Assembly (NCBI RefSeq): GCF_000142905.1
Contig: NW_013657663.1
Location: 434,001 to 498,000, forward strand
Direction: 5' to 3'
Source of the DNA: Thecamonas trahens ATCC 50062
Lineage: Eukaryota; Protista; Apusomonadida
Length of the DNA stretch: 64,000 nucleotides
The notes under the pieces were generated by a model, which saw nothing but the letters and a program-made list of their open reading frames with translations, made no database searches and was not told where the DNA came from. Within the stretch, counting starts at the first letter, position 1, and every line of letters starts with the position of its first letter. Below, one piece after another: positions 1 to 64,000 of the stretch. A program made the position numbers and the translations under genes.

Positions 1-3000
1 TCGCTTGGCGAGGTGGTCGAGGATTCGGGCGACACGGTGAAGCTCCGTGTGCGCGGCGAGGAGGTGACGCTACCGGCGAGCGAGTTGTCGGCGGTGAACC
101 CGCCGCGGTTCGACAAGGTTGACGACATGTCGTCGCTGACGCACCTGTCGGACGCCACGGTGCTGCACAACCTCAAGGAGCGGTACTTTGCCAACATGAT
201 CTACACGTACTCGGGCCTCTTTTGCGTGGTCATCAACCCGTACAAGATCCTGCCCATCTACACGCAGGAGGTTGTCGACCGGTACAAGGGCAAGCGCCGG
301 GCCGAGATCGAGCCGCACGTCTTCACCGTCGCCGACGAGGCGTACCGGTCAATGATGGAGGAGCGGCAGAACCAGTCGATGCTCATTACCGGTGAGTCTG
401 GCGCCGGTAAGACGGTGAACACCAAGAAGGTGATCCAGTACTTGGCGGCCATTGCCGGGCGCATGTCGTCGGACGGCAAGCGTGGCGAGCTCGAGGAGCA
501 GCTCATCCAGGCCAACCCGATTCTGGAGTCGTTTGGTAACGCCAAGACGATCCGTAACGACAACTCGTCGCGGTTTGGCAAGTTCATCGAGATTCAGTTC
601 ACCTCGACCGGGCTCATTGCTGGAGGCGTCATCGACGTCTACCTGCTCGAGAAGTCGCGCATCGTGTACCAGGCCGACAACGAGCGCAACTTCCACATCT
701 TCTACCACCTGCTCAAGGGAGCGCCGCAGGCCATCCGTGATGAGCTCCAGCTGACCCGCTGCGAGGACTACCGCTGGCTGCGCGAGGGCACGTACGATGT
801 GCGCGGTATGGACGACACCGAGGGATACGAGGAGGTCGCCGAGGCGTGGGAGACCATGGGCGTGCCTATGGAGGAGGTCATGGTCACTTACCGGTGCGCC
901 GCCGCCATCCTGCACCTCGGTAACGCGACTTTTACCCAGTCGCGCCGGTCCGAGGATGCGCAGGCCGACGACACCTGCCGCGCCGCGCTCGCCGCGGCGG
1001 AGCAGCTCCTCGGCCTCGCTGAGGGCTCGCTCGCCAAGGCTATCCTCAAGCCGCGGCTCAAGGCCGGTGGCGAGTGGGTTAACAAGTCGCGCTCGGCCGC
1101 CCAGGCCAAGTACGTTGTCGAGGCCCTTGCCAAGTCGCTTTACGACCGGCTCTTCCGCTACATTGTCGCCCGCATCAACGTCTCGCTCCAGAACAAGGAG
1201 ACCCGCGACCTGTTCATCGGCGTCCTCGACATTTCTGGGTTCGAGATCTTTGAGGTCAACTCTTTCGAGCAGCTCTGCATCAACTACACGAACGAGAAGC
1301 TCCAGCAGTTCTTCAACAACCACATGTTCAAGCTAGAGCAGGAGGAGTACATGCGCGAGCAGATCGAGTGGGACATGATCGACTTTGGTCTCGACCTCGA
1401 GCCCACCATTGCGCTCATCGAGCAGACGACCAACCCGTTCGGCATTCTCTCTATCCTTGACGAGCAGTGCTCGTTCCCCAAGGCGAGCGACGAGACCTTT
1501 GTCGACAAGCTCGCCGAGCTCCATGCCGACAAGCATCCCAAGTTTGAGCTGCCCAAGTTCTCCAAGACCAAGTTCACCATCAAGCACTACGCCGGCAACG
1601 TCGAGTACGATGTCGAGGACTGGCTCGAGAAGAACCGCGACAAGCTTGACGATCCCATTGCTGTTGTCATGCAGGACTCGACCGACAACTCGATCTCGGC
1701 CCTCTTTGACGACCTCAACCCGCCGCGCGAGGGCGTGGCCCTCAAGGCTGGCCGCGGCTCCAAGAAGGTCTCGCGGCCGTACATCTCACAGGCACACAAG
1801 ACTCAGCTGTTCTCGCTCATGTCCACCCTCCGCTCCACCACGCCGCACTTTATCCGCTGCATCAAGCCAAATGAGGAGAAGCGTCCCGGCCACATCGACG
1901 CCCACATGGTGCTCGACCAGCTGCGGTGCAACGGTGTGCTCGAGGGCATCCGCATTTGTCGCAAGGGCTTCCCCAACCGGCTGCAGTTCTCCGAGTTCCG
2001 CGACCGCTACAAGATCCTCGCTCCAGGCAAGGTCCCCGACTCGATGATGGACTCGAAGAAGGCGTGCACCATCATTGTCGAGCACGTCGGCATCGACGCC
2101 TCGCAGTACCGTGTCGGTGTCTCCAAGATCTTCTTCAAGGCCGGTCGCCTTGCCGAGCTTGAGGAGCTTCGCGACGACATTCTCTCGCGCATGCTCACCA
2201 AGCTGCAGGCCGTCATCCGAGGCCATCTTGCCCGCACCCAGTACTCGGTCATGGTCGAGAACTCGCGTGCTGTGGAGATTCTGCAGCGCTCCATCAAGAT
2301 GTACCAGAAGCTCCGCCACTGGGGCTGGTGGGAGCTCTTTGCCAAGATGCGCCCCATGCTCAAGCACGAGGACATCGAGGCCGAGATGCGCAAGAAAGAC
2401 GAGGAGATTGCTTCCCGCGAGGCTCGCCTTGCCGAGATGGAGGCTGCCCGCAAGGCGGAGGAGGAGCGCGCTGCCAACATGGCCAAGGACGTCGAGGCCA
2501 TGAAGGCCAAGGTCCAGGAGGCCGAAGCTGCTGCTGCCGCCGAGAAGGCCCGCCTTGCCGCCGAGCGCGCCGAGGCCGAGGCTGCCGCCGCCGCCGAGCG
2601 CCAGCGCATCCTCGACGAGCAGGAGGCTGAGCGTCGCCGCATCGAGCGTGAGCTCGAGGACGCCAAGGGCCGCTCCAAGGAAGAGGCCAAGCGCCTCCGC
2701 GAGAAGCTCGAGAAGGAGCGCGAGGAGCTTGAGCGCCGTGCCGAGGACGAGCGGGCCCGTGCCGCCGAGGAGCTCCAGCGCGAGCAGGAGCGCATCGCCC
2801 GCGAGAAGCGCGAGGCCATCGAGCGCATGGAGAAGGAGAAGGCCGACATGGAGGCTGCTCTCGAGCGCCGCCGCGCCGAGCTCGAGGCCGAGATGCGCAA
2901 GACCGCTCGCAAGCTCGAGATCGAGCGCGAGGACCGCGCCTCGGAGGCCGAGAAGCGCGCCCGCGTCGAGAAGCAAAAGTCCGACCTCGAGAACCGCCTT

Positions 3001-6000
3001 GCCGAGCTCGAGGCCGACCTCGAGGACGAGCGCGCCCGCGTCTCGTCGCTCGAGTCGGAGAAGCGCCGTCTGCAGGGCGAGCTCTCGTCGACCTCGTCGC
3101 GCCTGGCCACCGAGGAGTCGGAGCGCTCCTCCGCCGAGTCGCAGATTACCTCGGCCCAGGCCCAGCTTAACCAGCTCTCCGCCGAGCTGGCTGACAAGAA
3201 GGCTGCTCTTGAGCGCGCCACCTCGCAGGCCTCGTCGCTCTCGCGCGAGCGCGACTCGCTCGAGGACGAGCTTGAGGAGATGGAGCGCGCCAAGGCCAAC
3301 GCCGAGCGCTCGGCCAAGAACACCAGCAAGGAGCTCGCCGACCTCCGCATCGCACTCGATGACGCCGAGCGCCGTGCCGAGGAGGCCTCGCGCAATGCCC
3401 GTCGCGCCGAGTCCAAGGCCAAGGCGGCCGCCGCGGCTGCTGCCGAATCGTCGGGCCGCGGCTCGACCTCGGACGCCGAGGTTGAGCAGCTCAACGCCAT
3501 GATCCGCTCACTCCGCGAGCAGGTCGCCACGCTCGAGGGCAAGCTTGGCTCTGAGTCTCGTCTCCGCAAGAACCTCTCCCGCAACGTGGACGAGCTGCAG
3601 GACGACCTCGAGGCTGCCGAGACTGCCAAGGCCGACGCCGAGCGCCGCGCCAAGCGCCTGGCTGCGGACCTGTCCGAGGCCCAGGCTGACATTGCCGACG
3701 GCGAGACCGAGCGCGAGGACCTCCTCGCCCAGCTCGCGGCACGCACTCAGGAGGTTGAGGCAGCCCGTGCCGAGGCCATCACGGCTGGCTCGGCCGCGTC
3801 GGCCGAGACCATGGCCCAGATTACCAAGCTCCAGTCGGAGCTGGCTGCCGCCGAGGACGAGGCCGAGACTGCCGCCCGCGGCAAGACTGCAGCCGACAAG
3901 TCGCTCCGCAAGCTCAAGACCGAGCTTGACGAGGCCAAGCGGACGCTCGAGGAGGAAGCCCGTGCCAAGGCCGACCTCTCGAAGAAGGTCTCCAAGTCGC
4001 AGGTCGAGATCGCGTCTCTCAAGGAGCAGGCTGCCGAGGCCAACCGGTCGGCCACGACTGCCAAGACCTCGCTTTCGTCGGTCCAGGAGCAGCTCGTCAA
4101 GGCCCGTAACGAGGCCGAGGCTGCCGCGCGCGCCAAGTCGTCGGCCGAGAAGAAGCTCCGCGCTGTTACCATCGAGCTCGATGACCTCAAGGAGCAGCTC
4201 TCCGAGGCCGAGACGACCGCCACCGACGCCACGGTCCGCATTCGCCTGCTCGAGACTGAGCTCCGCGACGCCCAGTTCCGCGCCGAGGAGGAAGAGGACG
4301 CCGCCGCCACGCTGCGTGCCGAGCTCGACCGGCTTCGCCGCGAGGGCGGCGGGGCCGGCTCGGCCGGCATCGACACCGCCTCGGCCGGCAAGCTCGAGGA
4401 CCTCGAGCGCGAGGTCCGCTCTCTCCAGATTGCACTCAACAACGCCAAGGAGGACGCCGACGACGAGCGCCGCAAGCGCATGTCGGCCGAGCGCGCTGCG
4501 CTTGCTGCCACCAACGAAGCCGAGGACTTCCGCGAGCAGCTCGACAACGCGAAGGCCACCATCGAAGCTGTCGGCGACGGCAAGGCTGCGCTCGAGCGCC
4601 AGATCCAGATGCTCCGTGCCGCGCTCTCGGCCGAGCAGGCCTCGCACCTCCAGGCGCAGCTCCGGCTCTCCAAGATGGAGCAACAGGCTGCCGAGACGTC
4701 GGGCACGCTCGCCCGCCTCGAGGCCGCCCGCGAGAACGAGCTCAAGCTCCGCCGCGAGGCCCAGGCCAAGCTCCGCGATGCCGCCGAGGACGTCGACGAC
4801 GCCAAGCGCGTGGTCGAGCAGATCGAGCGCTCCAAGCGCCTCCTCACCGACGAGATCACCGCCCTCAAGGACGAGCTCGTCGATGCCGGCGAGGATCTGC
4901 AGGCTGTCGAGGCCAAGCGCCGTGCGCTCTTTGAGGAGCTCGAGGAGCTGCGCGCCAACGCCAACGCCGGCGCCGGCGCGCAGACGCTTTCGCTTCAGGA
5001 GGAGAAGCGCTCGCTGCAGAGCCAGCTCGACGAGGCCAAGCTTGCTGCGGCCGAGGCCAACAAGCAGGTCGCTGCCGCCACTAAGACCAACAAGAAGTTC
5101 ACCGCCGATCTCAAGGCTGTCAACGCCCGCCTCAAGGAGGAGTCGGCCAAGCTCCGTGCCGCCGAGAAGACCAAGAAGCAACTCAAGCGCGACCTCGCCA
5201 AGGCTGTCTCGGACTGCGCCACCGCCCGGAAGGAGAAGGGCACCGCCGAGCGTAACGCCGCGGCGGCCACGACACAGCTCGACGACTACAAGGCCCGCTT
5301 TGAGGTGCTCAACAAGGCCAAGACGACGCTCGAGAAGTCCAAGACGGCACTGGAGAACCAGCTCGACGACCTGCGTGACGCGCTCGAGGTTGAGAAGCGT
5401 CACAAGACGCAGCAGATCGAGAAGCGTCGCGAGTACGAGACCGAGCTGCATGCTGTCCGCCAGCAAGCCGAGACCGCGTCGGCCGCCGGCTCGGGTGCCT
5501 CGGGCGAGGCCATTGACGAGCTCAAGCGCCAACACATTCTCGAGATGGCCGACGTCAAGAAGTCGATGGCAGCTGACTTTGCCGTGCAGATCGAGACCCT
5601 CGAGTCGGCCAAGCGCTCGCTCCGCGCCAAGAACGAGAAGCTCAAGCAGCTGGTCGAGGACCTTGAGCGCGAGAACTCGTCGATGGAGAAGCAGATGCAG
5701 CGCGCGGTGCGCGAGGCCGAGGAGGCGACGTCCAAGCTTGACGACGAGATCAAGAGCCGCATGGAGTTTGAGAAGGCAAACCGGGCCCTGACTCAGGAGA
5801 ACAAGAGCCTCAAGCACAAGCACGAGGTTGCAGAGACCCACCGCAACGCGCTGGTCGAAGAGAAGGCCTCTGTCACGGTTGCCCACCAGGAGGCCTCGTC
5901 GCGTGCCGACGACGCCGCCCGCAACGCCATGCTCGCCGAGCAAAAGCACAAGCAGCTAGTCGCCGAGCACGACGCGCTCCAGGACGAGCTCGACGACGTG

Positions 6001-7272
6001 ACCACGGCGCTCCGCGAGGAGGAGGAGAAGGCCGCGCTCATGACCGCCGAGCTCGAGGATCTCCGCGACCAGCTGGCCGAGGAGGAGGCTGCCCGCAACG
6101 AGTGGGAGTCGTCCAAGATCGACCTCGAGGATGAGGTCTCGGCGCTCCGCGAGCAGATCGAGACCGAGGCCGCCGAGCGGACCGAGGCCATGGAGGAGTC
6201 GCGCAATGCGTTGCTCAAGGACGTGCGCGAGCTCTCGGAGCGCTGCGAGGCCGAGGAGAAGCAGAAGCTCGAGCTCGAGAAGGCCAACCGCCGGCTCGAG
6301 AACGCCGCCGAGGACCTTCGCGACGAGATCAACGCGCTCAAGCGTGCCAACCTTGACGCCGAGAAGAACGTCGCCCGCATCTCGTCCGAGCTTACGGCCG
6401 CGTCGGAGAAGCTCAAGGAGGAGACCTCGCTCCGCGCCGAGTTTGAGCTCTCGTCCAAGCGCTTCGAGATGCAGCTCAAGGAGGCAACCGAGCAGCTCGC
6501 CGACGAGACCCGCGCCCTGGAGAATGCCCGCGCTAAGAGCAAGACCCAGGACGAGCGGCTGCAGAACGCCCTGCTCGAGCTCGATGAGGAGCGTGCCGCC
6601 GTCGCCTCGCTTCACTCGGCCACCCGCGAGCTCGAGTCGGAGCTCGAGGACGTCCGCGACAAGCTCGAGGAGACTGAGACCGAGAACCGCATCCTGGAGG
6701 ATGCTGTCTTCAAGCTCAACAAGCAGATTGACGACATGCACCAGGAGCTGACCAAGACCGATGCCACCAACATCAAGCTCGAGAAGGCTAACCTCGCCTA
6801 CGAGCGCGACCTCAAGGATCTGCAGCAGCGCCTCTCAACCTCGGACGGCCGCTCGCGCACTTCGGTCGAGCGTATCAAGGCTCGCCTCGAGTCCAAGGTC
6901 GCCGACCTCAACAAGCGCCTTGCCGCCGAGACCAAGACCAAGCTCGAGCAGCAGAAGCTCAACCGTGCCCTCAAGAAGGAGGTCCGCGAGGCCAAGGCTG
7001 CCGCCAAGGAGGCGTCCAAGGCCCAGGCCCGCGCAGAGTCCAAGGCCGCAAAGTCGACCGCTCGCCTCGCCTCGCTCCGCGACGAGTACGATGAGGCCAC
7101 GACCTCGCTCAACCAGGTCGAGACCGACCGGCGCAAGCTCCAGCGCGACGTCCAGTCGTGGTCCGAGCAGAAGGCCCGCCTCAACGACGAGATCGACCGC
7201 CTCAAGGACAAGCTCTCGCTCGAGACCAAGGCCAACCTCGAGCTCCGTGCTAAGCTCACCGAGATCGCATAA
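1..7272 (+). CDS. Myosin II heavy chain (5'-partial; frame open from base 1)
   Basis: P-loop GESGAGKT, switch I NDNSSRFGK, switch II DISGFE, relay EQEEY..IDFGLDL, converter QLRCNGVLEGIRICRKGFPNR, two IQ-like motifs, WGWW..MRPML hook, then about 1600 aa of charged coiled-coil tail. Confidence 0.97.
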   Translation, partial: SLGEVVEDSGDTVKLRVRGEEVTLPASELSAVNPPRFDKVDDMSSLTHLSDATVLHNLKERYFANMIYTYSGLFCVVINPYKILPIYTQEVVDRYKGKRRAEIEPHVFTVADEAYRSMMEERQNQSMLITGESGAGKTVNTKKVIQYLAAIAGRMSSDGKRGELEEQLIQANPILESFGNAKTIRNDNSSRFGKFIEIQFTSTGLIAGGVIDVYLLEKSRIVYQADNERNFHIFYHLLKGAPQAIRDELQLTRCEDYRWLREGTYDVRGMDDTEGYEEVAEAWETMGVPMEEVMVTYRCAAAILHLGNATFTQSRRSEDAQADDTCRAALAAAEQLLGLAEGSLAKAILKPRLKAGGEWVNKSRSAAQAKYVVEALAKSLYDRLFRYIVARINVSLQNKETRDLFIGVLDISGFEIFEVNSFEQLCINYTNEKLQQFFNNHMFKLEQEEYMREQIEWDMIDFGLDLEPTIALIEQTTNPFGILSILDEQCSFPKASDETFVDKLAELHADKHPKFELPKFSKTKFTIKHYAGNVEYDVEDWLEKNRDKLDDPIAVVMQDSTDNSISALFDDLNPPREGVALKAGRGSKKVSRPYISQAHKTQLFSLMSTLRSTTPHFIRCIKPNEEKRPGHIDAHMVLDQLRCNGVLEGIRICRKGFPNRLQFSEFRDRYKILAPGKVPDSMMDSKKACTIIVEHVGIDASQYRVGVSKIFFKAGRLAELEELRDDILSRMLTKLQAVIRGHLARTQYSVMVENSRAVEILQRSIKMYQKLRHWGWWELFAKMRPMLKHEDIEAEMRKKDEEIASREARLAEMEAARKAEEERAANMAKDVEAMKAKVQEAEAAAAAEKARLAAERAEAEAAAAAERQRILDEQEAERRRIERELEDAKGRSKEEAKRLREKLEKEREELERRAEDERARAAEELQREQERIAREKREAIERMEKEKADMEAALERRRAELEAEMRKTARKLEIEREDRASEAEKRARVEKQKSDLENRLAELEADLEDERARVSSLESEKRRLQGELSSTSSRLATEESERSSAESQITSAQAQLNQLSAELADKKAALERATSQASSLSRERDSLEDELEEMERAKANAERSAKNTSKELADLRIALDDAERRAEEASRNARRAESKAKAAAAAAAESSGRGSTSDAEVEQLNAMIRSLREQVATLEGKLGSESRLRKNLSRNVDELQDDLEAAETAKADAERRAKRLAADLSEAQADIADGETEREDLLAQLAARTQEVEAARAEAITAGSAASAETMAQITKLQSELAAAEDEAETAARGKTAADKSLRKLKTELDEAKRTLEEEARAKADLSKKVSKSQVEIASLKEQAAEANRSATTAKTSLSSVQEQLVKARNEAEAAARAKSSAEKKLRAVTIELDDLKEQLSEAETTATDATVRIRLLETELRDAQFRAEEEEDAAATLRAELDRLRREGGGAGSAGIDTASAGKLEDLEREVRSLQIALNNAKEDADDERRKRMSAERAALAATNEAEDFREQLDNAKATIEAVGDGKAALERQIQMLRAALSAEQASHLQAQLRLSKMEQQAAETSGTLARLEAARENELKLRREAQAKLRDAAEDVDDAKRVVEQIERSKRLLTDEITALKDELVDAGEDLQAVEAKRRALFEELEELRANANAGAGAQTLSLQEEKRSLQSQLDEAKLAAAEANKQVAAATKTNKKFTADLKAVNARLKEESAKLRAAEKTKKQLKRDLAKAVSDCATARKEKGTAERNAAAATTQLDDYKARFEVLNKAKTTLEKSKTALENQLDDLRDALEVEKRHKTQQIEKRREYETELHAVRQQAETASAAGSGASGEAIDELKRQHILEMADVKKSMAADFAVQIETLESAKRSLRAKNEKLKQLVEDLERENSSMEKQMQRAVREAEEATSKLDDEIKSRMEFEKANRALTQENKSLKHKHEVAETHRNALVEEKASVTVAHQEASSRADDAARNAMLAEQKHKQLVAEHDALQDELDDVTTALREEEEKAALMTAELEDLRDQLAEEEAARNEWESSKIDLEDEVSALREQIETEAAERTEAMEESRNALLKDVRELSERCEAEEKQKLELEKANRRLENAAEDLRDEINALKRANLDAEKNVARISSELTAASEKLKEETSLRAEFELSSKRFEMQLKEATEQLADETRALENARAKSKTQDERLQNALLELDEERAAVASLHSATRELESELEDVRDKLEETETENRILEDAVFKLNKQIDDMHQELTKTDATNIKLEKANLAYERDLKDLQQRLSTSDGRSRTSVERIKARLESKVADLNKRLAAETKTKLEQQKLNRALKKEVREAKAAAKEASKAQARAESKAAKSTARLASLRDEYDEATTSLNQVETDRRKLQRDVQSWSEQKARLNDEIDRLKDKLSLETKANLELRAKLTEIA

Positions 7273-7320
7273 GTCTGCTTTCGCCAGCCCACTTTCTCAT
7301 ATCATCAAACAAGTTTCATT

Positions 7321-7716
7321 TTGTCTTTTGCGCCGGATGGGCGTGATGTAGTGGTGTGTGTTGGTGTTGTGGCTGTTGTGGCTGTGGCCGGTTCGCGGGT
7401 GGCTGCTGCCATTCGTGTTGAGCAGCCGCACGGCTCAACTTGGCTCGCCAACACACCCCACTCGGCCAAGAGCGACATGGCGGAGGTTCCGGGAGACGAC
7501 GTCGCGGCGCTTCTTGCAGAGGACGGAGTTGATGCAGTGGTGTATGCCATGCCGTTCTCTGACTTTCTTCTGCTGGTTCTGGCTGTTCTGGCCATCTGCG
7601 TCTTCCTCCGCAACCTCGCCCGCCGCTGTCTCGGACACGATGCGACGGCGGCAGCTGCAGCCGATGCCCGCCGGCACAGCTCGTCACAGTCTCAGCCCAA
7701 GCCGAAGCAGTCCTAG
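7321..7716 (+). CDS. Possible small single-pass membrane protein (start uncertain; first in-frame ATG near 7477)
   Basis: The ORF fills the gap between myosin and Tfb4. It has a hydrophobic N-terminal stretch and a TM-like FLLLVLAVLAICVFL followed by basic residues. No ATG precedes the signal-like stretch. Confidence 0.35.
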   Translation: MSFAPDGRDVVVCVGVVAVVAVAGSRVAAAIRVEQPHGSTWLANTPHSAKSDMAEVPGDDVAALLAEDGVDAVVYAMPFSDFLLLVLAVLAICVFLRNLARRCLGHDATAAAAADARRHSSSQSQPKPKQS

Positions 7717-7753
7717 TCTTGAAAAGTGCACATGCAGTCACCATCGGCCGGCT

Positions 7754-9004
7754 TTACTCGATGACCATCGGTGCAGGATCGGCAGGCATGGCCGGAGCGG
7801 GCTCAGGCGGAGCAGGCGCAGGCACAGGCGCAGAGGCTGGAGCTGGCTTGGCGCGCTTGGACGAGGTGGCTTTGCGGCGCTTGCGGCGCTTGCGCGAGCC
7901 GTCGTTGCGGGGAAGGTCAAACTTGGTTCCGCACGTGGAGCAGGTGAGGGCAAACGAGCAAAAGACAGAGAGGCACGAGGAGCAGACGTAACCGATGGAG
8001 ATGGTCTTGCGGTGGCAGAAGCAGGTGGCGCGGTAGTCGATGGCAGTGAGGGTCGGGACCGAGATGTGGCGCCGGGTCATGGCGTCGGCGAGAAAGGCGG
8101 TGAGAAGGAACTGGGCCAGCGAATTCTGGGCATCAAGCGACGGCTTAACATACGCTCCGCCGGTCAGATGGGTTGCCTGCTGCAGGAAGAGCGAGTGGTC
8201 CGGAGCAAGGACGCAGGCGTCGATGGCAACCTGTAGCTTCTGCGCCGAAAAAAGCGCGTTCATGACCGAGACATACGTCGAGCCGCCATCTCCGTGCGAG
8301 GTGACAACCAGGATCCGCGGCTTGAGGGCCGGGCGGAGGGCAACGGCCCGCGAGATGCGGCAGAGCGCCACCGAGAGCGCGCCAGCCATGGCCCAGCCGC
8401 CACCGTCGACCGCTGCAGCGCGACCGACGTCACCGGTCTCCTCCACAAACCGGCGCATGGCCTCTGCCAGCTCCTTTGTCAGTGATGCACAGTGCACCCG
8501 CTCAACAGGAAGCAGAGCCGATCCCGACTTGACCGCCAGCGCCACGTCTGCCTCGACCGCCAGATCGATCTGTTCAGTAGCAGCAGCAGCAAAAGTCAGA
8601 GAAGAACCAGGAGCACCTGAGCCAGCTTGTTGTGGTGTGCCAGTGACTCTCTTTGCAGCATCAACCAGAGCCCTTGCATCCGGGTACACCACCTTTGCAT
8701 GGACACCATCAGCAGCAACCAGAACGAGAGCATTGGCATGATTGAGTGCCATGTAGGCATTGGCAAAGACAGAGATGTGTCGCCAAGCCGAAGCAAACTT
8801 TGTCTCTTCTTCCGCACTTCCGAATGATGCATCCACCACAAGTACAAGCATTGATAGATCATCTGTATGGATGGGGGGGTGAGGGGGGTCATGACCTGAG
8901 GCATGGAGGGGGGAGGGGGTGGAGGGGGGGGGGGACGGGGGGAGAGCGGGGAGGAGCGGCGTACCGGTGTGGACGTCTTCAGCACCACCCCGTTGGTCTG
9001 TCAT
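7754..9004 (-). CDS. TFB4: TFIIH subunit p34/Tfb4; exons 9004-8965 and 8862-7754
   Basis: vWA-like LVLVVD, ALSVALC, YVSVMNALFSAQK, FLQQATHLTGG and the C-terminal IDYRATCFCH..GYVCSSCLSVFC..CSTC zinc finger. A GTACGC...TACAG intron at 8964-8863 removes a Pro-rich insert. Confidence 0.93.
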   Translation of the reverse strand: MTDQRGGAEDVHTGTPLLPALPPSPPPSTPSPLHASGHDPPHPPIHTDDLSMLVLVVDASFGSAEEETKFASAWRHISVFANAYMALNHANALVLVAADGVHAKVVYPDARALVDAAKRVTGTPQQAGSGAPGSSLTFAAAATEQIDLAVEADVALAVKSGSALLPVERVHCASLTKELAEAMRRFVEETGDVGRAAAVDGGGWAMAGALSVALCRISRAVALRPALKPRILVVTSHGDGGSTYVSVMNALFSAQKLQVAIDACVLAPDHSLFLQQATHLTGGAYVKPSLDAQNSLAQFLLTAFLADAMTRRHISVPTLTAIDYRATCFCHRKTISIGYVCSSCLSVFCSFALTCSTCGTKFDLPRNDGSRKRRKRRKATSSKRAKPAPASAPVPAPAPPEPAPAMPADPAPMVIE

Positions 9005-9027
9005 GGTGGGTATGTGCGGTGGTAGTG

Positions 9028-9115
9028 GGAGAGAGAGAGAGAGAGGTGTGATGGACGTGTATATATATGTGTGTGTGTGTATGAGAGAGAGAGTGTGTGT
9101 TGTGTGTGTTGTGTG
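9028..9115. repeat. (GA)n/(TA)n/(GT)n microsatellite tract
   Basis: Directly visible dinucleotide runs. Confidence 0.8.
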
Positions 9116-9146
9116 CGGGTTGTGCGATTTGGTCGATTCGCTCGCC

Positions 9147-9338
9147 GACTCGATGGCCGACTTGCTTGCCGTGGCAGACGCGCTCTTTGGCTACTTCGGA
9201 CGGCAATGATGGGCTACGACTTGGGACTGGGCTTGATCAGAGTATAGGGATATGTGAGAGTATGATTAGTGGTGGCGATGGTGATGATGAGGGTGATATG
9301 GACTCGATGGCCGACTTGCTTGCCGTGGCAGACGCGCT
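9147..9338. repeat. 38-bp exact direct repeat (9147-9184 and 9301-9338) in the divergent Tfb4/protease intergenic region
   Basis: GACTCGATGGCCGACTTGCTTGCCGTGGCAGACGCGCT occurs twice. Confidence 0.9.
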
Positions 9339-9593
9339 ATGGCCGACTCGCTGGCACAGACCAGACTGTCATGAAGGGCAACGAGGTTAGTTTGGCCTTG
9401 GTCGTATCCATAGTCTCCCATCAAGTGCAGTTGATGGTGATGATGCAGGTGATGCAGGTGATGACGGTGATGTGGGTGTGACTGGTGGTTGACTGCGATC
9501 GCGTTGGCCTCGTCGGCTGTGGAGAGCTGCCGAGGTGGTGTGGGTGAGGGGGAGGGGGGGACTCGCCACAGCTCACTTACAAACAAGCTGGAA

Positions 9594-11483
9594 ATGAGAT
9601 GGAACATGTGGGCATGTATGGTATTGGTGGTGGTTGGAGTGGTGGGACTGAGAATGGCCGCCGCGAAGAGAACGAGCTCGATGCCTTCCGCATACATGAC
9701 GACGGGCACAAACGATGCCAACCAACAGAGTGCAGAAGCATCAACGCAACGTAGGATCCAAGAGCAACATCCAGCGTCATTATCGGCGACTGCGCGAGTG
9801 GTTGAAGGCAGGCCAGCCGAGTCCGGTGCCTATCCACCGCTGGCAGTGCTTCTCAGATCTGGTGCTGTCCGTTGTGTGGCCTCCATCATCTCGCCGCAAG
9901 TCCTCCTCACCGCCGCGCACTGCACCATCGGTTCGTCGCCAAGCGATTGGACGGCCAGAGTTGGCTCTAATCTGCCATTTGAAGGTGGCACGACTCACTC
10001 GGTTGCTCGTATTGTGGTCCATGATGGATACAACTCGCAGACGTTTGCCAACGATGTCTCGCTCCTCATCCTCTCCGCGCCCGTCGTCTACTCGCCCACT
10101 GTTGCCCCGCTCATTCTGGCCTCGGCGGAGATTGCAGCTGGCACAAATGTGACCGTCGCCGGGTGGGGCTTACAGGCAACATCCGATACCCAGGCAGCTC
10201 CATCGCTGATCGAGGCAGTCATGAGCTCCGCGCCCATGTCCGAGTGCGAGGCAAAGGGCTCGTCCAACACCGGCTCTGTTGTCTGCGCTCTGCCCATCGC
10301 CGGCAGCGATACCTGCCAAGGCGATTCAGGTGGGCCGATGCTGACCGGCTCGTCAGCCATCCGATTCTATGTCTCGGGCGGGGTGCTCTCGTTCGGCGGC
10401 ACGAGCTGCGGCACGTTCTCAGTCTTTGCTTCCATCCCGAGCTACCGCCCATGGATCGAGGCCAGCATTCCAGCTGACCAGCGGACGCTGCTGGTCTCCG
10501 GAAACCCCAACGCGGTCACTTTAGTCGTCCACACCGATTCTCTGCCCGCGACCGTCTTTGAGCTTGCCGAGCTCCGGGGCAACATTGTCGTCAACAGCTC
10601 ACGCTCGCTACTGGGCCAGTTCTCGCGCCTCTCCTCGGGCGCCTCGCTATCTATCGAGGCGCCGTTCTCGGTCACTCGCACCCTCGCCCTCGACAACAAC
10701 TCGACCCTCGTCACTCGTACCGGCACTGCTTCCATCGGCACCGTCATCTTTGCTCCGACTTCTGTCTACCGCATGGAGCTCACCTCGGGCTCACCCACCT
10801 ATCTGCAAGTCGGCTCGGTCGCCGGCCTCGGCGGAACGCTGGAGATTGTCGCCACAGGCTCGTACCGTCCGGTCCCAGGCCTTGCCTTTCGCGCGCTCAG
10901 CTACCGTGTCAAGACAGGCGCCTTTAGCAACGTCATCTACCGTGATCTCTCGTCGCCCGCGCCTCCGCCGATGGGCCCGGCACCGCCGCCGGCGCCGCCG
11001 ACCAACGCCTCCCGCGCCGCCCGCCGGTCACTAGCGCAGTCATCGGCCGGAACCGTCCAGTCAGCTTCGCTCGTCTGTGGCGCCTCCGAGTGCGTGGTCA
11101 CCCTCCTTGACTCGACGCCGGCCTCAAACACCGGCCTCGAGTCCGAGATCATCATCGGGGTCGTCGTTGTCGCCGGCCTGGCCCTCCTCGCCATCGGCGC
11201 CATCTTTTGCTACTGCTTCTGCTTCAAGACCAAGACCAAGACCGGCCCCAACGCTCTGCAGCGTCGCCAAACTACCCAGCCGCAGTACGCTGCGGGTAAG
11301 ACTCGCAGCCACGACTCGTCATCGTCCGGCTGCGAGTACGGCATCATCAGCAAGGCATCAGCCAAGAAAAGCAGGCCCAGCCGTCCCGATCCCATGTCGT
11401 GGTCGTCAACCCAGTCGGGCCCAGGCTCGGCCTCGGCCTCGGCCTCGGCCTCGGCGTCGTACTCTGCATCGTCCTATTCGTGA
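9594..11483 (+). CDS. Membrane-anchored trypsin-like serine protease (S1) with an extra beta-rich ectodomain and C-terminal TM
   Basis: Hydrophobic N-terminus after ATG 9594; activation site R-VVEG; catalytic LTAAHC, NDVSLL, DTCQGDSGGP; TM IIIGVVVVAGLALLAIGAIFC. Confidence 0.9.
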   Translation: MRWNMWACMVLVVVGVVGLRMAAAKRTSSMPSAYMTTGTNDANQQSAEASTQRRIQEQHPASLSATARVVEGRPAESGAYPPLAVLLRSGAVRCVASIISPQVLLTAAHCTIGSSPSDWTARVGSNLPFEGGTTHSVARIVVHDGYNSQTFANDVSLLILSAPVVYSPTVAPLILASAEIAAGTNVTVAGWGLQATSDTQAAPSLIEAVMSSAPMSECEAKGSSNTGSVVCALPIAGSDTCQGDSGGPMLTGSSAIRFYVSGGVLSFGGTSCGTFSVFASIPSYRPWIEASIPADQRTLLVSGNPNAVTLVVHTDSLPATVFELAELRGNIVVNSSRSLLGQFSRLSSGASLSIEAPFSVTRTLALDNNSTLVTRTGTASIGTVIFAPTSVYRMELTSGSPTYLQVGSVAGLGGTLEIVATGSYRPVPGLAFRALSYRVKTGAFSNVIYRDLSSPAPPPMGPAPPPAPPTNASRAARRSLAQSSAGTVQSASLVCGASECVVTLLDSTPASNTGLESEIIIGVVVVAGLALLAIGAIFCYCFCFKTKTKTGPNALQRRQTTQPQYAAGKTRSHDSSSSGCEYGIISKASAKKSRPSRPDPMSWSSTQSGPGSASASASASASYSASSYS

Positions 11484-11701
11484 TGCATGCACCGCGCCGC
11501 CCACAGGCCACCCACGGGGTGCCTTTGCCTTAGACCGGCTAACGAAAGCCATCCTCTCTACCATTTGCTCGCCCATCTCTCATAACCTGTAAATCGTTGC
11601 GAGCTTGACCAGTCCGCCGCACAACAGCCCCGCCGCGTCCACGCCACTCGTCTCCACTCGCTGCCACTCCCTCCACACATCTCCATCACGTCATCGATTA
11701 C

Positions 11702-13255
11702 ATGTCCGACGCCATGTTCGAGGAGAACCAGGTCTGGTACCGAGTCCTGCGCATGCTCAACTTCTCGATTCCTCACGCTGACTATGCCGCGAGCTATGCC
11801 GATGATCTGAGCCAGAGCGCAGCTTGGGGCGCTTCCATCGAAGCCACTCATGGCCGCCTCATCGACTTCCTGCAAGACTCGCCGGCCGATGATGGCATTG
11901 CGCTCGACGACCACTTGAAGATGGCACGGACAAAAGCCGTCAAGCCGATCCGAGAGATGCTCGCGCCGTATGCTGTTGCCGCAGCCACGCTTCCGTCCGG
12001 CCTCATGTTGCCGTTTACCGGTCGCAACGGCCTCAAGTCGTTGGCCAGCGATCGTCCGCCGCCGACGCCCGATGCGACGGGTGATGACGACACGCGACCC
12101 CGCTTGCTCTCCATCGACATCGTCAAGGCCAACTGGACTGTGCTTGCCCTCCGATGCCGAGCAGAATGTGGCATCGCTGGGCGTGAGCCATGGCTCTCGT
12201 GGCCCGATGCGCTGGAGGCACTCGGTCTCCCGCCGCTCTTTGCTCACCATCGGTTCTTCCGCCAGTGGGCCGTCTCCACCACTCCAGAGGTACCTGCTGC
12301 TGCTGTTGTTGATCTCCAACAGCAGCTTGTACTCCACGCCCAGGCTAGCCTTGCCCTGGCCCTCGGAGTGTCTGCTTCTGATCTCGACGCTGCCGTCGTC
12401 TTCCGCTCCAATGACGAGGTCGTCTTTGACCTCGACGTTGCCCCGGCTTCCCTCGACGACCTACACGCTGCCCTCGCTGCGGGCCTGGACCTTGGTGCAC
12501 CTTGGCTGGCTGGCGAGCCGCTGTGTCTTGGCTCACATCTCCACGCCACGGCCTACTCGCTCCACGCGGTCGAATCGGGCTTCATCAAGCACATCACTCA
12601 TGTTGACGGAGCCGCACAGCGTCTCCTCACCACCTTTGCTGTGCCTGGCCATGCATTCTGGTCGATGACCACCAAGTACGTGCTGGGCATCGAGCGGAAG
12701 TTCCACCATACCCTCGAGGATCCAATCTGTGCCTCGCTTCACAATGCTGGTCTCGCACCCGGACAGGTCAATGCTGCAGCTGTCGCGGATCTCGCTGCTC
12801 AGGCCACTGCTGCTGCTGCGGATCGGGACTTTCCCTACGGCAGGTCTGCGCATCGCCACATCCGCATTGGACCGTCGGCGCTGGTTCCAGTTGCGCCGCA
12901 CGTGTTCGTCGGATCCAAGCTCGACGCGGCATCTCCCGAGCTGCTCGCGGCGCTCGGCATTGTTCGCGTCATCAGCGCACGAGCCAAGCAGAGCAGGTCT
13001 GTAGAAGCTGCCCGTGCACTGTTGCGGGATCTGGACGATACTCCAAACATCGGTACGTCTGATGAGCATGCTATCATGTTTATCGGGCCCGAGACGTCTG
13101 CAGGAGGCGCGGCGGCGGCCGCAGCGTTTGCGGTGGCGCGGCTCGGCGTGGCGCCGGCCGACGCCCAGGCCGCAGTCGTCCGCAGCCGCGGCCAAGCGGA
13201 TGCGTTGACCACAGCTCAGGCCCAGACGCTTGCCGCACTTCACGCAGACCTGTAG
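11702..13255 (+). CDS. Hypothetical protein: polymerase-palm-like N-terminal domain plus C-terminal DUSP-like pseudophosphatase
   Basis: Long ORF with coding-like codon use. Motifs SIDIVKANW, RFFRQ and FRSNDEVVF. C-terminal VAPHVFVGSKLDAASPELLAALGIVRVIS matches the DUSP N-terminal pattern, but HCxxGxxR is absent. Confidence 0.7.
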   Translation: MSDAMFEENQVWYRVLRMLNFSIPHADYAASYADDLSQSAAWGASIEATHGRLIDFLQDSPADDGIALDDHLKMARTKAVKPIREMLAPYAVAAATLPSGLMLPFTGRNGLKSLASDRPPPTPDATGDDDTRPRLLSIDIVKANWTVLALRCRAECGIAGREPWLSWPDALEALGLPPLFAHHRFFRQWAVSTTPEVPAAAVVDLQQQLVLHAQASLALALGVSASDLDAAVVFRSNDEVVFDLDVAPASLDDLHAALAAGLDLGAPWLAGEPLCLGSHLHATAYSLHAVESGFIKHITHVDGAAQRLLTTFAVPGHAFWSMTTKYVLGIERKFHHTLEDPICASLHNAGLAPGQVNAAAVADLAAQATAAAADRDFPYGRSAHRHIRIGPSALVPVAPHVFVGSKLDAASPELLAALGIVRVISARAKQSRSVEAARALLRDLDDTPNIGTSDEHAIMFIGPETSAGGAAAAAAFAVARLGVAPADAQAAVVRSRGQADALTTAQAQTLAALHADL

Positions 13256-13265
13256 CGAGGCAGCG

Positions 13266-14672
13266 TTAGGCACTCTCAGCTGCGGCAGGGACGTAAATCT
13301 TGGGCAGGCCCTTGCCCATCGAGACGGTGAACGCGCCGCTGGCGCCGGTGACGAGGCAGTCCGAGTCGGCCGGGACGGCCAGTGCGTTACAGATCTTGAC
13401 GCCCGCGGTGTACGGCGAGTAGGTGATGGAGATGTCAAACGAAGCACCCGAGTTGGTGAGAGCGACCAAGGTAGATCCGCGGGAAAAGGCGTAGAAGTTA
13501 TCGGTCGAGTACCGCTGGACTTGCGGGAAGGACCAGGCCGTGGTGTTCTTCCGCAGCGAGTTGAGCTGCGCGAGGAAAGCGTACATGGGCGTCGAGGTCT
13601 GGAACTTGGTGGGCCAGAGGATCTCGCGGTTGGCCGGATCGTTGCCGCCGGCAAAGTACTGCTCAGTCCCGTAGTACACAATGGGCACGCCTTGTGAGAA
13701 GAGGACAAAGGTGAGAGCGTTGAGGTACTGCGGGATCTTGTTGGTGTTCTGGTAGAGGAACCGCGGGTTGTCGTGGTTGTCGATAAAGGTACCAAGGATG
13801 GAGGCGTCCGGAAAGCCTTTGTAAGCGTCGACCTGCGACTGGATGAGGTTCATCGACTGGCCATCCTGGAAGACGGAGCGTAGGGTGAAGAACATTGGAT
13901 ACGAGAGCGTGGCGTCGACGCCGTGCTTTTGGTACGCGATGTTGCACTCGACCGACGAGTAGACCTCGCCGACAATGTAGACGCCAGCCTCAGCCTGGAC
14001 CCGGGCCCAAAAGTCCTGATTGATGTACATGACGGTGTCGGCACGAATGCCGTCAAACTGGTACTCGCTGATCATGCGGCCGACCCAAGCGACGAGCTCG
14101 TCGGCCACGGTAGCGTTCTGCTGATTGAGATCCGGCAGGCTTGCCAGCCGGCAGTGGAGGACTTCCTCGGTGAAGCACACGTACTGAGACACGCTGCACT
14201 GAGGATGGTAGTCGCCTGGATGTGAGAAGGGAGTGATGGCCGAGAACTGCGAGCCAACAGGACCAACGTGATTGAGGACAATGTCCAGCATGACCCACAT
14301 GTCGCGACGATGGGCGGCGTCGACGAGGGCCTTGAGATCAGCTGCGGAACCAAAGTGAGAGTTGATGGTGCTAAAGTCCTTTGCCCAGTAACCATGATAA
14401 CCACCAGGAGTATTGGTGACAACCGGCGAGATCCAAATGGCATCAAAGCCCATGCCCTCGATGTAGTCAAGATGATCAATGAGACCAGAAAAAGTTCCTC
14501 CACAGTAATCGTTGAGATTGCATGAATCCGTCACAGGACCTCCAAACCGGTCTGTCAGCACCTGATACACGCTCCGCGCCTTCCACTCTTCGGCACTACC
14601 ACACAGCCCATGCTTAGTCACCAGTACCACCAGGAAAACTCCGGCGAGAAGTAGTTGCTTGGTTGTAGCCAT
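13266..14672 (-). CDS. Secreted alpha-amylase (GH13, Taka-amylase/fungal type)
   Basis: Signal peptide from ATG 14672; YQVLTDRF, GFDAIWISP, YHGYW, DIVLNH, catalytic GIRADTV / GEV / FIDNHD, YYGTEQ, DPANRE. Confidence 0.95.
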   Translation of the reverse strand: MATTKQLLLAGVFLVVLVTKHGLCGSAEEWKARSVYQVLTDRFGGPVTDSCNLNDYCGGTFSGLIDHLDYIEGMGFDAIWISPVVTNTPGGYHGYWAKDFSTINSHFGSAADLKALVDAAHRRDMWVMLDIVLNHVGPVGSQFSAITPFSHPGDYHPQCSVSQYVCFTEEVLHCRLASLPDLNQQNATVADELVAWVGRMISEYQFDGIRADTVMYINQDFWARVQAEAGVYIVGEVYSSVECNIAYQKHGVDATLSYPMFFTLRSVFQDGQSMNLIQSQVDAYKGFPDASILGTFIDNHDNPRFLYQNTNKIPQYLNALTFVLFSQGVPIVYYGTEQYFAGGNDPANREILWPTKFQTSTPMYAFLAQLNSLRKNTTAWSFPQVQRYSTDNFYAFSRGSTLVALTNSGASFDISITYSPYTAGVKICNALAVPADSDCLVTGASGAFTVSMGKGLPKIYVPAAAESA

Positions 14673-14836
14673 GTCTTTTCCCCCCTGTTCTACGTCAAGT
14701 GGGGTGTGGGGTGACGGGTCGGGGTCGGGGGGAGGGTGGCGGTGAGCCTGGGAGGAAGGCGGCAGGCCAGGGGCTGGTGGTCGGCGCTGCGGCTGTGGTG
14801 TGTGGTATGGTGAGGAGCGGGGAATGATCTGTATGT

Positions 14837-16846
<2,010 letters not shown>

Positions 16847-18121
16847 TCACACACGCAGGTGAGCGAGTTGACGTTGAGCAACCAGTGCCTCGAGCCTACC
16901 AGCACCGGCCTTGTGGTTGTTGCTTGTGAGATGCGCGGCGCCCTGTTGTGCAGCGGCGGTGCGTTCATGCCATCATTGAGTTTGGCAAGCGCAAGTAAGC
17001 GGCGAGCAGTGAGGGTGGCCATTGAGAGCAGGGCGGGGGGTGGGGCGGAGGTGGGGGGGGGGGGGGGAGGAGGGGTCAGTGTTCGCAGTCGCGATCAGTT
17101 TGGGCGGGAGACCGAGAGCCGATCGGGAAGGTGGAACCGGCCAGAGTCGAGAGGGTGAGAGAGTTGCGGGGAAGGGTTTCCGGAAGGGGGAAGAGAGGGT
17201 GCAGTTGTGAGTATAGCATACATGTGTGTGTGAGGGGGGTGGGGGGTGGGAGGGAGGGGATGGGTAAGGGTATGGAGAAGGGAAGGGGGAAGAGGCAATG
17301 GTTGTGGGAAGGTCGTCCTGAAGAAGGTCGTGATACGACACGCGGTGTCAGTTGATCACAACGGCTGGTTGGGGAAGAGAGAGGGAGTGGGGGAGAGGAA
17401 AGGGGAAAGGTGTATACACACACATAGCGAGTGTAGATGGTTATGTAGTATGTTGCTATGGTTGGGGACGGGGTATTGTTCAAGAAGTATTCATGGCTCC
17501 CTCGCCTTGGCTAAGGTCGTGGCCGGTGGCTGACTGGAAACGTACTCAAGGAAAAGCCGTTGGTCGTGGTGTTCCCCAAGGGCGCCAAGTGCGAGCTGTC
17601 GACAGCACAATTGATCGAGTCCAACCATTGGTGAGCCAAAAAGGAATGATCCAGGTGGAATCTGACCATTAATTGCCGAAAAAAACCATCGTTTCCCTGA
17701 CCCCCCCCTTTTGCAGCAGAGGGCAAGATCATGATGATATGATGGGGATGATTACGAGAGGGGGCGTGGGAGGGAGGGAGGGGCGGCGGCGGTGGCGGCG
17801 GGGGGGTAGGTGAGTGTTATTTTCAGCTCATGGGTCCTGGGTATGGGCCATGGTCCTGACCATCGATGAATGATTTGATCGTGTGGAGGCCATCAAGTAG
17901 CCGATTATTGAGATTATTGTGATGAGATGGCACCGGCCGTTGGTTGCTTGGTTGGCCACCACCACTCGCCACTCGGCCCGCCAACAGACCGTAGGGACGG
18001 GGTTGGTTGAAGTGAGCCCAGGAGGACGATTCGTGCACAAGTGGGCAAGACCAAGGACATAGACAGATAGCTTAGTGAGAGGACAACAAGGTCGTGTGGT
18101 TGTTGATTGGCTACAGGTGAT

Positions 18122-20161
18122 ATGCAGGCTGTTATTGCTCGTATTGTGGCAGACATCCGCAGACGATGTGCGAGCGAGTTTGGCATGAAGGTGGCGCCAG
18201 CACTGGCCGGCGCAATGGTTCGCAAAGTGGTTCTGGATCCATCGGCTGGCTTTGAACTGGACAAAGAGCTGAGAGATGATGATGTGGAGCGACTGGTGGA
18301 GATGGCGGTGGAAGCACTGGCCGAGGAGAACTCGCCAGAGTTGGACGCCCTCAAGCTGAGCCTCGACTACGACTCGCTGAGCTCGGAGAATCCTGTCCTT
18401 GTCCGGGCGCTAGAGCGAGAAAAGGCAGCCGATGCCATGCGCAAGTCGCTGCTGGAGGATGTCATCAAGTCCAAGGCTCGCGGCATTGCTGCCCTCTCGG
18501 CACTCTACCGCAAGATCCTCAACTATGTGGTGGCAGCCGGCCGCCTGACCGAGGTTGACACGGCGGCGAGTGCAGGGGCCGGCGCGGGAGCAGGAGCTGT
18601 GAGTGGCGGCGATGTTGGCGACGACGCCGCGGGTGAGGAAGAGAAGAGTGTGCTGCTTGCGCCGTCGAGCGCGATGCTGAAGGAGTGCAACGCGGCGCTC
18701 GAGTCGATCTTCCCGCACTCTGAGTTGCCTGCCTTTGTCATGTTGTCGGCGTCGGACAAGACGCAGCAGCTGAACGAGATGGCCAAGATTGTGGTGGGCA
18801 TTCTCTTGTACAACCGTAGCATCGGCAAGGGCGGCTCGCACATTGTGGACGTGCCTGGCGAGCTGCTCGACGAGTCGCGGCAGCTGCGCGAGGCCGTTTC
18901 TGGGACGGCGCATCTTTTGGCGGAGCGGATTTCGGGCTACACGGCGCTGCTCAACCACATCCAGTTTTGCAACGCGCGGCTTCCGGTCTCGCTCGATCGG
19001 CTCAACGCCGAGCTGAGCAACCGACGGCTGCTGCTGCAGTACATGGAGTCGCTGCTGGACACGGCGTCGGGGCTCAAGGCGACGGTCAACTCATCGATTG
19101 CGGCGCTGAACAACAAGCTCGACGGTATTCATGGCATCGTGGTGGCCAAGCACGCGGTGCCGACGGAGCAGGTCTACCCGCGGTTTGTCGAGGTCTTTCA
19201 CATGTGGGACAACCTCGCAACACTGCGGCTGCAGGCCTCGTCGATCCGGCTTGTCTACGACACGATGAGCCGGTACCTCGACTCGTTCCGCTCGTCGCTC
19301 GAGCCTGCGCTGGTGGCGCAGGCCAACGCGGCGCTTGCGCAGTTGCAGCGCAAGGGTGAGGATGAGGGCGAGAGTGAGGACGAGGGCGCGGATGCGGGCG
19401 CGAGCGGCGGCGTAAGCGGCAGCGACGAGGCGGCGGCGGCAGAGACGCTCGCGCACGGAGTGTACGTCGCACCGCACGAGGTCGAGTCGAACCTCGGGCT
19501 GGCGGGCTATTGCCCGTGGACGCTCGTCTACCGCAACGCCATGCTCCTGCCGGGCGATGCGTCGCTCGGTGGGGTCCTCTTCCGTGGGCGTCACTACGTG
19601 TGCGTGGACGAGGCTGCGCTGGCGGCGTTCCAGGCGCATCCGGGCAAGTACCTGGCGACGATCGGCGAGCTCGTGGCCAATGACCCGGAGCTGATGGCGT
19701 TGCTGGCGGCCAATGAGCCTGACACGCTCGCGTGGGCGGCGGCGATGCTCGAGGGCGGCAGGAGCGGTGGGGCCGGCGCAGGCGCAGGCGCGGGCTTGGG
19801 CTTGAGTGCGGGAAGCGACGGCCCCGCGACGCGCGAGGTGGGCATCCAGACCGAGGTCCACCCGCTGGCGCCAAACAAGGATCCGGACTATGAGTGGAAT
19901 GAGTGGAACTTGCGGCGCAAGGCGCTGATGTACGTCAACCTGCGGACCAAGGCGACGCGGTCTGCGCAGACGGCAGCGTCGGCATTCCGGGCCGAGGCGA
20001 CAACGCAGCACTATATGCCCAAGGAGGCACGAACGCAAACAACCGTCGATGCGTCGACCAATGTCCATCCGCGTGCGCGGTACGTGGCAGGTCTCCGTGG
20101 CAAGCCCGGCAAAGGCCAAGTCCAAGTCGTTGATCTCACGCTGGACATCAACATTGATTGA
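18122..20161 (+). CDS. CFAP206: Cilia- and flagella-associated protein 206
   Basis: ALESIFPHSEL..QLNEMAKIVVGILLYNR, VPTEQVYPRF, GYCPWT, QTEVHP..DPDYEWNEWNLRRKAL, TQHYMPKEARTQT. Confidence 0.9.
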   Translation: MQAVIARIVADIRRRCASEFGMKVAPALAGAMVRKVVLDPSAGFELDKELRDDDVERLVEMAVEALAEENSPELDALKLSLDYDSLSSENPVLVRALEREKAADAMRKSLLEDVIKSKARGIAALSALYRKILNYVVAAGRLTEVDTAASAGAGAGAGAVSGGDVGDDAAGEEEKSVLLAPSSAMLKECNAALESIFPHSELPAFVMLSASDKTQQLNEMAKIVVGILLYNRSIGKGGSHIVDVPGELLDESRQLREAVSGTAHLLAERISGYTALLNHIQFCNARLPVSLDRLNAELSNRRLLLQYMESLLDTASGLKATVNSSIAALNNKLDGIHGIVVAKHAVPTEQVYPRFVEVFHMWDNLATLRLQASSIRLVYDTMSRYLDSFRSSLEPALVAQANAALAQLQRKGEDEGESEDEGADAGASGGVSGSDEAAAAETLAHGVYVAPHEVESNLGLAGYCPWTLVYRNAMLLPGDASLGGVLFRGRHYVCVDEAALAAFQAHPGKYLATIGELVANDPELMALLAANEPDTLAWAAAMLEGGRSGGAGAGAGAGLGLSAGSDGPATREVGIQTEVHPLAPNKDPDYEWNEWNLRRKALMYVNLRTKATRSAQTAASAFRAEATTQHYMPKEARTQTTVDASTNVHPRARYVAGLRGKPGKGQVQVVDLTLDINID

Positions 20162-20593
20162 ACACGTTTGGCCTTCCCCTCCCCTCCCTCCTCCTCCTCC
20201 CCCCTTTACCACTATCCACCGACCGCCATGATGGCGATCTGAGCCTCTACGACCCAGTTCTAAGGCTAGCGGGCGCGATGTGAGAGGGCGATGGCGAGAT
20301 GGACAGGCAGCCAACACACCGATGAACGACAAGGGATGAGGCAGGTCTCCTCCCCCCCCCCCCCTCCCCTCCTCCTCCTCCTGCACCCTCTACGTATCTT
20401 GAGCAGTTGGTACTTGACTCTACTCTCCCCCCATCCGCGGGCATAGGGCATAGATAGGACAGAGGAAGAGAGAGCGATGGCACCAGGAGGGCTTGATTCC
20501 ATGGTTGTTCTCCAGATCCTCTGCGTGGCTGGCTCGTTGTCCTTGATGTTGTCTCCGTAGTATGTGTCGTGGGGAGAGGGAGAGGTGGCGGCG

Positions 20594-21138
20594 NNNNNNN
20601 NNNNNNNNNNNNNNNNNNNNNNNNNNNNNNNNNNNNNNNNNNNNNNNNNNNNNNNNNNNNNNNNNNNNNNNNNNNNNNNNNNNNNNNNNNNNNNNNNNNN
20701 NNNNNNNNNNNNNNNNNNNNNNNNNNNNNNNNNNNNNNNNNNNNNNNNNNNNNNNNNNNNNNNNNNNNNNNNNNNNNNNNNNNNNNNNNNNNNNNNNNNN
20801 NNNNNNNNNNNNNNNNNNNNNNNNNNNNNNNNNNNNNNNNNNNNNNNNNNNNNNNNNNNNNNNNNNNNNNNNNNNNNNNNNNNNNNNNNNNNNNNNNNNN
20901 NNNNNNNNNNNNNNNNNNNNNNNNNNNNNNNNNNNNNNNNNNNNNNNNNNNNNNNNNNNNNNNNNNNNNNNNNNNNNNNNNNNNNNNNNNNNNNNNNNNN
21001 NNNNNNNNNNNNNNNNNNNNNNNNNNNNNNNNNNNNNNNNNNNNNNNNNNNNNNNNNNNNNNNNNNNNNNNNNNNNNNNNNNNNNNNNNNNNNNNNNNNN
21101 NNNNNNNNNNNNNNNNNNNNNNNNNNNNNNNNNNNNNN
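20594..21138. other. Assembly gap (N run)
   Basis: 545 Ns; truncates the 3' end of the polymerase gene. Confidence 1.
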
Positions 21139-23027
21139 TTCTCATGCCAATATGCCGCTCGATACGTCTCCGCTCACCGGCGAGTGCGGCGCGCAAGCGC
21201 CGCTCTCGCCGGCGCGCGCAGGCGCGAGGGCGCGTCTTTTGCCGCGCTTTAGCAGGCAGCGTTTTGCTACGGCTCGCTGTCGGCGCAGATCTGGGGCCGC
21301 GGCGGCGATGGCGACGGCGGCGGCGGCGGCAGCAGCCTTGGCCTCGGCAGGGTCGGGTCGGCACGTCGCGCGGCGGGCCCGAGCCCGGCGCAGAGTCGGC
21401 AGCGCTGTGCGAGGCAGGGGAGGGGTGCGTCGAGGTCGACGGGCCCGACGGGCCCGACGCCGACGCGCTACTGTCGCGGGCTTCAGGTCCGCAGCTCTGC
21501 GACGAGTTCCACTCGCCCGGCCCGGGCGGCCCAGCAGCGCCCGTGTTGAACGGGAACGGCAGCGGCTCGCCGCGGCGAGGGCCTGATGAGACAAAGATGA
21601 GCGGGCGGCATGCCTTCTCGCGGTACATAAGCGAGGAGTTTTGAAAGTGCGCAATGAGGGCGGCCTTGCCCTGGATGCGCGCAGGCGAGATGGCGCAGAC
21701 CTTGAACGAGTTGAACGACGACCACTTGACGCCGTCAAACGCCTTCGCAAACGCCGCCACGGTCTGCGACTCGATAAAGTTGATGAACGCGTACCCGAGG
21801 TTGCACTTGTTCTTAAAGTCGATGGGCAGGTAGAAAAAGTCGTACGTGCCCTTGAACGACTTGTTGATCACCTCGAGCAGCGACGCCGCAGAGTGCTTGT
21901 TCGGAATGTTCCGCATCATCACCGTGTGGATGTCGGCAGAGTCGAGCGAGAGGTCCGGGTCCGGTTGCTCCGCCGCCCGCGGCCGCGCAGACGCCCGCAC
22001 CGCCCCGCGCCCGCCGCGCACCCCGCGCCGCCCGCCGCCCACATGGAGCTGCGCAGAGTACTTGGCGTACGACTTGCGCCCGGCAGCCCAGCCGGCCACG
22101 CTCTCCAGCCGCTGCTTGTGGAAGACCGCGTACGGGCCGGGGAAGATCATCGTCGAGAGGAGCGATGGCACAGGCTCGGAAGCGCCCTCGTACACAAACT
22201 TGAGCAGCGTCTGCCCAACCTCGGCAAAGTACGACCGCACCATCGGGTACTTGTAGCTCTGCCGGCAGATGTCGTTCGACGCAGACGGGTCTTCGATCGA
22301 AATGAGCTCCGGTCGCGACGGGTCCAGCCACCGCCGGATCGACTTGGGGAACAGATACCCGCCCTGCAGCACGGAAATCGCCTGCGTGTAGTCAAAGTCC
22401 AGCGAGTAGTACTGCAGAAACTGCGTGAGCCGCGCCCCAAGCACCATCCCAGACAGCGTCGCCGCGTCGCTCGCAGCCATTGGTCTCAGTTGCTCAAACG
22501 AGATGAGCATGAGAATGAGTGCGTGCGATGAGAGTCCTCCAGAAAACACCTGGTTGAGGTTGCTCTGCTTGAGGAACGTCTTGAGCACAAAGTACAGCGC
22601 CTTGAGCTCGGGAATGGCATACAGCGACTGCCGCACAAACGACACGTTCTCCACAGCTCCCAGCACGTCAAAGCAAATGTCTACCGTCAGCCGCGAGTAC
22701 GCCTCCACAAACTGTAGCAATGGAATCCGCGACGCCCCGCGGACCTGAACCTCGTCGTCCGTCGTGATCTCGTCTTGCACAAGCGCCTCCTTCAGCATTT
22801 CCAGTCGCACAGGTCCAAGCGTCATGTCCGTCCCAAGCACAACAAGGTCGATGTCAGAGTCAAACAGATACAACCCCGTCGCCACAGACCCGCACACAAG
22901 CACACGCGCCTCTGGCCAGAGCCCGACAACAACCTCGGTGATCCGCCCGATGATCTTGGCCCGCATCTGCTCCTCCGCCTTGGTTGCAGACACATGCTTG
23001 GAAAACTCTTCGATCTCCGCATGCAGT
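21139..23027 (-). CDS. Trf4/TENT4-type non-canonical poly(A) polymerase fused to a Mei2-like RRM (main exon; 3' end runs into the gap, 5' exons lie upstream)
   Basis: LHAEIEEF, GSVATGLYLFDSDIDLVV, VDICFD, LKTFLKQSNLNQVFSGGLSS, ISIEDP..NDICRQSY. In the same frame follows TVMMRNIPNK..YDFFYLPIDFKNKCNLGYAFINF..FNSFKVCAISPARIQGKAALIAHFQNSSLM..CRP. Acceptor CAG at 23030-23028. Confidence 0.9.
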
Positions 23028-23904
23028 CTGTTCACACATCACCCGCCAACCAGCACAGTCGTTGCCGTCATCGTCAACATCACCATCACCCACAGTGAGT
23101 CTCTCTTATCTACTTGAAACCCGCACCCGCCACTCCATCATCTCTTGGCCTGCTGCTCCCTTCCCTCCCTCGGCTCGGACCCGATCTCGCTCTGCACAGC
23201 GCTGTCTGTGGGGAGGGGAAGGACAAAAGAAAATGACACCGACAGGAGCAAAAACTTGCATGTCAGCCGTCGTCGTCACCACTCCCAGGCCACCAAGGTC
23301 AAGGCCACCAAGCATCACAGCGAACAGGCCTTGGCAGCAAACATGCCCAGGCGTTGTGCAGAGCTTAAAAGCAGAGGTTGGAGGTGTGATTGAAGGGTGA
23401 TGAACAACCACGACTATTCTCCCTGCTGCTCTCAAGAGCTGGGGAGAAAGAGAGAGAGAGAGCCCAAGAGGGAGGGAGGGGGGGGAAGCCGAGGGGGAAG
23501 GGGGAGCCAGCCAGCTGTCACATGGGAGGTTGCCGGTCAGCACACACAGGCGTAGCACAGGCGGTTGAAAGCTCCTACCCCCCTCACCATCACATCATCA
23601 CCATGGTGTATGACTTCCCCACAGGTGTAGGTCATTACAACAACACCAATGTGGCTCATGATGATGGTAGAGGGGGGGGGGGGGGGGAAGGGGGGGGGGG
23701 TCGGCCACGAGGGTGACGGCCAAGGAGCGACAACCAACCGGGGGAGGAAGGGAGAGGCAATGGTGGCCGTTCCAGGTGGCCAATGATAAAATCATTGACA
23801 AATAATGGTTGGACGGGGAGGGGGAAAGGGAGGGGGGGGGGGGGGGGGGCGGCTGGCTGGGGGGCGCTGGCTTGGCTTGGTGTGGCGCGGAGGCGACTGA
23901 GGGC

Positions 23905-24220
23905 GCCTGCAATTTTTGTCGACGTACGACTGAAAGGCCTCGACATGGTTAGAGGCCGGGTATGCAGACCTGGAGGCCCAAATGGCAGGAGCAGGACCAG
24001 GAGGGAGATGCTCAGAGGAAGTAGACGTTGTGTCTGGCTTGGCAGAGTTGGTTCCAGAGGGGGAGGCTTGGTTTGCTGGCGAAGACTCGAAGGTCACCTC
24101 TCGGTCGACTTGCTCGTCCACAGAGGTCGAAGCAACACCCGGCGAAGAGTTGGATGCCGAAGAGGGAGACGAAGAAGGAGATGAGCCAGGTGCGACGACA
24201 CCAGAAGGTGCTTCATCCAC
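23905..24220 (-). CDS. Probable upstream Ser/Pro-rich exon of the polymerase gene
   Basis: ATG-initiated low-complexity ORF (MDEAPSG...) on the same strand that runs into a C-tract typical of introns here. The splice path was not resolved. Confidence 0.4.
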
Positions 24221-24690
24221 ACTTGCTTCCCCTCCTTCTTTCTCTCCTCCTTTGCCCCCTTAAGCGGGTTGTTCGACCAGAATGACGCCGGGTCGCTCGC
24301 CACACCGCCGCCCTCGCCCGTCCTCTCGCTCGCCGCACTCATGGCTCAACCAACGAAAGACGAGTCTTGACCGTTTTTCTCGGAACGCCCTCTCCTTCTC
24401 GCCTCACCGTGGCACCCGGGCTACGGTTGCAGACCCCGCAGAGAGTTCACAGCAGTCGTATCCATCGTATCCACAGCTTGAGCACTCGGTGGTCATCGTC
24501 ATCACTTTGATTGCTAGCAGTTTGTGGCAGCATCGCTTGTTGCCTGCGTGGTGCGAGTGTTTTTGAGCACAATCGCTTCGTTGGGCTCGGCTCGGGCGAG
24601 GCATGCGAGGGAGAAATGGAGGCGGACAAGAGGCAAATGACAGAAGCTGTCTTCAATTTGAGTACACCATGGCGGGCGCCCAGGAGGCGG

Positions 24691-26549
24691 TTAGTCGCGC
24701 AGAATCTGGACAATGACAACAGTCATGTTGTCGCAGCCAGTTCCGGATATGGAGGGCGAAGGCGCCAGGCACTTCATCATGAGCTCCGAGCAGATGTTGA
24801 CGAGTTCCTCCTCGGTGGCGCGCTGCGGGATGCGCTCGCGGACAAAGTCGATGACCTGCTGCGAGGTCATGCAGTCCCAAATGCCATCACAGGCGACAAC
24901 AAAGAACTCGTCTTCGGGGGTGACGTCAAGGGCGAGGACGTCCGGCAGGGCGGTGACGGCCTGCTGCTCCGCAGGGAGCGACGAGTTCTGCTTGAACGCA
25001 TGGTCGCCGATCGCCCGCGAGAGCGCGAGCGAGCCGTTGACGCGCCCTAGCGACACAAAGCCGCCGGCGGCGGTGATCCGCGCCGACTCTTCCTTGTTGT
25101 CGGGCTTGTGGTCCTCCGACAGGGGCACGGCCGTACCGCCCCGTGAGAGCACCGCGCGCGAGTCACCGGCGTTGGCACAGTACAGCTTGTGGTCATCCAC
25201 GTTGATGGCCACCACCACAGAAGTCGCTCCTGACGGGTCGTTGGCCAGGAGCGGGTCATCAGAGTCGAGGATGTCCTGGTCCGTGCCCAGGAACCCGTTC
25301 TTGAACGCCTGCTCGTAGTTACCAGCCTTCCACTCTGGGTCCGACACCACACGCAGGTGCAGCGCCTCGCCGCAGTACTTAGAGACCCGCGAGCCGCCGT
25401 GCCCGTCAAACACCGCAAACATCGCCCATCCAGGCGCACCCTCGAGGCTCAGCAGCGCAGTCTCCGCGTCCTCCATGTGATTGCGCCATCCCTATCATCA
25501 ATCCCATCCGCACATCCATCCATGTCCCGAAGTGATCCCCATTGCGACCGACGCAGGTCGTCCAAGTGTGTTGCCGAGCGGCGAAGACAGACAGACACGC
25601 GCACGCGCACCACCAATAATATCAGCCCGACAGCCCCACACCAGACAGAGTCACACACACCAAACCATGCCATCACCATGAGTCTTGTCCAAACGTTTCA
25701 GTTGGCAGAAGGAGGGGAAGTGGGTGCCAGGCGAGGGGGGCTCACGCCATGCCCACTTGGGGACGACGTCAGCCCCCGAGAATAAGTCGGGCAAAAAGTG
25801 TTCAGGCGAGCGGAAGCGATACGCGAGGGGAGGGGGGGGGGGGGGGGGGGTGGAGGGGGAAGGGGAAGGGGGGAAAAGGGGAAGGGGGGAAGGGGGGAAG
25901 GGGGAGGGGGGAAAGGGGGGGGGGGGGAGGGGGAGGGACGCTGAAGGCAGCTTGGTGTGGTCTGTATAACCTGGTGTGGCGTGGTCAAAGCAGGAGCGGG
26001 GGTAGACGCGACAGGGAAGGCGGTGGAAGGGCACGACAGTCATAGTTGGTCGAGGATGGGGGCAACGATTAAAGCAACGTTTGCCATTGATTAACAGGTC
26101 AAAAGTAGAGGAACAGTCGTTCATCCAGGTTTCGGCAGGGGCCGAGAGAGGGGGGAAGGGCGAGCAAGGGGAAGAAGGAACTAACGTGTAGAGTTTGGAG
26201 CAATAGGACCAGATACCCATGGGCATGAAAAGGGGTGGCATGTATGTGGGAAGGTGGTCATGGGCTGTATCTGGTGCTCCCTGCTCTGTGGCTTTGGTAT
26301 GGCATAAGGTTGCATGGGAGGGAATGTGGCCCGCACCGCCACCCACCCACTCTCTCACTTGGCGCCCAGCAGCAGCAGCAGCGAGAGCAAGGCGCAAGGA
26401 GAGGGGGGGGGGAGGCACCCGCTGGCCAAGGGAGACAGCAATAAAAATCAACCACGTACCTGCATGGATGCTGAAGCAAAGATGAGCTGGTCACTCTGTC
26501 CAGAATGAGTCGTCTGCTCCGTCACGGGCTTGGAAAGAAGGGCGCCCAT
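24691..26549 (-). CDS. Protein phosphatase 2C (Ptc2/Ptc3-like); exons 26549-26460 and 25491-24691
   Basis: Exon 1 MGALLSKPVTEQTTHSGQSDQLIFASASMQ joins exon 2 GWRNHMEDA across a GTACGT..TAG intron, restoring SMQGWR. Also VFDGHGG, ANAGDSR, DHKP, LALSRAIGD, ACDGIWD, GCDNMT. Confidence 0.95.
25827..25936. repeat. G-rich purine tract (GGGGGAA-like units) inside the PP2C intron
   Basis: Directly visible G runs separated by A/AA. Confidence 0.8.
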
Positions 26550-27204
26550 GCCGGTTGGTGCTGGAGTCGGGTGCCGTCTTCTCCGGTCGCCGCTGCCGCG
26601 AACTCGTCGACGAGTCGTTGACGGAGCAACCAGGCCAGGCCAGGGGGCCGACTTGGTTGGATGGTAGTCTGATATGCTTCATCCGGAATCAATGATGGTA
26701 TAAAGTGGGTGAAAGGGGGAGGGGGGATGGTTGTGTGCGTGCATGTGCCTGTGCCTGTGTGTGTGTGTGTGTGTGGATTGATGATGTCGATGGTCATCGC
26801 TAGTGCCGGGCTCAATTGGCGAGACCGAGCTTGGCGCGGATGCGGATGCGGGAGGTGAGCGGGGGAGGGGGTGAATACGGTGTATGGATCCGATGCAGGG
26901 GATGGGTGTGGGGTTGGAGGGATCAGGCCGCCGATGTTACTGCATGGAGACGGTCGTGCTAGCGCGGGACCGACAGCATTGGATCTACCCGTGGTGCGGC
27001 CACGATCATAGCTTTGTCACTATCCTCATCCTCTCTCCCGCACCAGATTGTTGTCCAAAGCGCCCGTCATGGTCGTGGAGAGGAGCTCGGATCAGGTTCT
27101 GAGACAGCTTGAAGCAAGGGCTTGCTTGGCGAAGCGAACTCGTTTCGACCGGCTGGTGGCGTCGGACCGGCGACATGGGGGGGGGCGGCGAGTGGGAGAA
27201 AAAA

Positions 27205-27226
27205 GGCGCCAAATTCCGGCGCCAAA
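27205..27226 (-). promoter_or_regulatory. Tandem E2F-like sites (TTTGGCGCC x2)
   Basis: GGCGCCAAA at 27205-27213 and 27218-27226, 50-70 bp upstream of ATG 27274; matches the TTTSSCGC consensus. Confidence 0.4.
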
Positions 27227-27273
27227 TCTCGTTCATTGGGGACATTCAACGCTTCGGACACGCACGAGGGGAC

Positions 27274-29304
27274 ATGCCACGGACAGCGTCATACTACGCG
27301 GAAGCAAGCGGAGGACGACAGAGTAAGGCAACAGAGTTCTTCAACAAGCAAGCAGGCACATCTGGAGGGCGTGGTGTGGCCAAAGATGCTCTTGGTGGCG
27401 GAGCCGAGGCCGGAATGTGGACGGGAGCGGCGGGCGGGCGGACGCCGACCAAGTCGCGGAGTGTGGCGCCAAGAGGCGACACGGTCCGGGACGAGCTGCG
27501 GAGGGCAAGCAAGGCGAGGCTCGGGAGCGGCAGCGGAGGAGGAGGAGAGAGTACGGGTGGCTCGCTCAAGCTCGCGGAGCTTATGGAGGGCGACGAGGAC
27601 ATTGCTAGGGTGGTCAAGGCCGACGCGGTGTACGACAACCTGACGACCGACGAGTCGGCCATCATCGATGCGCGGGTGGCTCGTCAGCGGCATGCGTACA
27701 AAGAGTTCGAGAAGCGGGAAAAGGCGCTGAAGAACACCCGCGTCCGGCACATCCACCCGCACCTAACGGCGGCAGAGGTCGAGATCGCGTTGGTGCAGAC
27801 CGACGGCGACGAGGCCGAGGCTACGACCCGGCTCCTCGATCCAGTGTTTGTGGCCCAGGTCCGGCACGTCATTGCCGACGCATCGACAGTGTCGGAGCGG
27901 TCGGCCATTGCGGCGTACTACGAGTCGGTCCTCGCCACCGCGGCGCTCAAGATGGCGGTGCCCGGCGCGCTGAAGGCTGGGCGCGAGGCCGCGGCCAAGG
28001 AGGCCGAGGCCGCGGCGGCGAGGAAGGCGGCCAAGGAGGCGGCCAAGGCGCGGGCGGCGCCCAAGCGGACTACCTCCCAAGAGACCAAGGCCAAGACGGC
28101 CGAGTACCGGCGGCGGCTCAACCTCGACGCCGCGCTGGCGCAGGGCAACACCGAGGGGTGGTCGGCGGCGCGGGTCCACGCGTACGAGCAGATCGGAACG
28201 AACCCCAACGCGTACTACTACCGGTTCAACGCACCCGGCGAGAAGCAAGGCCGCGGCAAGTTTTCGGCCGAGGAGCACGCACTGTTCATGGCGCGCCTCG
28301 CCGAGGTCGGCGCCGCGGGCCAGTGGGGCATCTTCGCCATGGGCATTCCTGGCCGGGTCGGCTATCAGTGCGCCAACTACTACCGCCAGCTCATCGAGCG
28401 CGGCATCGTGTCGGACCCAGACTACGAAATTGACGACCTCGGCAAGGCGCACTACATCTCCAAGGGCAAGCGACTCATCCACTCGGCCAAGCGCAAGCGC
28501 AAGGTCGAGGCCATGGGCATGGACCCCGAGTCGCAGGCCGCGCGCGCCATCATCGAGGGTCGTGCTCCGCCCATCACCGAAGCCCGCCGCGACGCCAAGC
28601 GGCGCAAGCTACTCGAGGCTGCGCCAGCCGGCGAGACCCTCGGCCCGGCGCTCAACACCGCGGTCATCACGGTCACGTCGTCGCGCAAAAAGACTTCGGG
28701 CACGCGGCAGTCGGCCGAGGTCCTTGCTCGCGTGGCTCAAGCCAAGGCGACCAAGGCTGAGGCCAAGCGGCTGGCCCGCGCCGCCAAGGCCGCCGAGGCT
28801 GCACAGAAGCGCGCAGCCCGGGCAGCAGCCAAGGCGGCCCGCGACAAGGCCCGTGCCGAGGCCAAGGCCCGTGCGGCCGCCGAGCGGGCGGCGGCCAAGG
28901 CGGCCAAGGCAGCAGCCAAGGCGGCGGCGGCTGCCGCACGCAAGTCGTCGTCGGCCCGTCGCCGCCACCGACGCAAGGATGAGGACGACGACCCCGAGTC
29001 GTTTGTGTGGAAGCCTAGCACCGGATACTACTCGACCAAGCGGCTCCGCGGGCTCAACCCGGACACGCCGACCGAGCAGCTCGGCAACCCGCTGCCGGGC
29101 GTCCGCGACCCGGTGACGCTCGAGGAGGTCGAGTCGCCTGCCATGTCGCCGTTTGGACACGTCATGTCGCACTCGACCTGGCGCATGTGCCTCGCTGAGA
29201 AGCCCAAGTGCCCGTTCACTAACGCCCCGCTCACCCTCAAGGATCTTGTTGTCCTCACCCACGCCAACATCGAGGAGTTCCGCCCACGCATCGTCAACCT
29301 CTAG
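27274..29304 (+). CDS. Myb/SANT-like domain protein with an N-terminal UBA/CUE-like region and C-terminal U-box-like domain
   Basis: NPNAYYYRFNAPGE..FSAEEHALF..WGIFAMGIPGRVGYQCANYYRQL (Myb-like); DPVTLEEVESPAMSPFGHVM..W..CL..CPFT (U-box-like); HPHLTAAEVEIAL..GDEAEA (UBA-like). Alternative ATG at 27175. Confidence 0.8.
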   Translation: MPRTASYYAEASGGRQSKATEFFNKQAGTSGGRGVAKDALGGGAEAGMWTGAAGGRTPTKSRSVAPRGDTVRDELRRASKARLGSGSGGGGESTGGSLKLAELMEGDEDIARVVKADAVYDNLTTDESAIIDARVARQRHAYKEFEKREKALKNTRVRHIHPHLTAAEVEIALVQTDGDEAEATTRLLDPVFVAQVRHVIADASTVSERSAIAAYYESVLATAALKMAVPGALKAGREAAAKEAEAAAARKAAKEAAKARAAPKRTTSQETKAKTAEYRRRLNLDAALAQGNTEGWSAARVHAYEQIGTNPNAYYYRFNAPGEKQGRGKFSAEEHALFMARLAEVGAAGQWGIFAMGIPGRVGYQCANYYRQLIERGIVSDPDYEIDDLGKAHYISKGKRLIHSAKRKRKVEAMGMDPESQAARAIIEGRAPPITEARRDAKRRKLLEAAPAGETLGPALNTAVITVTSSRKKTSGTRQSAEVLARVAQAKATKAEAKRLARAAKAAEAAQKRAARAAAKAARDKARAEAKARAAAERAAAKAAKAAAKAAAAAARKSSSARRRHRRKDEDDDPESFVWKPSTGYYSTKRLRGLNPDTPTEQLGNPLPGVRDPVTLEEVESPAMSPFGHVMSHSTWRMCLAEKPKCPFTNAPLTLKDLVVLTHANIEEFRPRIVNL

Positions 29305-29322
29305 CTGCCTCCCGACCACGCT

Positions 29323-30393
29323 TCACCGGCCCATCATCCCGCCCATCATTCCACCCATCATCATGGCCATGATCTGCGACCGCATCTCCGCCGCCGCCGC
29401 CGCCACTTCCTCGCGCACAATGCTCCGGATGGCTGCCTCCTGCTCTTGTGTGAACGCCCCGCCGCCTACCGGCGCGGACACTGCCGGAGGCATGATCGGC
29501 CCACTGCTCGCCGCTGGCGGAACCGGCTGCGGCACGCGCCCGACAACCGCTTCCTGCTGCTCAACCATGCTGCGAAAGGCCTGCGCTTGCGCGCTCAGCT
29601 CGACACCATCGAGCAGGTGCGCAACAGCTGCACGGTCGACACCACCCGAAACAGGCTGCGGTGCTGCAGAGCCTGCCGTCACCGTCTCTACCGCCAGGGC
29701 GTCGACCGCACACAGCGACTTGATCCGCCGCCCCGCAATCGTCGCACGCACTACCTCGGCCCGTGGGCCCAGAGGTGGCGCGGTGTGGAGATAGAGCGCG
29801 TCAATGCCGGCCGCAACAATTCTGGCATCTGCTTCAGCAAGTGCGAGTTGCTCGCCACGCGACGACCCGGCGTACTGCCACTCGTCGACCTGCGCCCTGC
29901 GCGGCGCCGCACCCTCCGCCTCTCTGCTCCCAGGCATCTCGCTACTGCCGGCGATCTTCGCCATCAACGCCTCCATCGACGGCATTTCCCCACCATAGTC
30001 AAACGCTACACCACTACCCGAGTCAGACTCTACGGCAAGACCACCCGACGCACGTGGCCGGTCATGGCCGTCAAAACGAGTGCGGTCGTCAGCCGATGTC
30101 CGTCGCCTCACGTGCCACTCGATGACTCTACCGGAGGCCAGAAGCGAGCAAGCAGCGAGAGAGCCATGTTTGGGCATGAAAGTCAGGGAGCAGCGAGGTA
30201 GAGGACCATTCTCAACCGGTACCACTTTCCATACCATTCCCAGCTCTGTACGGAGCTGGAGAGTCCATGCCTCGGACGCTCGCACCTCGAGACCGTTCAC
30301 CTCTTGCACCGAGTTGGTCACCTCTACCACCGATACGCACTCCTCCACGACTGACACACTCTTCTGCACGCCATCGTCTACCACATCTGCCAT
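29323..30393 (-). CDS. Conserved hypothetical protein, PAAT/C10orf88-like
   Basis: ASGRVIEW..QYAGSSRGE and VDRAAVAHLL..LSAQAQAFRSMVEQQ resemble motifs I recall from C10orf88. The gene is well supported; the family call is tentative. Confidence 0.55.
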   Translation of the reverse strand: MADVVDDGVQKSVSVVEECVSVVEVTNSVQEVNGLEVRASEAWTLQLRTELGMVWKVVPVENGPLPRCSLTFMPKHGSLAACSLLASGRVIEWHVRRRTSADDRTRFDGHDRPRASGGLAVESDSGSGVAFDYGGEMPSMEALMAKIAGSSEMPGSREAEGAAPRRAQVDEWQYAGSSRGEQLALAEADARIVAAGIDALYLHTAPPLGPRAEVVRATIAGRRIKSLCAVDALAVETVTAGSAAPQPVSGGVDRAAVAHLLDGVELSAQAQAFRSMVEQQEAVVGRVPQPVPPAASSGPIMPPAVSAPVGGGAFTQEQEAAIRSIVREEVAAAAAEMRSQIMAMMMGGMMGGMMGR

Positions 30394-31628
30394 GCCACTG
30401 CTATTCGTCAGATCAAGAGAAAGGTGTACTGCTGGAATTGTTATCTGCTGCTTTGGGAGCGGGTACCGGTGAAGGTGGCTAGCCTTCTCTGCCGTGGGAT
30501 CGATCCCTCCTGCCTCGAGCTACAAGGACGTGTGTGTATGGGGGGGTAGGGATCGTGATCGTACGCCCCTCCCCCCCCCCCCCCCCGACTGATAGGTCCG
30601 ATGGCTACAAGTAGCCGGTTGACATCGAGTGCTGTGCATATGTTGTTGATCGCTTGTGCTCTGGCCAGGAGCCCGCGGACTTGGCAGAAGCAGAGTGTAC
30701 ACATTGGGTGCCCCTCCCCCCTCCATCGCAGCTTGCCATCATGCGCTCGATGCTCACAATCACCTGGCCAACAATGATGTTATCTCTTACACATCCGATC
30801 ATCATGGCGTATACCGTTCCATGGGCGAGACCCCACAACGAGACGGTGCCATGATCGTATGCGCGAGAGCGAGTACCTGGTTGTGAGCAACCACATCGCT
30901 CCTTCGCACCTCGACCATCGCCTCCGATGGTCAAAGCATGCGACTAGCAACAACCGAGTCCTCCATAACACATTACCATCGCATCCAGCATGACCATGTT
31001 CTGGTGCGAGGTCGGAACCATCGGGATGGGGTAGGTGTGCCGGGAGACACGACCAGAGAGGCTAAAGTCAGCGCTCTTGGCATGGCGGCCGTCGGTGGAG
31101 AAGATGATGTGGGACGAGTTGAGGACACATTGCGACACGCATCTTACGTGGACATATGTCTGGGCGAGACCGAGCTATTGCAGCACTGGTGGACCTTGAA
31201 AGAGATGATGAGGTTGTCAAGATTCTCATCATTGTCGGCGTGTTCCCGTCGATGGTGGTGTGCAGGCTTTCGGCGGAGATGATGAGCCAGGCAAACCGGA
31301 TCACTGCAAACCGGACGGCAGGCTTGCCAGATGACACAGACAAGAGCCACGAGCCACCAGATCTGACCTGCCAGAACGCTTCGCTCCTCGACCATCATCA
31401 CGTCGACGAAGAACTTTGAGTGTTTGGAGATGATGTGGATGACTCGCTCACCTGTCGTTTGATGAACAGAAAACCATCGAGTGAGCGATGACGGCAGCGG
31501 CGAGTCAACGGACAAAGACTCAACTGTCCATGGGAGCCGGGTGCCGCAAAGGACCAAGGGGAGGAGAGGATGGGTTTGAAGGCGTTGGAGTAGGGATGGG
31601 AGGGCGGGCGAATGGGGTTGGGGCCTCT

Positions 31629-31673
31629 GGTGGTGGTGGTGGTGGTGGTGGTGGTGGTGGTGGTGGTGGTGGT
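31629..31673. repeat. (GGT)15 trinucleotide repeat with degenerate flanks
   Basis: Directly visible. Confidence 0.95.
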
Positions 31674-31805
31674 TCTGGTTCTGGTGGTGGTACTTCGGGA
31701 CACGGTGGTGGTCATGGTGGTGGTCATTCTGGTCGAGGTCGTCGAGGTGGTGGTGGTAGGGGGTATGGAGAAGATGGTTGGTATGGTGATGGTACAGGAT
31801 TGGGA

Positions 31806-34730
31806 ATGAGGAAAAATTCATCGTTGGCAAGGTTGCATACTCGGACACGATCACTGAGGGAGATCTCAGAGCAGAGACTCTCAGCCATCATGACTGCCGC
31901 TGTAGCCGGTCCCGGCCCGGACTCTGACGGCTGGGAAGCGCTCGAGTCGCTTGGTCTCGCTCGCGCCGAGTCGTACTCTGTGCCTTCACTCGCTGGTTCG
32001 GTCAGCGTCCTGCCCAAGGACTCGATGGTGGCTGATAGCGAGGAGCTGAATCGGACCGTGGCCGAGATGGCGGCGGGCAAGCGGCAAGTTCGAAATGGGG
32101 ACCTGGCGACGCAGTCGTTCTTTGTCCCGACAGCCAGACAGAGGCGGAAGCGTGCCGGAAGCAACGATAGCACGCGTAGCGAGCGGCGGATAAGTCTCGG
32201 TGGCTTGATGGACGAGGCACGCGAGCGAGCGATGCGGCTAGGGCCACGAGCAGAAGCAGAGCGCGAGTATGATCTCTCCGCCTCGCTGCTGGGCCGGACT
32301 ATGGGCCTCATTTCGCTGCAGCTCTCGTCCGAGACGACAATGTTTGACTTGCCGCTGGAGAACGGGCTCCGGCGGATCTGCCACTTCCTCCATCCTCAAG
32401 ATGTGGTGGCACTCGCTTCGACCTGCTACGTCCTCTACGACATCATTCTCTCCGACGAGCCGTTCTGGGCAGCGCTCCACTCTGTGGCGTTGAGTAAGAC
32501 GCAGCAGCGGCAGCCGCTAGCGTCGTCGCGGCGGATGGTAGCCCAGCCTGCGCTGCTGCGGTCGGCATCGACCGACGGCTTCTTCCTCGGTTCGCGTAAG
32601 ATGCCTTCGCACGAGGATATGCACGTCTTCTTTGGCGACGACGAGCTCGCGCACAAGCCGCCGCCCAACCCCAACCGCAGAAAGGCAATCCGCTCTGCGG
32701 CGCTGACCGCTGCTGCCGACGCGGCCTCGCAGCCACGGGCCTCAAACTCGATCTGGGACGTGGCGCCGTCGTACAAGGCCTACCGCGCGCTTCAGCTCGA
32801 CAAGCTCTGGGCTGTCTTTACCACGCGCGAACTCCCGCTCGCCATCCTCGATACAAACCTCCTGCAGGCCTCCGAGTTTTCACTTCACAACCTTTCGCGG
32901 TGCGACGACACGGCGTCGTCCGAGCTTTCGTCGGCGGAGTACTACTCGTCGTACTACTCCTCGGACGACGAGGCCCCGTCGTGTTCTGACCTTGTCTACG
33001 CTGGCAGCAACACGCAGATCTCGAGCTCATCCTGCTCCAACTCGGAGTGCGACGGCTTGTCGGCGCCAACGACACCGTCGCCGTCTACCTCGCCCTTGAT
33101 TGCATCCATCCCTGATCCAATGGACGAGCCTTTGCAGGCCGGACGTGCAGCCATCCCGGCGATGGAGCTGGGCGGCATGCTGGAAGCATCAGCGAGCTCT
33201 GGCTCATTCCATCTCTCGCATCTTCCGCTTGCACCGGCGAACCCACTTTCCAGAATCCGCAACTCGCCAGATGTGGGGCCGTACACTCCGCGACGGCGGC
33301 ATCATCGTCGGCGTCACACGCCGCGCGTCGGTGCCGCCGCCGGCGGTGGCAGCAAGGAGGATGAGGCTTGGACCAAGGACTCGGAGTTGCTACTGGCGTA
33401 CACGCTGCGGACTGGAGCCCATACTCGGTACCGTGGTGGCGAGCGGCGATCACTCGAGGCGGCGCGGATGCTTTCGGCGGCATCCCTGGTGGCGTCGCCA
33501 TCTGACTCGGCGCTGGAGGAGCGCGCGGCGCGGTTTGAACTCATTGCGCAGCAGCTGTTCTGGGCGGCGCTGGCGAACCGGCCGCGGGTCATGTCAGCGG
33601 TGCTCAACACCAACGTCCACGTGGCGTCGGACGAGCGGGTCATGCTCCTCAATGCGCACGTCCCACGCAAGCTCATCGGCCGCATTCCGGTCCTAACCGA
33701 CCGGCCGCCGCCGCGGTCTGTGTTTGGATCCGACGACGCGGCTCGCTGCTCTGAGCCTGCGCTTCACACCTCGCAACTGCTTCGGGCGCTCTCGCTCGAC
33801 GTGACATCGAACCATGTGTGCGAGAGCGAGGAGGCCATGACTGCCCTGGGACTCGACGGCCTCGGCCCGGACCGGATCACAACGCTGCTGTTGGAGGCGA
33901 TTGTGGCAGGAGCGACCGACACGGCGCTGTATCTGGTCCGACTCCGCGATGTCAACGTCAACGTGCCGTACTCGCTCCCACCGCTGCATGTGGCGACGCT
34001 GTACTCACGACCGCTTATTGTCCGCGCGCTCCTTGATACGGGCATGGTCAACGAGGAGTACTTTGAGTCTACCGGACTTGTCTCGCCGCTGCACGTAGCT
34101 GCAGCGCGGGGGGACATGCGGACACTCCACGTCCTCCTTGCCCACTCGAACATTGACGTCGACACACCGACGCCGATCCAGGGCGTGCTCGGCGGGCTGT
34201 ACACCCCGCTCATGCTCGCGGTCTCCAACAACCACATCCGTGTAGTGAAGCTCCTGCTTCACGTTGGCGCCTCACCGGATGTGCATCGTGCTGATGGCAT
34301 GACTGCGCTCTTCATTGCCGCCCATGCCGGCTTTGACGACATTGCCAACCTCTTGCTCGACGCCGGCGCGTCGACCTCGCCGCCGGCTTCGTCACCGGGC
34401 TGGTGGGACGTTGTCGCTCGCGGCTTTCTCACCGATCTCCGCGAAAAGTGTCTCGGCGGGACCGGCGTGGTCGTCGACGAGGGACTGGTGCACTACAGCG
34501 ATGGCGGCGGCGGTCTCACTCGTCCGCGCGCCTACTCGCACTTGCCGGCCAAGACGCTGAGCAAGTCTCCATCGCTGTACGGCCATCTGGAGAGCTCCAA
34601 GTGGGCCCGCGAGTCGTACGGCCCGCGGCCGAATCTGATGGACGTGGCCGAGCGGGTAGAGACCCGCAAGCGAGCGTTGACACTCGCGAGTAGTGTCAGC
34701 CGCGGCCGTGACACGTCGGTGTCCGGATGA
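31806..34730 (+). CDS. F-box and ankyrin-repeat protein (start uncertain: 31806 or 31890)
   Basis: F-box FDLPLENGLRRICHFLHPQDVVALASTC..FW; ankyrin repeats PPLHVAT, SPLHVAAARG, TPLMLAVSNNH, TALFIAAHAG. Confidence 0.85.
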   Translation: MRKNSSLARLHTRTRSLREISEQRLSAIMTAAVAGPGPDSDGWEALESLGLARAESYSVPSLAGSVSVLPKDSMVADSEELNRTVAEMAAGKRQVRNGDLATQSFFVPTARQRRKRAGSNDSTRSERRISLGGLMDEARERAMRLGPRAEAEREYDLSASLLGRTMGLISLQLSSETTMFDLPLENGLRRICHFLHPQDVVALASTCYVLYDIILSDEPFWAALHSVALSKTQQRQPLASSRRMVAQPALLRSASTDGFFLGSRKMPSHEDMHVFFGDDELAHKPPPNPNRRKAIRSAALTAAADAASQPRASNSIWDVAPSYKAYRALQLDKLWAVFTTRELPLAILDTNLLQASEFSLHNLSRCDDTASSELSSAEYYSSYYSSDDEAPSCSDLVYAGSNTQISSSSCSNSECDGLSAPTTPSPSTSPLIASIPDPMDEPLQAGRAAIPAMELGGMLEASASSGSFHLSHLPLAPANPLSRIRNSPDVGPYTPRRRHHRRRHTPRVGAAAGGGSKEDEAWTKDSELLLAYTLRTGAHTRYRGGERRSLEAARMLSAASLVASPSDSALEERAARFELIAQQLFWAALANRPRVMSAVLNTNVHVASDERVMLLNAHVPRKLIGRIPVLTDRPPPRSVFGSDDAARCSEPALHTSQLLRALSLDVTSNHVCESEEAMTALGLDGLGPDRITTLLLEAIVAGATDTALYLVRLRDVNVNVPYSLPPLHVATLYSRPLIVRALLDTGMVNEEYFESTGLVSPLHVAAARGDMRTLHVLLAHSNIDVDTPTPIQGVLGGLYTPLMLAVSNNHIRVVKLLLHVGASPDVHRADGMTALFIAAHAGFDDIANLLLDAGASTSPPASSPGWWDVVARGFLTDLREKCLGGTGVVVDEGLVHYSDGGGGLTRPRAYSHLPAKTLSKSPSLYGHLESSKWARESYGPRPNLMDVAERVETRKRALTLASSVSRGRDTSVSG

Positions 34731-35111
34731 GGAAGAGTGCCGGATATCGTTTGTCGTTTGTTGATGGGGGGGGGGGGGGGGGAAAGAAACACTTCACTGC
34801 ACGCACACACGCGCGCACGCGAGAGGCATGAGAGCCACGCAGGGCACCATTTGCAATGCAAGTGCAGCCAGGCAGGACGAGCCCAAGAGAGTCGTAGGTC
34901 GTGACCGGGGAAGCGCGTAAAAGAAATGCACAACGGTGACGCGAGCCCAAGCCGCAGAGAGTAGGGCGGGGGGCAAGGTGCTTGTCCAGGACAACATGGA
35001 AAAGCACACCGATTGAGACGGGTGGGCTGACGAGAGAGCAGGCCACACAGCAGACAGTGGAGGTACGTGGAGTTGAGCAGCGGTGATGGAGACAGCGGAA
35101 GCTGGTGCTAG

Positions 35112-36473
35112 TTAGAGGAGGTGCGCACGCTTGGCGGGCGGGGCGACGTCTTCGGAGTTGTCGTCGTAGTTGTTGGCGGAGGCCTCAACCTCGGGCTGGG
35201 CTTCGACTCCCGAGTCATAGTCTGCGATAGGCGCCGGGGTTGCAGTGGTCTGCTCCGGCGGGGCGACGGCGTCGAGCAGGAGCGACGAGATGCCATCGTC
35301 GGCTTCAGGGATGGGCTTGGCGGAGCGCGGCGGCGAGTCTTTGAGCAGAGTGTCCATGGCGGCCGGGCGGAGCGAGGTCCGCGGGCCGGCGCGCGAGTTG
35401 GGCTGGATGCCCAGCTTCATCGACGTGGCGAGCTCCTCCGACTTTGTCCAGCACGACGGGGCTGGCCTCGGCTTGTCGAGCGAGTTGGGGATGTGATAGA
35501 CGGTGTGGGTGAGGCAGAAGACCGAGTGGCAGGTGTGGGGGCGGCGCTTGCGCCGGTTGCCCACGCCGCACTGGATAGGAATGTCGTCGATGGTGTTTGG
35601 CACCATGTGGTACTGGTTGCAGTTGGTGCAGTACACGTCGCGGGTGAGGGCCCAGACGCAAAAGTAGCACGCCACCGACGCGAGAGCCTTGGACCTCATG
35701 GGCGCGTCGCCGGACCGCCGCGAGCGGAAGCACGAGAGCGGGAGCACGAGGTGGCACTGGTCACACTGGAAGAGCAGGCCGACAGGCTCGCGGTCGAGGT
35801 GCGGCTTGAGGCGCTCATAGTGCTCGCGCGCAGCCCGCGACAGCTCGTCCGGGTCCATCCCACGGAGGCGCTCGCGCGCAGCCTCGCGCTTGAGCGACAC
35901 CGCCGACGGCGTCGACATCCGCGGCGAGTGGCTCCGCTTGCGCTTCTTCTTGCTCATCGGCTTCTTCTTCAGCTGCAGCAGGTCCGCCGCTGCGTTGGCG
36001 GCAGACTTGTGGGCAGAACCGGTCATCGCCGCCTGCGCCGCCGCCATCCGCGCTCGCATCTGCGCCTGCATCTGCATCTGCGCCATCTGCATCTGCGCCA
36101 TCTGCATCTGCATCTGCATCGGGTTCGCCGCAAACGCCGCAGCGTACATCGGCATCGCCGCCATCATCTGCATCTGCTGCGCCGCCATGCGCTGGTAGCC
36201 AGGCACCACATGCGCCGGGGCGGGGTACGCCACTCCGTTGAGCATCCGCGGGGCAGAGCCACTCGGGCTCGAGCCCGCCCCTGCCGCATTCACAACAGGC
36301 TGCGGCGGCTGCGAACCTTCGCGCACGGGCTCAAGGCAGCCTTTGACCGCTCCCCCTGGGAGCGACCGCGGCGTCGGCGACCGCTCGACAAATCCGGCTC
36401 CAGACACCGGGAGGGATGGCTTGGACATAGCAACGTTACGCGGTGACGGCTTGAAGTCTACGACTCGAGACAT
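35112..36473 (-). CDS. Orphan nuclear-type protein with an M/Q-rich tract, basic NLS and Cys/His-rich domain
   Basis: Long ORF with coding codon bias; (QM)n tract; KKKPMSKKKRKR; CDQC, CYFC, CTNC, HTCHSVFC. The start may lie in an upstream exon. Confidence 0.7.
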   Translation of the reverse strand: MSRVVDFKPSPRNVAMSKPSLPVSGAGFVERSPTPRSLPGGAVKGCLEPVREGSQPPQPVVNAAGAGSSPSGSAPRMLNGVAYPAPAHVVPGYQRMAAQQMQMMAAMPMYAAAFAANPMQMQMQMAQMQMAQMQMQAQMRARMAAAQAAMTGSAHKSAANAAADLLQLKKKPMSKKKRKRSHSPRMSTPSAVSLKREAARERLRGMDPDELSRAAREHYERLKPHLDREPVGLLFQCDQCHLVLPLSCFRSRRSGDAPMRSKALASVACYFCVWALTRDVYCTNCNQYHMVPNTIDDIPIQCGVGNRRKRRPHTCHSVFCLTHTVYHIPNSLDKPRPAPSCWTKSEELATSMKLGIQPNSRAGPRTSLRPAAMDTLLKDSPPRSAKPIPEADDGISSLLLDAVAPPEQTTATPAPIADYDSGVEAQPEVEASANNYDDNSEDVAPPAKRAHLL

Positions 36474-38318
36474 TAACTCCAAGGAAATCTGCGCAATGCC
36501 AGAGGCCACACATCAAAGGGGCAGATCCAACAGAGCGCGGGCGAGGACAAAGCAGGTCCGGACGCGTGAAACATGCCGACAAGTCATCGTCATGATGCCG
36601 TGCCAGGTCATCCAAAAAAAATCGCCACCACCACCATCCGTCCACGACAGGGAAGCAGCCGACGCGGGGATCACCCGAACACAAAAGCAGGGCGAGAGAG
36701 TGAGTACAGTTGTGTGGGTGGAAGGAGAGATGGAACCCGCCGTATAATTCATGCCTCTTTCCCAGGTGTTCAAGCGAGCAAGGCCGAGACTGTGGCCAAG
36801 GCTGCGCCTCGCGGGGCGGTAGGAAAGGGGGGGGGGACAGGCTGCGCCAGGCGATACTCCCTTGCCATGCATTCCTATCAAGAGATGAATTGATAAATGG
36901 CACGCGATGCCAAAAAAGGTGCTCAGCGGAGAGCCGGTGGTGGAGCGGCAGGAGCGCGAAAGTGGTGGCGTGGCGCCTTGCGGAGGTTGAAGGTTGGCCG
37001 AGGGGAGGCTGGAGCGGGGGAAGGGGTGAGGGGGGGGGGAGATAACGAACAGGTTGGAGGTTGGAGACCTGGGCGAATATAACACAAGTCACAGATAGAC
37101 AATAGTCCTTGTAGGGGTCTGGGGAATGTGGGTGGGTGGGAAGAGGCGGTGTTGTAGACGGGTGGTGGCTGTGGAGCACTTGCCGGTAGCAACACCGGTC
37201 GCCGTCAAACAGTCCAAAGGGGCAAAAAATGGCATCGGCTGGCCGGGAACGCTACGCCGGTTTGCCCAAAAGGGCAAAATCGGGTGCTCCAGCAGACCGT
37301 CCGGTGGGCGTAAAAAACGGCCAATTTCGCCGTAGCCGTTCGCGCCATCTGTTTTGCCGTTTCGGGCAAAATTAGCAACGCTGCGTCGCGTCAGCCCGCA
37401 CGTCCACCGGCTGAGGCCTAAAGAACGGGGAAACGATGACAGAGCGACGGAAGCTCGCACAGAGCCAGAGTGACTTGCCGGTAAAGCACTCGTACAAAAA
37501 TCAGGGTTGGAAAACTGGTCCAAAGCCCCCTACGTACCACCGGCTGAGTGGTGACAGAGGCCATTCTTGGCCGGCGGAATGCAAGCCCGAGACAAACAGG
37601 CCCCTGCCGACGGCCGGCTACCAGGCTTTGGTCGAGCTGAGGGGCGTTGCTATTGCTCATGCTAACTACAGAATACCCAATGTATGTTGTCTGGTGTGGT
37701 ATACGTACGAGTCCTGGTTTCAGAAAGGTGGGTGGGGGGAGGGGGGAGGAGGGGAGCGTTGGTCCGAAGAGTAGTGTATCAGCCCTACGCCCCGGTAGCC
37801 ATTGCTGGAGCGGGTGGCAGCCCGGCAATGTCCGCCTGTCCAATTGTTCACCGCGGGCCAGCCGCGGCACATTGCCCCACACTGTTCTGATCGGCATATC
37901 TAGTGATTCAGAGATGTAAGCGTCGCCAGAGCGGTATAGCTGGTGCAACCTGTCGATTGTGTATAGTTCATGACCATAGCTTTCGTGTGATGCGCCTTGT
38001 ATGGGCCTTTACGAGGGTGGCCATGATGGATGTGCTCGAAGGCGACCAGCAATGCGTTACGTTTGCGGGCGTTGACCAACAGGCAATACTTGCGGCAATA
38101 CTGCGGTGTGCGGACAAGTCGCATGCGTCCGCACAAGACCAAAACAGGACAGGGCTAGTTACTTACCGCGGGTTTACGATGTGGCCAGCCCCTGGGTGAC
38201 CAATAATGTCTGGCAGAAGAGATTGGGGCCGATGATGCGGCCGCCGACAACGATGATGACCCCGAGCCCGAGCCCGAGCCGCCCGATAGGACCAACGACG
38301 GCTATGCATTCCTTTGCC

Positions 38319-41300
38319 TCACGAGCTCGAACGCGAGCTTGGGCTCGAGCTCGAGCTCGAGCCCGAGCTTGAGCTTGAGCTCGACCCAAGCCGCTTGTTC
38401 GGCTGGACTTGCATGACAGACACAAAGAGCTCCTGATCGGTGGGCATAGGCGGCGGCGCTGGCGTTGATGAGAGCGCAACCAAGGTGGTGTCATGCTCGA
38501 GCGACGAGAGCCGGGGTTTCGCCTGTGCCTCGGGCGAGTGCAGCGTAGTGACAAAGGCCGCAGAGTCGAACGCGTCGCACATCGAAGTCATCGGCGATGC
38601 CGAAACCAGCGGCGGCGGCGGCGGCGGGAGGTCCTTGCTCGAGACCACGAAAGATGACAGCTGCGCATCGGGCAAGTCGCTGCTGCCCGCGCTGCCGCCG
38701 TCGAGCACAACAAATGGCGAGGTGCCTACTGTGGCCTGATCGAGCGTCCCAAGGTTGTCCAGCTCCATGTCAAAGATCTGGCTGCCGCCAAACGACTCGC
38801 CCTCACCAAACACGGCGTCAAACTCGGCCTCGAGCTTTTTGTTCCGCCGCGCGATGAGGATGAGGTCTATGATGTTGCCAACAACAATGGCGAGGACGTT
38901 GACGATAATTGCGGCCATCGCCGTTCCGTTACGGAAGCTAGCCTCTGCAAACGTGCCCGACCACAGGATGACCATGCATGAGCCAAGACAAAGCAGCGCG
39001 AGCTGGTTGTGGAACATTGTTTCGTATGGCAGGTACCGCGCAAGCTGCATAAACGACATTACAAGAGCAAACAGCGCCACACTCGCCTTGGTCAATGGAG
39101 CACGGAAAAAGGTCATGGCCAGCACAACCGCGGCCTTGCGCGCCATGATCCACACCTCGAATCGATAGTTGGCCGGCGAGAACCGCCCCACCAGAAACGC
39201 ATACCGCAGGCTGAACAGGTCGGGATTGCTCACCCGCTTGAGCCGAGTGAGTAGCGCAAAGACTCCTAGAGGGAGCCCGACGCAGTAGATCGCACTGAAG
39301 AGGACAGCCATGCCAAAGTAGTTCCAGTACCACGTTCCGTAGCAGCTCTTGGCCGGCGCAGCCTCGAGGACCCACCGCCCGTCCTTGTCGCGGCGGCACT
39401 GGAGATAGCTCATTGCCATCGCCGCCAGCGGCAGGTACAGCAGCACCATCAGCTGCAGGTAAGCCCGCCGACAGGCATCCCGCAGCGCGCCGACCGTCAG
39501 CTTGACGTCCCGGCCCATTCGCGGCGCGAGGTGCGCCTTGTAGGCCAGGAAGCCACAGTAGACAGCGGCAAACGGAAAGAGGAAGAGCAGCGGGAGCAGG
39601 ACCGTGATCCACCACTTGAGCAGCCACACGTCGTCCGTCACCGTTGCACACTCGGGCGAGCTCAGGTCAAAGTTGAGGTTAAAGAACGAGACCACGTTGA
39701 AGAACTGCGCCGCAAAGTTCGACCACGGCAGCTCAAACTGGCCGTACATTGCACTGATCTGCAGCGAGTTGAAGCCAATCATGGCCGCCGCAAACTTGTA
39801 GCTCAGCTCCTCCTTTGCGTTGAGCCACACGAGCACACCCACCACAAGCACAGAGAGCAGCATCACCAGCCCCAACAACGGCAGCGTCCGGTTGTCGCAC
39901 TTGTAGCACTCACCAGAGAGCGCATAGTATCTGCGGGCACACGCCCCACACAGCCGCCCGGTGTAGCCCTTGGCGCACGCAAACGGGTAGCCACCACGAC
40001 ACGCCCGCGCGTTCGGGCACTCGAGGAACACACCCGGCTCGTTGGTCGGAAAGTAGCCCGGTAGAGCCACAGGCATCGCCAGCCCGCCGTCACACCGTGC
40101 ACCCTCGGGGCACTCGATGCACGGCTCGTTGATCTCGCGGAGCATCGAAAAGTAGCCCGGAATACAGGTACAGTTGAGTCCGCCACCGGCCACAGGCACA
40201 AAGCCCTGTTCAACCTGCGCGTTGACCGGGCACGTGAGACACTCGGTCGCCCCGATGCCGGTCAGAACGGTCGACTCGGGACAGATCTCGCACGGCTCCA
40301 GCGAGGTCTCGGCAGAAACCGTGCCCTCGGTGCAGAGAGCGCACTCGAGGACGGTCGAGCCTGACTTGACCAGCGCACCCGAGCCGGGCAGGCATGCCTG
40401 CACCACAACCGAGCCACTGATTCGTGCACCCGGCGCAAGCTCCAGCGACATCGCAGACCGCGCCACTTGCACATGCAGTTCGACTGCCACCCCAACGTCG
40501 GCACCGATCCGCGCTGCCACCCCCACGCCCGAAAAGGCAAGGACTTCGGCATCCAGCGGCTGCTGTCGCCCAGAGCCCACAAACGCATACGCGCTCTCGA
40601 GCGAGAGATCCGCGAGCTCCATCGCCACCATCACTTGTGGGTCGACCACAACCTGGCCAAAACCGTCGAGGGCCATCACTTGCCCGGCGCCCGCGCCAAA
40701 GAGCGTGCCTGACGAGATGACCGCCGGGAGGCTGCTAACCCACGCTAAAGACACCAACGGGCCGCCAACCAGCGGCGCGTACCCAACCGCGTCGACAACA
40801 GCAGGCAAACTCGCGTTGACCACGACCTCCATCGCTGGCGCGACATCGATCCACGGCGCGCTCCGCAGGAAGCTGCCATAGCTGGTGCTCACCTCCGGCG
40901 CTGTGCAGCATGGGTCAGACCCAGACGCGCAGTAACCCGCTTGTGCGTGGCAGACAAAGAACATCCCTGTGGCAGGCAGCATCTGCTCAACAGCTTTTGT
41001 CGGGTCCAGCTCAAACGGTTCGTTCCCCGAGCCGGCCAGCACCACCCTGGCACCACAGGCAAATCCAACCGCGCCGTACACTGCCCGGTTTCGCACCAGT
41101 GCAGTCTCTCTTATTTCCACCACTCCGCGTTGGACGCATCCAGCTGGTTCACTCCCGACAGGCATCGCGAGCGCCTCCAGCGATGAGCTTGATGGCTCGA
41201 TCGGAAACCCGTTCGCCGACGTCACCCCGCGCAGGTACTGCGACTCGGAGGCGGCAGCCACGGCACCACCAAACGATGCCTCGTTTTCACGCATCTGAGC

Positions 41301-44300
41301 ATCAGCGCTCGTAAACGAGCCGCCACCAACCACCGCCAGCGCACCGCCGAGCCGTCGAGCCGCATTTGTCACAATCACTGCCCCGCCGTCGAGCCGACCG
41401 TCGGCCTGCTGGCCGGCAAGCATCATGCCACCGCCGTGGTGGCCAGCCATGTTGTCGACGACTGACGTACCGCCGGTGACGTCGAGTCGAACAGTCGCAC
41501 TCACGCCGTGGGCCTCGAGCGCAATGGCGCCGCCAGACTTGGCCGCGCGGTTGCGCGCCAGCTCTGCATTCCCGCCCACCCACAGCCTACAGGCCGAGCC
41601 CTGAATAGCCTCGAGCAGTAGCGCGCCACCCGAGCCCTCGGTGGCCTCGTTCTCATTAAGCTCACTCGACTTCACCCGCACGTCTATCTCCGCGGACTTG
41701 ATCGAGTGTGCGTGGAGCGCTCCTCCGCCGTCGCGCACAACGTTGCGCGAGAGCACGCTGCCCGAGACCTCAATCTCTATGTCGCCACGGATGGCGGTGA
41801 CCGCAAGAACGCCACCGACCCGTGCCGAGGTGAACGACGGCGAGACGCCGGCCGCGGAGTTGTCGGTGAGCATGGAGTTGTTGATGACAACCCGTGACGT
41901 GCCACCCGACGACTCGACAAAGATACAGCCGCCCGATACCTCGGCAGAGTTCCAGGCGCAGACCACACGCTCGAGTTCGACGTGGACGTCTGCACCGACT
42001 GCCGCGACCGCGCCACCCGAGCGGTCGGCAGTGTTCGACGCCAGCACGCTGTCGTAGGCCACAAGCGACGCGCTGTCGCGGAGCAGGATGGCGCCTCCAA
42101 AGCCAAAGGTCGGCGATGCCACGGTGGGATCGTCGCCCTGGCGGGCAGTACAGTTGGCGAGAGTGACGTTGCGGAGGATAACAGTGCCGTCGGTCACGCC
42201 GAGCACTGCACCGCCAAACTGGACTGACGTCGTTGTGGCGCGGACAACGGTCAGGTTTTCCAGCTGAATGACAATGCCCGGTTCGGAGGATGCAAACAGT
42301 GTACCGCCGCCGGGTCCACAGTCGACAACGACATGCCCGATGCCCAGGAGATGAACCGACCGCGAAAGTACATGCGGTTGGTCCTTCCAGCAGCCAGAGT
42401 ACGTGCCTTGCGGTAGCTCAACAATGTCGAGGTTGTACGTGCCCGGGTGGCGGACCATAGTGTCGACGACGCACGTCAGCGTGTAGCCGCACGTCTCAAC
42501 CGGGACCCGGAACCGGGCCGGCGCCCGCAGAGTGCGGAAGACCGAGTTGATGCCGGCGTACCCTGCCGACCGGGTGTATGTCCACTGCGAGGACGTGAGC
42601 CAGTCCGGGTAGCCGTCACCATCAACATCAAGGACTTGCGCGTAGTTGGCACGTGTTTCGGAGGCGTACTTGTTGCGGATGTCGTACCACCGGTTGACGA
42701 TGCGGAGCCGCGACCGACCGGCCGATGAAGACGTGTCGTCAAACTCGGTCTCGTTGTACATGCCGCCGACGTTGAGGTAGAGGACGACACTGCGCGAGGT
42801 TGGAAATGCGATGATGTCACTCCAGCCATCGAGGTTAAAATCGGCCACTGCCATGCCCACCGTCGTTGCCGGGCGGTCTTCGGCGGCCGGGCTTAGGTCG
42901 CGCCACTCGGCGTACTGCGGGAGGAGGATGCGGGGCGGACCGAGAAGCGGCGCCAACGGCGTGCCCAGGTTCACGGCATACGCTGCGTTCTCAACCCACT
43001 CGGCACCGGTGACGAGGTCAACAAGACCATCGTTGTTGAGATCGATGGCACAGAGTGTCCAGATGTCACCGGTCCTGTCGGGTTGGAGCTCGACAAACGG
43101 CGCCATGCCCCACGGCGCGCCTGCCACGCTCGGCGCGGACACGCCTAACATGACCCGGTCGGACTTGTAGCAGGCGACAAGCACGTCGGGCGCACCATCG
43201 CCAGTCATGTCGGCGGCCGCCATGTCATGTGCAAAGTTACAGGTCTCATCCGGGAGGGCGGCGAGGACGTACGGGTCGTCAAAGCGGCCGCTTGCGGATG
43301 CGTTGCCCGGCAAGAGGCCGACGGTGCCCGCGACGCCGGCGAGGAGAAAGACTGAGTACACCGGGTCCGAGCTGTTGGCCAGCGGTAGCAGCTGGCCATG
43401 CATTCGGTGAACGCCGACAAGATCCGGCGCGTCGAGGGTGGTGTTGGCGGTGATGATCACCACGTCCTCGGCCCGAAAGTAAAGAGGCGGCCCGATGTTG
43501 GGAATCCAGCCGATGGTGTTGTGCTGGTAGCCGGTGGCAAAGACCACGTCTTGCACGCCATCGTTGTTGACGTCGGCAGACTCAAGGGCGACGACTCGAC
43601 CGCCGAGCTCGAGCCAGACGTCGTACGAGACCTCAAAGGTCGGCGAGTCAAAGAAGAACCGCAGCCGTCCACTCTCTTCGCTCGCCGGGTGGTAGATGAC
43701 AAAGTCGACGTGGGAGTCACGGTTGTAGTCTGCAGCGGTCGAAGCTGAGATGTACATCTCCTCCAGAGGATCACGGTCAACGAGCTGCGAGGCCTTTCTC
43801 GCGCCGGGGTAGCCGAGGTTGGGAAGAAAGGCAACGCCACGAGTGGTGGGAAACATGATGTCGATGTAGCCGTCAGTGTCGACGTCGACAAGGGCAAGGC
43901 CCTTGACCGCTTGATTTGCGCCCTGATTCCGCTCAAAGACGCGGATGATGGGTGTGTCGCGGAAGGATGTAAAAGCCGGCGCTCCGCTCGTGTCGGGCCC
44001 GAGGCCCATAAAGTTGTAAATGTAGAACTCGTTGGCCTGGACAACGAGGTCGACGTGGGCGTCCTCGAGTGGGTTGAGGTGACCGACGACAACATGCATC
44101 GAGGTGAAGAAGTTCGCCTCCTCGGCCGGGTATGGGCTTGCCACCAGCGTCCGCACGAGCTGCGAGAGCGAGTTGTTGACGTTGCGATAGGCATAGACAG
44201 TGTAGTAGTCGTTGACGACAATGTCCAAGCTTCCGTCGGCATCGATGTCGGCGACGGCGAGTGTGTTCGGGAGAACGAGGCCGTCGGCAACAACAGTACG

Positions 44301-46654
44301 AGTGGTGGTTGCTTGCGTTGCGGTCGCCCACGTGTCGACCGAGTAGACTGCGATGTAGCCGGAAGTGGTGGCATGCTGCCAGGCAACGACGACATCGCGG
44401 GCGCTGCTAGAGCCGGCAAAGTCGACAAGCTGCATGGCATGCGGCTCATCGCTGGGATCGAGGCCGGACCCGAGGTTTGTCGGCGTGGAAAAGTTGGCGC
44501 CACTGCCCGGGACGGCGCCGGACCCTGCAGCAAACGAGCGGACGAAGACAAGCCGCGAGTTCGACCCGCCGACAGCGATCAGAATGTCGACGTCGCCATC
44601 GGCGTCGCGGTCACCAAAGAGCGAGGCGCGCGGGATGCCACTCAGCGGAACGACAAGCTGCTGATAACCGTAGCGCGGGGTGGCGACAGCAAGCGAATGG
44701 CCAGTGCCTGGTCCGGACGTGACATAGAGCGAGAGCGAGCGCGAGTTGGTGGTGAGGTGGATGGTGGCAACGTCGCCGACGCCATCGCCGGAAAAGTCGT
44801 CAATGGAAAAGACATAGGACTCGCCGCGGACTCCGGCGACGTGGCCGACAGGTCGATTGAGGTCGAATATCCGGCCCGGGAGCTCATACAGCTGGTTGCG
44901 ATAGTAGTGGATGGAGCGCTGGATGTCAAACTTCCAGTCGTAGTTCTGCATGTTGTCAAGGCCGACAATATCGGGCAAGCCGTCGCCGTCCATGTCGATG
45001 ATCTTGATGGAAGTGGCATTGGTGGCGCCGGGCGCATCAAAGAGTGATGCGATGGAGAACTGGTTCGAGGACTCGTCAAAGAGGAAGCAGAAGATGCGAT
45101 TGTAGAGAGCGGTACCGCAAGCGTCGAGGTAAGTGTCGTTGTTGATGTCACCGACGGTGACTCGCCAGGGATTCTCGACATCGTAGTTGAAGTCTGTGTA
45201 CGAGCCATCGCCCTCGTTGCGGCGGTAGGCAACAACGTCAGGGTCGTACTCGGCAAAGACAATGTCAATGTCGCCGTCGCGATCAACGTCTTGGAACTCG
45301 ACGGACCAGATGTCCTCGCGGCCGATAAGGGTATCGGCGACGGGCCCGGGGGCGTAGAGCTGTGTGTTGTTGGCGGCAACGTTGGGGAAGAGCGGCATGG
45401 TGCCGTGCGAGCACGTGAGAATGATGTCAAGCATAGAGTCCATGTTGTAGTCGACGATGTTGATGAAGCGGCAGTCGGAGTGGTCGGCGAGGTCGTTAGT
45501 GATCTCGACGCTGGGGTACGTAGCATCAAAGACGCCCGGGGCAGCAGCGTGGCGGTAGAAGACGCACTCGGAGCTTGTAAACCAGGCCAGGTCGTTGAAG
45601 CCGTCGTTGTTAAAGTCTGCAACAGCGACGTCACGGATGTAGCCGCACTGCGAAGTGAACGAGTACACGGTGTTACGAGTCTCGTCAAAGACGCCATCGC
45701 CGAGGCCACGGTACCAGGTAAGATGGTGATTGTAGCCCGAGTGGGTAGAGGTTGCCCAAGATGACCAGAACATGTCCTTGATGCCGTCCGTGTCGAGATC
45801 GAAGAAGCGGACGGTTTGATGCTTGTTGGCAAACACCCGCTTCTTCTCGAACGAGTTTTGGTGATCACCAATGATGGTGTTGACGAGGACTGGTGTAGCG
45901 CCTGTGAGCATGCCGTGCGCGACGCGGATGCCATCCGACTCGATGGTGACAACATCTGGGATGCTGTCACTGTCCAGGTCGCCGACCCAGCCACCGCCGG
46001 TGATGTCGAGGGCGGCCAGTGATCCGGCGTCGCGGCTCAGCGGGACGGCGAACGAGTCGGCCTGGGTCGCCGCTCCTCCCATCACTGCAGCCGGGCATGC
46101 AGAGAGATTGGATGCGGCGTGAGCAGGTGGAAAGGGCGAGACGTAGCCGTCAGGCGCAGGCGCGGTTGTAGGAACGGTACCGGCTCTCGGAAAGGATGAC
46201 GGTACCACGACGACGCCGTAGTTTGAGATAGCGGCCAGATCACGATGTCCATCGCAGTCAATGTCAACAGCCACTGGAACAAACCCGCCAGAGGCATAGA
46301 GCGTCGAGCCAAACAGTGGATGGTAATGACGGCCATAGTGAAGAGGCTGCGTTGTCGGCTGTGTGGCAGATGAGGTGCGTTGATTGAAGGGCGTTTTTTT
46401 TTTTCCGCCATGCTTTCCCGTGAGTTTCTCATTTCGAGAGGTTTGCTTGCTATCACTGACCATGCACGCTGCAAGCCGGGCTCTCGGGGAAAGTGGGAGG
46501 AAGTGGAGGGGAGTGCAATGCTAAGGGCTGCGGAGAGAGGAGGAGAAGAGGGAGGACGTACTGGCGGGGGTAGAGTGACTGAGAATGCCAAGGAAGAAGA
46601 AAAGGTTGCAATTGACAGCACAAGGATTGGGAGCACGGCTGTGGAGAGGGCCAT
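38319..46654 (-). CDS. Giant FG-GAP/VCBS-repeat, GGA beta-helix, Cys-rich, multi-pass membrane receptor-like protein; exons 46654-46562 and 46346-38319
   Basis: Signal-peptide exon MALSTAVLPILVLSIATFSSSLA spliced in phase via a GTACGT..GCAG intron. Many DxDxDGxxD repeats, N.A..GGA repeats, CxxC..G Cys-rich repeats and about 7-8 TM helices. Confidence 0.9.
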
Positions 46655-46794
46655 GACCGGCCGGGGGCGGTGGCGTCTGATCGGACGGTGAAGTGGTTCA
46701 AGTCGAGCTGTACCCACGCGGCGCGGGAGCTTTCAGTTGCGACACCAGACAGAGAACTCGACTAAGGGGTGTGACAAGAAAGGGCAGAGGTTGT

Positions 46795-47904
46795 TCAAGA
46801 TGATGCCGATGATGGGTGAGCGGTGGAAGGCGAAGGGTGAGCGGGGTCATCAGCAGTGTTGTCGGCGACGATGCCGGTGTGGGGTTCCGGTGCATGGTCG
46901 GCATCGAGGGAGAGGGGTAGGGCGGGTGCGGCGGCGGCGGTGGCGGCGGCCTTGGCGTCACGGCCGGCGTTGAGGCCATCGAGGAGGACACAAGCCTGGC
47001 AGAGGCCGTCTCTGGCAAAGCCCGAAGTGATGTAGTTGCATCTGGAGCACTCTGTGAGGTTTGCGGCGTTGGTTGCGGCGGTGGGGACGACGAGGTGCTC
47101 TGCAGCGCGGATGATGTCGATGATGGCCGAGGGGCGGACGCGCTCGAGATCCTTGAGATACTGGCGGGCAAAGCCGCGGTAGGCGTTGGGCGAGTAGATG
47201 CACTCTGTGGAAAAGTAGACCAGATCTTTGTAGTAGGCGTAGAGAACGATCTCCTTTTCGTAGCAGTACTTGAGCGGCTTGCAGCGCGGGACAAAGTTAT
47301 CAGAAGAGCCCGAGGTGACGATGGAGACGCAACGGCCAAGACGGGAGATGTCGCCGCGGAGGATGTTCATGAGGACGGTCTCGGCCATGTCGTCTGCGTT
47401 GTGGCCGGTGACGATGCAGTCTGCTTGCTCGAGCAGGGCGCCGCGATCGAGGGCCTGCCTGCGGAAAACACCGCAAAAGGTGCAGTTGTTCTTGAGACCG
47501 ATCTGTGCAACGACGTCGTCCATGGACCACCCGTAGAGGTCTGCGTAGGAGAGGATGCGGAGATCCATGCCGTAGTCGACCTTGTTCTGCTTGACCGTCT
47601 CGAGCGAGTCGTCACGATATCCGGTGATGCCCTCATCAATGGAGAGGAGGAAGAGATCCAGACCGTAATCATACTTTTCATTGAGAACCTTGAGGACATA
47701 GGCGAGGACCGTCGAGTCCTTGCCACCAGAGGCACCAATGGCTACCCGCATGCCCCGAGTAAAGAGCGAGTGAGCGACAATGGTGGCATGGACCTCGGAC
47801 TCAAACGCGTCAAAGAAGCACTCCTTGCACACCTTCTGCCCCGTCTTGGGTCGCACAAGTACAGGTGGTACACTTGTACATGCCTGACACACAATCTTGG
47901 CCAT
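46795..47904 (-). CDS. CTU1: Cytoplasmic tRNA 2-thiolation protein 1
   Basis: N-terminal CxxC/CKECF, PP-loop [53 protein letters not shown]-terminal CxxC..CQAC. Confidence 0.96.
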
Positions 47905-49154
47905 CTCCTGCTGCAGGTGGGATGGGGAGAGGTGTGCTTGTGGCGACCGTGACCGTGATAGTCATTGATGGCCAACAGATCAAAGTCGTCCGAAGCGCTA
48001 GAGGCCGCGATGAAGTCGGGTGACCACACAGCCTCGGTTACCGACCGAGCGGTCGCTCCACCGGCCCGATGGCATGAGATCTCCTTGTATTGGCTGTGCT
48101 GGCCTTCAGTGTCAGCTCATCGTGCCGGTTGGCACAGTGCCCCGCGTATACATGAGCTGCAGCCGCGCGCTCGCGCACACCCGAGGCCAATCAAGGCCAT
48201 CGGAGCTCTTAGCAAGCAAAGTACCAGCCGCCAGTGTTAGCAACTCGTAGCAGTCGCGTCGTTAGCACACCCATCGTCGGCAACTTGTCCATTCTGCCAG
48301 CGGATCAGGCGGTGTGACGTTCCGCTACCATCGCCAGTAACCTGTGGAACTGGACTCTATGCCATCGGTCTGATCATCAGACCATGATGGCAACACGAGT
48401 TGAGCGACGAGGTGATAAAACAGGCTTGGTCCTTCGAGCCTTTGTTGTATGATCGTCGACATGGACTTGGTTTTGCCTTGGTAGCCCGGATCAAGACCAC
48501 GACAGCCGCCCATGAAAGAGACGAAAGGCGAACGCTGTGTGTGCTCAAGGCTTTGGGCCATGGGTGTGTCCTAATTGCAGGATGGGATACATGACCTTGG
48601 CAAGTAGTTGGAAATTGCATGCATGAGTATGTGTGTGGACGATGCGATGCGAATCGAGTCTTGCATCTGCTTCCTCCATTACCTTTGCGGTTAGGAGTGT
48701 CCCACCCCCTCCATCATCATCCAGACGTGAACGCGACACGGCGAATGACGACCTTGCTGACGACGACAGCCGCGACGACGACGTCACCAGGTCTGCCACC
48801 ACTTTTCTTCCATACACACTATGGCGTACGTATAACCCCACCCCATCCCCCTTCTTCTCCTTCCCATATACAGTGCACTCTATATGTGTGTGAGTATGTG
48901 TGTGAGTATGTATGTGTGTGTGTGTGAGCTGGTGATGGTGACGGCAGTGGTCGTGGTGGCGGAGGGCGGTGTGTGACCCCCCCCCCCCCCCCCCCCCCAC
49001 TCCCCACACGTCATGGTGACAGAGGCAAGAACGGGGGGGGAGGGAGGGAGGGTGGGGGGGCAGGAGTTAGGAGTATGGCAGGAGTGAAGAGTGTGGAGAG
49101 TATGTGGGCTTGAGAAACTTACTCTGAGAGTGGATTGGGTCTCATGTTGGCTAT

Positions 49155-49375
49155 GACTGTGGTGGTGGCTATGGCTGCGGTGGTGGTGACTGTGGTGGTG
49201 GCTGTGGGCTGTGGGCTGTGGGCTGTGACTCTCGCCTTGGGCTGTGACTCTCGCTTTGGGCTGTGGTGGTGGCTGTGGGCTGTGGTGGTGGCTGTGGGCT
49301 GTGGTGGTGGCTGTGGGCTGTGGTGGTGGGCTGTGATGACGGACTGTGGTCTGTGATGGCGGACTGTGGGCTGTG
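49155..49375. repeat. Degenerate tandem repeat of GGCTGTG/GGTGGT units
   Basis: Directly visible; lies in the probable first intron or 5' region of the M20 peptidase. Confidence 0.85.
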
Positions 49376-49446
49376 ACTCCTCTCGTGCAATCGTGTGACG
49401 CGCCCAACTCTCTGCGAGCAGTGCCACTACCCTCAACAACGAGCAG

Positions 49447-50853
49447 GCGCTCGCTTACTGCGTCAACAAGTGGGATGAGACCATCATCCCGACGCTCTCG
49501 GAGTACATCGAGATCCCGAACCAGTCGCCCGACTACGACCCCGAGTGGGCAACGAACGGGTACATGGACCAGGCCGTCAACCTCATGGTCGAGTGGGTGA
49601 AGAAGCAGGACGTTGCCGGCCTCGCCATCGAGGTTGTCAAGGACGAGGGCCGCACGCCGCTCATCTACATTGTCATTGACGCCTTTAACGGTGGCCCGAG
49701 CGAGAACACCGTCATGCTCTACGCGCACCTCGACAAGCAGCCGCCGATGACCGAGAACTGGTCCGAGGGCCTTGGCCCGCACCTGCCGGTCATCCGCGAC
49801 GGCCGCCTGTTTGGCCGCGGCGGCGCCGACGACGGCTACGGCATCTTTGCCTCGATCACCGCCATCAAGGCGCTCCAGGACCAGGGCGTCCCGCACTCGC
49901 GCTCGGTCATCCTCGTCGAGGCCTCGGAAGAGTCCGGCTCGACCGACCTCACTCACTACGTCACCTCGCTTGCCGACCGCATCGGTGCCGTCGACTTTGT
50001 CGTCTGCCTCGACTCGGGCACCGGCGACCTCCAGCACCTCTGGTCGACCACCTCGCTCCGCGGCGTCGTCAACGTCAACCTCAAGGTCGACATCCTCAAC
50101 GACGGTGTCCACTCGGGCGCGGCGTCGGGCATCGTGCCGGACTCTTTCCGCATCGCCCGCATGCTCCTCAACCGCATCGAGAACCCTGAGACCGGCGAGC
50201 TCATTGGCGCCCCGTTCCACGTCGACATCCCGCAGACCCGCGTTGACCAGGCCAACGCCACCGCTGGCGTCCTCGGCGAGACCGTGTACTCGAACTTCCC
50301 GTGGGCCACCGGCGCTGGGCCGACCACCACCGACTCGGCTGAGGCCATCCTCCGCAAGTCGTGGAAGCCGACGCTTTCCGTCACCGGCGCCGACGGCCTG
50401 CCGCCGTCGGCTGTCGCCGGCAACGTCCTCCGCGCCTCGACCACCCTCAAGCTCTCCTTCCGCCTGCCGCCCACCGCCGACGCTGACGCCGCCTCGGCCT
50501 TTATCGTCAAGGAGCTCACCCGCGACCCGCCCTACGGCGCCACCGTCACCGTCTCGGGCGACCACGGCGCGTCCGGCTGGGAGGCCCCGGCCGAGGCCGA
50601 GTGGCAGCTCGCCGCCATGCACGGCGCCTCGCAGGCCTTCTACGGCAACGACGCCATGTTCATCGGCGAGGGCGGTTCTATCCCCTTCATGGGCCTCCTC
50701 GGCGAGCGCTTCCCCTCGGCCCTCTTCATGGTCACTGGCGTCCTCGACGGCATCTCCAACGCCCACGGCCCCGACGAGTCGTTCGACCTCGACTTTGCCA
50801 AGAAGCTCACCGCCTCGGTCGCCTTCATCATCGCTGCCCACGCCTCCAAGTAG
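49447..50853 (+). CDS. M20 metallopeptidase (ArgE/DapE/dipeptidase-like); main exon, short first exon unresolved
   Basis: YIEIPNQSP, YAHLDKQPP, GRGGADDGY, EASEESGS, CLDSG, GVHSG, GEGGSIPFM, NAHGPDE. Acceptor CAG at 49444-49446 is in frame. Confidence 0.92.
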   Translation, partial: ALAYCVNKWDETIIPTLSEYIEIPNQSPDYDPEWATNGYMDQAVNLMVEWVKKQDVAGLAIEVVKDEGRTPLIYIVIDAFNGGPSENTVMLYAHLDKQPPMTENWSEGLGPHLPVIRDGRLFGRGGADDGYGIFASITAIKALQDQGVPHSRSVILVEASEESGSTDLTHYVTSLADRIGAVDFVVCLDSGTGDLQHLWSTTSLRGVVNVNLKVDILNDGVHSGAASGIVPDSFRIARMLLNRIENPETGELIGAPFHVDIPQTRVDQANATAGVLGETVYSNFPWATGAGPTTTDSAEAILRKSWKPTLSVTGADGLPPSAVAGNVLRASTTLKLSFRLPPTADADAASAFIVKELTRDPPYGATVTVSGDHGASGWEAPAEAEWQLAAMHGASQAFYGNDAMFIGEGGSIPFMGLLGERFPSALFMVTGVLDGISNAHGPDESFDLDFAKKLTASVAFIIAAHASK

Positions 50854-51011
50854 CTCTTGAACCCACGCGCATCTGATAAATGCAGCCCTAGTGTGTGGTC
50901 CGACCGCCACCTCTCCCGCCACCTGTTATCCTTCGCCTGTCGTTTGCCGCCTGCACCGCTCTCTTCCTTTCACCACCACCGGCTCGAACCGCCCCACGTC
51001 CGGCCCCACCC

Positions 51012-52977
51012 ATGTCGCTACAGGCAGCAGAGGCCAGCCCCCTTCTTGTCTCCAACACCAAAGCCGTGGAATCTCAGCACACAGCACCGTCAAGACTAGT
51101 ACGCGACAGCTGATGATGAGTAGTAGCCAGGCAGAGGGTTGAGCAAGCAGCTGCCACTCGGCCTCGGGCTCGGCCACGGCCACGGGCTCGGCCACGGGCT
51201 CGGGCTCGGACCGGCCGAGTTGTCACTCACACATCACCCCATCACATGGATGGCGACGTTCCAATGACAGACAAACAAGACACTTGCGTTGTATGTCCTG
51301 CCATCGTTTGCCTTTGCGGCTTCGCTCAACTTTCTCAACACCTATCAGTTCCGATACTACTCGGATGAGTACCACGTCCCACTCCGCAACCTCAACATCG
51401 CTTTCCTTGGCTTGCAGCTGGTGTTGTTTGTGGGCATCCCAGTTCTAGGTTGGATCACCGATGTGACGCAGACCAGGTTTGGCCGGCGGCGGCCGTTTAT
51501 CGCTCTCTTTGGTCCACTGCTCATGGCCATTCTCTTCCTCGGCATGTATCCCATGATCACCAGCTCGGTCACGATCCTCACCGTCTGGTTTGCCACCACA
51601 TACGCGCTCGAGTGCCTTGTCACCCTCCTCTTCCTCTCACCGTACCAGGCACTGGGCATCGAGCTCACCCTCGACTCTGCCGAGCGCAACCGGCTTTTCG
51701 GCGCAACACAGACGTTGTACCAGCTGGGCGTCATCGTGTCGACCGCCGTGCCTGAGGCACTGGCGTCAACCGTCGCGTCACGCCGCAAGGTCTACATGTT
51801 GTTCGGCGGTGCATCGGGCATCCTCGGCTGCGTCACCATGCTCACGCTGGCATTCAGCGTCTCGGAGGCCTCATGCTTTGTGATGGAGAAGCGGACACCG
51901 CTGATCCCGGGCCTCATTCGGACGCTGGCCAACCCTGCATTTGGCATCCTCCTTGCCACCATCACCCTCCTCAACTGCCAGCCGTACTTTCTGGTCCTCC
52001 TCCCGTACTGGGTCAAGTACTCGCTTCAGCTCGACTCGTTCTGGCAGGCAGCCATCATGACGACCTACATGACCGGCGCCTTTGTCTTTATTCCGTTCTG
52101 GACCTGGCTGGCCGGGCGGATTGGCAAGAAGCGAACGTACCTGCTGTCGATGGCGGTCGCCGTGGTCGCCTTCTCGGCGCTCTTGCTGGTGCACTCGGGC
52201 GATAAGATCGGCGCGGCCATCGCCGCTTTTGCCGCCGGCGCTACCGGGCTCTCGCTCAACTCGTACAACTTTCTTTTCCAGTCGATCCTCGCCGACCTCA
52301 TCGAGTACGACGCACTGCTGACGGGCTACCGCCGCGAGGCGCAGTACGCCAACATGGTTCAGCTCTTCAATGCGCTCACCTCTGTCATGTCGGTCTCACT
52401 TCCGCTGTTCATCATGGACGCTGTCGGCTTCAAGGCCGACGTCGTCCAGCCCGAGCGAGTCCAGACTACCATCACGCTGCTCCTCGGCCCGGGCTGCGCT
52501 CTGTTTGTCGCTCTCGCAGCCGGCGTCTTTACCTTTTACCCCATCACCTCACGGGTTCATGCTGCCATCCGTGCCGGCCTCGACGCACACGCCGCTGGCA
52601 AGCCCGCCGACGATCCGGTCACCGGCACCGTCGTCCTGCCTCCGGCCGCAACCGCCAATCCTGTTCCCGAGGCCACCGCTTGGTTTCTCGACCACTTCTT
52701 TCGCTTTGAGCTCCGATGGGCGCTTCTCCCGATCCCACAGCCGTACGCGCTGCTCAAACTTGTCGTTGGCTGGATCGTTCTCTCGTCTGCCGTCACCGCC
52801 GGCTCTGTCGCCTGGATCGTCACCGATGTCAACAAGTACCTCGAAGCGGGCGCGTTTGTTGGCATGGTCGCCGTCGCGCTTCTCATCTTCAATCTCTGCC
52901 GCATCGGTCCAGCACTCGACTTTGCCTCGGCGCCAATCCCTGTCGGTGTTATTGTGGCGCACACCGGTAGCGGATGA
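51012..52977 (+). CDS. MFS transporter, GPH/MelB (MFSD2-like) family; exons 51012-51098 and 51271-52977
   Basis: GWITDVTQTRFGRRRPFI, PYQALGIELT..ERNRL, RIGKKR, ADLIEYD..TGYRREAQY. An in-phase GTACGC..ACAG intron adds an N-terminal exon carrying EASPLL. Confidence 0.9.
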
Positions 52978-53424
52978 CGCCCGACCAATCGCCACGTCGC
53001 TCCCTCTCGCCGTCATGATCCCTTGATTGTCTCCCCTCCCCCTTCCGCCTACCATTGTCCTTTGGCCATGAGTATTTCTCGCCATGGACTCTCTGATCCA
53101 GAACAACCGCTTGCGCATACCATGAATCGGCGATGTTCGTAGCCTCGCCCGCCTCCGTCTACCACTATCCGATTTCCCCACTACCCTCAAACCACATCCC
53201 TCGATAGCCACCAGGCCTATTTCGACCACTCACAAGCATATCTACGCTGTGTACAGAGACATGGCCCCAGGCGAGTCGTCATGATCGCACCTGATTCCTC
53301 TCCACTATGCAAATGGTCGGCGACAAACTGGCGACAAACTGGCGACAACCGAGACACTCGGACCAGACCGGAGCAAGCCGACAGACGACGAGCAGCACGT
53401 CACTCTCAGAACAGAGCGGTGGGT

Positions 53425-56400
53425 ATGGGCTCCAAGCTCTCCACCAAGAAGCTTCGTCGACTTGTTGAGCGTGGTGATGAGGCCAATGCCTTACTTCTCA
53501 TTGCAGAGGCAAACAACCGCAACAAGCAGTTGAGTACGTCGACGTAGAAGGAGGCGGGAGGCGGGGAAGAGGCTACGTGGGCCAGGCCATGTGGCGCGTG
53601 GAGGGGGGCCGGGCCATGTGGCGCGTGGAGGGGGCATGTTGGGTATGTTGGGCATGTTGGCTTTTTCTTTTTTCTTCCCTTTTTGTTTTTGCAGGTCAAC
53701 ACAAGGAGCGGGGCTGGTCACATGTTACTTGTATGACTGACGATGTGATATGGTGGCTGGTTGTTGACGGCTGGTGATGTGACTGGCGGTGGTGATCTTG
53801 CTGGCTCGGATGATCTGGGTGACTGTGGCAGATCTGGGCGTGGTCTTCACGAGTCACGACTCGATCACGCTGCTGCACCTGGCGGCGCTGATGGGCATGC
53901 CCAATCTTGTTCGCGTTCTACTCGACTCGGACGCGGTTGACATCAACCGGACGACCCAGAGCTCGGGTAGATCGCCTCTGCACTTTGTGTGCTCACCGAC
54001 CAAGATGCTGCTGTCGCAGTTTACCCCCGGCGAGCGTGCGGCGGTGGCACGGATCCGAGTCGATCTGGCCAATGCCCTATCAGCTACGCCCGAGACAACG
54101 ATGGAGATGGCGCTGGCGGCCCTGAGTGCCGGGGACCGCGCTCTTTATTCCGCCGCCGTCCGGCAGGACGCCAACAACCGCGAGGTGCTCGAGCTCCTGC
54201 TGGCGCGGGAAGACATCAACGTCTCGTTGGCAACAACAGAGGGAGTCACGCCGCTGCACCAGACCGCGTACGACGGCTACTTGCACGGGATGGAACGGCT
54301 TGTTGCGACCGGCCGGGTCGATGCCAGTGCACAGGACGCCCGCGGCAACACGCCGCTGCACCAGGCTGCCATGCAGGGTTTTGACGCCGGCGTCGAGCTG
54401 CTGCTCGCCATTGGTCGGACTCGCTACCTCACGATGTCACCGATCAATGTCATGATCCGCAACAACAAGGGCCGTACACCGCTCGAGGCAGCAGCCTCCC
54501 GCGGCAAGTGGGCCTCGGTCCGCCTTCTGCTCGAGGCCGGAACCGCGGTCCTGCCGCACCCGGACGACCCAGCGTTCTCTGCGCTCGGCCTGGGCTTTAT
54601 CCGTGACACGCTCGACGAAGTCATCGACGGTGACGACGATGGGCTCGGCCTCAACGATGACGATGCGTCGTCGGGCTCGCTCTCGGGCGCACCTCCCGAG
54701 ACTCCCGCCGGCCTGCGCCGACTCGGTCGCGACTGGGCCTACCGCGTCCACGTCTCGGGCTCGGACGGTGGCTCGTCCGACTCGGCCGAGGAGGCCGGCT
54801 GGTCACGATCGCGCGCTCGTATGTCGAGCTTTCCCGACGTCGGCACAAGCTCCGATGCAGGCGAGGCCGCGTCGTCGTCGCGGGTCCCTGCCGAGCGGCA
54901 GGTCGCGCTCGACACGGCCGAGATTGGCGACGAGCGCGACGATCGCATTCTCGCCGTCGTCGCGGCGCTCGACGTCTCGCCCGGAGCGGCGCTCGCACTG
55001 CTGCAGCACAACACTTGGGACGCCGACGCGACCATCGCCTGGTACCTGCGCAACCCGGCTGCGGCGTGCGATGCGTGCGGAATCCTCAACCAGGAAGAGG
55101 TTCAGGAGGCGCGTGCGCTGCGCGCCGACACTACCATGTGCCTCATCTGCATGGACGACATCGATGACGGTATGGTGGAGGCAACCGACTGCGCCCACGT
55201 CTTTTGTCGCGCGTGCTGGGCGTCGTACCTCGGCGTCGCCATCCGCGACGCCGCTGTCCGTGTGGTCACCTGCCCGGGTGTCGGGTGCGCGGCCCAGGTT
55301 GCCGACGCCGTTGTCGAGCGCCTTGTCGAGCCCGAAACCTACCAGCGCTATCTCCGGTTCAAGGTCCAGGCCTTTGTCGACGAAGATCCGCGGACCAAGT
55401 GGTGTCCCGCGCCCGGATGCGAGCTCGCTGTCGAGGCGCCACCGACTTGGGTCGTCGACGGACCGGGCACCGAGGAGAGCACCGACGGCGCCGGGCCATC
55501 GTCTGACTCGACGCCGCCGTCCGGACACCTCCGGTCCAACGTTCGCAACGCCGAGTGCGGTGCCGGACACACGTTCTGCTTTGCCTGCGCCGGCCCAGCC
55601 CACGAGCCGGCGGCGTGCTCGATGCTCCGGCGGTGGGACGACGCCATGTCGCGCAAGCTCAAGCAGCCGAGAAGCGATGAGAAGACCCGGCAGTACCTGC
55701 TCAACGAGGGCATTCGGGTCTGTCCCAACCCGGCGTGTGACAGGCTGCTCTCACGCAACGGCGGCTGTAACCACTTTCGCTGCGGCGGCCACGGCGGTGG
55801 GACATCCGGCTGCGGCTACGAGTTCTGCTGGGTCTGTCTCTCGCCGTGGCGCGGACACACGTCGGCTATCTGCTCGCGCGGCAAGAGTACGCTCGCCAAG
55901 CGGCTGCGTGAGGGCGCAGCTGAGGCGACCATCCAGCGCGACGAGCGCTTCGAACATCACTTTACCCGGTTTCGGACCCACTGGCTCTCGGAAGAGGTGG
56001 AGACCAAGCTGCGGGCTGCAACCGAGGAGGTCATCGCCATGGTCCACGACGTCATGCCCGACCGGGTCTCGATGCACTTTCTCCGCCTCGCCTGCCAGGC
56101 GCTCATTCAAGCGCGGGCCACGCTCAAGTACGCCTATGTCCGCGCGTACTTTATGCAGGACGGGCTCGAGCTGCGCACCCACGAGCATGCGGTTGCCACC
56201 CTAGAGCGGTACGTCGAGAGCCTCTCGGCCGTCCTTGCGCTGCCGTACCAGACCGAACTCAACGTCAGCCATCGCGGAAACATTGCGCTGCTCAGGTTTG
56301 CCATGTTTATCTGGCTCTCACGCTCGCGGGTCTGGCGGCTGACAACGCTTGTCGACTCTTGTCGGCGCAACCTGCTCGAGGTCGCCCACGGCGGCCACAC

Positions 56401-56965
56401 CCAGATCCGCCACGTGGCCACCCCGTCGACCTCGCGCAGCTTTCCGCCCGCGCCGCGGTTCATGTCGGGCCCACAATCAGACGCCGGCCGGAGGGCATGC
56501 TCAGCCTGTGGCGAAATGCTCCCACGGAGCTCGTTTTCCAAGCGCCAGTGGGCGTTTGTCTCGGCGCGCCGCCGCTGCACCGCATGCATTGTCGCCAACC
56601 GGCCGTCGTCGTCCGGCGTGGTCACAAGCGCAAGGCAGGCTGCTTCTGACAACGATTCTGACGACAGCGATCCAGAGCTGGTCAATATCGCCGGCTTGTC
56701 ATCGGCACCCGGCGGCGCCTCGTGGCACCGCCAGATGTTCTCAACCACGGGTGCACCAGCGTCCGACTTTGACGGTCAGGTTTCATCGACCGTCGTTGTC
56801 TCGTCGTCGTTCAAGAGGTCAGCGCCCGTCAAGCTTGCGCATCCCAGCGGGGACGGCGCGTCATCGTCATCGTCTTCGATTCCGGCAGCCCACACCAGCG
56901 CCCCGTCTGGCCGTCCCAAGTGGTTCTATGACCAGTACGCGCAAAAGTGGGTCAAGAGCCTCTGA
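53425..56965 (+). CDS. ANKIB1: Ankyrin-repeat RBR (Ariadne-type) E3 ubiquitin ligase; exons 53425-53533 and 53832-56965
   Basis: Exon 1 MGSKLSTKKLRRLVERGDE resembles the ANKIB1 N-terminus (myristoylation-type MG..S). Ankyrin repeats, UBA-like domain, RING1 CLIC..CAHVFCRAC, IBR KWCPAPGC..CGAGHTFCFAC, RING2 GGCNHFRC..FCWVC, Ariadne domain. Confidence 0.85.
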
Positions 56966-57035
56966 TGGCGAGTGCTCCACACAAAGCACACTTGTCTTCA
57001 ATCAGACGCGGCGGAGAGGGATTGGCGGTGTGGCG

Positions 57036-57983
57036 ATGATACGGTTTGCCTTAAAGCTTGCTTTTCATGGCGGCGCGTTCTGCGGATGGCAACGACAGGC
57101 GGCTGCGCCGCTGCCCACGGTACAGGAGACGATGGAGAAGGCATGTGCGGCGCTGATGGGCAAGCACGCGCCTGCTAGTGGACGGATGCACGTGGTTGGA
57201 GCGGGCCGGACGGATGCTGGGGTGCATGCGACGGGAATGGTAGCGCACGTGGATCTCCCGGGCGAGGTGCTCTCGCCCAGCCTTGTCAACGACAACGCGA
57301 CCATGGAGCGTGCGCTGCGGGCGCATGTGCGCAAGGCGATCGGGCGGCGCGACGAAGACATGCTCTCTGTCCTCGCCATCAAGCCGATGAGCAAGCGATG
57401 GCACGCTCGGTTCTCCTCGACGGGCAAGACATACACATACTCTGTGGTCGACGACGCGGCCGGCGGCGTTGCTGCCCTGTCAGTCGAGGACATGGCCATG
57501 ACGCCGTTTGTCTGGCGGCTACCGACCAACTCGCCGCGTCGTCCGCTCGACGTGCCCGCCATGACTGCTGCTGCCGCCGCCATGGAGGGCACCCACGACT
57601 TTGGCGCCTTCCGAGCCTCGTCGTGCTCGTCGACCCGGGTTGTCCGCACCATGGACGCCGTCCGCGTCGACGCCAGCCAGAGCGCGGGCGGAGCACGGAC
57701 CGTTGTCCGCATTACCTGCGCCTCGCGTGCCTTTATGCACCACCAAGTCCGGAACATGGTCGGTGCCCTTGTCGACGTCGGCCTCGGCAAGCTCACCGTC
57801 GGAGACGTTCAGGCGCTCCTGCTCCCTCCAGCCGATCCGGCACAGCCGCACAGATCCCGAACTGAGCTCGAGTCCAAGACGGCACCCGCACGCGGCCTTG
57901 TCCTCACAGACGTCTTCTACGCTAACCACCCGAAGCTTCCGTTCACCACATCGACCGCCTATGACGCCGACTATGGCCCGTGA
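57036..57983 (+). CDS. tRNA pseudouridine synthase, TruA/PUSL1 type
   Basis: FHGGAFCGWQRQ, GAGRTDAGVHA (catalytic Asp), WHARFS..KTYTY, GTHDFGAFR, AFMHHQVRNMVG, APARGLVL. Confidence 0.93.
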   Translation: MIRFALKLAFHGGAFCGWQRQAAAPLPTVQETMEKACAALMGKHAPASGRMHVVGAGRTDAGVHATGMVAHVDLPGEVLSPSLVNDNATMERALRAHVRKAIGRRDEDMLSVLAIKPMSKRWHARFSSTGKTYTYSVVDDAAGGVAALSVEDMAMTPFVWRLPTNSPRRPLDVPAMTAAAAAMEGTHDFGAFRASSCSSTRVVRTMDAVRVDASQSAGGARTVVRITCASRAFMHHQVRNMVGALVDVGLGKLTVGDVQALLLPPADPAQPHRSRTELESKTAPARGLVLTDVFYANHPKLPFTTSTAYDADYGP

Positions 57984-58331
57984 GTGTGAGCGGGCTGCCG
58001 AACGATGCTGCCACCATGGAGGCTGCTATTGGCAGGGAGGGCGACAGTGATGGCGGTGGCGACGATGATGGCGGCAGTTCAGCAGTTCACCACGACGACC
58101 GACGACATCGCTCTCCTTCTTCCCCCCCCCCCCCCCCCCCCGGGGGGTGGCAGTGGGGGGGGGGCAAAAAGCCACAGAAAAAGAGGGGGGGGGCCCCCAA
58201 AAAAAAAAAAGCGCCCCCTATTTAAGGGGGCCGGGGGGCGTGTTTTTCCTTCTTGAGGGGGGGTATTTCCCCCTCCCCCCCCAAAAGAAAAAAAAAAAAA
58301 AAAATTCTTTTCTTAACCCCGCCCCCCCCCC

Positions 58332-58431
58332 NNNNNNNNNNNNNNNNNNNNNNNNNNNNNNNNNNNNNNNNNNNNNNNNNNNNNNNNNNNNNNNNNNNNN
58401 NNNNNNNNNNNNNNNNNNNNNNNNNNNNNNN
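58332..58431. other. Assembly gap with low-quality homopolymer flanks (about 58120-58500)
   Basis: 100 Ns flanked by long G/C/A runs. Confidence 1.
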
Positions 58432-58922
58432 AAAAGAGCACGCCCCCCACCCCCCCAAACCTACACCTCTTATCTTTCTCTCTCTGTCCCCCCCCCCCCC
58501 AACAACATCGAGCTGTGGTATATATCAAGCGTAGTAGAAAGCAGGTATGTATCAACTGGTCTTGTCAGTGGGTTTACAGCGGTGGTGGAGCTGGTCGTGG
58601 CTGTCTCCTGCTCCCCGCGTGGGTTGGTGGTGCCTTGCGGTCACCTACCTTTTTTTGCGGGCCGCTGATGGAAACGTACTGCTCCAGTCGAAACAGCAGC
58701 ATGCGCATGCGCTGACCCCCCCCCCCCCCCCCCCCCCCCCCCCCTTCTACCAATCTGCGAGTGTGGCGTGTAGTGCTGATGGAGCTAGTCATAATCACCT
58801 TTTGTCAGCCGCCACGTGTTGTGTCCGACTTTGATGCTGCTGCTTGAAAACCTGCCTGATATTGTTGCTTCTTGTCGTGGCCAATTCATGGATTCACCTC
58901 ATTCGTTGCAACAGGGCCACAG

Positions 58923-61900
58923 ATGGCCATGACTGTCAAGGGTGCGATCGTGGCGATGGTGCTGCTGCTGGTTCAAGATGCGGCTTTAGCCAGTTGCAAC
59001 GTCGATTATCGGCTGCCGGCGGCAACTACGCTGGCATCGGGCTCACAACCGCACGGCGTGGTGGCGGCTGTTCTGGACTCTGGTACCCCATTTCTCGACG
59101 TAGCGTACATCGACTTTGGAGTCGGCAGTGTGATGGTGATGACGCGGACGGGTGGCGGTGGATGGAATGTGCCGGCCTCGATTGATTCGACGAGGACGCA
59201 GCCGCGAACGTCTGCGGTGGGAGATGTCGACGGAGACGGCTCACCAGACTTGATTGTGACCTTTGCAGCCGCCGGCTCCAATGCCATTGTTCTTTACCGC
59301 AACATCGGGTGGGATGCAACGTTTCCCGTGTCTGGTCTGCTGCAGTCGTACGCGGTGCCAGTTGGTGGCGATCCAGACGGCGTGGCCATCGGCGACATCA
59401 ACGGCGACTCGCTGGTGGACGTTGTCTTTTCGCTCGCCATAGCAGACGTCATCGGCGCCTTCATGGGCACTGGCCCTGGCACACTAGCAGCGGCACCGAT
59501 CGATTTGACGTCCGCACTCCCAGCCGCACCGTCGCAGCCGTCGCAGGTCAGCATTGTCGATGTCGACGTTGACGGCATTAACGACGTCGTCTACGTCGAG
59601 GCTTTTGGCGATCGCGTCATTGTCATGGCCGGGCGGCCCGACATTGCATCCACGCTGGCGACATCGGTGGCGGTCGTCGACTCGGCTGCCGACACGCCGT
59701 TTAGCTTTGACGTCGGTGACGTCGACGCAGATTCCCTGCCCGACATTGTCGTCGCTCTCTTTGCCGAGGACAAGATCGCGCTGTACGTCAACCTCGGCGA
59801 TCTTGCCTTTTCGTCTCGCATTACACTGGCGTCGGAGATGGATGCACCCCTGACCGTGGCCATTGCAGACCTCAACAATGACGGTGCCGTCGACGTTGTC
59901 TTTTGCGCAACATTCAGTGATGTTGTCCGCTGGATCCCGGGCAACGGCGCTGGCGGCTTTACAGCCGCCCCGCAGCGCATCGACGACGCCCTCAGCGGCG
60001 CGCGCAACGTCATTGTCCATGACTTTGACAGCGACGGTGCGCTCGACGTGATGGCGGCAGCGTTCTTCGGCGGCGAGGTCAAGCTATACACCTTTGACCC
60101 ATCGCTCTCGCCGTTTCCTTATGGGCGGCGGCTTATCTCGAACACCGCCAATGGCGCGCGCGGTGTAGACGCAGCCGACTTTGACGGCGACGGCGCAACC
60201 GATGTGGTCTCGGCCTCGTCATTCGATAACTCGATTGTAGTGTACTACGGCGACGGCACAGGCTACCACCTCGGCAACGAAGTTTCTGTCTCGGGAGTAG
60301 CCGACGGCGTCGAGTCGGTCGTTGCTGCAGACTACGACGGCGATGGTTGGACGGACATTGCATCAGCCTCGTCCGGCTCTGGCGCCATTGAGTGGTGGCG
60401 CAACATTGGCAAACGAAACTGGGCACCGAGCCCGATGGCCATCGGCACATGCGACGGCGCGATGAAGATGTCTGGAGGCGACTTTAACAACGACGGCCTT
60501 CCCGATCTTGTTGCGGGCTGTGCCGATGCGCCGTCGCCGTCGATTTCGGCGTACATCAATGGCGATGACGGCTCGACATGGACGGTGCAAGTTGTGTACT
60601 CGACACCGTTAATAATCACCAACATGGACACTGCCGTAGGCGATATTGATGACGACGGCTTTGTCGACGTCCTGTTTGTGGCGTCGTCGGTTCGGCTCGT
60701 TGGCTGGGCGTCCAACGCTGGCGGTACCGGCTTCCTTCCCCCGACTACCATCGACACGCTTGCCATTGGGTTCACCATCGCTGCTGCACTCTGCGATGTC
60801 GATGACGACGGCGATCTCGATGTGATTTCTGCGGTCGCTAACGGCGGGGGCTCGGCTATATCGCTGTACACCCAGACGGCGCCGGGAACGATTTCGTCGA
60901 CGCCAACCGACCTCGGCGGCTCGTACAACCTGCCGTACTCGATTTCATGCCGCGACGCGTCTGGCGATGGCTTTCCGGACGTGGCTGTGGCGTCCTACTC
61001 CTCGGACCAGATCTCGTGGCTCCGCAACCGCGGGCTGGGCGATGGCACATTTGAAGCACAGGAGATTCTGACGTCAACCAGCATCGGGGCATACCGGGTC
61101 AAGATTGTCGACGTCAACAACGACGGCTTCAACGACTTGCTCTGCGCCGGCAACGATGACGACACCATCGAGTCCTTCATCCAGCGCCCCGTCCTCAACG
61201 CAACGCCGATGCCTGCGGCCTTGCCGCCGCATCCGGCAGCGGTTCCACTCAAGGTCACAGACATCTACACAGCACTGAACACGGCTTCGCAGTGCACGCC
61301 GCAGCGGATCGAGCTCGCAGCGGGCTCGGTTGTGGTCGGCGGGTGCTCGGCCGACGGGTACCTGACGGTGCCGGCCGGCGCGATGTGGACCATTGCGGGC
61401 CCTGCCGGCGTCGCACCGGCCCTTCGGCCGCGGATCGACTGCGGCAGCGCTGGCGGTGTGATGTTTGAGGTTGGCGCCGGCGCTCAGCTCAAAATGACAG
61501 ACGTGGTTCTCGCTGGCGCTACAGTCGGGTCCCAACCGTCGGCTGTGACAGGCCTCCGAGTCAGCGGCTTGGACGCGACGCTTCGCTTGGAGCGGGTTCT
61601 GGTGACCGGCTTTTCCTCTCAGGCTGCGTCGGAGCTGCAGGCGATGTCGGGCATTGGCGGCAGTCTGGCCGCGGTTGATGGCGGGAGACTGGATGCCCTC
61701 GACTCGGCCTTTGACTCGAATGTGGCCAAGGGTGTGGGCGGAGCAGTGGCGCTGGTGGGCAGCGCTCCATCGGCGCACTTTACCAACTGCAGCTTTGTGG
61801 CAAACACCGCGCTTGGAGGCGGCGGCGGAGCAGTCGCTGTCCTTGGCTCGAGTGCATCTGTGGTCTTTGACTCTGGCTCGACGCTAGCGAGCAACTCTGC

Positions 61901-64000
61901 GCCGTACGGATCAGGCGGCGGGCTACTGGTGACCGAGACCGCAGAGGGTGCGATGGTGGCGGTGAACCAAACGCAGATCGACGACAACGTCGCCGGCAAG
62001 CTTGGTGGAGGGGTGGCGGTGTTTGAGCCGCTCGGCTGCAGTGTCCGGCTTGGTGCCGGCGCGTTAGTGAGCAATAATGAGGCCCGCGCCGGCGGCGGAG
62101 TCTCGGCCGTCCACGCTGGGTATTACGAGCCGGAGAGGACCGATTTTGTGGCTGCCGATCTCCCGCGGGCAGCCGCAGCAAGCTTGCCGGACCATTCGGT
62201 AGTGGTGCTTGGAATTGGTGCTGTGATCTCCGGGAACAGCGCTCGGTACGGCGGGGCGTTCTTTGGGTGCGGCGCGCACATTGACGCCAGCGCGGCGGTT
62301 GCATCCGCACCACCGACGGCAAGCGTGGGTGGAGGTGTTGGCTTCTTTTGCGTCGACGCCAACAACACGCTCCCATCGCCGGCACTGTGGCTGAGTGCGC
62401 CTGCAGGCGGAGTGGCTGGTGCGAGTGCAGGCGGCTACGGCGACATGTACGCGACGCCACCAGTGGCGCTGGCGGTAGAGGAGACTACGCCTGGAGTGAC
62501 GGCATCGGGCATGGTGTTTGGCCGCGGGACGTTGAGTGCGAGCGACGGGCTTGGCCAGCAAGTGGTTGATGCCGGATTGTCGCTTGGAGTTGCGCCGCTG
62601 GACAGTCATGTGATAGTGACGGGTGCTGAGCGCGGGGTGGCGTTTGTGGCGGTGGACGGGCTCGCGCATCTTGAGCTCATCAGCGCAGCTGCCGACGGCA
62701 GCCTCCTCCCGCTTGACGCATCACTGAAGCTGAGCCTGGTGCGGAGCAGCGAAGAGACGGCGGATCCAGAGGTGTCGACAAGTGTGACAATGCGGATCAC
62801 GGCGTGCCCGCGTGGATTGGGCTCGGACACCCAGTCTGCGCTGGCAAGCAACGTGCTCGTGTGCTCGCCATGTGACGAGGGCTCGTACTCGGACGTCGAG
62901 TCTATTGAGCCGTGCCGTGCGATTCCGGCGTGCCCGGCGTTCTCGCTGCGGCCAGGTTCGGCCAACACGACGCATCTGGTGGCGTGCATGTGCAAGGCCG
63001 GGACGTGGTCGCCCGAAGCGCCGCTAGTGACCGCATGCCGCCCGTGCCCGGTCGGCGCGGTGTGCGTAGGCGGCGGTGAGAGGCCCAAGGCAATGTACGG
63101 CTGGAAGCTGATCGACACAGCAACGTTTCGGTTCGCCGAGTGCCCGATCGCCTCGGCGTGCCGCGGCGGGTTTGTCGAGCCCGAGTGCGGACCCACGTAC
63201 AACCCGGACTCGTACCTTTGCCGGCAGTGTGCGGCCAACAGCTACCGCAGCCGTGACGGAGGGTGCGTCAAGTGCCCCCAGGCAGCGATCTCGCGGCTGT
63301 ATCTGTTTGTGGGCCTGGCCGCCGGCATTGCGTTTGGATCGGTGATTGTGATTGCGGCAGCGACGCGGGCGATCAAGGCCGAGACCGAGGACGACGCGCT
63401 GCTGATGAGCGAGTCGCAGGCTGCGGCTCGAATTGCTGCGTCTGCGTCTGCGATGACCCTTGCGGCGCGGAACGTGGTGATGCACGCCATGCGGCGAAAG
63501 CCGATCCCACACGCGCTTGGGGTGGCGTTTGTGTACCTGCAGGTGCTGGGCATTCTCGCCGATGCGCCGTTCAACTGGCCCGAGTCGCCGGTGGGGCGGA
63601 TTCTGCGGACGGCCAACGTGGCGAACATCGACCTGGGCATGTTTGCCACAGACTGCACCATCAAGGACTTTGGCACGCGGTACGCGTTCTCTGTCCTCGC
63701 GCCTGCGGCGTTCTTTTGCCTTGTCGGGCTGTTTGTGGCCGGTATTAAGAGCCTCCCTCGGTGCTTCTCGTGCGTTGCCGACACACATCTGGATCGGGTG
63801 TCGGGGTGGACGCTCGGCGGGCGACTGCTGTTTTCGTTTGGCCCGCTGCTGTACATCCCGCTCTCGCGGGCCGCGCTGGTGTTTTTTGATTGCACCAAGC
63901 TGCCCAATGGCAAGTACTACCTCGACGCAAACCTCGATGAAGAATGCGGTTCGGAAGCGTGGCTGGCGCTCCTTCCGCTGGCGATTCTGGCAGTAATCGC
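58923..64000 (+). CDS. Second FG-GAP/beta-helix/Cys-rich multi-pass receptor paralog (3'-partial; absent from the ORF track)
   Basis: ATG 58923 gives signal peptide MAMTVKGAIVAMVLLLVQDAALA. Then GDVDGDGSPD, GDINGDSLVD, ADFDGDGATD repeats, N.A..GGA repeats, Cys-rich repeats and TM-region YIPLSRAALVFFDC in the same frame at the window end. The ORF track lists no stop-terminated ORF in this frame. Confidence 0.9.
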   Translation, partial: MAMTVKGAIVAMVLLLVQDAALASCNVDYRLPAATTLASGSQPHGVVAAVLDSGTPFLDVAYIDFGVGSVMVMTRTGGGGWNVPASIDSTRTQPRTSAVGDVDGDGSPDLIVTFAAAGSNAIVLYRNIGWDATFPVSGLLQSYAVPVGGDPDGVAIGDINGDSLVDVVFSLAIADVIGAFMGTGPGTLAAAPIDLTSALPAAPSQPSQVSIVDVDVDGINDVVYVEAFGDRVIVMAGRPDIASTLATSVAVVDSAADTPFSFDVGDVDADSLPDIVVALFAEDKIALYVNLGDLAFSSRITLASEMDAPLTVAIADLNNDGAVDVVFCATFSDVVRWIPGNGAGGFTAAPQRIDDALSGARNVIVHDFDSDGALDVMAAAFFGGEVKLYTFDPSLSPFPYGRRLISNTANGARGVDAADFDGDGATDVVSASSFDNSIVVYYGDGTGYHLGNEVSVSGVADGVESVVAADYDGDGWTDIASASSGSGAIEWWRNIGKRNWAPSPMAIGTCDGAMKMSGGDFNNDGLPDLVAGCADAPSPSISAYINGDDGSTWTVQVVYSTPLIITNMDTAVGDIDDDGFVDVLFVASSVRLVGWASNAGGTGFLPPTTIDTLAIGFTIAAALCDVDDDGDLDVISAVANGGGSAISLYTQTAPGTISSTPTDLGGSYNLPYSISCRDASGDGFPDVAVASYSSDQISWLRNRGLGDGTFEAQEILTSTSIGAYRVKIVDVNNDGFNDLLCAGNDDDTIESFIQRPVLNATPMPAALPPHPAAVPLKVTDIYTALNTASQCTPQRIELAAGSVVVGGCSADGYLTVPAGAMWTIAGPAGVAPALRPRIDCGSAGGVMFEVGAGAQLKMTDVVLAGATVGSQPSAVTGLRVSGLDATLRLERVLVTGFSSQAASELQAMSGIGGSLAAVDGGRLDALDSAFDSNVAKGVGGAVALVGSAPSAHFTNCSFVANTALGGGGGAVAVLGSSASVVFDSGSTLASNSAPYGSGGGLLVTETAEGAMVAVNQTQIDDNVAGKLGGGVAVFEPLGCSVRLGAGALVSNNEARAGGGVSAVHAGYYEPERTDFVAADLPRAAAASLPDHSVVVLGIGAVISGNSARYGGAFFGCGAHIDASAAVASAPPTASVGGGVGFFCVDANNTLPSPALWLSAPAGGVAGASAGGYGDMYATPPVALAVEETTPGVTASGMVFGRGTLSASDGLGQQVVDAGLSLGVAPLDSHVIVTGAERGVAFVAVDGLAHLELISAAADGSLLPLDASLKLSLVRSSEETADPEVSTSVTMRITACPRGLGSDTQSALASNVLVCSPCDEGSYSDVESIEPCRAIPACPAFSLRPGSANTTHLVACMCKAGTWSPEAPLVTACRPCPVGAVCVGGGERPKAMYGWKLIDTATFRFAECPIASACRGGFVEPECGPTYNPDSYLCRQCAANSYRSRDGGCVKCPQAAISRLYLFVGLAAGIAFGSVIVIAAATRAIKAETEDDALLMSESQAAARIAASASAMTLAARNVVMHAMRRKPIPHALGVAFVYLQVLGILADAPFNWPESPVGRILRTANVANIDLGMFATDCTIKDFGTRYAFSVLAPAAFFCLVGLFVAGIKSLPRCFSCVADTHLDRVSGWTLGGRLLFSFGPLLYIPLSRAALVFFDCTKLPNGKYYLDANLDEECGSEAWLALLPLAILAVI

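What the first reader, a model, noticed from the sequence alone, without database searches (positions are those of the whole stretch)
21600..23027. Trf4/TENT4 poly(A) polymerase fused to a Mei2-type RRM: candidate self-targeting RNA-tailing enzyme
Seen: one uninterrupted frame carries an intact Pol-beta nucleotidyltransferase (GS..DSDID plus third Asp in VDICFD), a PAP-associated domain with IEDP..ND, an RGG-rich linker (about 21990-22040) and a full Mei2 C-terminal RRM (about 21925-21600). Known: Trf4/TENT4 enzymes lack their own RNA-binding domain and rely on Air1/2 or ZCCHC adaptors. The IEDP..ND loop is Trf4-like and lacks the His that gives Cid1-type enzymes UTP specificity. The Mei2 RRM3 family (fission-yeast Mei2, plant AML/TEL) binds specific RNAs in meiotic and developmental control, and Mei2 antagonises Mmi1-dependent polyadenylation and exosome decay. 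Inference: the fusion hard-wires sequence-specific tailing to Mei2-type target RNAs, possibly a sexual or encystment switch. I do not know this architecture from characterised proteins.
Basis: partly seen in the sequence, partly recalled or inferred. Interest (0 to 1): 0.85.

Follow-up and report, generated by a model that had tools for sequence, protein, structure and literature searches.

The report
TENT4-type RNA-tailing enzyme fused to Mei2 RRM
In the marine flagellate Thecamonas trahens, one gene joins an intact Trf4/TENT4-type RNA-tailing enzyme to a Mei2-type RNA-binding domain; I found this combination in no other protein in very large databases, and its function is only inferred.

Summary
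The window is Thecamonas trahens ATCC 50062. On the minus strand, an open frame from 23035 to 21140 has no stop in 632 codons.

**Domains**
- It carries a Trf4/TENT4-like nucleotidyltransferase core (yeast Trf4 3nyb, E 1.7e-31; AF2 model pLDDT 91, TM 0.81 to 3nyb).
- All 21 columns invariant across 46 family members are kept: G49, S50, D61, D63, D119 and 16 more.
- Asn254 sits where Cid1 and URT1 have the UTP-selecting His.
- A disordered RGG linker follows, then a canonical Mei2 RRM3 (Pfam RRM_2, E 2e-38; S. pombe Mei2 RRM3, E 1.7e-39).

**Status in databases**
- NCBI already lists it as "PAP associated domain containing 5 isoform a" (541 aa).
- That model is cut short at the N-terminus.

**Rarity**
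- An exhaustive HMMER scan of 1.84 billion representative proteins found no second protein with both domains.
- A word-index search, the ESM Atlas, 80 metagenome loci and the literature also found none.

**Origin**
- The polymerase half groups with a divergent apusomonad TENT4 paralog.
- The genome also holds a separate three-RRM Mei2-like gene.

**Limits**
- RNA evidence is partial: exact-match metatranscriptome contigs cover the RRM plus linker and part of the polymerase, but none bridges 22025-22390.
- RRM-guided tailing of U-rich RNAs is inferred.
- The proposed link to meiosis or Mmi1 has no support.

I rate it a new variant of a known kind, of moderate interest.

The parts
21140..23035 (-). 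Continuous open reading frame of 632 codons, from the stop at 23041-23039 down to the assembly gap. It carries both domains.
   Evidence: 0 stops in frame against 11-12 in the other frames. There is no in-frame Met between residues 296 and 373.
21267..22966 (-). The public NCBI gene model P0001 (541 aa). It runs from the ATG at 22966-22964 to exon 1 end at 21365, has a predicted 74-nt intron at 21364-21291, and a last exon at 21290-21267 ending in TAG.
   Evidence: mapped onto the sequence. I could not verify the intron: reads there were swamped by GCC-repeat matches from other organisms.
22967..23035 (-). 23 codons upstream of the annotated ATG. They encode the conserved N-terminal helix of the Trf4/TENT4 core (L4, H5, E7 and F11 are nearly invariant in the family). 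There is no ATG here, so a 5' exon is probably missing from the model.
   Evidence: alignment to both T. trahens paralogs; near-invariant columns; helix at residues 2-15 with pLDDT about 92. Trf4 alignment starts at residue 5.
22640..23026 (-). Catalytic palm of the Pol-beta nucleotidyltransferase. G49-S50 lie at 22891-22886, D61 at 22855-22853, D63 at 22849-22847 and D119 at 22681-22679.
   Evidence: PF22600 at residues 4-132 and PF01909; alignment to Trf4 SDID. G49, S50, D61, D63 and D119 are invariant in 46 family members.
22202..22639 (-). Central, PAP-associated domain. Pfam PAP_assoc covers 22441-22283. The IEDPSASND loop has N254 (22276-22274) at the position of the Cid1/URT1 His.
   Evidence: PF03828, E 1.1e-9. 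Trf4 has SNN and URT1 has SHD at this position. E248, D249, N254 and D255 are nearly invariant; model pLDDT 91, best fold match 3nyb_A at TM 0.81.
22106..22201 (-). C-terminal helical extension of the polymerase core (the PSLLSTMIFPGPY...HKQRL region). It is shared with the T. trahens C50 paralog.
   Evidence: the alignment to L012 runs to residue 310; helix at 299-319.
21929..22105 (-). Gly/Arg-rich linker predicted to be disordered, with the RGG run at 22039-22001. It is in frame, free of stops and has coding-like GC3.
   Evidence: GC3 0.89 and 0 stops; pLDDT below 50 for residues 310-364; an exact-match poly(A)-selected RNA contig covers 21787-22024.
21542..21928 (-). Mei2-type RRM3, including its C-terminal helical extension. 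Pfam RRM_2 covers 21925-21641. F417 corresponds to S. pombe F644, I454 to I681 and S450 to S677.
   Evidence: E 2.1e-38. Mei2 RRM3 7eio/7eiu/6yyl, E about 2e-39; pLDDT 81-95. The contact residues come from PMC9486875.
21365..21541 (-). Ser/Pro/Gly-rich low-complexity C-terminal tail. The true C-terminus is uncertain: either the annotated intron is used, or the frame reads on towards the gap.
   Evidence: Codon-position GC periodicity is lost below about 21373.
20594..21138 (.). Assembly gap of 545 N. It lies downstream of the gene body and not at the domain junction.

Best explanation
This is a real single-polypeptide gene of Thecamonas trahens. It encodes a lineage-specific, divergent paralog of the Trf4/TENT4 non-canonical poly(A) polymerases whose C-terminus has acquired a canonical Mei2-type RRM3 through a flexible RGG linker.

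The most likely mechanism has three steps:
1. The RRM, helped by the RGG linker, binds single-stranded U-rich RNA.
2. This holds the RNA near the catalytic cleft of the attached polymerase.
3. The polymerase then adds non-templated A-rich tails to the RNA's 3' end.

In this reading the fused RRM does in cis what Air1/2 or ZCCHC7 do for Trf4/TENT4, and what the RRM protein RNP-8 does for GLD-2, in trans.

**Shown:** both folds, the intact catalytic and nucleotide-pocket residues, the in-frame continuity, and the uniqueness of the architecture.

**Inferred:** enzymatic activity, preference for ATP, RNA specificity, and the fate of tailed RNAs (decay or stabilisation).
For: **Domains and fold**
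- Domain calls at E 2e-38 (RRM_2) and E 1.7e-31 (Trf4 3nyb).
- The AF2 model of residues 1-320 has pLDDT 91 and pTM 0.90. Its best PDB fold match is the TRAMP polymerase core 3nyb_A (TM 0.81).
- In the full-length model the RRM has pLDDT 81-95 and the linker is below 50.

**Catalytic residues**
- All 21 columns invariant in 46 TENT4/Trf4 proteins are kept, including G49, S50, D61, D63 and D119.
- N254 aligns with the Asn of Trf4 and with the His of URT1.

**Family placement**
- The nearest named relatives are TENT4B and PAPD5/7 proteins of animals and plants, and fungal polynucleotide adenylyltransferases.

**RNA-binding residues**
- The counterparts of Mei2 F644, I681 and S677 are conserved (alignment with PMC9486875).

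**Continuity of the frame**
- There are 0 stops in 632 codons.
- There is no Met from which an RRM-only product could start.
- Linker GC3 is 0.89.

**RNA evidence**
- Exact-match contigs from four independent marine RNA libraries were found.
- One of them is oligo-dT selected and covers 21787-22024 (RRM into linker).
- Another covers 22390-22540 (polymerase).

**Not a mis-join**
- Neither half has a near-identical copy elsewhere in the genome.

**Precedent in the literature**
- TENTs other than TENT1 lack an RNA-binding domain and use partners such as RNP-8 (PMC7988573).
Against: - No RNA contig bridges 22025-22390, so one transcript carrying both domains is not directly shown.
- The 5' end (no ATG before 22966) and the 3' end (unverified intron, nearby gap) are unresolved.
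- The polymerase is the most divergent of 46 family members. It deviates at 19 of 63 highly conserved columns, so altered or lost activity cannot be excluded.
- Three S. pombe RNA-contact positions differ: R631 to P, N680 to R and K690 to H.
- No ortholog was found in any other organism, so conservation cannot argue for function.
- AF2 gives no usable geometry between the two domains (pTM 0.38).
Confidence: 0.6

Rival explanations
1. The fusion is an artefact of assembly or annotation. In the cell, the polymerase and a small RRM-only Mei2-like protein are made separately. This could be because a base-call error hides a stop, because of an internal promoter or start, or because of alternative processing in the linker.
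For: No contig spans 22025-22390. Short RRM_2-only proteins of 145-260 aa are common elsewhere. The contig has a gap about 800 bases away, and the public model is imperfect at both ends.
Against: - There is no stop in 632 codons, and both domains are in the same frame.
- There is no in-frame Met between residue 296 and M373, which lies inside the first RRM strand.
- Linker GC3 is 0.89.
- A poly(A)-selected RNA contig runs unspliced from the RRM to 22024 in the linker.
- Neither half is duplicated elsewhere in the genome.
Confidence: 0.1
2. The fusion protein is real, but the simple model of 'RRM targets, polymerase adenylates' is wrong. Three alternatives: the divergent core prefers another nucleotide or is catalytically weak; the RRM acts as a protein-interaction or autoinhibitory module; or the protein works as an RNA-binding scaffold.
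For: - There are 19 deviations at 63 highly conserved columns, the most in the family sample. They include F48C, P58F, K108Q and Y171H.
- TENT4 enzymes are known to incorporate other nucleotides as well as A (established knowledge of mixed tailing).
- No orthologs are available to show purifying selection.
Against: - Every invariant column is kept, and so are the E248, D249, N254 and D255 residues of the EDP..ND loop.
- The fold is predicted with high confidence.
- The core residues of the RRM's RNA-binding face are canonical.
Confidence: 0.2
3. The protein is the T. trahens TRAMP polymerase itself and works with Mtr4 and the nuclear exosome in general RNA surveillance. The RRM simply replaces an Air-type zinc-knuckle subunit.
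For: An Mtr4-type helicase is present in the genome. The core is most similar to the Trf4 TRAMP structure.
Against: - The genome has two other Trf4/TENT4-like genes with long N-terminal regions (C4 and C50).
- The C4 gene sits with the canonical plant and fungal clades.
- The fusion protein has almost no sequence N-terminal to the core. In yeast Trf4, the Mtr4 contact lies in that N-terminal region (established knowledge).
- It belongs to a divergent apusomonad-specific subgroup.
Confidence: 0.1

Closest known systems
Trf4/Trf5 (yeast TRAMP), Cid14 (S. pombe), TENT4A/B (PAPD7/PAPD5) non-canonical poly(A) polymerases
   Same: - The same catalytic core of Pol-beta palm plus PAP-associated domain.
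- The best sequence and fold match is Trf4 3nyb.
- All invariant residues are kept, with Asn at the nucleotide-selectivity position.
   Different: - Those enzymes have no RNA-binding domain. They depend on Air1/2 or ZCCHC7 zinc-knuckle partners and on Mtr4.
- This protein carries a C-terminal Mei2-type RRM and an RGG linker.
- It has little or no N-terminal extension.
- It is the most divergent core in the sample.
Mei2 / Mei2-like proteins (S. pombe Mei2, plant AML and TEL, oomycete B-box Mei2-like)
   Same: The RRM3 is canonical. It is 58-68% identical to the best-matching Mei2-like RRM3 domains (65.6% to Phytophthora, 57-59% to plants). It matches S. pombe Mei2 RRM3 over residues 370-498 (E 1.7e-39). 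The RNP1 Phe (F644 equivalent) and I681 are kept.
   Different: - The two N-terminal classical RRMs that define the Mei2 family architecture are absent.
- The domain is attached to an enzyme.
- T. trahens has a separate three-RRM Mei2-like gene, whose RRM3 is only 37% identical.
TENT1 (TUT1 / Star-PAP)
   Same: It is a terminal nucleotidyltransferase with its own RRM. It is described as the only TENT carrying an RRM, and as possibly independent of RNA-binding partners (PMC7988573).
   Different: TENT1 has an N-terminal zinc finger and a classical RRM before the palm, plus a KA-1 domain, and it is a U6 uridylyltransferase / poly(A) polymerase. Here the RRM is C-terminal and Mei2-type, and the core is TENT4-type.
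GLD-2 with RNP-8 or GLD-3 (C. elegans cytoplasmic poly(A) polymerase complexes)
   Same: The functional logic is the same. A TENT without an RNA-binding domain gets its substrate choice from an RRM protein, in a germline and meiosis setting.
   Different: The partnership is in trans, the polymerase belongs to the TENT2 subfamily, and the RRM is not Mei2-type.

Membership tests
Trf4/TENT4 non-canonical poly(A) polymerases | Pol-beta nucleotidyltransferase signature: the hG[GS] motif, the DxD pair and a third catalytic Asp | tested here: met
   G49-S50, D61, D63 and D119 are invariant columns in the 46-sequence family alignment and align to the Trf4 SDID motif.
Trf4/TENT4 non-canonical poly(A) polymerases | A PAP-associated (central) domain following the palm | tested here: met
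   PF03828, E 1.1e-9, above the Pfam cut-off. The AF2 model has pLDDT 91 and its best fold match is 3nyb_A at TM 0.81.
Trf4/TENT4 non-canonical poly(A) polymerases | Closer to Trf4/TENT4 than to the Cid1/TUT, GLD-2 or mtPAP subfamilies | tested here: met
   Trf4 scores E 1.7e-31, against URT1 at 4e-16, TUT7 at 7.5e-8 and Cid1 at about 1e-4. The named nearest hits are TENT4B and PAPD5/7. In the tree it lies inside the TENT4/Trf4 ingroup, apart from the Cid1-like T. trahens genes.
Trf4/TENT4 non-canonical poly(A) polymerases | No UTP-selecting His in the nucleotide-recognition loop (Asn instead) | tested here: met
   N254 aligns with the Trf4 Asn and the URT1 His. N254 is a nearly invariant column. 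Two other T. trahens TENTs (C51, C11) do carry His there.
Trf4/TENT4 non-canonical poly(A) polymerases | Adenylyltransferase activity on RNA 3' ends | not testable with these tools
   This needs a biochemical assay.
Trf4/TENT4 non-canonical poly(A) polymerases | Works in a TRAMP-like complex with a zinc-knuckle adaptor and Mtr4 | not tested
   An Mtr4-type gene exists in the genome. No interaction test was run.
Mei2-like protein family | The signature C-terminal RRM3 (Pfam RRM_2) with its extra helices | tested here: met
   PF04059, E 2.1e-38, covering 95 of 97 profile positions. The alignment to S. pombe Mei2 RRM3 structures spans residues 370-498.
Mei2-like protein family | Two N-terminal classical RRMs preceding RRM3 | tested here: not met
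   There is no RRM_1 hit in the ORF, and the N-terminal 320 residues are the polymerase. The genome's C27 gene does have this architecture. The fusion therefore carries the Mei2 signature domain but is not a Mei2-family protein by architecture.
Mei2-like protein family | RNA-contact residues of the UU pocket (S. pombe F644, I681, S677, N680) and of the third base (K690, R631) | tested here: inconclusive
   F417, I454 and S450 are conserved. N680 is R453, K690 is H463 and R631 is P404 (alignment mapped with PMC9486875). From memory, these substitutions match the plant Mei2-like consensus.
TENT1 / TUT1 / Star-PAP | An N-terminal C2H2 zinc finger and classical RRM before the palm, and a KA-1 domain | tested here: not met
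   Pfam finds none of these. The RRM is C-terminal and of the RRM_2 type.

The most novel reading that the evidence does not exclude
The fusion may be a 'Rosetta stone'. It would reveal that Mei2-type RRM proteins and TENT4/Trf4-type tailing enzymes act together in eukaryotes generally. On this reading, Mei2-like proteins of fungi, plants and oomycetes control their target RNAs by recruiting or opposing a non-canonical poly(A) polymerase in trans. The Thecamonas protein would then be a natural, minimal, self-targeting version of that pathway.
Probability: 0.1. Interest if true: 0.7.

Novelty: new variant of a known kind. Interest (0 to 1): 0.45.

Why it matters
**Why the architecture is of interest**
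- Non-canonical poly(A) polymerases of the TENT4/Trf4 type are thought to have no RNA-binding domain of their own and to be aimed by partner proteins.
- A natural enzyme with a well-understood, sequence-reading RRM wired to it would be a compact test case for how tethering sets substrate choice.
- It hints at a possible functional link between Mei2-type RNA binding and RNA tailing.
- It could also serve as a template for engineered RNA-tailing tools.

**What limits its weight**
- It is a single gene in one little-studied flagellate.
- No ortholog is known and there are no functional data.
- The domain combination can already be read from the public annotation.

Tried and rejected
1. **Multi-stretch hits in the exhaustive scan.** I checked whether P0121, P0122, P0005 and six others were further fusions. 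They are tandem RRM_2 proteins, and one is an RRM_2-La fusion.

2. **Metagenome scan.** It gave 80 Mei2-RRM loci. tblastn with the polymerase half found nothing in any of them.

3. **ESM Atlas.** No cluster carries both families.

4. **RRM tree.** It is unresolved at the base, so no donor lineage can be named.

5. **Full-length AF2 with a mixed alignment.** pTM was 0.38 and the central domain was poorly modelled because of a shallow, misaligned MSA. It is unusable for inter-domain geometry. The polymerase-only run resolved the core.

6. **5' exon.** A script listed many ATG/GT/AG combinations upstream, without a way to choose between them. An upstream open frame (23933-24259, minus strand) with a P-x-I-W motif at the family's usual spacing got no profile support on its own (hhalign probability 0.03).

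7. **Joined exon models.** Exons were examined by reference only. merely printed short candidate joins.

8. **YTH (Mmi1-type) domain.** It was not found in the genome, but the search had no positive control.

9. **Read laying.** The very high depth at 21295-21340 comes from GCC/GGC repeats of other organisms, not from this gene.

10. **Earlier scan notes.** None concerns this locus.

11. **Literature searches.** Searches for Mei2 with Thecamonas, and for the Pfam pair, returned nothing.
Full report
**Identity of the window and the gene**

The best database match to the open frame is a 541-aa NCBI protein of Thecamonas trahens ATCC 50062. It is 100% identical and is named "PAP associated domain containing 5 isoform a". 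Its precomputed Pfam list already contains PF22600, PF01909, PF03828 and PF04059. The window is contig 17, 434001-498000, of a 28.7-Mb assembly. So the gene is annotated and its domain content is in public records. No paper that I could find mentions it.

**Check of the observation**

On the minus strand, an open frame runs from 23035 to 21140 and then into a 545-N assembly gap at 20594-21138. It has no stop in 632 codons. The two other frames of the same stretch have 11 and 12 stops.

Domain hits:
- Pfam finds MTPAP-like_central at residues 4-132, NTP_transf_2, PAP_assoc at 199-251 and RRM_2 at 371-465 (E 2.1e-38).
- Against solved structures, residues 370-498 match S. pombe Mei2 RRM3 (E 1.7e-39), and residues 5-278 match yeast Trf4 from the TRAMP core (3nyb, E 1.7e-31).
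- The Cid1, GLD-2 and TUT4/7 chains score E 1e-4 to 1e-8, and CutA and URT1 score 9e-9 and 4e-16, all far weaker than Trf4.

- G49-S50.
- D61 and D63 in DSDID.
- D119 in VDICFD.
- IEDPSASND.
- An RGG run at 22039-22001.

**State of the polymerase**

I aligned the first 320 residues with 45 TENT4/Trf4 relatives from animals, plants, fungi and metagenomes.
- All 21 invariant columns are kept in this protein. They include G49, S50, D61, D63, D119, K152, G166, G167, S170, Y210 and P250.
- The nearly invariant E248, D249, N254 and D255 are also kept.
- N254 aligns with the Asn of Trf4 (SNN) and with the His of the uridylyltransferase URT1 (SHD).
- With this alignment, AlphaFold2 models residues 1-320 at mean pLDDT 91 and pTM 0.90.
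- Foldseek ranks 3nyb_A first (TM 0.81, 30% identity).

The core is nevertheless unusual. It departs from the consensus at 19 of 63 highly conserved columns, the most of any sequence in the set. The next most divergent are the T. trahens contig-50 paralog and its Tara Oceans ortholog, at 16 each.

**State of the RRM**

The domain is a canonical Mei2 RRM3.
- It is 58-68% identical to the best-matching Mei2-like RRM3 domains: 65.6% to Phytophthora, 57-59% to plants, and up to 68% to metagenome sequences.
- The crystal-structure paper on Mei2 RRM3 with meiRNA (PMC9486875) identifies a UU-binding pocket.
- I mapped that paper's contact residues through the alignment:
  - F644, I681 and S677 are conserved as F417, I454 and S450.
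  - Y629 and F634 are conserved.
  - R631, N680 and K690 are Pro, Arg and His.
- Binding to U-rich single-stranded RNA is therefore a reasonable inference. The exact motif is not.

**Is it one protein?**

Arguments from the sequence:
- Both domains share one frame with no stop.
- There is no in-frame Met between residue 296 and M373, and M373 lies inside the first RRM strand.
- The 56-codon linker has GC3 of 0.89, like the flanking coding sequence.
- Neither half has a close copy elsewhere in the genome that an assembler could have mis-joined. The nearest polymerase paralog is 35% identical, and the only other RRM_2 locus is 37% identical.

RNA evidence is partial.
- No dedicated T. trahens RNA run was offered.
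- Marine RNA libraries from four independent studies contain contigs with zero mismatches to this locus:
  - 21424-21600
  - 21566-21773
  - 21731-21924
  - 21757-21957
  - 21787-22024
  - 22390-22540
- The 21787-22024 contig comes from an oligo-dT library and runs unspliced from the RRM into the RGG linker.
- Nothing covers 22025-22390, so one transcript carrying both domains is not directly shown.

**Gene model**

The public model starts at the ATG at 22966.
- The 23 codons upstream align with both T. trahens paralogs and with Trf4.
- They contain four nearly invariant family residues: L4, H5, E7 and F11.
- They form a confidently modelled helix.
- They have no ATG, and they are preceded by a stop at 23041-23039.
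- A 5' exon is therefore probably missing. An AG at 23029-23028 is a candidate acceptor.
- I could not pick the exon.
- I did not search or fold any joined model. Exons were handled by reference only.
- At the 3' end, the annotated 74-nt intron (21364-21291) and the TAG at 21269-21267 are unverified.

**How rare is the architecture?**

- An exhaustive HMMER scan of 1.84 billion representative proteins, using the two-domain query, found 14,914 relatives.
- A protein with both domains would score the sum of the two. Only four proteins exceeded 190 bits: the protein itself and three proteins made of repeated RRM_2 domains.
- Every multi-stretch hit in the top 150 that I checked, or that carries a precomputed Pfam list, holds repeated RRM_2 domains and no polymerase.
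- The word-index search of 5.8 billion clusters found no ortholog between 100% and 66% identity. Among TENT4/Trf4 hits, only the protein itself carries PF04059.
- No ESM Atlas cluster of 50 or more members combines the families.
- None of 80 metagenome contigs encoding a Mei2-type RRM has a polymerase beside it.
- Weakly similar fusions scoring below about 158 bits in total, and organisms not yet sequenced, are not excluded.

**Origin**

T. trahens has six PAP_assoc loci:
- Two are Cid1-like, with the His.
- One is small and carries a JAZ-type zinc finger.
- Three are Trf4/TENT4-like: contigs 4, 50 and this one.

In a maximum-likelihood tree, the fusion's core groups with the contig-50 paralog and its ortholog from a Tara Oceans metagenome. 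Support is 98/95, but on long branches. The three share unusual residues such as C121 and H171. The contig-4 gene falls with the canonical clades. The simplest reading is a duplication within the apusomonad lineage, followed by acquisition of the RRM.

The RRM tree is unresolved. The fused RRM is much less diverged than the RRM3 of the genome's own three-RRM Mei2-like gene.

**Mechanism and comparison**

The review PMC7988573 makes three relevant points:
- TENTs lack a typical RNA-binding domain, with the exception of TENT1.
- TENT1 is the only member with an RRM.
- GLD-2 gets its targets from partners, including the RRM protein RNP-8.

The Thecamonas protein fits the same logic with different parts: a TENT4-type core, a flexible RGG linker and a Mei2-type RRM in cis. 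I consider RRM-guided tailing with A-rich tails the most likely function.
- Confidence that the fusion protein is real is about 0.85.
- Confidence in the whole mechanism is about 0.6.
- Whether tailing leads to decay or to stabilisation cannot be said.

- No YTH domain was found (no positive control).
- An Mtr4-type helicase is present.
- RRM_2 combines with other modules elsewhere, namely La, B-box and tandem arrays. This makes a new combination less surprising.

**Verdict**

It is a new variant of a known kind (a terminal nucleotidyltransferase with a built-in RNA-binding module). It is already present in public annotation, undescribed in the literature, found in a single species and functionally untested. 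Interest is moderate.

Noticed in passing
window 22967-23041 (minus strand): The public gene model starts at the ATG at 22966. The 23 codons upstream are conserved family sequence without an ATG, and they are preceded by a stop at 23041-23039. A 5' exon and intron are probably missing from the annotation. An AG at 23029-23028 is a candidate acceptor.
   Followed up: partly
window 23933-24259 (minus strand): A Ser/Pro-rich open frame without an ATG. It contains a P-x-I-W motif about 16 codons before GT donors at 23930 and 23927. In Trf4/TENT4 proteins a PW motif sits 13-15 residues before the LHxEI helix, so this may be an upstream exon. On its own it gets no profile support.
   Followed up: partly
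L014 2471-4558 (+) = genome contig 27, about 91470-93560: This is the T. trahens canonical three-RRM Mei2-like gene. Its RRM3 is strongly diverged: it is 37% identical to the fused RRM and has by far the longest branch in the RRM tree. The fused copy is the conservative one.
   Followed up: partly
L012 3312-5930 (-) and L095 325-2700 (+): A divergent TENT4-like subgroup. It consists of the T. trahens contig-50 paralog and a close ortholog on a Tara Oceans marine metagenome contig (ERZ908065). Each deviates at 16 of 63 conserved family columns. The subgroup is sister to the fusion's polymerase.
   Followed up: partly
L013 3187-4455 (+); L009 3253-5640 (-); L010 3706-6000 (-); L011 3727-6360 (-): The other T. 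trahens TENTs.
- The small contig-1 gene has an N-terminal zf-C2H2_jaz hit exactly at the Pfam cut-off.
- The contig-51 and contig-11 genes carry the Cid1-type His (THN, NHN) and RGG-rich tails.
- By eye, the contig-11 and contig-4 genes have Cys/His zinc-finger-like motifs in their N-terminal regions that Pfam does not recognise.
   Followed up: partly
proteins P0121, P0122, P0124 (database hits): Mei2-type RRM_2 occurs in other unusual architectures. Two metagenome proteins of about 1100 aa have five tandem RRM_2 domains plus one RRM_1. One protein has two RRM_2 domains and a La domain. Oomycete Mei2-like proteins are labelled B-box proteins.
   Followed up: no
window 21291-21340: A GCC/GGC trinucleotide-rich stretch inside the annotated 3' intron draws very high apparent depth and many false joints from unrelated organisms in the metatranscriptomes. 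The intron could not be tested there.
   Followed up: no
whole genome G000: No YTH domain (Mmi1-type) was found in a six-frame search, but the search had no positive control. One Mtr4-type arch-domain gene lies on contig 42, at 62947-63471.
   Followed up: no
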